The position numbers and the translations under genes were made by a program. The notes under the pieces are model-generated. The model did no database searches and was not told the origin of the DNA. It saw nothing but the letters and a program-made list of their open reading frames with translations. Shown here piece after piece: positions 1-33,799 of a stretch of 33,799 bases of DNA. Location of the stretch: positions 1-33,799 of the forward strand of contig CAZCPV010000003.1 of assembly GCA_964500765.1 (NCBI GenBank), in the 5' to 3' direction. The stretch's first letter is position 1. Each line of letters opens with the position of its first letter. The DNA comes from an uncultured Draconibacterium sp. GTDB taxonomy: Bacteria; Bacteroidota; Bacteroidia; Bacteroidales; JAADGE01.

Positions 1-29
1 ATTATTTTTTGCTTCGCAGGAAAGAATTC

Positions 30-62
30 AACTTCGGCAAAGTTAAAAACTTTGCTGAAGTT
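30..62. repeat. REP-like 33-bp palindrome (AACTTCGGCAAAGTT-AAA-AACTTTGCTGAAGTT)
   Basis: 15-bp inverted arms (one G-T pair) around a 3-nt loop; a related copy lies at 28879-28911. Confidence 0.75.
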
Positions 63-149
63 CGTAAGAAATAATTCTTGCAGGTTTTTTGAACAGTTTG
101 CAAAAATCTCGCTCAAAATAAAAAGTTTCTGTTTCTTGAATGTCCCTTG

Positions 150-521
150 TTAACTCTGCAACCATTTTTCGGCTTCTTTGAAATCGATAAAATATTGTAT
201 TTCCTGCGGTGTATCGGAAATATTTTCGGATTTTAAATTAATCCCTTTCATAATATTTGTATCCGAAACAATTAATGCACTTTTTTTTCGATTTACTTTT
301 CCTTTATTCTCTTTGAAAACATCAATCATATTTTGCAATTCTTTTGAATCAAAATTTTTATCACATAATCTGAAATCCGAAATCAAATTAAAATTTCTGT
401 TAAATTTTTTATGATGAAATTCATCATGTTTTAATTTTATGTATTCGTCTGTCGTAATATCCGAAGCTAATACTTCCGTTATTACTTTTTTATCTTCAAA
501 AATTTTAAAAGAACTTTTCAT
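150..521 (-). CDS. STAS/SEC14 (SpoIIAA-like) small protein, paralog 2
   Basis: 123-aa ORF with family-style motifs ISDFR, KSALIV and C-terminal F.DFKEAEKWL; collinear with the neighbouring 125-aa ORF. Confidence 0.7.
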   Translation of the reverse strand: MKSSFKIFEDKKVITEVLASDITTDEYIKLKHDEFHHKKFNRNFNLISDFRLCDKNFDSKELQNMIDVFKENKGKVNRKKSALIVSDTNIMKGINLKSENISDTPQEIQYFIDFKEAEKWLQS

Positions 522-547
522 ATTTTGAGTTTAAAATTAAAACAATT

Positions 548-925
548 TTACCATTTTTCTTTTATCCATTTCACAGTAGCACTCATTGAAGAAAAAACGC
601 TGATTTTTACGGGCAATTTACGAGCTTTTTGTCCGAAAAACAAGGAAGAGGCAACCAATTGCGGAGAATCTGCAACCACAGCACTTTTTCTGTTTTTCAT
701 TTTTCCCGAATTCATTTTCATAAAATCTATAATTTCTTCTATTAAATTCTCATTAAATACGTTATTAACTTCTCTTAAATCAGTTATTACATCATATTCC
801 GGATTAAAATCAATATCCGAAAATTCTGATAATTTTACTTTTTTATAATCTTCAAGACTTACTTTCTTCGGCCAAGTTTCGATAATAACTTTGTTTTTTG
901 TGTCTATTTTATAGCTTATTTCCAT
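548..925 (-). CDS. STAS/SEC14 (SpoIIAA-like) small protein, paralog 1
   Basis: 125-aa ORF with ITDLRE, RKSAVVA and C-terminal FSSMSATVKWI. Confidence 0.72.
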   Translation of the reverse strand: MEISYKIDTKNKVIIETWPKKVSLEDYKKVKLSEFSDIDFNPEYDVITDLREVNNVFNENLIEEIIDFMKMNSGKMKNRKSAVVADSPQLVASSLFFGQKARKLPVKISVFSSMSATVKWIKEKW

Positions 926-972
926 TGTCCTGCATAAAAGTCAAACCTTGATTGCATTATTTACCGAATACC

Positions 973-980
973 CAAATTTA
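973..980 (-). promoter_or_regulatory. Bacteroidota -7 promoter element (TAAATTTG) for the STAS-like pair
   Basis: Exact TAnnTTTG match on the minus strand ~47 nt upstream of the ATG at 925, just after the hox terminator. Confidence 0.55.
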
Positions 981-997
981 TATATTTTTTTTCATAT

Positions 998-1027
998 AAA
1001 AAAACCCGCAAAAAACTGCGGGCTTTT
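998..1027 (-). terminator. Rho-independent terminator of the hox operon
   Basis: CCCGCA/TGCGGG stem (1005-1022) followed on the minus strand by a 7-U tract (998-1004), ~25 nt past the hoxW stop. Confidence 0.75.
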
Positions 1028-1048
1028 AAAAAACAGACTAAAAAATAA

Positions 1049-1498
1049 TTATTTTGAAATTTCGGAAAAGCAATTAATTGCCGCCGATAAGTTTTTTTTT
1101 GCCGACCGGCTGATGCCTTCTTCCAATTCCCATTTGTATCCTTTTATTTTCAATATATATGCTTCGGGTTTTTTACCGTAAACACTTTCTGCCAAAGCCA
1201 AAATTGCTTCCGGCTCAAGGGCATGCGTGGTATAGGAAATTTTGCCGTCGGTTTTGCATTTTTCTATTTTATACCCTTCGGGCAAATCGTCTGCATAAGC
1301 ATCTGCAAACAGAACTTTCTCGGCATTTGCAACAAGTTCGGCATCTTCAATATTCAATTGATAACAATAATGCAATTGCCCCTTAAAACTTTCTTTTTTT
1401 TGAATTTCGTCAAGGAAAGCCCAACCCAAACCGTCATCTTGCCGAGCTGAGTTTCCTATTCCGAAAATTACGGTGTTTTTATGATTTAAATTTTTCAT
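1049..1498 (-). CDS. hoxW: Hydrogenase maturation endopeptidase (HoxW/HycI family)
   Basis: GIGNSARQDDGLG, FADA and TTH motifs; overlaps the 3' end of hoxH by 20 nt. Confidence 0.9.
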   Translation of the reverse strand: MKNLNHKNTVIFGIGNSARQDDGLGWAFLDEIQKKESFKGQLHYCYQLNIEDAELVANAEKVLFADAYADDLPEGYKIEKCKTDGKISYTTHALEPEAILALAESVYGKKPEAYILKIKGYKWELEEGISRSAKKNLSAAINCFSEISK

Positions 1499-2936
1499 CG
1501 ATTAATTCACCTTTATTATTAAGAATTGATAATTTCAAAGGCATTTTGCCCATAGCATGTGTGGCACAACTTAAACAAGGGTCGTAAGCTCTTATTGCCA
1601 CCTCCACTTGATTCAGCATACCTTCAGTAATTTCACCTTGCTTATCCAAAACATTTTGAGCAACCCAACCGACTGCCTTATTCATCGGATCGTTATTATG
1701 TGTTGTTGACACAATTAAATTACATTTTTCAATTTTCCCGGCATCATCCACTTTATAATGATGAATTAAAGTACCGCGCGGTGCTTCAATAACACCGATA
1801 CCTTCATTTCTTCTTACCCCTTCACGAACTAATTCATCACCCGTAATATCCTCATCGTGAAGCAGTTCTTTCATAACTTCTGCTGCATGCAAGGTTTCTA
1901 TTAATCGAGCCAAGTGCGTGTGCATAGTCATATTATTGGGTTTGCCGTTTGTGTATGCCGCAAATTCTTTACGTTCTTTTTCGGCAAGCGGTGTAGATAT
2001 TGAATCACAAACATTTAATCTGCCCAAGGGACCTACGCGGTTCCATCCGTTTTCTCTTCCGAGATGTTTGATATACGGAAATTTCAAATACGACCAACGT
2101 TCAACATCTTCATTAAAATATTTATGATATTGGAAATCCGGTATATCGTTAAGTGTAATATTTCCTTCATAGTCAAGGGCTCTTAATCTGCCGTCGTATA
2201 AATCCAAAGTTCCGGTTCCGTCTTTTGACACCAAACCGAGATGTCCCGAGGGGAAGGCGGCAAAAGTATCCAACCATGCAGCATGTTCTTTATGGTATCC
2301 TTTCATAAAATCGATTACTTCGGTACACCACTCAATCATGGTATCAACGGAAGGGATTTCTTTTCCGTCGAGGAAATAATCAATTTCGTTTCTGCGAAGA
2401 TTTTTATGAACACCTCCGGGAACTGCGGCAATACCGTGAATTTTTTTCCCGGCAGTTGCTTTAATCATTTCTTGCCCGAATTTACGCATCAAAATACCTT
2501 TTTTTGCCAATTCGGGATGTTCTTGTGCCACACCTACAACATTTCTGATTGCCGGATCGGCATCAACGCCAAAAAGCAAATCGGGAGCAGCAAGATAAAA
2601 GAAATGCAAAGCATGCGATTGAAAAACTTGCCCATAATGCAACAATTTTCTGATTTTTACAGCTGTCGGCGATAAATCTTCGGGGTTAATTCCCACTATT
2701 TGGTCAATAGCTTTTGCCGCCGCCAAATGATGACTTACGGGACAAATACCGCACAAACGCTGTACAACCAAAGGTGCTTGCCAATACGGATGCCCTTGTA
2801 TAAATTTTTCGAAACCGCGAAATTCCACAATATGAAATTTGGAATCGGTAACTTTTCCGTTATCGTCTATTTGAATGGTAACCTTTCCGTGTCCTTCGAC
2901 TCTTGTTACCGGATCTATTACTATTTTTTTACTCAT
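1479..2936 (-). CDS. hoxH: Group 3d [NiFe]-hydrogenase large subunit
   Basis: TRVEGH, L1 motif RLCGIC, EAPRG and L2 motif DPCLSCATH, followed by a 25-aa cleavable C-terminal extension. Confidence 0.96.
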   Translation of the reverse strand: MSKKIVIDPVTRVEGHGKVTIQIDDNGKVTDSKFHIVEFRGFEKFIQGHPYWQAPLVVQRLCGICPVSHHLAAAKAIDQIVGINPEDLSPTAVKIRKLLHYGQVFQSHALHFFYLAAPDLLFGVDADPAIRNVVGVAQEHPELAKKGILMRKFGQEMIKATAGKKIHGIAAVPGGVHKNLRRNEIDYFLDGKEIPSVDTMIEWCTEVIDFMKGYHKEHAAWLDTFAAFPSGHLGLVSKDGTGTLDLYDGRLRALDYEGNITLNDIPDFQYHKYFNEDVERWSYLKFPYIKHLGRENGWNRVGPLGRLNVCDSISTPLAEKERKEFAAYTNGKPNNMTMHTHLARLIETLHAAEVMKELLHDEDITGDELVREGVRRNEGIGVIEAPRGTLIHHYKVDDAGKIEKCNLIVSTTHNNDPMNKAVGWVAQNVLDKQGEITEGMLNQVEVAIRAYDPCLSCATHAMGKMPLKLSILNNKGELIDEKFKS

Positions 2937-2943
2937 TTTTTTT

Positions 2944-3014
2944 AGTTAAAAGTTTATAAAGTTGAAAGTTTATAAAGTTTCTATGTTTCTCTGTAACAAA
3001 AACTTTTCAACTTT
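2944..3014. repeat. AAAGTT-based direct plus inverted repeat in the hoxUY-hoxH spacer
   Basis: AAAGTTTATAAAGTT occurs at 2949-2963 and 2965-2979; the inverted AACTTTTCAACTTT occurs at 3001-3014. Confidence 0.7.
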
Positions 3015-3015
3015 T

Positions 3016-4290
3016 TTAATCGTATTTGAATTCCTCGTAAGCAACTTTCTCTCCTGCACCGAATAAAATATTTTTAATTGCTTTCCAAATATGTTCGGCA
3101 TTAGGCGGACAACCCGGAATATAATAATCAATTTTTATAATGTCGCTTACGGCATATACTTTATCTAATAATTTAGGTATATCTTCATGATAGGGTATTA
3201 CATTTTCGCCGTTTTCGCTTGAAATTGAATTCAAATAGGCCTCTTCGAGGCAATCTTTCAGAGGTAATGTATTTCTCATCGCCGGCATACCGCCCCAAAT
3301 AGAACATTCGCCGAGAGCAACAACGATATTACATTTTTTTCGGAACTCTTTCAGTACTTCAAAATTTTCGGAATTGGCAACACCGCCTTCAATAATTCCT
3401 ATATCGCACTGTTTCGAGAATTTTTTAATATCGGTAAGCGGTGATTTGTTAAATTCTACAAGTTCAAGCACATCCAAAATACCCAAATCAATATCGAGCA
3501 AGGACATGTGACATCCGAAACATCCTGCCAGTGAGGTTGTTGCAACAATTTTCTTTTTTCCGTCTTTCGGAAGGTTTAAATCTAAATTTTCGGATTGTAT
3601 CCATTTAATATTTTTATCAACATCAAATTTACGGTCGCCGAAAGGTTTTGCACTGCATTTTCCTTTTGCAATTATTGCACCTACGGGGCAAAGTTTTGCT
3701 GCTTCAATCACTTGTTCATCCGTAAGTTCTTTGGCTTTTTCGTAGTCCATACCGACCAGCATATTATGCCCTCTGTTTTGAAAATAGAAAACATTTTCGC
3801 CTTTATTTGTTTTTACTTCATGGACACAGCGTTTACAAAGAATACAACGGTTATGTTCCAAGAAAATCCGGTCGTCTTTAAAATCTCTCGGGCGTTCTTC
3901 GAAAAGGTGCGGAAATCGTGATGATGAAATTCCCATTTCATACCCTTTACGTTGCAATTCGCAATCGCCGCTTTTTGCACATGCCGGGCAATAATGATTG
4001 CCTTCGGCAAACAGCATTTCCACAATGGCTTTTCTGTTATCCAAAACTTCGGCAGTATTAACTTCAACTTCCATTCCGTCAAAGACTTTACGCGTACATG
4101 CGGTATCCGGTTTACCGTTGATATTTACGGTACAAACGCGACAAGTTCCGAGCGGCGGATATATTTCTTTAAAATGACAAAGTGTAGGAATATAAAATCC
4201 GTGTTTTTTGGCTGCTTCGACTAATGATTGACCTTCAATTGCCTCAAACTTTTTGCCGTCTATTTTTATTGTTACAAGTTTTTGTTCCAT
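3016..4290 (-). CDS. hoxU-hoxY: Fused HoxU-HoxY (diaphorase Fe-S subunit plus hydrogenase small subunit)
   Basis: aa 1-223 are HoxU-like (IPTLC..GTCRVC..TAC; NHYCPAC..DC; RCILCKRC..CPVGA). aa 245-424 are HoxY-like (TSLAGCFGCH, EGG, GEC, PGCPP). Single uninterrupted ORF. Confidence 0.9.
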   Translation of the reverse strand: MEQKLVTIKIDGKKFEAIEGQSLVEAAKKHGFYIPTLCHFKEIYPPLGTCRVCTVNINGKPDTACTRKVFDGMEVEVNTAEVLDNRKAIVEMLFAEGNHYCPACAKSGDCELQRKGYEMGISSSRFPHLFEERPRDFKDDRIFLEHNRCILCKRCVHEVKTNKGENVFYFQNRGHNMLVGMDYEKAKELTDEQVIEAAKLCPVGAIIAKGKCSAKPFGDRKFDVDKNIKWIQSENLDLNLPKDGKKKIVATTSLAGCFGCHMSLLDIDLGILDVLELVEFNKSPLTDIKKFSKQCDIGIIEGGVANSENFEVLKEFRKKCNIVVALGECSIWGGMPAMRNTLPLKDCLEEAYLNSISSENGENVIPYHEDIPKLLDKVYAVSDIIKIDYYIPGCPPNAEHIWKAIKNILFGAGEKVAYEEFKYD

Positions 4291-4291
4291 T

Positions 4292-6013
4292 TTAATTATT
4301 TTTTACGTAATCATAATAATCATTTAAAGCTGCCGAAAGGTCGAATTTCTTTTCTTTTAAACCTTTTCCTTTAAACAGTTCGGGGAATTTATTAACAGCA
4401 TCGACAATAAAATTCGTCGAAGTTTTTCCCAATCCGCAGCGTGAAGTATCTCTCAACACTTTTGCCCAAGTTTTTATTTCTTCAATTTCATCAAAAGTTG
4501 CCTCTCCGTTTCTGATTCTTTCCAATCTTTTACCTATCAAATAGTTTCCTGCTCTGCAAGGAGTGCAAAGTCCGCAGGATTCGGCTATAAAAAAGTTTGA
4601 AAAATTAGTCAAAATATCAAAAACATCTCTTTTGGAGTTAAATATCATAACCGAACCGCCGCAAATTAAATCTTCACCGGAAATTGTTCTGTTAAAATCT
4701 TTTTCGGTTAAAACCGTTCCCGAAGGACCGCTGAATTGAATATAATTAACATCTTTTGCTTCGCAAAGATTCAACATTTCTTTTATAGTCATTCCCCACT
4801 CTATTTCATATATTCCGGGTTTTTTACAATCTCCCGAAATTGACAAAAGTTTTGTACCTTTTGTTTTAGGTGTTCCTTTTGTGCTGAAAATTTCACTTCC
4901 GAATTCCATTATTCGAGCCGCCGAACAAAATGTCTCTACATTGTTTACGACGGTCGGTTTTTCGAGATAACCCTTTTCAACGGGAAAAAATACTTTTGTT
5001 CGAGGACCGCCTCTTTTACCTTCAAGCGATTCGATTAATGAAGTTTCTTCACCGCAAACATAAGCACCGGCACCGGACATTACGGAAATATCAAAATCAA
5101 AATTCTTTCCGAGAATATTTTGACCGAGCAAGCCAATATCATAGAAATGATTGATAGTTTCCTGTAATTTCTTTTTCAAAAAACGGTATTCGGCTCTCAA
5201 ATAAATAATTCCTTTTGTTGCTCCTACGGCATATCCGCCGGTAATCATTCCTTCGAGTAATAATCCGGGGTATTGATTTAATAAAACTCGGTCTTTAAAG
5301 GTTCCGGGTTCGCCTTCATCGGCATTACAAAGCACGTATTTCTGCATACTTTGGCTTCGTTTAGCAAATTCCCACTTCATTCCCGTAGGAAAAAAGGCAC
5401 CGCCTCTGCCGGAAAGTCCGCTGTCTTTTATATCCTGAATAACTTCCGACGGTTTCTTTTTTACTAAATTCAAAATACCCTCTCCTGTTTTATATTCACG
5501 AAAAAGAACGGGTTCGCCTTTATCGTTTTTATATCTTATAAAATCGGGAATTTCATCTTTAATATCTTCAATATTTCCGCCTTTTTTTAAGTGGGAAACG
5601 ATGTCTTTAACTTTCTTAGGAGTAAGATTAATAAAAGGTATAAAATTAATTAATACCGCCGGTTCGTGTTCGCTTAATCCGATACAGGATGTTTCAAACA
5701 AACTGAAAGTTCCGGTAGGGTCGGTTTCTCCGAAAATCGTTTTTGTTTCTTTTTCAAATGCCTCTTTTACTTTTTTAACGCCTTTAATTTCGGAAATCAT
5801 ACTGTTATTTAGGTAAATCGTATATTTTCCGGTTGGTTTTCGTTTGAAAAAATGGTAAAAAGATATGACACCTTCGATTTCAATCCAAGAAATGCCGAGC
5901 TCTTTTGACAATTTTCGTATATCAGACGTGCTGATGTAACCGTTTTTGTCTTGAAATTCCCACAAATAATTTAATAATTGTGTTCTTTCGTTTCTGACTG
6001 CCGTGTAATCCAT
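4292..6013 (-). CDS. hoxF: Diaphorase flavoprotein subunit HoxF (NuoE-like plus NuoF-like domains)
   Basis: GRGGAFFPTG, NADEGEPGTFKDR, GAGAYVCGEE and [4Fe-4S] motif ESCGLCTPCR...CGLG; the N-terminal NuoE-like region lacks most [2Fe-2S] cysteines. Confidence 0.93.
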   Translation of the reverse strand: MDYTAVRNERTQLLNYLWEFQDKNGYISTSDIRKLSKELGISWIEIEGVISFYHFFKRKPTGKYTIYLNNSMISEIKGVKKVKEAFEKETKTIFGETDPTGTFSLFETSCIGLSEHEPAVLINFIPFINLTPKKVKDIVSHLKKGGNIEDIKDEIPDFIRYKNDKGEPVLFREYKTGEGILNLVKKKPSEVIQDIKDSGLSGRGGAFFPTGMKWEFAKRSQSMQKYVLCNADEGEPGTFKDRVLLNQYPGLLLEGMITGGYAVGATKGIIYLRAEYRFLKKKLQETINHFYDIGLLGQNILGKNFDFDISVMSGAGAYVCGEETSLIESLEGKRGGPRTKVFFPVEKGYLEKPTVVNNVETFCSAARIMEFGSEIFSTKGTPKTKGTKLLSISGDCKKPGIYEIEWGMTIKEMLNLCEAKDVNYIQFSGPSGTVLTEKDFNRTISGEDLICGGSVMIFNSKRDVFDILTNFSNFFIAESCGLCTPCRAGNYLIGKRLERIRNGEATFDEIEEIKTWAKVLRDTSRCGLGKTSTNFIVDAVNKFPELFKGKGLKEKKFDLSAALNDYYDYVKNN

Positions 6014-6072
6014 ATAAAATCAGTTTTAATTTTTTTCTGATGTAAAATTCCGAATTACTTACAGCAATATCA

Positions 6073-6086
6073 ATGACATTTATCAT
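6073..6086. promoter_or_regulatory. Crp/Fnr-family-like palindromic operator upstream of hoxF
   Basis: ATGAC-ATTT-ATCAT fits the TGA(T/C)-N4-(A/G)TCA geometry, 60-73 nt upstream of the hoxF ATG. Confidence 0.55.
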
Positions 6087-6214
6087 ATAGGGATAAATCA
6101 AAAAGTATTTTAATATTAAACACTGTATTTCAGGTAATTATATAACAATTACAAAAGCGTTTCAAATCTTATTTATATTTTTTCTAAATAACAAATATTA
6201 AATACAGCTGAAAT

Positions 6215-6222
6215 TAAATTTG
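6215..6222 (+). promoter_or_regulatory. Bacteroidota -7 element (TAAATTTG)
   Basis: TAnnTTTG match ~50 nt upstream of the EEP gene start. Confidence 0.5.
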
Positions 6223-6271
6223 CATTTTCAGTAAGATTATTTTAGAATTGCAACATAATCAAACTTAAATT

Positions 6272-7339
6272 TTGAAAAAAATTCTTTTTAAAACAGGACT
6301 CTTTTTTAATTGGTTTTTCGCCGTTTTACTGATAATCTCGGATTTATCGGTTTTTATAAGTCCCGATTTTATTCCTTATTCGGGTTTACTCGGTTTATTC
6401 TTTCCTTTTCTTCTTATTGTCAATATTATTTTTTTGATTTTCAGAATTTTCGGTAAAAAAGTTTATTTTTTCATATCACTTATTGCCTTATTGTTAAGTT
6501 TTTACAGAATACAAGATTCGTATGCTTTCGGAAATAAAGAAGTTATCGGTGCACCGGTAAATTCGATAAAAATTATGTCGTATAATGTTCGTATGTTCGA
6601 CCTTTATAATTGGACGGGGCAGCATTCGGGCGAGGATATCTTCAATCTTATAAAAAATGAAAATGCCGATATTATTTGTCTTCAGGAATTTTATTCCCGC
6701 AAAGGATTTGATTTTCAAGATAAAATAATCAATGCTCAACATACAAAAAACTATTTGATTTCGTCAAAAGACAAAACGGGCTATTCGGGAAATGCTGTTT
6801 TCAGTAAGTATCCGATTGTTTCGAGCGGATTTGTCGATGTGGGCAGTTCCAAACAAAAATGTATTTATGCCGATATTGTGAAACAGAGAGATACATTCAG
6901 AATTTACGGAATTCATTTGGCATCAATTCATTTAAACAGTGATGATTACAAATTTATAAAAAATATTAACGAAAATAATAAAGATGAGAATATCGAAGGC
7001 GTAAAAGGTATCGGCTCAAAATTAGTGGATGCCTATAAGATAAGAGCTCAAGAAGTTGAAACATTGGTTCCGCATATTGAAGCATCGCCGTATCCGGTAA
7101 TTATTTGCGGGGATTTTAACGACACTCCGGTTTCGTACACCTACCGAAGCATACGAGGAAATTTGAAAGATGCTTTTACGGAAGCCGGTATCGGAATAGG
7201 GCATACCTATGCAAAAGGTTTGCCTCTATTCAGGATTGATTTTATTTTGCACGACAAAAAAATGACGGCAAAATCGTTTAAACGTATCAGAAAAGATTTT
7301 TCGGATCATTATCCGATATGTTCCGTAATTGAATTATAA
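6272..7339 (+). CDS. Membrane-anchored endonuclease/exonuclease/phosphatase (EEP) family protein
   Basis: Three N-terminal hydrophobic segments, then SYNV, DIICLQE, GDFND, RIDFI and SDHYP motifs; TTG start. Confidence 0.9.
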   Translation: MKKILFKTGLFFNWFFAVLLIISDLSVFISPDFIPYSGLLGLFFPFLLIVNIIFLIFRIFGKKVYFFISLIALLLSFYRIQDSYAFGNKEVIGAPVNSIKIMSYNVRMFDLYNWTGQHSGEDIFNLIKNENADIICLQEFYSRKGFDFQDKIINAQHTKNYLISSKDKTGYSGNAVFSKYPIVSSGFVDVGSSKQKCIYADIVKQRDTFRIYGIHLASIHLNSDDYKFIKNINENNKDENIEGVKGIGSKLVDAYKIRAQEVETLVPHIEASPYPVIICGDFNDTPVSYTYRSIRGNLKDAFTEAGIGIGHTYAKGLPLFRIDFILHDKKMTAKSFKRIRKDFSDHYPICSVIEL

Positions 7340-7349
7340 ACAGACAAGT

Positions 7350-8309
7350 ATGATAAATTTTTTATTTTTAGCCGGCGGCACGGCACTCATTATTTTCAGT
7401 GCAAATTGGCTGGTGGAAGGTGCTTCGGCAGTTGCCAAGAAATTCGGTATTAACGATTTGGTTATCGGTTTAACGATTGTTGCTTTCGGCACTTCGGCAC
7501 CGGAACTTACGGTTAATATTTTTTCGGCAATAAAGGGCTCTGTGGATATAGCAATAGGAAATGTTTTGGGAAGTAATATCAGCAATATTTTTTTAATTAT
7601 CGGCGTTGCAGCTGTCATTTATCCCATTCATATTCAGAATAATACAAAATGGAAAGAAATCCCTTTCAGCTTGTTGGCAATTGTTATTTTGGGTATTTTG
7701 GCTAACGATATTCTTATTGACAAAGCCGGTGCAGATTTAATTTCCCGCAGCGACGGAATTATTCTGCTGAGTTTCCTGATTATTTTTCTGATTTATACTT
7801 TCGGAATGGCTAAAAAAGGAAATGCACCGATTGAAAGCGATGAGAAAATTAAAGAACTGCCGATGCGGAAATCAATACTTCTTATTTTTGCAGGATTGGC
7901 GGGTTTGTATTTCGGCGGAGAATATTTAATTGACGGTGCCGTAGCTATTGCCAAAATGTTGGGGATGTCGGAACGTGTTATCGGACTTACGATTATTGCC
8001 GTAGGAACGTCATTGCCGGAATTGGCAACTTCTGTTGCAGCCGCCCGCAAAAAGAAACCGGATATTATTATCGGAAATGTTATCGGGTCTAATATTTTTA
8101 ATGTCTTTTTTATTTTGGGAACAACAGCAACTATAAGTCCGCTGCCTTTCAATTCTCAAATTAATTTTGATTTAATTATTGCAATGTTTGCAAGTATTTT
8201 ACTGTTTATCACTACAATGACATTCGGAAAAAAAGTAATTGTGAGAACCGAAGGTATCATTTTCCTGATAATTTATATTTCGTATATCACGTATTCGGTT
8301 ATTTCTTAA
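7350..8309 (+). CDS. Calcium/sodium antiporter (CaCA, YrbG-like)
   Basis: Two alpha-repeats, GTSAPE and GTSLPE, each followed by GNVxGSNI; ATG at 7350 preferred to the overlapping TTG at 7329. Confidence 0.92.
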   Translation: MINFLFLAGGTALIIFSANWLVEGASAVAKKFGINDLVIGLTIVAFGTSAPELTVNIFSAIKGSVDIAIGNVLGSNISNIFLIIGVAAVIYPIHIQNNTKWKEIPFSLLAIVILGILANDILIDKAGADLISRSDGIILLSFLIIFLIYTFGMAKKGNAPIESDEKIKELPMRKSILLIFAGLAGLYFGGEYLIDGAVAIAKMLGMSERVIGLTIIAVGTSLPELATSVAAARKKKPDIIIGNVIGSNIFNVFFILGTTATISPLPFNSQINFDLIIAMFASILLFITTMTFGKKVIVRTEGIIFLIIYISYITYSVIS

Positions 8310-9135
8310 TTTCGTTTATAATATGAATGTCTCTTTGCGGAAAAGGAATTTGTATATTATTTTCTCGAAATAAATTAAAAATACTTTTATTCAAATCACT
8401 TTTTGTTTGATTTATTCTGAATTTTTTCTTGCTCCAAAAAAACAATTTGAAATTTAAAGCCGAGTCGCCGAAACTTACCAACCGAACAAAGGGTGCCGGC
8501 GTATCGGCACAATCTTTATGTTCTTTTACCGCCTGCAATATCAGTTTACTTATTTCTTCCGGATTGCTGTTGTACGAAACACCTATATCCAAAGAAAATC
8601 GTGATTTTTCTTTTCCGTGTTCCCAAAAATTTATCTGATTACTTAACAATTTTGAATTCGGAATAATCATTTTAATATCATCTCTGTCCGTTCCTTCCGA
8701 AAATCGCATTTTTAAATTTGTTATCTTAATCACCTTACCGTCAGATAGTTCAATAATTGTTCCTATGGTAATTTTTTTCTCGAAAAGCACAACCAATCCG
8801 GCAAACATATCATACAAATATTGCTGAATACCTATACCCAAGCCAATCAAAAGAGCCGATGACCCGGCAATCAACATCGTAACGTTTACACCTATAATAT
8901 TTAATATTACCGTAAATCCGACAAGCCACACAAAATATTTAATAATAATAAAAAAAGTCATCCACTCTTCCGGTTGCAATCCTCGTTTTTTGCCCGAAAT
9001 TTTAAATCCTTTTTTTATCAGAATCAAAATCAATTTTGTAAACAACCAAACAGCAAGTATTTTCAATATACTTTCAGTTGTAATTTGAATATTGTGATAG
9101 TCAATAAGTCTGTAAGATAAAAATTCCTCAATCAT
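8299..9135 (-). CDS. Small-conductance mechanosensitive channel (MscS family)
   Basis: TM3-like GSSALLIGLGIGIQ, IIPNS, DIGVSY, FGDSALNF and IPFPQRDIHI. Confidence 0.9.
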   Translation of the reverse strand: MIEEFLSYRLIDYHNIQITTESILKILAVWLFTKLILILIKKGFKISGKKRGLQPEEWMTFFIIIKYFVWLVGFTVILNIIGVNVTMLIAGSSALLIGLGIGIQQYLYDMFAGLVVLFEKKITIGTIIELSDGKVIKITNLKMRFSEGTDRDDIKMIIPNSKLLSNQINFWEHGKEKSRFSLDIGVSYNSNPEEISKLILQAVKEHKDCADTPAPFVRLVSFGDSALNFKLFFWSKKKFRINQTKSDLNKSIFNLFRENNIQIPFPQRDIHIINEIKK

Positions 9136-9140
9136 ATCGT

Positions 9141-10385
9141 TTATTTAACAATTAAACCGTATTTTTCTGCTTTTAATGTATCTTTAAATCCGAAAACAAA
9201 GGCACGTTTCAAGTATTTTTCGCTTAAAGCGGAATTATTTTTTTGTTTTTCTCTTACCGAAGCAAAAAACCACATATCAGGATTTTCGGGTTCGAGATAT
9301 TCGTATATTTTTAAGTATTTATCGATATTTTTACTCCACGGATTTGTAATTTCTTTATTTACAAACGAATACATTGCAATTCCGAGATACGCTTTTGTGC
9401 GGGCATAACTTTCGGCTTCAAGGCGATTTTTCGATTTCATTAATTTAGTGACAGTAAGGATTTCACTATGCCAATAGCTTAATTTTTTACTGTTAAGATA
9501 CTGAATATAAAGATTATTCCTGTCAATTTCTTTTTGCAGAGATGCTTCGTATTGTTTCACAAACACTTTAAAATTTTTATCGTTCAAAAGTTTATTTAAT
9601 TTATTTTCGCTTTCGGGAATACCTGTTTTATAAGCAAGTTCATACTTTTTAAATGCTTTGAAATAATCTTTTTCTTTTAAAAATTTATCACCTTCTTTAA
9701 TAAAGTTTTGATTTAATGCAGATTGAATTCCGGTTTTTCCGAATAAAAAACGTATTGCCGTTAAAATATCATTTTCCGGAGGCCACTCGTGAATACCGTC
9801 AAAAACAAGCGTTAAAACATTTTTATTTTTCACGACTTCCGAAAAAGGAGAATAATATTGCTCGATAAAATTAAAATCTTTTGTTCCGACAATCATTGCC
9901 AAAGGAAAATCAAGCATCGAGATTTTTTGCATATTAATACCCGCCCCGCACATCAAAATCCCGTTTGTTTTATGCGAAAGGGCATATTGAAAAGCCATTC
10001 TTGCTCCGCCGGAAAATCCGGCAATATAAATTTGCTTCGACCTTAAATTCAACTTTCTTTTTGCCGAATATATGTCATTTTCAATATTTTGCATATAATC
10101 CGGCTGATTATTTTCAACATCGTTCAGCCCGATTAAAGTGCAATCGTAATTATCCGCAATTTTTTCAAATTTCGACAAAGCAAATTTTCCGTCGCCGTGC
10201 GGGTCGATAACAACAATTAATGTTTCTTTTGCTTTTTCTTTATTTTTGCTTTGCAAAACTTCAAAATTTCCCGAAGCGATTTCTGTTTTTTTTATCTTTT
10301 TTGTCTTTTCCGATTTAGAATTATCGTTTTCGGAGCTGCAACTTGCAACAATAAATAAAGCAAGAATTAAAAATACTTTTTTCAT
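9141..10385 (-). CDS. Alpha/beta-hydrolase lipoprotein with helical (TPR-like) C-terminal region
   Basis: Lipobox VASC; nucleophile elbow GFSGG; acid in GTKD; His in GIHEWP. Confidence 0.75.
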   Translation of the reverse strand: MKKVFLILALFIVASCSSENDNSKSEKTKKIKKTEIASGNFEVLQSKNKEKAKETLIVVIDPHGDGKFALSKFEKIADNYDCTLIGLNDVENNQPDYMQNIENDIYSAKRKLNLRSKQIYIAGFSGGARMAFQYALSHKTNGILMCGAGINMQKISMLDFPLAMIVGTKDFNFIEQYYSPFSEVVKNKNVLTLVFDGIHEWPPENDILTAIRFLFGKTGIQSALNQNFIKEGDKFLKEKDYFKAFKKYELAYKTGIPESENKLNKLLNDKNFKVFVKQYEASLQKEIDRNNLYIQYLNSKKLSYWHSEILTVTKLMKSKNRLEAESYARTKAYLGIAMYSFVNKEITNPWSKNIDKYLKIYEYLEPENPDMWFFASVREKQKNNSALSEKYLKRAFVFGFKDTLKAEKYGLIVK

Positions 10386-10389
10386 AAAT

Positions 10390-12882
10390 TTAATGTTTTC
10401 TTTTTTTTCTTCTTCTGAAAAACCAAATTAACGCAATAAAAAATAAGAGAATCGGTGCAAACACTTTTACGCTTGCCGCAAAATTAATATCATTGTTTAA
10501 TAAATCAGCATGTTCTTTATCGCTGTGCGGCGACATACCGAGCATATCGCCGGCAGAAGTTATTGCACGCATCGACAAATTACCGTCCGGAATGTCTTTA
10601 TGACAGGCAATACAAGTTCCGACTCTTTCCATGTGTTCTCGTTGTTCCTGCGATAAAGGTGCCGACAAATCCCAATGATGCCCCACGGTTTGAATTTGCT
10701 TACCGTCTCTTGTTACAACCTGCGACAAATCCATAGGCAAATCTTCAATTTTTGAAAACTGCGGTGTCGAACGATTACTGATATTTTCGCCTTGTGCATT
10801 CCTTAAATCGGCATATCTGTCTGTTTCATATCCTTTCATATATTTGCCGTCATTCACACCGTATCCCAAAGCTTTCGGGTCGGCATGGCACGACATACAC
10901 GAGCGGGCTTCTTTCGTTACCGTGTGCGGTTGTGCCGGCGACATATCCATTCCTCTTTGCCCTTCTTTTCCGCCGTTTTCGGTTCCGGGCGGTGTTCTCC
11001 AAATTTTATTTACAAAAACCGGCTTCCCGTCGGTTCCTATAACGGTTGTAATTTGCTGACATCCCGGAATAATCGGTGTTACTCTGCCTTCTCCGTTTAT
11101 GCCGAGTATCGGATTTTCCCACCGAGTATATGTTCTGCTCTCCGTAACTTTCCCTTTTAATTTTTTCATTTTTTCGCCTTCCTGTGTTTCTGAAGTTTCA
11201 CCGTTCGGAAAATGTGCTCCGCCGGTTTTCAGCCAATCGGTTGCTTCTGCTCCTTTACTGTAATCTACTTTTACATGACAACCGTAACATTGCGGTGCCC
11301 AAGTCGAATGGCAGGAGTAACATTCCATTTTGTCAATATGTTTGCCGATATTAACCATTGCCGTAACAGCTTTATCCGGATGTTCCCATGAATTTTCTTC
11401 CGTCATTTTTTTCAAAACCGGAACTTTAAAATCCAAACCCGATGCCGAATGAACAATTACCTCATCGCCTTTTCGAACGACATTGCCGTACGGATTTCCT
11501 CGTGCCGAAAGAATATATCCGTCTTCCTTCGGATAAACAGTCGAAAATTTACGAGTTACAATTAATAAGGTGTCGGATGTTCCTCTCGGCGTATCATTTA
11601 ATTTTGCCCCGAATTCATCACCGTATCCTATCGGCAATTCCCAAGGATATTTCTTCGGTGTACCGTGGCAATCGGCACATTCCGTTTCTACCGAAGCCAA
11701 TGTGGTACCGTCAATATTTCCGTTTCCGTGCATCGAAACGGTTGTATGGCAATCTTGGCACAACAAACCGCCCTTCGGATTCCCTTTTCTGCTTTTTACG
11801 CTGTGGTGTGCATCATCTTGTATAAAATGATAATATTTTCCGTGCAGTTTATACTGTTTGCTTCCGTCGGAATTAAAAGTCGTACCGTAGGGTTGTTCCA
11901 TTATTCCGAGATACGAAACACCTATTCGCTTACCCCTGTTATGACAAGTTGTACAAGTTTCGGAAGGTATTCCCGAATAACTTTTACCGTGTAATTTTAC
12001 CTTGGTTTTTCGTGAAGACTGAATAGAATGAACCAGAAGATGTCCCGGAACATCTTTCGGAATTGTCGGGTCGTTCCCTTCGTAAAATCCGACATCGCTG
12101 TACGGAATATGGCAAGCCGCACAACCTGTTCCTCTGTAATCGCCTCTTCTTTGTTTTCCTCTTACACCGACATGGCAACGCAAACATTCCGAACGCAAAT
12201 AGGTTAAAACACCTTGTTCGGGATGTTCATTAATTGTATTTACATCCGCATCCGGAAGTTGCTCCAGGTGATCGGGAAAATTACCGGGATATTTTTTTGC
12301 CAATTTGTGTATATAATTTTTATAAACATCGGTTCCCCATACAGGCATATTTCCGTCGGGGTCGTCTAAATCATAATTCCCGTATTTTGTTGCATAGCCC
12401 TCAAGTGTTGCACCCCAACCCCACAAAGCACCTTGTATTTTCCCTGCTTCCGTTTGCATTAAACTTCGTTTTTCGTTATAAACGTGTTCTTTATGACATT
12501 GTCCGCATGTTTTGTCCTTTACCCAAACCGAACCGGGATGTTTTATTAAATTTTTATGTGCAAGCTTTTTATTTTTAATTTGAGAAACATCTCCCTGATG
12601 ACAAACGACACAACCGTTCGGATCTCCGAGCTTTGCACCTTTTGCATAAATTTGTCTCATCATTTCGGAATTATGATCTCGTATAGGTGCAATCCCTTTG
12701 TGGCAAGTTAAACATCCTTTTTCGGATGCGGGAAAATCCGTCAAATTTTTTTTCGGTTCTTTTTTTATCGTCTTTTTATGTATTTTTTTATTTTTTACAA
12801 TTTTAGGCGGAGCCGAAGAAAATGCAGATATAATACTGATAATAAACACCAAACAGACGGAATACAAAATTATTTTTTTCAT
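10390..12882 (-). CDS. Large multiheme cytochrome c (12 CxxCH motifs) with C-terminal membrane anchor
   Basis: CLTCH, CVVCH, CGQCH, CLRCH, CAACH, CTTCH, CQDCH, CADCH, CYSCH, CYGCH, CMSCH, CIACH; N-terminal signal sequence; C-terminal hydrophobic helix plus RRRKKRKH. Confidence 0.92.
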   Translation of the reverse strand: MKKIILYSVCLVFIISIISAFSSAPPKIVKNKKIHKKTIKKEPKKNLTDFPASEKGCLTCHKGIAPIRDHNSEMMRQIYAKGAKLGDPNGCVVCHQGDVSQIKNKKLAHKNLIKHPGSVWVKDKTCGQCHKEHVYNEKRSLMQTEAGKIQGALWGWGATLEGYATKYGNYDLDDPDGNMPVWGTDVYKNYIHKLAKKYPGNFPDHLEQLPDADVNTINEHPEQGVLTYLRSECLRCHVGVRGKQRRGDYRGTGCAACHIPYSDVGFYEGNDPTIPKDVPGHLLVHSIQSSRKTKVKLHGKSYSGIPSETCTTCHNRGKRIGVSYLGIMEQPYGTTFNSDGSKQYKLHGKYYHFIQDDAHHSVKSRKGNPKGGLLCQDCHTTVSMHGNGNIDGTTLASVETECADCHGTPKKYPWELPIGYGDEFGAKLNDTPRGTSDTLLIVTRKFSTVYPKEDGYILSARGNPYGNVVRKGDEVIVHSASGLDFKVPVLKKMTEENSWEHPDKAVTAMVNIGKHIDKMECYSCHSTWAPQCYGCHVKVDYSKGAEATDWLKTGGAHFPNGETSETQEGEKMKKLKGKVTESRTYTRWENPILGINGEGRVTPIIPGCQQITTVIGTDGKPVFVNKIWRTPPGTENGGKEGQRGMDMSPAQPHTVTKEARSCMSCHADPKALGYGVNDGKYMKGYETDRYADLRNAQGENISNRSTPQFSKIEDLPMDLSQVVTRDGKQIQTVGHHWDLSAPLSQEQREHMERVGTCIACHKDIPDGNLSMRAITSAGDMLGMSPHSDKEHADLLNNDINFAASVKVFAPILLFFIALIWFFRRRKKRKH

Positions 12883-12972
12883 ATTTTAAAAATCAAAATT
12901 CGAAAAACTTACAAATTGAAAAATCAAAAACTTAATAATTCCGAAAATTATACATTATAAAGCAATTATTTA

Positions 12973-12980
12973 TATTTTTG
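12973..12980 (+). promoter_or_regulatory. Bacteroidota -7 element (TATTTTTG) for the guaB operon
   Basis: TAnnTTTG match 43 nt upstream of guaB. Confidence 0.55.
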
Positions 12981-13023
12981 TCGGTTAATATTTACAATTT
13001 ATATTCTTTCTAAAATAAATGCG

Positions 13024-14496
13024 ATGTCTTTTTTTTCAGAAAAAATAAGTTCGGAAGCTTATACATTCGACGATGTTTTACTTCTGCCCGCCTATTCGGA
13101 GGTTCTTCCCCGCGAAACGGACATCTGTTCACAATTCAGCAGAAATATTAATCTGAAAACACCGATTGTTTCGGCGGCAATGGACACCGTAACCGAAGCG
13201 TGGTTGGCAATTGCAATAGCACGTGAAGGAGGCATCGGTGTTATTCATAAAAATATGCGTATTGAAAGGCAGGCACAGCAGGTAAAACAAGTGAAGCGTG
13301 CCGAAAACGGAATGATTATAGATCCCGTAACAATTTCTGCCGAAAATACCGTTGAAGATGCTCTGGCATTAATGAAAAAATATAAAATCGGAGGAATTCC
13401 GGTTGTTGCAGAAAATTTAAAATTAATCGGAATTGTTACAAACAGAGATTTACGTTTTGAAAAACGATTCAAAAGAAAAATAAAAGATGTAATGACTTCC
13501 GAAAATTTAATTACGACTTCGCAAACTACCGACTTGGAAAAAGCTTCTGAAATATTACAAAAATACAAAATAGAAAAGTTGCCGGTTGTTGATGATAATT
13601 ACAAATTAATCGGACTAATCACATATAAAGACATAACCAAGGCAAAAGATCGTCCGCATTCTTGTAAAGACAATAAAGGACGTTTAAGAGTTGCCGCCGG
13701 TGTGGGTGTTACAAATGATGTTTTTGACAGAATCGAAGCGGTATATAAAGCCGGTGCAGATGCCGTAGTTATTGATACGGCACACGGACATTCAAAGGGT
13801 GTAATCAACACTTTAAAAGAAGCAAAGAAAAAATATAAAAATATTGATTTTATTGTAGGAAATATAGCAACGGCACAAGCAGCAAAAGATTTGGCAGATG
13901 CCGGAGCAGATGCCGTAAAAGTGGGTATAGGTCCCGGGTCTATTTGTACGACAAGAATTATTGCCGGTGTAGGTGTGCCTCAATTATCGGCAATTTATAA
14001 TGTTGCCGAAGAATTAAAAACAAAGAAAATTCCGGTCATTGCCGACGGAGGTATTCGTTATTCGGGAGATATCGTAAAAGCATTGGCGGCAGGTGCCTCT
14101 TCCGTAATGGTCGGTTCGCTGTTGGCAGGTGTTGACGAATCGCCGGGCGACACAATAATTTATCAAGGTCGGAAGTTTAAGACCTATCGCGGAATGGGCT
14201 CGGTAGAAGCCATGCAGGAAGGATCAAAAGACCGATATTTTCAGGATACCGAAGAAGACGTAAAAAAATTAGTCCCCGAAGGTATTTCCGGAAGAGTGCC
14301 GTATAAAGGGACTTTGCACGAAGTAATGGTTCAACTTACCGGCGGCTTAAGGTCGGGAATGGGCTATTGCGGTGCAAAAAACATAAAAGATTTACATCAT
14401 GCAAAATTTGTAAAAATAACCTCTGCCGGAGTTACGGAAAATCATCCGCACGATATTACCATAACAAGAGAAGCACCGAATTACAGCAGAAGATAA
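13024..14496 (+). CDS. guaB: IMP dehydrogenase
   Basis: [19 protein letters not shown] pair, catalytic [17 protein letters not shown] and YRGMGS. Confidence 0.98.
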
Positions 14497-14532
14497 AATA
14501 AACTAATTATAAAATTAAAAAAATAAGTGAAA

Positions 14533-16488
14533 ATGAAAACAATCAAATTAACAGCAGTTTTATTATTTTTTTCATTAACCGTTTTCTCACAAACAGATAA
14601 TACACTACTGACTATCGGAAACAAAAAAATTTCCGGCGATGAATTTATGTACATCTACAAAAAAAACAATTCCGATAACATCAATAAGGAATCGGTTGAC
14701 AATTACTTAAAATTATTTACCGATTTTAAACTTAAAGTTACGGAAGCGGAAAATTTAAAAATGGATACGGCAAAAGCTTTTAAAAAAGAACTTGCAGGAT
14801 ACCGAACCCAGCTTGCAAAACCTTATCTTGCAGAAAATATTAAATGGAAAGAGTTAATCGATGAAGCTGTTAAAAGAGCCGACAAAGAAGTTAAATTAGA
14901 TATTATCTTTACAAAACTTGAAAGAAATCCGTCTCCGGAAGACACTTTAAAAGCATACAAAAAACAACTTGAAATTCGCAAAAAATTATTACAAGGCGAA
15001 AATTTTGATTCCGTAGCCGTTGCCTATTCCGACGACAGAAATGTTAAAAAAAATAAAGGTCATTTATCTTATTTAAAACCTCTGCGAATACCTTACAATA
15101 TTCAAAATTTTGCTTTCAACGCAAAAAAAGGCGATATTTCTATGCCGATAAAAACAGATTTCGGATATTATTTGGTAAGACTTGCCGATATGAGACCTCA
15201 ACAGGGTTTTGTAAAAGTTGCCCATATTATGATTTCCGGCAACGACCGTTTACCCGATTCAATAAAAGCCGAAAAGAAAAATAAAATAGACAGCATATAC
15301 ACCCGCCTGCAAGCCGGAGATAAATTTGAAGATTTAGTAAAATATTCGGACGACAAAGCATCGGCAAAAAAAGGCGGCGAATTACCCGAATTTTCAACCG
15401 GAAGAATGGTTCCCGAATTTGAAAAAGCAGCATTCGCACTGAAAAAACCCGGCGAATACAGCAAACCGATAAAAACGCGCTTCGGATGGCACATTATTAA
15501 ACTCATTTCCGTACGTCCGCCCGACAGTCCCGAAAAAGACAGAGATAAAATTAAAAAAACAGTTGAAAATGATAAAGACAGAAAAGCAATCGTAAAAAAA
15601 TATGTTACCGACAGACTTAAAAAAGAATATCATTTTAAACAAATTAAATCTCCCGAGATTTTAATCGGGTTTGTTGATTCTACACTTTTTGAAGGAAAAT
15701 GGAAAATGCCCGTAACCAAGAAACCCGACTACACATTATTTTCTTTAAACAACAAACAATATTCCGACAGAGATTTTGCTCGTTTTATTGAAAAAAATCA
15801 AAAAAGAAATAAAAATACGGATTTTAAAACACTTATTAATAAGTATTACAACGATTTCGTATATCAAACATTAACAGAAACCGAAATTAACAATCTTGAA
15901 AAAACAAAACCCGAATTCAGTTACTTGTTAAAAGAATATCACGACGGAATGTTGCTTTTCGATTTAATGAAAAAGAAAATTTGGGACAAAGCATCGGAAG
16001 ATACCGTCGGCTTACAAAAATTTTATAAAGATAACTACGACTCATTATACAGCAAACAAACAAGTTACAACATAACCGTTTTTAAATACAAAAATGCGAA
16101 AGACGCAAAAAAAGCACTGCGATTTTTGAAAAAAAGAAAATATACCGACAGTTTGTTGGTAAATAAATTAAGCAAAGGAGACACAACACGATTTTATATT
16201 GAAGATTCCGGCGAATTTACAAAAGGAGAAAATATATACGCCGATAAAATATTCTCGGAAAAAGAACCCGAAAGCAAAAAAGTTTTCAACTATCCGAAAG
16301 ACAAAATCATTATAGCCGTTAAAGGAAAAAAAATATCAAAAGGAAAACCGTTTGAAGAAATAAAAGGTGTTGTCATTTCAGACTACCAAAATTATCTTGA
16401 AAAACAATGGTTGAAAGAATTAAGAAAAAAATATTCCGTTGTTATAAATAAAAACGAACTGAACAAAATCAAAGCAAACTTAAAATAA
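14533..16488 (+). CDS. Periplasmic parvulin-type peptidyl-prolyl isomerase with two PpiC domains
   Basis: Signal peptide ending VFS-Q; rotamase motifs YSDD..GHL..TDFGYY and AHIM..YSDD..GGEL..MVPEFE..TRFGWHII. Confidence 0.88.
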   Translation: MKTIKLTAVLLFFSLTVFSQTDNTLLTIGNKKISGDEFMYIYKKNNSDNINKESVDNYLKLFTDFKLKVTEAENLKMDTAKAFKKELAGYRTQLAKPYLAENIKWKELIDEAVKRADKEVKLDIIFTKLERNPSPEDTLKAYKKQLEIRKKLLQGENFDSVAVAYSDDRNVKKNKGHLSYLKPLRIPYNIQNFAFNAKKGDISMPIKTDFGYYLVRLADMRPQQGFVKVAHIMISGNDRLPDSIKAEKKNKIDSIYTRLQAGDKFEDLVKYSDDKASAKKGGELPEFSTGRMVPEFEKAAFALKKPGEYSKPIKTRFGWHIIKLISVRPPDSPEKDRDKIKKTVENDKDRKAIVKKYVTDRLKKEYHFKQIKSPEILIGFVDSTLFEGKWKMPVTKKPDYTLFSLNNKQYSDRDFARFIEKNQKRNKNTDFKTLINKYYNDFVYQTLTETEINNLEKTKPEFSYLLKEYHDGMLLFDLMKKKIWDKASEDTVGLQKFYKDNYDSLYSKQTSYNITVFKYKNAKDAKKALRFLKKRKYTDSLLVNKLSKGDTTRFYIEDSGEFTKGENIYADKIFSEKEPESKKVFNYPKDKIIIAVKGKKISKGKPFEEIKGVVISDYQNYLEKQWLKELRKKYSVVINKNELNKIKANLK

Positions 16489-16518
16489 GCAAACAACTCC
16501 GATAATCTTGTAACTATT

Positions 16519-17367
16519 ATGCACAAATTTCGTTATATATTTTTAATTGCAAGCGTTCTTTTTATTTTTTCTTGTAAAAAAGAAGAACAAAAAACGGAAT
16601 TGGCTTCGGTTTACGGCAAGAAATTGTATTTAGAAGATATTCAAGATATTATCCCGAAAGGAACGAATAAAACAGACAGTTTAATGATTTTAAAAAACAA
16701 AGTCGATTTGTGGGTAAGAAAACAAACATTATTAAACCGTGCGGAAATTAATTTATCCGAAGAACAAAAAGACATTGATTATCTTGTTAAAGAATACAGA
16801 GAATCGCTTATTATTGAAAAATATAAACAAGAATATCTCAAACAAAATCCGGATACAATTATCACAAAAGTTCAAATCGAATCTTATTACAACGAATATC
16901 CGGAAAGTTTCAGCTTAAACAACGATATTGTAAAAGCCCTTTATTTTAAGTTTAACAGTAATGAAAAAAAACTGAATAATTTTAAACATTATTTTTTTTC
17001 GGACGAACCGGATGCCGTTGATAAAATGAAAGAAATTGCAAAAAATAATGCCGAAGATTATATCGACTTTTCCGAAAGATGGGTCAATCTGTCTGTTATT
17101 TCAAACCTGTTACCCATTTCTTTAAATAATGCCGAAACAATTGTAAATCAGAGCAAACGAATTCAAACAAGAGATAAAAATTTTCTTTATTTTGTATATT
17201 TTACGGATTACAAATTGAAAGGACAAAGAATGCCGATTGAATTTGCCGAAGACAAAATAAAAATGATTATTTTAAACAAACGAAAAAGTAATTTAATTAA
17301 CAAATTAGAAACAAAAATTTATAAAAATGCCGTAAAAAACGGCAGAATAAAAGTTTATATCAAATAA
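16519..17367 (+). CDS. SurA/PrsA-related lipoprotein (degenerate PPIase)
   Basis: Lipobox IFSC; LASVYGKKLY and helical chaperone-like core; sits between the two PPIase genes as in the usual Bacteroidota cluster. Confidence 0.7.
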   Translation: MHKFRYIFLIASVLFIFSCKKEEQKTELASVYGKKLYLEDIQDIIPKGTNKTDSLMILKNKVDLWVRKQTLLNRAEINLSEEQKDIDYLVKEYRESLIIEKYKQEYLKQNPDTIITKVQIESYYNEYPESFSLNNDIVKALYFKFNSNEKKLNNFKHYFFSDEPDAVDKMKEIAKNNAEDYIDFSERWVNLSVISNLLPISLNNAETIVNQSKRIQTRDKNFLYFVYFTDYKLKGQRMPIEFAEDKIKMIILNKRKSNLINKLETKIYKNAVKNGRIKVYIK

Positions 17368-17369
17368 AA

Positions 17370-18719
17370 ATGATGCTGAAAAAAATAATATTATCAACAA
17401 GCGTAATTTTAACCGTAATAACCGGTTTTGCTCAAGAAAAAATGATTGATGAAATTGTCGGAACCGTAGGACAAAAAATAATTTTAAAATCCGATGTCGA
17501 ATCAATGGCAATGCAATACAAATCAAGAGGCGATAATCACGGAGACAATTTAAAATGCTTCGTTTTTGAAGAACTTTTGTACCAAGCACTTTTAGTAAAT
17601 CAAGCACGTATAGACAGTGTTGAAGTTTCGGACATGCAAGTTGAAGGAGAACTTAAAAACAGAATGATGATGTTCGAAGAACAAATGGGCGGAAGAGAAG
17701 CGATGGAAAAATACTTTAACAAACCCTATTCGGAAATCGAAAACCATTTCAGAGACATCATAAAAGACCAATTGATTGCTAAACAAATGGAATCAACCAT
17801 TACGGGCGATATTACGGTTACACCGAAAGAAGTAAAAGCATACTTTAAAAATATTCCGAAAGACAGTTTGCCCCTAATCGAATCAAAAATAGAATTGGCT
17901 CAAATCGTTATTCATCCGAAAATAAAAGACAGTCAAATAAAGCAAATAAAAAAATCTTTACAAGAATATAAAGACCGGTGTGAAAAAGGCGAAGATTTTT
18001 CATTTCTGGCAAGCATGTATTCGGACGACCTTGCATCCGCACAAAAAGACGGCGATTTGGGCTGGATAAGAAGAGGCGATTTAGTTCCGGAATTTGCCGC
18101 CGTCGCATTCGAGTTGAATAAACCCGGCGAAATTTCCGACATCGTAAAAACAGAATACGGCTATCACATAATCCAGTTTCTCGGCAGAAAAGGCGAACGA
18201 ATTCATATTAAACACATTCTGAAAATTCCGAAACCCACAACCGCCGAAAAAATAAAAGCAAAAGCAAAACTCGACAGTATTGCGGAAAATATTCGCAGCG
18301 GAAAAATAACTTTCGAAGAAGCCGCATTACTTTATTCCGACGATAAAGAATCGGCAAAAAGCGGCGGTATTATTGTAAATCCTTATACGGGAACTTCAGA
18401 ATTTACAAGCAACCAATTAGACCCCGCAACCAATTATATCATAAAACAAATGAAAACCGGCGAAATTTCCGAACCTTTTGAAAGCACAAGCATGAAAGGG
18501 AAACCGGAAATAAAAATTATAAAATTACTATCCAAAACCGAACCGCATATTGCCGACATAAATACCGATTATCAACAAATAAGCGATTTAGCCAAAGCAC
18601 ATAAAAAAACGGAAATTATCAGCGATTGGATAAAAAAAATACAAAAATCAACCTATATAAAAATTGACGACTCATTTTATAATTGCAATTTTAAATACAA
18701 AGGTTGGTTGGCAAAATAA
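17370..18719 (+). CDS. surA: SurA-family chaperone/PPIase
   Basis: IDEIVGTVG..IILKSDV N-terminal domain; PpiC motif YSDD..GDLGW..LVPEF..TEYGYHII. Confidence 0.88.
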   Translation: MMLKKIILSTSVILTVITGFAQEKMIDEIVGTVGQKIILKSDVESMAMQYKSRGDNHGDNLKCFVFEELLYQALLVNQARIDSVEVSDMQVEGELKNRMMMFEEQMGGREAMEKYFNKPYSEIENHFRDIIKDQLIAKQMESTITGDITVTPKEVKAYFKNIPKDSLPLIESKIELAQIVIHPKIKDSQIKQIKKSLQEYKDRCEKGEDFSFLASMYSDDLASAQKDGDLGWIRRGDLVPEFAAVAFELNKPGEISDIVKTEYGYHIIQFLGRKGERIHIKHILKIPKPTTAEKIKAKAKLDSIAENIRSGKITFEEAALLYSDDKESAKSGGIIVNPYTGTSEFTSNQLDPATNYIIKQMKTGEISEPFESTSMKGKPEIKIIKLLSKTEPHIADINTDYQQISDLAKAHKKTEIISDWIKKIQKSTYIKIDDSFYNCNFKYKGWLAK

Positions 18720-18744
18720 GCGTTTTTCTAAAACTTATTTATTT

Positions 18745-19710
18745 ATGAATACTTACAAAGATGATGTTGAAGCCGTTGATGCTTTAAAAAATATTTACGA
18801 AAAATTTTCTGCCGAAATCAAAAAAGTTATCTTCGGACAAGATGATGTGGTAAAAGAAGTTTTAATATCTGTTTTCGGTAACGGACATTGTTTGCTGGTA
18901 GGCGTTCCCGGACTTGCAAAAACACTGTTGGTAAACACATTATCACAAGTTTTGGGTTTAAAATACAAACGCATACAATTTACGCCTGATTTAATGCCTT
19001 CGGATATTATCGGAACAGAAATTTTAGACGAAAACAGAAAATTCAAATTCATAAAAGGCCCCTTATTTGCAAATATTATTTTAGCCGACGAAATAAACCG
19101 TACACCCCCGAAAACACAAGCCGCACTGCTCGAAGCCATGCAGGAAAAAAACGTAACTGCCGGAGGTAAAAAATACGAATTGGAAAAACCTTTTTTTGTT
19201 CTTGCCACACAAAACCCAATCGAACAAGAAGGCACCTATCCCCTTCCGGAAGCACAGTTAGACCGTTTTATGTTTAATATTTGGTTGGACTATCCCGATT
19301 TTGAAGACGAAATTACCATCGTAAAAAATACTACAACAGAAAATACCGTTTCACTGAATACAATCTTATCAGCCGAAGAAATTATTTATTTCCAAAAACT
19401 GATTCGTCGTATCCCTATTAACGACAATGTATTACAATATGCCGTTAATTTAGCGACAAAAACAAGACCCGCCACCGAAAAAGCCCACGATTGGGCAAAT
19501 CAATATTTAGAATGGGGAGCCGGACCGCGTGCATCGCAATACCTTGTTATAGGAGCAAAAGCACACGCCGCAATAAACGGAAAATATTCTCCCGATATCG
19601 AAGATGTGAAAGCCGTTGCTCCGGCAATTTTAAGACACAGAATCGTAAGAAATTACAAAGCCGAAGCCGAAGGAATAACAGTTGATGCCGTAATTAATAA
19701 ATTATTATAA
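18745..19710 (+). CDS. moxR: MoxR-family AAA+ ATPase
   Basis: Walker A GVPGLAKT, RIQFTPDLMPSD, Walker B ILADEINR and ATQNPIEQEGTYPLPEAQLDRF; ATG at 18745 avoids overlap with surA. Confidence 0.93.
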   Translation: MNTYKDDVEAVDALKNIYEKFSAEIKKVIFGQDDVVKEVLISVFGNGHCLLVGVPGLAKTLLVNTLSQVLGLKYKRIQFTPDLMPSDIIGTEILDENRKFKFIKGPLFANIILADEINRTPPKTQAALLEAMQEKNVTAGGKKYELEKPFFVLATQNPIEQEGTYPLPEAQLDRFMFNIWLDYPDFEDEITIVKNTTTENTVSLNTILSAEEIIYFQKLIRRIPINDNVLQYAVNLATKTRPATEKAHDWANQYLEWGAGPRASQYLVIGAKAHAAINGKYSPDIEDVKAVAPAILRHRIVRNYKAEAEGITVDAVINKLL

Positions 19711-19747
19711 AAAAATCCGAAACTAAAACGGGATAAAATCTCTTTTG

Positions 19748-21412
19748 ATGAAAAAAATACTGCTTTTCATATTATTTATCCTTACGCTCAACAGTGTTTT
19801 CGCTCAAACCAAAATTGATTTTGACTCCAAATATCTGTTTACAACCGAAAAATTAGGTCCCGACATTAAAGTTCTGACCGACAGTGTCGTGTTCAAACAT
19901 GAAAATTCAATCATGTTTTGCGACAGTGCACTGTTCGATTACGAAACAAATTATTTTGACGCTTTCGGAAATGTTCGCATAATAAAACCCGGCAAAAATC
20001 TTGAAGATACCGTTTTTTTATTCGGCGATACCTTACATTATTCCGGTCGTGATAAATATGCAAAAGTGCGTAATCACGTAATATTAAAAAAAGACAGTTT
20101 ACTGCTCGAAACAGACAGTTTGGATTATGATTTAGACAAAAATATCGGTTACTACTTTAATAACGGAACAACCGTAAACGGTGAAGACACGTTAAAAAGT
20201 GTTTTCGGCTATTATTATGCCGATGATAATGAATTCTTTTTCAAAAAAAACGTAAAAGTTTTTAACCCGAGATTTAAGATGTTTTGTGATACGCTCAAAC
20301 ACAATACGCAAACAAAAATTTCTTATTTCATCGGTCCTACCGAAATTATCAGCGATTCTAATTATATCTATTGCGAAAACGGATGGTACGACCATAATAA
20401 TAACATTTCACAATTTAATAAAAATGCTTTTTTTAAAAATAAAGAACAAAAATTATACGGCGACAGTCTCTATTACAACAGAAATTCAGGATTCGGAAAA
20501 GCTTTTAAAAACGTAACGTTTAAAGACAGTGCTCAAAATGTTTTATTAAAAGGAAACTACGGTTTTTATAATGAAAATAACGATTTTTTTTTAATGACCG
20601 ACAGTGCCCGATTTATACAAGTTGCCGAAAACAACGATTCCTTATTCATGCATGCCGACACGCTGCTGTCGTACAAAGATTCCCTTATTATAAATGATAC
20701 GGCAAAAGTTTACAGAATAATTTTAGCATTTCATCATGTAAAAACCTATAAGTCCGATTTTCAGTCAATGTGCGATTCCCTTGTTTACAACCTTCTCGAT
20801 TCGGTTATTGAAATGCACGTAAATCCGGTAATGTGGTCGGATTCAAATCAATTATCTGCCGATTATATTGAAATTCACACCTACAAAAATGATGTTGACG
20901 AAATTGATATGATTGATAATGCTTTTATTATTTCGCAATCCGACTCGGTTCGTTTTAATCAAATTTTCGGTGATGAAATGACTGCCTATATCGACAACAG
21001 AAAAGTTTCCGAAGTGGATGTAAAAGGAAACGGAAAATCTGTTTATTTTATTCGAGATGACGACGGAAAACTAATCGGTGTCAACTTTATCGATTGTGTA
21101 AACATGAATATTTACCTGAAAGATAATAAATTAGACAGAATTTGGTTCTACGAAAAGCCGAAAGGAAAAATTCATCCGCCCTTAACTTTAAACCAATCGG
21201 AAACCTTGTTGCCCGGCTTTAAATGGGAAGAAAAAAACAGACCTTTAAAAAAAGCTGATATTTACAAACAATATAAACCGGCTGCAATCGCAGAGAAATC
21301 AAGTTCGAAAGAAAATTCCGATAAACCGGATACCCAAAAAGAAACTGATAAAGAAAAAAGAACCGACACCGGCAGAAAAGATTTCGGACTTCAAAAAAAC
21401 GGAAAAAAATAA
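19748..21412 (+). CDS. OstA-like (LptA/LptD N-terminal beta-jellyroll) protein
   Basis: Signal ending VFA-Q; repeated MFCDSA/GDTLHY/TDSLDY/GDSLYY beta motifs; FDAFGNV. Confidence 0.85.
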   Translation: MKKILLFILFILTLNSVFAQTKIDFDSKYLFTTEKLGPDIKVLTDSVVFKHENSIMFCDSALFDYETNYFDAFGNVRIIKPGKNLEDTVFLFGDTLHYSGRDKYAKVRNHVILKKDSLLLETDSLDYDLDKNIGYYFNNGTTVNGEDTLKSVFGYYYADDNEFFFKKNVKVFNPRFKMFCDTLKHNTQTKISYFIGPTEIISDSNYIYCENGWYDHNNNISQFNKNAFFKNKEQKLYGDSLYYNRNSGFGKAFKNVTFKDSAQNVLLKGNYGFYNENNDFFLMTDSARFIQVAENNDSLFMHADTLLSYKDSLIINDTAKVYRIILAFHHVKTYKSDFQSMCDSLVYNLLDSVIEMHVNPVMWSDSNQLSADYIEIHTYKNDVDEIDMIDNAFIISQSDSVRFNQIFGDEMTAYIDNRKVSEVDVKGNGKSVYFIRDDDGKLIGVNFIDCVNMNIYLKDNKLDRIWFYEKPKGKIHPPLTLNQSETLLPGFKWEEKNRPLKKADIYKQYKPAAIAEKSSSKENSDKPDTQKETDKEKRTDTGRKDFGLQKNGKK

Positions 21413-21437
21413 GAGCGATTTTTCAACCGCCCTTTTT
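21403..21437 (-). terminator. Intrinsic terminator for the DUF2795 gene
   Basis: On the minus strand AAGGGCGGTT/AATCGCTCTT pairs with two G-U wobbles and is followed by AU7; on the plus strand those pairs are A-C mismatches. Confidence 0.6.
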
Positions 21438-21446
21438 CATTTTTTT

Positions 21447-21668
21447 TTAATATTCATCTTCATTAAAAAAGAAGTCATCTTTGCTCGGATAATCCGGCCA
21501 AATATCTTCAATACTGTCATATGCCTCTCCTTCATCTTCAATTTCCTGAAGATTTTCAATAACCTCTAAGGGTGCACCCGAACGAATGGCATAATCAATT
21601 AAATCTTCTTTCGTTGCAGGCCACGGTGCATCTTCTAATTTTGATGCTAATTCTAATGTCCAATACAT
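21447..21668 (-). CDS. DUF2795 domain-containing small conserved protein
   Basis: MYWTLELASKLEDAPWPATKEDLIDYAIRSGAP is the highly conserved Bacteroidota form of this family. Confidence 0.9.
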   Translation of the reverse strand: MYWTLELASKLEDAPWPATKEDLIDYAIRSGAPLEVIENLQEIEDEGEAYDSIEDIWPDYPSKDDFFFNEDEY

Positions 21669-21714
21669 ATTATTTATATTAATTTAGGTTAATGTATCTG
21701 TTTTTTCGGGATTG

Positions 21715-21722
21715 CAAATATA
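21715..21722 (-). promoter_or_regulatory. Bacteroidota -7 element (TATATTTG) for DUF2795
   Basis: TAnnTTTG match on the minus strand 46 nt upstream of the ATG. Confidence 0.55.
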
Positions 21723-21777
21723 TAAAAAAAATCAACCGGAAAAATTTTTTTTCACTATACGTTTAAACCCTTTATTA

Positions 21778-22317
21778 TTAAGGATTCCAAGTGATTTCTT
21801 TCAGATTTTTCTCATACATATTTTTTCTGGCAAGCACAAAGAAATAATCGGAAAGACGATTTAAAAATTTTACGACAAATTCATTTACCGATTCCGTTTC
21901 TCCTATTTCAACAACCAATCGTTCGGCTCTTCGGCATACGCTTCTGCAAATATGACATTGTGCCGAAACTAAATCACCGCCGGGAATTATAAACTCTTTT
22001 AAAGAAGGAATATAAGTATTTAACCTGTCTATTTCGCTCTCCAACAACAAAATATCATCTTCTTTAATTTCGGCAATTTTAAAAGAAACCGCTTTTCTTA
22101 CGGCTAACAACGAACCTAAATTAAACAGTTTATGCTGAATTTGCAGCAGAAATTTCTTGTGCGTCTCCGCCAAATCAAGTGCAATTAAAAAACCGATAAA
22201 CGAGTTTAATTCGTCAACCGTACCGTAAGCATTAATACGCATATCCGATTTCTTAACGCGTTCACCGCTTAAAAGTGAAGTTTTTCCTTTATCGCCTGAT
22301 TTTGTATAAATTTTCAT
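21778..22317 (-). CDS. PduO-type cob(I)alamin adenosyltransferase
   Basis: KIYTKSGDKGKTSL, YGTVDELNS, RSVCRRAER and LNRLSDYFF. Confidence 0.95.
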   Translation of the reverse strand: MKIYTKSGDKGKTSLLSGERVKKSDMRINAYGTVDELNSFIGFLIALDLAETHKKFLLQIQHKLFNLGSLLAVRKAVSFKIAEIKEDDILLLESEIDRLNTYIPSLKEFIIPGGDLVSAQCHICRSVCRRAERLVVEIGETESVNEFVVKFLNRLSDYFFVLARKNMYEKNLKEITWNP

Positions 22318-22442
22318 AAGTTTATTTTAATTTTTTTAATCATACTTGTTTCATTTTTTATAATTTATCCGCAAAATAAACATTTTCTTAATTTTTAAAC
22401 ATACAAAAAACCGGATTTATTATTTCTTTCTTGTAAATATTA

Positions 22443-22450
22443 TATTTTTG
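22443..22450 (+). promoter_or_regulatory. Bacteroidota -7 element (TATTTTTG) for the M23 peptidase
   Basis: TAnnTTTG match 18 nt upstream of the ATG at 22469. Confidence 0.55.
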
Positions 22451-22468
22451 CAACTTAATATTTATAAA

Positions 22469-23782
22469 ATGACAAAAAAAATACTGCTTATTATTCTTGC
22501 CCTGCTTGTTTTAAGTATCGGTGCTTATTTTATTTATAAAATTTATGCCGAAAAAACAACTTCTGTTCAACATAAAGAAGTAAAAATAACAAAACCGAAA
22601 GAACATAAATTGTACGGAATTAATTCGGATAATTATAAAATAAAATCCGCAATTATTCAACCTAATGAATATTTAGGAGCAATTTTCGAGAAATATAACA
22701 TAAGGGGCAAACTCAATAAAGCAGTAGAAAAAGCAAAAGATATTTTTGATGTAAGAAAAATAAAAAGCGGACAAAAATATACCGTATTTTTTAAAAAAGA
22801 CACATCAAAAACCGTTGATTATTTGATTTACGAAGAAAACAAAACAAATTATTTGGTTTTTGACTTAAAAGATTCGGTAAATGTTTACGAAGGAAAGAAA
22901 AATGTTAACACAAAAATAAAAGAAACCGGCGGTATTATCACTTCCAATCTGTGGTTTGCTATGGAAGATGCCGGTGTAAAGCCGATTTTGGCAAACGATT
23001 TATCCGAAATTTTTGCATGGACGGTTGATTTTTTCGGTCTGCAACTGAACGATAAATTTAAAATGATTTATGAAGAAAAATTTGTAAACGATACGTCAAT
23101 CGGTTACGGAAAAATACTCGCCGCTTATTTTGAACATTACGGTGATACGATTTATGCAATTCCTTTTAAGCAAGACAGTATTCTAAGTTTTTACGACCTC
23201 GACGGAAACAGTTTAAGAAAAGCATTTCTGAAAGCTCCCTTAAAATTTTCAAGAATAAGCAGCGGATTTTCTTATGCAAGAAAACATCCTATTTTAAAAA
23301 TTGTACGACCGCATCTCGGTGTTGACTATGCAGCACCTTCCGGCACACCGGTACACGCACTGGGCGACGGTGTGGTTCTTAAAGCATATTATACACGCGG
23401 CGGCGGTAATTATATCAAAATAAAACACAACAGCGTTTATTCTACCGGCTATATGCACCTCAAGGGTTTCGCCAAAGGCATACATGCAGGTGTTCGCGTA
23501 CATCAGGGGCAGGTTATCGGCTATGTCGGTATGACCGGTTTGGCTACCGGTCCGCATTTAGATTTTCGCGTCTGGAAAAACGGCAAAAACATAAATCCGC
23601 TGCATGTCGATGCACCGCCTGTTGAGCCGATAAAGCCGGAATTTAGAGATGCTTTTAACAAAACCAAAAAAGTGTATAAAGATTGGTTGGATAAAATTGA
23701 GTATAAAACCGTAAAGAAAGATACAATTCCGGTAAAAGACACGCTACTGATTGATACCAATCCTCCCCATAAGGATGAATAA
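22469..23782 (+). CDS. M23 family peptidoglycan DD-endopeptidase (MepM-like)
   Basis: N-terminal anchor; Zn motifs HLGVD, YMHL and GPHLDF (the second His of HxH is Asp). Confidence 0.92.
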   Translation: MTKKILLIILALLVLSIGAYFIYKIYAEKTTSVQHKEVKITKPKEHKLYGINSDNYKIKSAIIQPNEYLGAIFEKYNIRGKLNKAVEKAKDIFDVRKIKSGQKYTVFFKKDTSKTVDYLIYEENKTNYLVFDLKDSVNVYEGKKNVNTKIKETGGIITSNLWFAMEDAGVKPILANDLSEIFAWTVDFFGLQLNDKFKMIYEEKFVNDTSIGYGKILAAYFEHYGDTIYAIPFKQDSILSFYDLDGNSLRKAFLKAPLKFSRISSGFSYARKHPILKIVRPHLGVDYAAPSGTPVHALGDGVVLKAYYTRGGGNYIKIKHNSVYSTGYMHLKGFAKGIHAGVRVHQGQVIGYVGMTGLATGPHLDFRVWKNGKNINPLHVDAPPVEPIKPEFRDAFNKTKKVYKDWLDKIEYKTVKKDTIPVKDTLLIDTNPPHKDE

Positions 23783-23831
23783 AAAAGGAAAGACACTGTA
23801 ATCTTAAAAAAAACAGTGTCTTTTCTTTTTT
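23781..23831. terminator. Bidirectional intrinsic terminator between convergent genes
   Basis: AAAGGAAAGACACTGT/ACAGTGTCTTTTCTTT stem flanked by A- and T-tracts. Confidence 0.75.
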
Positions 23832-23846
23832 ATATCGAAACAACTT

Positions 23847-24437
23847 TTAATGCAAGCGATAAATTCTTTTTGCTTCTTCGGCTTCGGGCATATAAATAAA
23901 AGGTCCTACGGTCATTACGCGCATCATCAAGTTTTCTTTAAGGAAAACATCAAAATCGGCATACGTTCCGGATGCAATAGCTCCCGGTTTTCTTACCAAT
24001 TGATACGAGTTTGAACGCGGTCTTCTGTTTACGTGCAATACAAACCAAAAAACTGTTTGATTTTCGTCGAAAGTTGAATCCAATTCATGCGGTTTATCTT
24101 GAATTTTATAAAACAACATGGCTTTTTTGGCTTCATCGTATTCGTTAAACGGACCGATTGCCATTTTTTGACCGTTTCCCAAATATTTCCATAAATTTTT
24201 ATCATAATCTTTTTGACTTCCGTGTTGAATTTTATTGCCTTTTAATTGTAAATCGTAACTTACGTATCCGGTTTCCGAGTCTTCTTTTTCTCTGACACTT
24301 ACATAAAACCAATAGACAAGTCTGTTTTGATCGATATTATCGTTATAGGTAACTTGTGCGTTTGCTTGTTGCGGGAAAAAATAAGCTGTCGTCATCAGTA
24401 TTCCCGTAAAAATTAATAATTTAAAGATGTTTTTCAT
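23847..24437 (-). CDS. Secreted hypothetical protein with two tandem ~70-aa repeats
   Basis: Signal peptide ending ANA-Q; internal duplication of aa 41-111 and aa 129-194, both ending in GPF...EA..A...Y. Confidence 0.75.
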   Translation of the reverse strand: MKNIFKLLIFTGILMTTAYFFPQQANAQVTYNDNIDQNRLVYWFYVSVREKEDSETGYVSYDLQLKGNKIQHGSQKDYDKNLWKYLGNGQKMAIGPFNEYDEAKKAMLFYKIQDKPHELDSTFDENQTVFWFVLHVNRRPRSNSYQLVRKPGAIASGTYADFDVFLKENLMMRVMTVGPFIYMPEAEEAKRIYRLH

Positions 24438-24489
24438 TTTGTTTAATTTAAAGTTTACGTTTGATTTAAGTTTTAAGTTTATTCATAAA

Positions 24490-25026
24490 CTACAAACAAT
24501 ATGCCGAAGATAAATATTCTTTTGCAGACTCAAAACGTTGTTTCCCCATATTTCTTATAATAAAATACTTAATTTTATATTTTTCGATTTCCGACCGGTA
24601 TTTTTCAAACAGTTCAAACCGAATATCTCCGCCGTTTTCTCTTACCTTATCAGGTCTCCAAGGCAAATCCGGATAACATAACAGATAACAGTCAATTTTG
24701 ATTTCTTTTAATGCTTTCAAAAGAAAATCCGGCACTTTATTAAAAACATATTCAAACCAAATTTTTGTAATAATTAACCCCGTATCGTAAAAAATAAATT
24801 TACTTTCATTTTCAGGGTCTTTTTTTAATTCTCTAATTTGATGCTTTGCAATTAATACAACATCATCATAAGTATATTCTCGGTTTAAATTTTCAATATA
24901 GGTTCTTGCATATTCCGTATAATAATCGGATTTAAACCAAGTCGCCAATTCTTTTGTTAAACTTGACTTTCCGCTTGATTCAGGGCCTGTTATCACAATC
25001 CTACCGGTTCGATTTAATTTACTCAA
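24490..25026 (-). CDS. NadR-type kinase/AAA_28 domain protein (ribosylnicotinamide kinase-like)
   Basis: ITGPESSGKS Walker A, EYARTY, FYDT and PW.PD.VRE. Confidence 0.85.
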   Translation of the reverse strand: MSKLNRTGRIVITGPESSGKSSLTKELATWFKSDYYTEYARTYIENLNREYTYDDVVLIAKHQIRELKKDPENESKFIFYDTGLIITKIWFEYVFNKVPDFLLKALKEIKIDCYLLCYPDLPWRPDKVRENGGDIRFELFEKYRSEIEKYKIKYFIIRNMGKQRFESAKEYLSSAYCL

Positions 25027-25036
25027 AATAAACTAC

Positions 25037-25525
25037 TTACGGTTTTCTTATATCTAAAATTCTGGCTTCGAATATTAAGGTTGAATACGGCGGTATAATT
25101 CCCGTTTGTTTCCCTTTATATGCCAAGTCGGAAGGTATAATAATTAAAGCGGAAGCATTTTTTTTCATCATTCCGACAGCTTCTTCCCAGCCGGGAATAA
25201 CCTTATCCACCAAATAAACATAGTGTGCCGGTTCTTCAATTGTTTTTTCATCAAAAATCACCGAAGGATCCGATAACAAATAGCCCTTATACATTACAAT
25301 TACCGTATCGCCTTTTCGGGCAAAATCAGATTCGGAACTTGTTGAAACGGAAAAACCGGTTTCTATAAAATACAATCCGTCGGCCAGAGGTTCCGTTGTA
25401 ATATCATTTTCTTCCAAATATTCCGATATTAATGCTGACTCAGCATCTTTCTCATTCTTATGGCAAGAAAAAATTCCTACGACAATCAACAAAAAAATAA
25501 AAATATAAACAATTTTTTTATACAT
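25037..25525 (-). CDS. FKBP-type peptidyl-prolyl isomerase lipoprotein
   Basis: Lipobox IFSC; GDTV.V.YKG.L, FD, VIPGWEE, IPSDLAY and IPPYSTLIFE. Confidence 0.9.
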   Translation of the reverse strand: MYKKIVYIFIFLLIVVGIFSCHKNEKDAESALISEYLEENDITTEPLADGLYFIETGFSVSTSSESDFARKGDTVIVMYKGYLLSDPSVIFDEKTIEEPAHYVYLVDKVIPGWEEAVGMMKKNASALIIIPSDLAYKGKQTGIIPPYSTLIFEARILDIRKP

Positions 25526-25539
25526 AATATTATTAAAAG

Positions 25540-25569
25540 TAAAAACGATTCGGTTAAGAATCGTTTTTA
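25540..25569 (-). terminator. Hairpin/terminator after the FGE-domain gene
   Basis: Perfect 12-bp inverted repeat TAAAAACGATTC/GAATCGTTTTTA with a 6-nt loop. Confidence 0.6.
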
Positions 25570-25581
25570 ATAATTTTATTT

Positions 25582-26460
25582 TTATTTATTTTTAGCCAAC
25601 CGAAAGCCGAAATTATAATTTGTTTTTCCCGCTTTGGGTCCGTCACGACTGGTAACTTTTGCCAATTCGGCTCTGTAGTGCCACGACCCGCCTCTGATAA
25701 CTCTGTACGGCATCGGAGTACTGCAAAACGGATTGTCTTCAGGTGATTTTGAATAATAACTTGTTTGATAATAATCACTGCACCATTCCCAAACATTACC
25801 GCTCATATCATAAATACCGAGCTCATTCGGTTTTTTTGTTTTTACATTTTTCGGACCCGAAAGTTTTGAAGTTTCATCATACCATGCAACGGCGTTTATA
25901 TCATTACTGCCGCTGTATTTGTATTTCTGACTTTTATTTCCGCCTCTTGCCGCAAATTCCCATTCGGCTTCGGTAGGTAAACGATAACCGTTTTTTGTTC
26001 TGTCCAGATCCCAACCTCCGTCGGCATTTTTGACATAGCATTTTTCTAAACCGTTTTTCTTACTTAACCAATTACAATAAGCAATTGCATCATACCAGTT
26101 TACATTCTGCATAGGCAAATTCGGTTCCCAACCCCACCATTGTTTTCCTGAAGAGACATAAAACATCTGTGTATATTTATGCGAATCCATCCACTCTTTA
26201 TCCGGCGGTTCCGGCATCCTTTTTCCGGTTGCGGAAGCAAATTTTTTATACTCTGCAACGGTTACTTCCGCTTCCGCAATATAAAATGATTTTACCGTAA
26301 CTTTATGTGCCGGCTTCTCTTCCGGGACACCGGAATTAGACCCCATTGTGTAAGTTCCGCCTTCAACCAATATCATTTTAGGCGATTGGGCAAATAAGTT
26401 AACGGTGAAAAATGTTATAACAAAAATAAAAATGAACGTGAGAATACCCTTATTTTTCAT
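25582..26460 (-). CDS. FGE-sulfatase (SUMF1) fold protein, secreted
   Basis: Signal ending LFA-Q; GGTYTMG, EVT, V.WYDA..YC.W, YRLPTEAEWEFAARGG, DMSGNVWEW, RGGSW and GFR. Confidence 0.9.
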   Translation of the reverse strand: MKNKGILTFIFIFVITFFTVNLFAQSPKMILVEGGTYTMGSNSGVPEEKPAHKVTVKSFYIAEAEVTVAEYKKFASATGKRMPEPPDKEWMDSHKYTQMFYVSSGKQWWGWEPNLPMQNVNWYDAIAYCNWLSKKNGLEKCYVKNADGGWDLDRTKNGYRLPTEAEWEFAARGGNKSQKYKYSGSNDINAVAWYDETSKLSGPKNVKTKKPNELGIYDMSGNVWEWCSDYYQTSYYSKSPEDNPFCSTPMPYRVIRGGSWHYRAELAKVTSRDGPKAGKTNYNFGFRLAKNK

Positions 26461-26566
26461 GTGTTTCTTTTTTATTATTCCTCAATTTACGAGAATCTTA
26501 AATTCTTTTTCAGAAAAAAACAATTTTTTACTCAATGTGTAAAAATAATGTAAAATTTACGATATA

Positions 26567-26574
26567 CAAATATA
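26567..26574 (-). promoter_or_regulatory. Bacteroidota -7 element (TATATTTG) for the FGE-domain gene
   Basis: TAnnTTTG match on the minus strand ~105 nt upstream of the ATG. Confidence 0.45.
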
Positions 26575-26862
26575 ATTAATAATCTGTTTTCAATATGTAA
26601 ATTTATAAATGAATTACATTTTGACAAAATTTATTTATTCTGTTTCGTATTTTTTTTACAAAAAAAAATATTTTCGGTTTTTTTATCTTTTTTATTAACA
26701 TTTTTTTATACGTTTTATTATCAAATTTTTAGAGACTTTTATAAAAATAATTAAGTAAATTTTCATATAAAACATGTCATTTTTACTCGACAGAATGTAT
26801 GGTAATGCAAAGTGTACAAAGCTATTTGCGGCATAAAATATGCTTATTTAAAATTATAAAAT

Positions 26863-27285
26863 ATGAATGTGAAAAATCAAAACGGCAATAAGAAAAAACG
26901 AATTTTATTAGCGGAAGGTTTCGACCCGAGTAAAAAAGTTATGACAGAAATTTTAAAATTACTCGGATGGGAATACGATACCGTAAATAACGGTTATGAC
27001 GTTATTTTGGCACTCAAAAATAAATCTTTCGACTTACTGCTGCTTGATTTGGAACTGCCGCAATTAGACGGTTTTGAAACGATTGAACACATCAGACGAA
27101 AATTAGAATTTCCGATAAATACGATACCTGTGATGGCTATGATTAACCGCGATTTTTCTTCAGACTTTAATCAAACGTACAAGGATGAAGGTTTTGATGA
27201 AATTATCGTTAAACCCTTTTCTATTGATGAACTGGACGGAAAAATAAAAGAACTCTTTTACAGAAAGAATCCTTTATTTGCCTGA
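26863..27285 (+). CDS. Single-domain response regulator (atypical receiver)
   Basis: ILLAE, LLLLDLELPQLDG and KPF receiver motifs; no output domain. Confidence 0.85.
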   Translation: MNVKNQNGNKKKRILLAEGFDPSKKVMTEILKLLGWEYDTVNNGYDVILALKNKSFDLLLLDLELPQLDGFETIEHIRRKLEFPINTIPVMAMINRDFSSDFNQTYKDEGFDEIIVKPFSIDELDGKIKELFYRKNPLFA

Positions 27286-27301
27286 ATGTATTTATCGAAA
27301 C

Positions 27302-27335
27302 AAGGGAGCCGAAAAATCGGCTCTCTTTTATTTTT
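27302..27335 (+). terminator. Rho-independent terminator of the receiver gene
   Basis: AAGGGAGCCGA-AAAA-TCGGCTCTCTT stem followed by T-rich tract. Confidence 0.8.
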
Positions 27336-27459
27336 GGTTCTGCGGTTATTTTACCGGGTAATTAAAATAGCTTAATTTAATAAGTTATATGAATCAAGCG
27401 TCAAAAAATCGCCGATAAATATACAGTTTTACAATAAAAAATAAGTGATTTATTTTAAC

Positions 27460-27541
27460 AGAACGTCGATAACACAGATTTATACTGATTTATGCAGATT
27501 TTATCCGTGATTATCCGTAAAATCAGCATCATCAGCGTTCT
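27460..27541. repeat. Palindromic array of degenerate 9-10-nt units (4 forward plus 4 inverted)
   Basis: gaacgtcGAT/aacacaGAT/ttatactGAT/ttatgcaGAT-ttt-ATCcgtgatt/ATCcgtaaa/ATCagcatc/ATCagcgttc, bounded by AGAACG...CGTTCT. Confidence 0.75.
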
Positions 27542-27584
27542 ATTTTCTTTGATTTAAAAAAATAATGCCGAAAAAACATATATT

Positions 27585-28094
27585 TCAGTCCAAAATATTT
27601 AACATATCTTTTTCCAAACTATCTTTTGTATGTTCAACAATTCGTCCGATTTCTTTCCCGTTTCGGTAAAAAATAAAAGTCGGAATACGAGTAAAAGTGA
27701 TTCCGTCAATACTTTTGTCTCTCGACGATTTTTTGGTATCAACCGCCGTTAAACGAACTGTTCTTTTCGGGATATTTGCCTCATCTGCAATCTTATAAAA
27801 TCTCGGCAATTCTCTTCTGCTGTCGCCGCACCACGTTCCGAAAATAATTCTTATTTTCACACCTTTATATAAGTCTGCATTTTTTAACTTTTCAATAACT
27901 GCTTTGTCCGGTTGATATTCCGAATAACCCTGCCTAAACCAAGTTTTAAATTCATCTTTTTGAAAACCGGCTCTTGTACATGTTCCCGTCAGTTCTTTTC
28001 GTTCCGTTCGTTCATCGGTAATTGTTTTGTTTTTTGTAATTGAACAGGAAGAAAAAATAATAATTATTGCAAATAATATTAATTTTATTTTCAT
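27585..28094 (-). CDS. Thioredoxin-fold lipoprotein with CxxS motif
   Basis: Lipobox FSSC; FGTWCGDS..ELP; IPTFIF..GKEIGRIVE. Confidence 0.85.
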   Translation of the reverse strand: MKIKLILFAIIIIFSSCSITKNKTITDERTERKELTGTCTRAGFQKDEFKTWFRQGYSEYQPDKAVIEKLKNADLYKGVKIRIIFGTWCGDSRRELPRFYKIADEANIPKRTVRLTAVDTKKSSRDKSIDGITFTRIPTFIFYRNGKEIGRIVEHTKDSLEKDMLNILD

Positions 28095-28138
28095 AATTAA
28101 TTTAATTTAAGTATCTTGTTTGTCCGAATTTTGTACAA

Positions 28139-28146
28139 CAAAAATA
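28139..28146 (-). promoter_or_regulatory. Bacteroidota -7 element (TATTTTTG) for the thioredoxin-like gene
   Basis: TAnnTTTG match on the minus strand 44 nt upstream of the ATG. Confidence 0.5.
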
Positions 28147-28198
28147 AGTATAAAAGTTGAATTTCAATAAAATAACATAAACTTTAAAATATAAAATT

Positions 28199-28858
28199 AT
28201 GAACCAATCTCCTAAAACAGCAATTATTTTATCCGGTTGCGGCGTTTACGACGGTGCCGAAATACACGAAGCAACCCTAACCATGTATGCCGTTGTAAAA
28301 AACGGCGGAAGCTATCAAATTTTTGCACCCGATATTGAACAACACCATGTAATAAATCATATCACGGGTGAAGAAATGAACGAAAAACGCAATGTAATGG
28401 TTGAAGCGGCACGTATTGCACGCGGAAACATAAAACCGCTTTCCGAATTAAACATGGAAGACTTTGATGCATTGATGTTGCCGGGCGGTTTCGGCGTTGC
28501 AAAAAATTTATCCGATTTTGCTTTTAAAGGTCCCGATTGTTCGGTTATTCCCGATGTTGAGAATGCAATAAGAGATGCCGTTGCACAAAACAAACCGATT
28601 GGTGCTTTATGTATCTCACCGGCAATTGTTGCCAAAGTTCTTGACGGTGTCAGCGTAACCATAGGGCAAGACAAAGCCACTGCCGATGCTGTTGAAAAAA
28701 TGGGATCGAAACACGAAATTACCAACCACGGCGAAGTGGTTATCGATAAAACATACAAAGTTGCCACAACCCCGTGCTACATGCTTGACGCAACCATTGC
28801 CGATATTGCCGACGGTGCAATGAACGTTACAAAAGCCGTATTTGAGATGGTAAAATAA
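28199..28858 (+). CDS. elbB: ElbB/ES1-family glyoxalase (DJ-1/PfpI superfamily)
   Basis: LSGCGVYDGAEIHEA, EAARIARG, PGGFGVAKNL, CISP and TTPCYM. Confidence 0.93.
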   Translation: MNQSPKTAIILSGCGVYDGAEIHEATLTMYAVVKNGGSYQIFAPDIEQHHVINHITGEEMNEKRNVMVEAARIARGNIKPLSELNMEDFDALMLPGGFGVAKNLSDFAFKGPDCSVIPDVENAIRDAVAQNKPIGALCISPAIVAKVLDGVSVTIGQDKATADAVEKMGSKHEITNHGEVVIDKTYKVATTPCYMLDATIADIADGAMNVTKAVFEMVK

Positions 28859-28878
28859 TTTTACCGAACAGCTTACAA

Positions 28879-28911
28879 AACTTTGTCATAGTTTAAAACT
28901 TTGACAAAGTT
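28879..28911. repeat. REP-like 33-bp palindrome (AACTTTGTCATAGTT-TAA-AACTTTGACAAAGTT), probable elbB terminator
   Basis: 15-bp arms with one mismatch and a 3-nt loop, followed by a T-tract; same length and layout as the element at 30-62. Confidence 0.78.
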
Positions 28912-28917
28912 TTTTTA

Positions 28918-28925
28918 TAGATTTG
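28918..28925 (+). promoter_or_regulatory. Bacteroidota -7 element (TAGATTTG) for nhaC
   Basis: TAnnTTTG match 18 nt upstream of the ATG at 28944. Confidence 0.5.
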
Positions 28926-28943
28926 TACGATATTTTATATAAT

Positions 28944-30404
28944 ATGTCGAAAACCGAAAAATCCCCCACCCTCTTACAATCTTTTATTCCGATTATTTTC
29001 TTGATAATATTGCTTTCGCTGAATGTCATTATTTGGGGAGACGAAACGCTGGACGGTTCCAATCAACTTGCATTGCTTATGGCTGCGGCATTAGCTTCCG
29101 TCATTGCTTTTCGTTTGGGTATAAATTGGTTAAAACTTCGCAAACGCATTGTTAAAACCATCGGGAAAGCCATGCCCGCAATTCTAATACTGCTGCTGAT
29201 TGGTTCTTTATCAGGAACTTGGCTTTTAAGCGGTGTTATTCCGGCATTTATCTACTATGGTTTAGATGTTCTGCATCCGTCAATTTTTTTATTTGCGACC
29301 GTCGTTATTTCAAGTTTAATTTCTTTGGCAACGGGAAGTTCGTGGTCAACCGTAGCAACCGTAGGGGTTGCCTTGCTCGGCATAGGACATGCCATGGGTA
29401 TCAACGATTCGATAACCGCAGGAGCCATTATCTCCGGTGCTTATTTCGGAGACAAAATGTCACCCTTATCCGACACAACCAATCTTGCTCCGGCAATGGC
29501 AGGAACCGATTTGTACACCCATATTCGTTATATGATGATTACAACCGTACCCTCCATGTCATTAACTCTAATCATTTTTCTTGTCATCGGTTTCACCTAT
29601 AATTTTCATACCGATGCCGCTGATGTTCAAGAAGTTCAAACCGCCATTGCCGACACGTTTAATGTAACGCCTTGGCTGTTTATCGTTCCTGCATTTCTTA
29701 TTTTCATTATTATAAGAAAAGTAAAACCCATACCTTCCATGTTGCTCGGAACACTTGCCGGCGGTGTTTTTGCCGTTATTTTTCAACCCGATATTGTTCA
29801 ACATATTTCCGGTATTACCGATAATTATGCCGAAGCATCCTATATAAGTGTTATGAAAGCCATGTACGGAGAAATTAAAATTGTTACCGAAAATCAACGA
29901 ATAAATGATTTGTTCGGAACCGGCGGAATGTCCGGCATGCTCAACACTATTTGGTTAATTCTTTCGGCAATGGTTTTCGGCGGAGTTATGGAATCAAGCG
30001 GTATGCTGAAAAAAATTACTTTATCGGTAATGAAACGCGTAAAATCCGACGGCTCACTGATTGCCTCAACGGCAGCATCTTGTATCTTTTTTAATGCTAC
30101 GGCATCCGACCAATATATTTCCATTGTAGTGCCGGGCAGAATGTACAACAAAGCATTTAAAGAAAGGGGCTTAAAGCCGGAAGTATTAAGCCGAACATTG
30201 GAAGATGCCGGTACGGTAACATCGGTTTTAATTCCGTGGAATACCGGCGGTGCTACGCAAGCTCGCGTACTCGGTGTGGCAACAATCGATTATCTGCCTT
30301 ATGCTTTTTTTAATCTTATAAGCCCGCTTATGACTGTTTTAATTGCCTATTTAAATTATAAAATCCGACGATTTCCGAAGAAAAAAACAAAAACCGAAAA
30401 ATAA
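28944..30404 (+). CDS. nhaC: Na+/H+ antiporter NhaC family
   Basis: TGSSW, signature AIISGAYFGDKMSPLSDTTNLA, SRTLED and LIPWN. Confidence 0.93.
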   Translation: MSKTEKSPTLLQSFIPIIFLIILLSLNVIIWGDETLDGSNQLALLMAAALASVIAFRLGINWLKLRKRIVKTIGKAMPAILILLLIGSLSGTWLLSGVIPAFIYYGLDVLHPSIFLFATVVISSLISLATGSSWSTVATVGVALLGIGHAMGINDSITAGAIISGAYFGDKMSPLSDTTNLAPAMAGTDLYTHIRYMMITTVPSMSLTLIIFLVIGFTYNFHTDAADVQEVQTAIADTFNVTPWLFIVPAFLIFIIIRKVKPIPSMLLGTLAGGVFAVIFQPDIVQHISGITDNYAEASYISVMKAMYGEIKIVTENQRINDLFGTGGMSGMLNTIWLILSAMVFGGVMESSGMLKKITLSVMKRVKSDGSLIASTAASCIFFNATASDQYISIVVPGRMYNKAFKERGLKPEVLSRTLEDAGTVTSVLIPWNTGGATQARVLGVATIDYLPYAFFNLISPLMTVLIAYLNYKIRRFPKKKTKTEK

Positions 30405-30447
30405 TCCGGCAATTTTCAAATAAAATTTTTTCATCCGTAAATATTAG

Positions 30448-30455
30448 TATTTTTG
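30448..30455 (+). promoter_or_regulatory. Bacteroidota -7 element (TATTTTTG) for the TlpA-like gene
   Basis: TAnnTTTG match 112 nt upstream of the ATG, implying a leader of ~105 nt. Confidence 0.55.
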
Positions 30456-30567
30456 CAGACACTTTATTTGACTTCCGATATTGATTTCAGATATAAATTT
30501 TCAAAATAAATCCGTTTTTCGGAAGTTAACTTTAAGGATTTTATTTTGAACTTTAAAAATAATTAAA

Positions 30568-31710
30568 ATGAAAAAAATAATCTTAATTCTTATCCCTTTT
30601 TTAGCATTATTTTCATGCAAAAATTCGGATACTTCCGGCTTTACCGTTTCCGGAACAATTAAAAATGCCGAAGGCAAACAATTGATATTAAATAAGTTTA
30701 TGCCGAAATCAACCATCGCTTTGGATACCGTAACAATCGACAAAAACGGCAAATACAAATTCAATGAACATACACCGGCACCCGAATTATTCGGCTTGCA
30801 ATTAGACGGAGCAAACGGACAAATAATTTTTATTGCCGACTCGTTAAGTAAAATTACCATTGACGGCGATACGGCAAATTTCAGAATTAACTATACAATT
30901 TCCGGTTCCGAAGATTCAAAACTATTACAAACTTTGTACAACCGGTTAGATAAAGCATACGAAAGTTTGGATTCCTTAAATCAAATTTATATTTCGCAAA
31001 AAGGAACAGGAAATTTAGACAGTTTGGTAAAAACGGTAAACGAAGCATCTCAAAAAGTATTCGACAAACACAGAAAATATTCCGAAAACTTTATAAACGA
31101 ACATCCGAGTTCGCCGGCATCGATTATTGCCTTATATCAACAATTCGGAAGAAATATGAGTGTTTTCAACTTAAATGACGACAGAGATTTATTTGTAAAA
31201 GCCGATGATTCACTTTATAAATTGTACCCTAATTCAAGTTTTGTAAAAGGGTTGCACGAATACATTGTAAACAATCCGCCCATGCCGACCGTAGGGAACA
31301 AAGCACCGGATATCGACCTGCCTTCGCCCGACGGTAAAAACATAAAACTTTCTTCTTTAAGAGGAAATTATGTTTTACTTGATTTTTGGGCTGCCTGGTG
31401 TCGTCCGTGCCGTGCCGAAAATCCGAATGTCGTAAAAAATTATAAAAAATATAAAAAATCCGGCTTTACCGTTTACCAAGTTTCTTTGGATAAAACAAAA
31501 GAAGATTGGGTAAATGCCATAAAAGCCGACGGTCTCGGCGATTGGAATCACGTAAGCGATTTAAAATATTGGAACTCGGAACCGGCTGCCGTTTACGGCG
31601 TACGAGGTATTCCCGCTAACTTCCTGATTGACCCCGAAGGAAAAATTATTGCAACAAATTTAAGAGGTCCGTTGCTCGGACAAAAATTAAGCGAAATTTA
31701 CGGATACTAA
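30568..31710 (+). CDS. TlpA/AhpC-TSA-like thiol:disulfide oxidoreductase lipoprotein (DUF4369-type N-terminus)
   Basis: Lipobox LFSC; FTVSGTI; VGNKAPDI, LLDFWAAWCRPCR and GIPANFLIDPEG. Confidence 0.92.
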   Translation: MKKIILILIPFLALFSCKNSDTSGFTVSGTIKNAEGKQLILNKFMPKSTIALDTVTIDKNGKYKFNEHTPAPELFGLQLDGANGQIIFIADSLSKITIDGDTANFRINYTISGSEDSKLLQTLYNRLDKAYESLDSLNQIYISQKGTGNLDSLVKTVNEASQKVFDKHRKYSENFINEHPSSPASIIALYQQFGRNMSVFNLNDDRDLFVKADDSLYKLYPNSSFVKGLHEYIVNNPPMPTVGNKAPDIDLPSPDGKNIKLSSLRGNYVLLDFWAAWCRPCRAENPNVVKNYKKYKKSGFTVYQVSLDKTKEDWVNAIKADGLGDWNHVSDLKYWNSEPAAVYGVRGIPANFLIDPEGKIIATNLRGPLLGQKLSEIYGY

Positions 31711-31728
31711 AACAGCGTGAATAAAAAT

Positions 31729-31770
31729 AAAAAAAGGTTTATCTTCGTTCTTGAAATAAACCTTTTTTTT
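31729..31770 (+). terminator. Terminator-like hairpin abutting the next start codon
   Basis: A7-GGTTTAT...ATAAACC-T8; the T-tract ends at 31770 and the ATG begins at 31771. Confidence 0.55.
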
Positions 31771-32700
31771 ATGCGTATAATTCTTACAATTTCAATCTCA
31801 CTTTTATTGTTTTCTTGTTCCGATTCTCAAAATCATAAGGTCGTAAAACTTTATAATAAAACATTTAAGGAACCGAAAAGCTCAAAATTTACCGTTTTTG
31901 AAATTGACACAATAAAAGATATTCCCGAAGGGAAAAACGAAAAATCACCGGCATTTATAAAACAGCGATTAGAACAACTTATCGGCAATTCTTACAAAAA
32001 TAGATGTAAAAAAGTCGGTATCAAGTTCCCGCCGAGATATGTTATGTTTCGATTTTTTAAAGAAGAGAAAGAATTTGAAATTTGGGCATCCGAAAAACGT
32101 TCGGACACATTAAAACTTCTTGCAACGCTGCCTGTATGTGCCGTTGACGACCGAGCCGGAACAAAATTACAACAAGGCGACGGCAAAACACCCGAAGGGT
32201 TCTATACCTGCAAAATACTTTACGGCAGTACAAATTGGTTTATGTGGATAAAATTAAACAACAACGAAATAGGCAACTCGGGAGAAGTCGGTTACGGTTC
32301 AAGTTTTAAAATGTGTATTGACTATCCGCTGCAAATCGACCGAAACAGAACACGCAAAATTCTCGGAAAAGCCGACCCCGGAGGAGCAATTTGCCTGCAC
32401 GGAAATTGTGTTTCAGTCGGCTGCATATCTTTTGAGAATAAAAATTTCTTGCCTGTTTTTCTGTCGGCACTTTACCATAATTCAAAAACATACGGGTATC
32501 CGAAAATCCAAATTTTCCCGTTTCGTTTTTCCGAAAAAGACAAAAAAGAATTGTCCGAAACCGTTTCTTCCGAAATGAGCCCCGAACAATTACGTCTATT
32601 TTGGTCGGAACTTGAAAAAGCATACAAGCTATTTGAAAAAAACCACAAAGCAATTAAAGTCGGTTTCAAAAATAATCATTATCAATTTTCCGAATATTAA
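31771..32700 (+). CDS. YkuD-family L,D-transpeptidase-like lipoprotein (YafK/DpaA type)
   Basis: Lipobox LFSC; FK.EKEFEIW, GDGKTPEGFY, IDYP, catalytic HGNCVSVGC and IFPFR. Confidence 0.87.
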   Translation: MRIILTISISLLLFSCSDSQNHKVVKLYNKTFKEPKSSKFTVFEIDTIKDIPEGKNEKSPAFIKQRLEQLIGNSYKNRCKKVGIKFPPRYVMFRFFKEEKEFEIWASEKRSDTLKLLATLPVCAVDDRAGTKLQQGDGKTPEGFYTCKILYGSTNWFMWIKLNNNEIGNSGEVGYGSSFKMCIDYPLQIDRNRTRKILGKADPGGAICLHGNCVSVGCISFENKNFLPVFLSALYHNSKTYGYPKIQIFPFRFSEKDKKELSETVSSEMSPEQLRLFWSELEKAYKLFEKNHKAIKVGFKNNHYQFSEY

Positions 32701-32731
32701 ACTCGATTTCGCTTATCCCGGTGAAAATAAT

Positions 32732-32739
32732 TACTTTTG
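32732..32739 (+). promoter_or_regulatory. Bacteroidota -7 element (TACTTTTG) for lpxH
   Basis: TAnnTTTG match ending 7 nt before the ATG at 32747. Confidence 0.5.
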
Positions 32740-32746
32740 CAACTTA

Positions 32747-33544
32747 ATGAACACGAAAAAAACATATTTTATCTCCGATATTCACCTCGGGCTTCCCGAC
32801 AGGGAAAAAAGTTTACAACGCGAATTAAAACTCGTTAAATTTCTTGATGAAATAAAAAATGATGCCGAAACCGTTTATTTTGTCGGTGATATTTTTGACT
32901 TTTGGTGGGAATACAAATCGGTTGTTCCGCGCGGGTTTGTCCGTTTTCTCGGAAAAATTGCCGAACTCTCCGATGCCGGCATTACAATTATTTTCTTTAC
33001 CGGAAACCACGATGTTTGGATGAAAAATTACCTTACGGAAGAACTCGGTGTTAAAATTCTGCACGAAGAACTGAAAATAAAAATAGGAAATAAAAAATTT
33101 TACACGGCACACGGCGACGGGCTGGGACCCGGCGACAACAGTTATAAATTTCTGAAAAAAATCTTTACAAATAAATTTTTGCAATGGTGTTTTACCCGTC
33201 TGCATCCGAATTTTGCTTTTTGGCTTGCCCGCAAATGGTCGCACAGCCGGCGAAACAAAGAAACACATTACGACTTTAAAGGAAGAGACAAAGAATTGCT
33301 CATTTTGCATTCGGAAGAAGTTTTGAAAAATGAATATTTCGACTTCCTGATATACGGACACCGGCATTTCCCGCTGATGATTGACATCGGAAAATCTTCA
33401 AAACACATAAACCTCGGCGATTGGCTCGTTAATTTTACTTTCGGCATTTTTGACGGAAACAACTTTCAACTTAAAACATATAAAAATAATAAAATTGAGA
33501 ATTTTAATACCGATTTAAACCGTATTTGCAAATTAGATTTATAG
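32747..33544 (+). CDS. lpxH: UDP-2,3-diacylglucosamine diphosphatase (LpxH-like metallophosphoesterase)
   Basis: FISDIHLG, GDIFDFW, GNHD, HGD and GHRH; ATG at 32747 places the first motif at the usual N-terminal position. Confidence 0.87.
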   Translation: MNTKKTYFISDIHLGLPDREKSLQRELKLVKFLDEIKNDAETVYFVGDIFDFWWEYKSVVPRGFVRFLGKIAELSDAGITIIFFTGNHDVWMKNYLTEELGVKILHEELKIKIGNKKFYTAHGDGLGPGDNSYKFLKKIFTNKFLQWCFTRLHPNFAFWLARKWSHSRRNKETHYDFKGRDKELLILHSEEVLKNEYFDFLIYGHRHFPLMIDIGKSSKHINLGDWLVNFTFGIFDGNNFQLKTYKNNKIENFNTDLNRICKLDL

Positions 33545-33606
33545 TTTCTGTACGAAAAATCTTATTAATTTTAAAAACTGCTAAATAGCATTTAAAATCA
33601 GCGACT

Positions 33607-33799
33607 GTGAAATATTCAACTTTATTAATAATTTCTTTTTTGATTTCAGGTTGTGCCACCGAGCTTATTCCCGGCGGAAATTTTATCCCTTTAATGCAGG
33701 AAAAAAACGATTTAAAAGCAAAAGTATCCGTAAGTACGAACACGTTTCAATCGGCTGTTGCTTATGCACCTTTTAACCATATCGCTTTTAAAGCCGATG
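33607..33799 (+). CDS. Hypothetical lipoprotein, 5' part only (runs off the window; not in the ORF track)
   Basis: GTG start; open frame MKYSTLLIISFLISGCATELIPGGNFIPLMQEKNDLKAKVSVSTNTFQSAVAYAPFNHIAFKAD with lipobox ISGC. Confidence 0.7.
   Translation, partial: MKYSTLLIISFLISGCATELIPGGNFIPLMQEKNDLKAKVSVSTNTFQSAVAYAPFNHIAFKAD

Follow-up and report, generated by a model that had tools for sequence, protein, structure and literature searches.

Does the single open reading frame (ORF) at this locus of an uncultured Draconibacterium sp. encode HoxU and HoxY of a soluble [NiFe]-hydrogenase as one chain, and to what kind of enzyme would such a chain belong? Soluble NAD-reducing hydrogenases are studied for the H2-driven regeneration of NADH. 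The soluble hydrogenase is described, in the accessible part of PMC3189943, as separable HoxFU and HoxYH modules. The stretch of DNA analysed here, referred to as the window, has a length of 33,799 nt, and a preliminary description made from its sequence had claimed that a complete HoxU and a complete HoxY are joined in it by a short linker. The joining of HoxU and HoxY in a single ORF is real, and it was confirmed both by the Pfam domains of the protein and by alignments with the chains of the 5XF9 structure.

Organization of the hox Operon

The fused gene, hoxUY, is the second of four co-directional genes arranged in the order hoxF-hoxUY-hoxH-hoxW (Table 1). Its translation contains zero internal stops over 424 aa. 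The hoxF stop is separated from the hoxUY ATG by 1 nt, a spacer of 79 nt lies between hoxUY and hoxH, and the first 20 nt of hoxW lie within the end of hoxH.

Table 1. Coordinates of the hox genes and of the parts of the fused gene in the window.
Feature	Position	Strand	Description and basis
hoxF, 573 aa	4292..6013	-	NuoE-like thioredoxin-fold, NuoF-like FMN/NADH and [4Fe-4S] domains
hoxUY (fused gene)	3016..4290	-	424 aa and stop, ATG start; ORF list, Pfam, NCBIfam and PDB matches
HoxU-like part, aa 1-223	3622..4290	-	Pfam domains; 5xf9_B alignment; Foldseek
linker, aa 224-244, VDKNIKWIQSENLDLNLPKDG	3559..3621	-	variable, Lys-rich, predicted to be disordered
HoxY-like part, aa 245-424	3019..3558	-	hydrogenase small subunit; Pfam Oxidored_q6; 5xf9_C alignment
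hoxH, 485 aa	1479..2936	-	[NiFe] large subunit; Pfam NiFeSe_Hases; best PDB match 5xf9_D
hoxW, 149 aa	1049..1498	-	hydrogenase maturation endopeptidase; NCBIfam TIGR00072, 58.2 bits with a cut-off of 47.45

The HoxF protein matches the Pfam families 2Fe-2S_thioredx (aa 7–143), Complex1_51K (aa 195–364), and NADH_4Fe-4S (aa 466–548), as well as the NCBIfam model nuoF_fam (E 5e-112). Since Pfam finds only the NuoE-like, NuoF, and NADH_4Fe-4S domains, no extra ferredoxin domain was detected in HoxF. NuoE-like domains usually have four Cys; in the NuoE-like part of HoxF, a single Cys is kept at the ligand positions. The Ni–Fe binding motifs of the large subunit are the N-terminal RxCGxCxxxH and the C-terminal DPCxxCxxH, and HoxH contains RLCGICPVSHH and DPCLSCATH, together with a C-terminal extension of 25 aa. 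The hoxW gene follows hoxH in nearly all related loci that are long enough to show it.

No hyp maturation genes were found within the window. Nor does the window contain a recognisable hoxI-like gene, and the two ORFs past hoxW have no family match above the cut-off. The rest of the window contains housekeeping genes, a multihaem cytochrome, and transporters. The numbers of promoter-like sites (19 vs. 17.8 expected from shuffled sequence) and terminator-like sites (9 vs. 5.4) do not differ from those of shuffled sequence.

Domains and Cluster Ligands of the Fused Protein

Four Pfam domains were identified in HoxUY: Fer2_4 (aa 4–79), NADH-G_4Fe-4S_3 (aa 86–125), and Fer4_Nqo3 (aa 142–206), followed in the C-terminal half by Oxidored_q6 (aa 257–407, E 4e-29). 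The top NCBIfam model for aa 5–220 is HoxU (NF005745, E 2e-51), but its score does not reach the equivalog cut-off, a threshold defined for stand-alone HoxU. Residues 7–223 align with residues 12–228 of the 242 residues of 5xf9_B (E 1e-37), and residues 246–424 align with residues 13–189 of the 189 residues of 5xf9_C (E 3e-46). The joining is far beyond chance: the two alignments each cover almost all of a solved subunit, and both HoxU and HoxY are complete in the single ORF. The mass of the HoxUY chain, estimated from its length, is about 47 kDa.

All of the cluster ligands counted in the preliminary description are present. In the U part, these are C38, C50, C53, and C65 for the [2Fe-2S] cluster; H99, C101, C104, and C110 for the His-ligated [4Fe-4S] cluster; and C149, C152, C155, and C201 for the second [4Fe-4S] cluster. 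The Y part has four Cys (C257, C260, C329, and C394), which accommodate the proximal [4Fe-4S] cluster only. The assignment of residues to clusters is presumed here from homology, while the domain limits and the conservation were computed.

The linker of 21 aa was described as having neither a stop nor an in-frame ATG, and its coordinates proved to be exact. In-frame ATG, GTG, and TTG codons and a GGAGG-like ribosome-binding site were looked for in the linker DNA (nt 3621–3559), and none was found.

Predicted Fold and Linker Geometry

The AlphaFold2 model of HoxUY built on a 79-row alignment, in which distant fused and split forms were included, has a pLDDT of 86.3 and a pTM of 0.84; an earlier model built on a shallow 32-row alignment of close relatives was poor (pLDDT 67.3, pTM 0.45). 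When compared using Foldseek, the predicted Y half matches 5xf9_C with a TM-score of 0.92, an rmsd of 1.9 Å, and 44% identity; for the U half with 5xf9_B, the TM-score is 0.81 at 34% identity. Between the halves, the mean pLDDT of aa 211–240 is 50–53 in blocks of 10 residues, and aa 209–246 are modelled without secondary structure.

In the Hydrogenophilus thermoluteolus proteins, a HoxU tail of 14 residues and a HoxY head of 12 residues are left unaligned (26 residues altogether), and the gap between the two aligned blocks of HoxUY is 22 residues. Judging from its extended length, a tether of 22–29 residues could reach from the end of HoxU to the start of HoxY. Sequence and Foldseek searches of the PDB revealed no single chain covering both the HoxU and HoxY halves.

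Distribution and Conservation of the Fusion

The best 120 protein relatives, taken from a collection of 5.8 billion proteins, are 57–93% identical to the query, and all 120 carry both PF13510 and PF01058. A length of 420–446 aa was observed for 116 of them; the other four are 397–404 aa in length and cover 93–95% of the query. Other proteins of about 420 aa with both domains, which the preliminary description had proposed to look for, are thus abundant.

A genome scan with one genome per species returned 587 confirmed matching stretches, and the best 80 of them were kept, giving 79 loci. Among these best matches, 59 ORFs span the junction, in 57 of the 79 loci, a proportion that is not a frequency, as the tblastn ranking favours close relatives in a single frame. 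The remaining 22 of these 79 loci have separate hoxU and hoxY genes. According to the record titles, the fused loci belong to Flavobacteriaceae, Chitinophagaceae, Saprospiraceae, Haliscomenobacteraceae, Cyclobacteriaceae, Hymenobacteraceae, and Balneolaceae, as well as to one Chlorobiota-labelled MAG (92% identical to the window) and three Pseudomonadota-labelled MAGs. Of the 57 fused loci, eight belong to named strains in culture, namely Lutimonas halocynthiae, two Winogradskyella, Ginsengibacter hankyongi, two Lutibacter, Botryobacter ruber, and Pontibacter ruber. The preliminary description had named as grounds for abandoning the fusion the case that all close homologues are split and a second fused one is missing; the relatives found here are of the opposite kind. 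Judged by these sequences, the hoxUY fusion is evidently the standard form in a large clade and not a rare one.

All 16 ligand positions are kept in 180 of 180 fused sequences, one of which ends before C394. The stretch from the FD motif to the ATxSLAGC motif is 22–29 aa in length (median 24), contains 23% Lys, and has no Cys, as determined for the 109 of 121 sequences that match this pattern. The linker sequence is not conserved among the relatives, and its length varies too.

Two Winogradskyella loci contain two junction-spanning ORFs each. In Winogradskyella, two diverged hoxF-hoxUY pairs are located upstream of one hoxH.

Origin of the Fusion

The split loci (L057–L065 and L067–L079, n = 22) encode proteins 48–53% identical to the window protein and have the gene order hoxF-hoxU-hoxY-hoxH-hoxW. 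They come from Bacteroidales, Marinilabiliales, Lentimicrobiaceae, Spirochaetia, Ca. Saccharicenans, Lentisphaerae, and one Cytophagales MAG. The break between their genes falls exactly at the linker: HoxU matches the query up to residues 223–225, and HoxY matches it from residues 242–246. The hoxU gene ends with TAA in 18 cases, TAG in three, and TGA in one; after 3–24 nt, the ATG of hoxY follows in all 22 loci, and in several of them a GGAGG-like site lies between the two. The hoxU stop is in frame with hoxY in all 22 split loci, the ranking having favoured single-frame relatives. Selenocysteine incorporation or readthrough at these in-frame stops was considered and set aside, given that 18 of the 22 are TAA and each has an ATG after it.

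Counted in codon positions, the distance from FD to ATxSLAGC is 20–26 including the stop in the 21 of the 22 split loci that match the pattern vs. 23–29 in the 31 fused junctions that match it. It follows that the counterpart of the linker in the split loci is the end of HoxU together with the stop, the spacer, and the beginning of HoxY, read through, and the loss of one stop codon would therefore be a sufficient mechanism. The direction from split to fused is deduced from the fact that all characterised and more distant relatives are split.

On the HoxH tree, one change is enough to account for the fused or split label; all 52 fused rows lie together on one side of a branch with an SH-aLRT of 100. 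This maximum likelihood tree has 74 rows, was obtained by a quick search with SH-aLRT support only, and excludes loci with a truncated or broken hoxH; its tentative root is determined by the midpoint together with a single very long branch (L052_H887). The tree points to a single origin of the fusion for the clade of the window. When clusters at 50% identity were considered, 19 of their best 150 representatives carry both parts, and many of these 19 are fragments. Four distant fused proteins (P0126, P0127, P0128, and P0131) are full-length (410–455 aa) and 32–38% identical, and they sit among split HoxU or HoxY proteins on separate trees of the U and Y columns. A single clade for all fused forms was rejected both on the Y columns (p-AU 1.9e-4) and on the U columns (p-AU 8.5e-44), and the U–Y architecture was therefore gained, or lost, several times.

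Enzyme Class

The HoxH of the window is most similar to 5xf9_D (529.6 bits, E 6e-158) among the solved structures, followed by HydL (468.6 bits), MvhA (406 bits), and FrhA/sulfhydrogenase (at most 118 bits). None of the NCBIfam models of HoxU, VhuA, and NuoF is matched with a score that reaches its equivalog cut-off. The pairs formed by U with Y, and by UY with H, are textbook ones. Similarity to solved structures and gene content support the assignment of the F/UY/H enzyme to the NAD-linked [NiFe]-hydrogenases of the group 3d type. The characteristic features of this group found here are the large-subunit motifs, a short small subunit (about 180 aa), a NuoG-N-like HoxU, and a NuoF-like HoxF; the feature that is absent is the presence of HoxU and HoxY as separate polypeptides. 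This departure concerns the subunit organisation, not the catalytic parts. The three-chain enzyme of the group 3d type that had been proposed for this locus agrees with the fused ORF and with its hoxF, hoxH, and hoxW neighbours.

Alternative Explanations

The open frame might be an artefact of assembly or sequencing, with a stop or an indel between separate hoxU and hoxY genes having been missed. Split relatives differ from fused ones by as little as one in-frame stop codon, and a single base error could therefore mimic a fusion. However, the fusion recurs across 57 independent genome loci, of which eight belong to named strains in culture, and across the best 120 protein clusters; the independent MAG L001, 92% identical to the window, is also fused; and the linker of the window has neither a Shine–Dalgarno sequence (SD) nor a hoxY start, compared with an ATG in every one of the 22 split loci. 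Because the fusion is conserved family-wide, an assembly artefact is excluded, and its probability may be regarded as negligible. The gene could also be fused while the mature enzyme is a four-chain HoxFUYH, either through cleavage of the linker after translation or through an internal start of HoxY. An internal start was considered and rejected on the linker DNA, which offers no start codon and no SD. As for cleavage, the linker is predicted to be disordered and has 23% Lys, and would therefore be accessible to proteases; a protease, HoxW, is also encoded by the operon itself, but the target known for this enzyme is the C-terminal end of HoxH. On the other hand, the linker sequence varies among relatives, so there is no obvious recognition site for a protease, and the repeated origin of the fusion is easier to explain if the tether is tolerated or useful. 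Taken together, a four-chain mature enzyme seems very unlikely.

Another alternative concerns the electron partner: instead of plain NAD+ reduction, the enzyme may use NADP or ferredoxin or perform bifurcation like NiFe-HydABCSL. The U part scores slightly higher with the bifurcating HydA (7t2r_A, 148.3 bits) than with 5xf9_B (132.7 bits), HydS and MvhG are also good matches of the Y part, and the best NCBIfam model of HoxH is VhuA. By contrast, for HoxH as well as for the Y part, the nearest enzyme is the NAD-reducing one of H. thermoluteolus. Bifurcation is further contradicted by the end of the U part at aa 223, without the long C-terminal part of the 692-aa HydA, and by HoxF, in which Pfam finds no extra ferredoxin domain and the NuoE-like domain lacks most of the usual Cys. 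In PMC8880783, moreover, HoxU is presented as a shortened form of HydA that belongs to the non-bifurcating enzyme. A partner other than NAD+ is thus unlikely.

Proposed Mechanism

We consider it highly probable that hoxUY is a genuine and selectively maintained fusion, in which one chain carries the Fe-S relay between HoxF and HoxH of a group 3d-type hydrogenase. The gene architecture, conservation, phylogenetic distribution, and fold equivalence of hoxUY were established directly. The enzyme would consist of F, UY, and H and be matured by HoxW, in place of F, U, Y, and H. By homology with the enzymes of H. thermoluteolus and C. necator, H2 would be split at the Ni–Fe site of HoxH, and the electrons would pass to the proximal [4Fe-4S] cluster of the Y part and then to the two [4Fe-4S] clusters of the U part, with the [2Fe-2S] cluster alongside. 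From there, they would reach the [4Fe-4S] cluster and FMN of HoxF, where NAD+ would be reduced; the reverse direction would be possible as well. We infer complex formation, the electron path, and NAD specificity by homology with these enzymes, and we likewise infer any stabilising effect.

The folded halves are probably unchanged, with a flexible, Lys-rich tether of 21–29 residues in place of the end of HoxU, the stop, the spacer, and the beginning of HoxY. The fusion most likely arose by the loss of the hoxU stop in an ancestor with adjacent, in-frame hoxU and hoxY genes, and later it may have spread in mostly aerobic Bacteroidota, Balneolota, and one Chlorobiota-labelled lineage.

It is possible, although doubtful, that the tether is adaptive, was gained several times for this reason, and locks the diaphorase and hydrogenase modules against dissociation. 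As part of this reading, the main fused clade would coincide with largely aerobic lineages (Flavobacteriaceae, Chitinophagaceae, Saprospiraceae, Cyclobacteriaceae, and Balneolaceae), and the split sister clade with anaerobes. The two hoxF-hoxUY pairs of Winogradskyella might then be interchangeable whole electron-transfer modules that compete for one catalytic subunit. The consequences of the tether suggested in the preliminary description, namely stabilisation, an effect on the maturation order, and use in biocatalysis, are speculative. If the tether were indeed adaptive, the clade would provide naturally stabilised three-chain soluble hydrogenases as ready scaffolds for H2-driven cofactor recycling.

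Novelty and Significance

No description of a natural HoxU–HoxY fusion was found in the main texts of open-access full-text articles and bioRxiv preprints. In the articles retrieved there, the words “fused” and “fusion” refer only to engineered tags, PSI–hydrogenase fusions, other proteins, and fused-silica columns. This is in accordance with the preliminary description, which knew of no biochemical account of such a protein, and with the PDB. It seems that the natural fused enzyme has never been the subject of laboratory work. Its parts and its chemistry are known; what is undescribed is the covalent U–Y organisation, which is widespread, and the window is one member of a large clade. In the retrieved articles, the term “HoxUY” occurs as the name of the HoxUYH sub-complex or as operon shorthand.

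In the databases, the fused proteins are labelled “2Fe-2S iron-sulfur cluster-binding protein”, “diaphorase moiety small subunit”, or “F420-reducing hydrogenase gamma subunit/ferredoxin”. Such labels are generic, and the number of Hox hydrogenases in Bacteroidota may therefore be counted wrongly by pipelines that seek hoxU and hoxY as separate genes. The natural clade offers a test of the effects of tethering on stability, assembly, and O2 behaviour, and cultured source organisms exist, among them Lutibacter citreus and Winogradskyella alexanderae. The hoxUY clade is also a probable example of fusion by the loss of a single stop codon in which both the split and fused states are extant.

Comparison with Known Systems

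The HoxFUYH enzyme of H. thermoluteolus (PDB 5XF9/5XFA) has the same four functional parts, a HoxF-type flavoprotein, and the same set of cluster ligands. However, its HoxU (242 aa) and HoxY (189 aa) are separate, whereas the window encodes one chain of 424 aa. Where the H. thermoluteolus subunits have about 26 unaligned terminal residues, the window protein has the 21-aa linker in their place.

The HoxFUYHI2 enzyme of C. necator (Ralstonia eutropha) H16 is an NAD-linked enzyme of two modules. [quoted passage not shown] These cofactors agree with the ligands in HoxF and the U part of the window. Since the UY chain is fused, a split into FU and YH as in C. necator would be impossible.

The nearest unfused relatives are the split operons of Bacteroidales, Spirochaetia, Ca. 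Saccharicenans, and Lentisphaerae MAGs, which are located on the other side of the HoxH tree. The distant fused proteins have a domain order like that of HoxUY and differ in their placement among split forms.

A full-length HydA (about 690 aa) and further Fe-S domains in HydB characterise the bifurcating NiFe-HydABCSL enzymes, in agreement with PMC8880783. The NiFe-HydABCSL of Acetomicrobium mobile (PDB 7T2R/7T30) resembles the window enzyme in its NuoG-type domain at the N-terminus, its short small subunit, and its large subunit, which is related to HoxH; the scores of the window U part, Y part, and HoxH with it are 148.3, 143.2, and 468.6 bits. Unlike the window enzyme, it is composed of five separate subunits, includes the 692-aa HydA, and has extra Fe-S domains that bifurcation needs.

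Junction between hoxU and hoxY in relatives with separate genes

The hoxU stop codon is in frame with hoxY in 22 of the 22 split relatives found among the best 79 of the 587 matches, against a chance expectation of 1/3, and the gap between the stop codon and the ATG ranges from 3 to 24 nt. This excess may be an ascertainment effect: in-frame split loci rank above out-of-frame loci among the 587 matches, since tblastn carries a single alignment across an in-frame stop. If the in-frame arrangement is true, one base change would switch the genes between the split and the fused form.

Positions of the features in the window and in the genome loci of relatives (L numbers)
Feature	Sequence	Position	Strand
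Split hoxU-hoxY junctions	L057-L065, L067-L079	~6640-6720	
Two F+UY pairs	L017 (Winogradskyella sp. A2)	4170-12400	
Two F+UY pairs	L047 (W. alexanderae)	2316-10600	
Tandem hoxF	L036 (Lutibacter sp. TH_r2)	2241-5990	
Tandem hoxF	L042 (L. citreus)	2211-5990	
Second Hox-like set	L006	3-3450	(-)
Second Hox-like set	L010	2-3450	(-)
Second Hox-like set	L052	346-2800	
ORF upstream of hoxF	L002, L008, L011, L019, L030	~635-2400	(-)
hoxH in two ORFs	L015	7248-8700	
hoxF in two ORFs	L010	4239-5990	
hoxW in two ORFs	L008	8700-9150	
Small ORFs downstream of hoxW	window	150-925	(-)
HoxF NuoE-like thioredoxin-fold domain (aa 1-143)	window	5590-6013	(-)
Multihaem cytochrome, then 414-aa ORF	window	9141-12882	(-)

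Duplicated and additional hydrogenase genes

The two Winogradskyella loci have the gene order hoxF-hoxUY-hoxF-hoxUY-hoxH-hoxW, with two F+UY pairs to a single hoxH. The level of identity between the two UY copies is 59%; one catalytic subunit may be common to two alternative electron-transfer modules. Both Lutibacter loci contain a tandem pair of full-length hoxF genes followed by a single hoxUY-hoxH-hoxW.

Three fused operons are adjoined by a second, far more divergent Hox-like set, in which separate genes encode a ~245-aa U and a ~185-205-aa Y subunit. In L006 and L010, this set includes an F subunit of 552 aa that matches the NuoF part only, and the second HoxH of L052 forms a very long branch (4.86) on the maximum-likelihood HoxH tree. 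Five other loci contain an ORF of 403-584 aa on the opposite strand; its match is limited to the first ~129 residues of HoxH, and it is probably the large subunit from a different [NiFe]-hydrogenase group in those Flavobacteriaceae.

Three of the MAGs with fused operons, L037, L038, and L053, carry the labels Gammaproteobacteria, Alteromonas, and Lysobacterales. On the HoxH tree, L037 and L053 are nested among the Bacteroidota, and L038 is too truncated to be placed; horizontal transfer or mis-binning is indicated. The genes broken into two ORFs in three loci are either pseudogenes or assembly errors.

Other genes of the window

The multihaem cytochrome (830 aa) contains cytochrome c7/c3 and MtrC/MtrF-like domains, and the ORF following it has no Pfam match. 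As for the small ORFs, the family search revealed no match for the first (125 aa) and a weak SpoIIAA-like match, with a score below the cut-off, for the second (123 aa); BLAST at E <= 1e-10 against the 79 loci gave no matches for either.

Cysteine residues of HoxUY and HoxF

Three Cys residues of the Y part, C295, C320, and C347 (numbering of fused HoxUY chain P0001), are invariant in the 32-sequence alignment and lie outside the set of four proximal-cluster ligands. Judging by its sequence, the NuoE-like domain of the window HoxF probably carries no cluster. NuoE has four Cys ligands to [2Fe-2S], and one Cys is left in the corresponding region of this domain.
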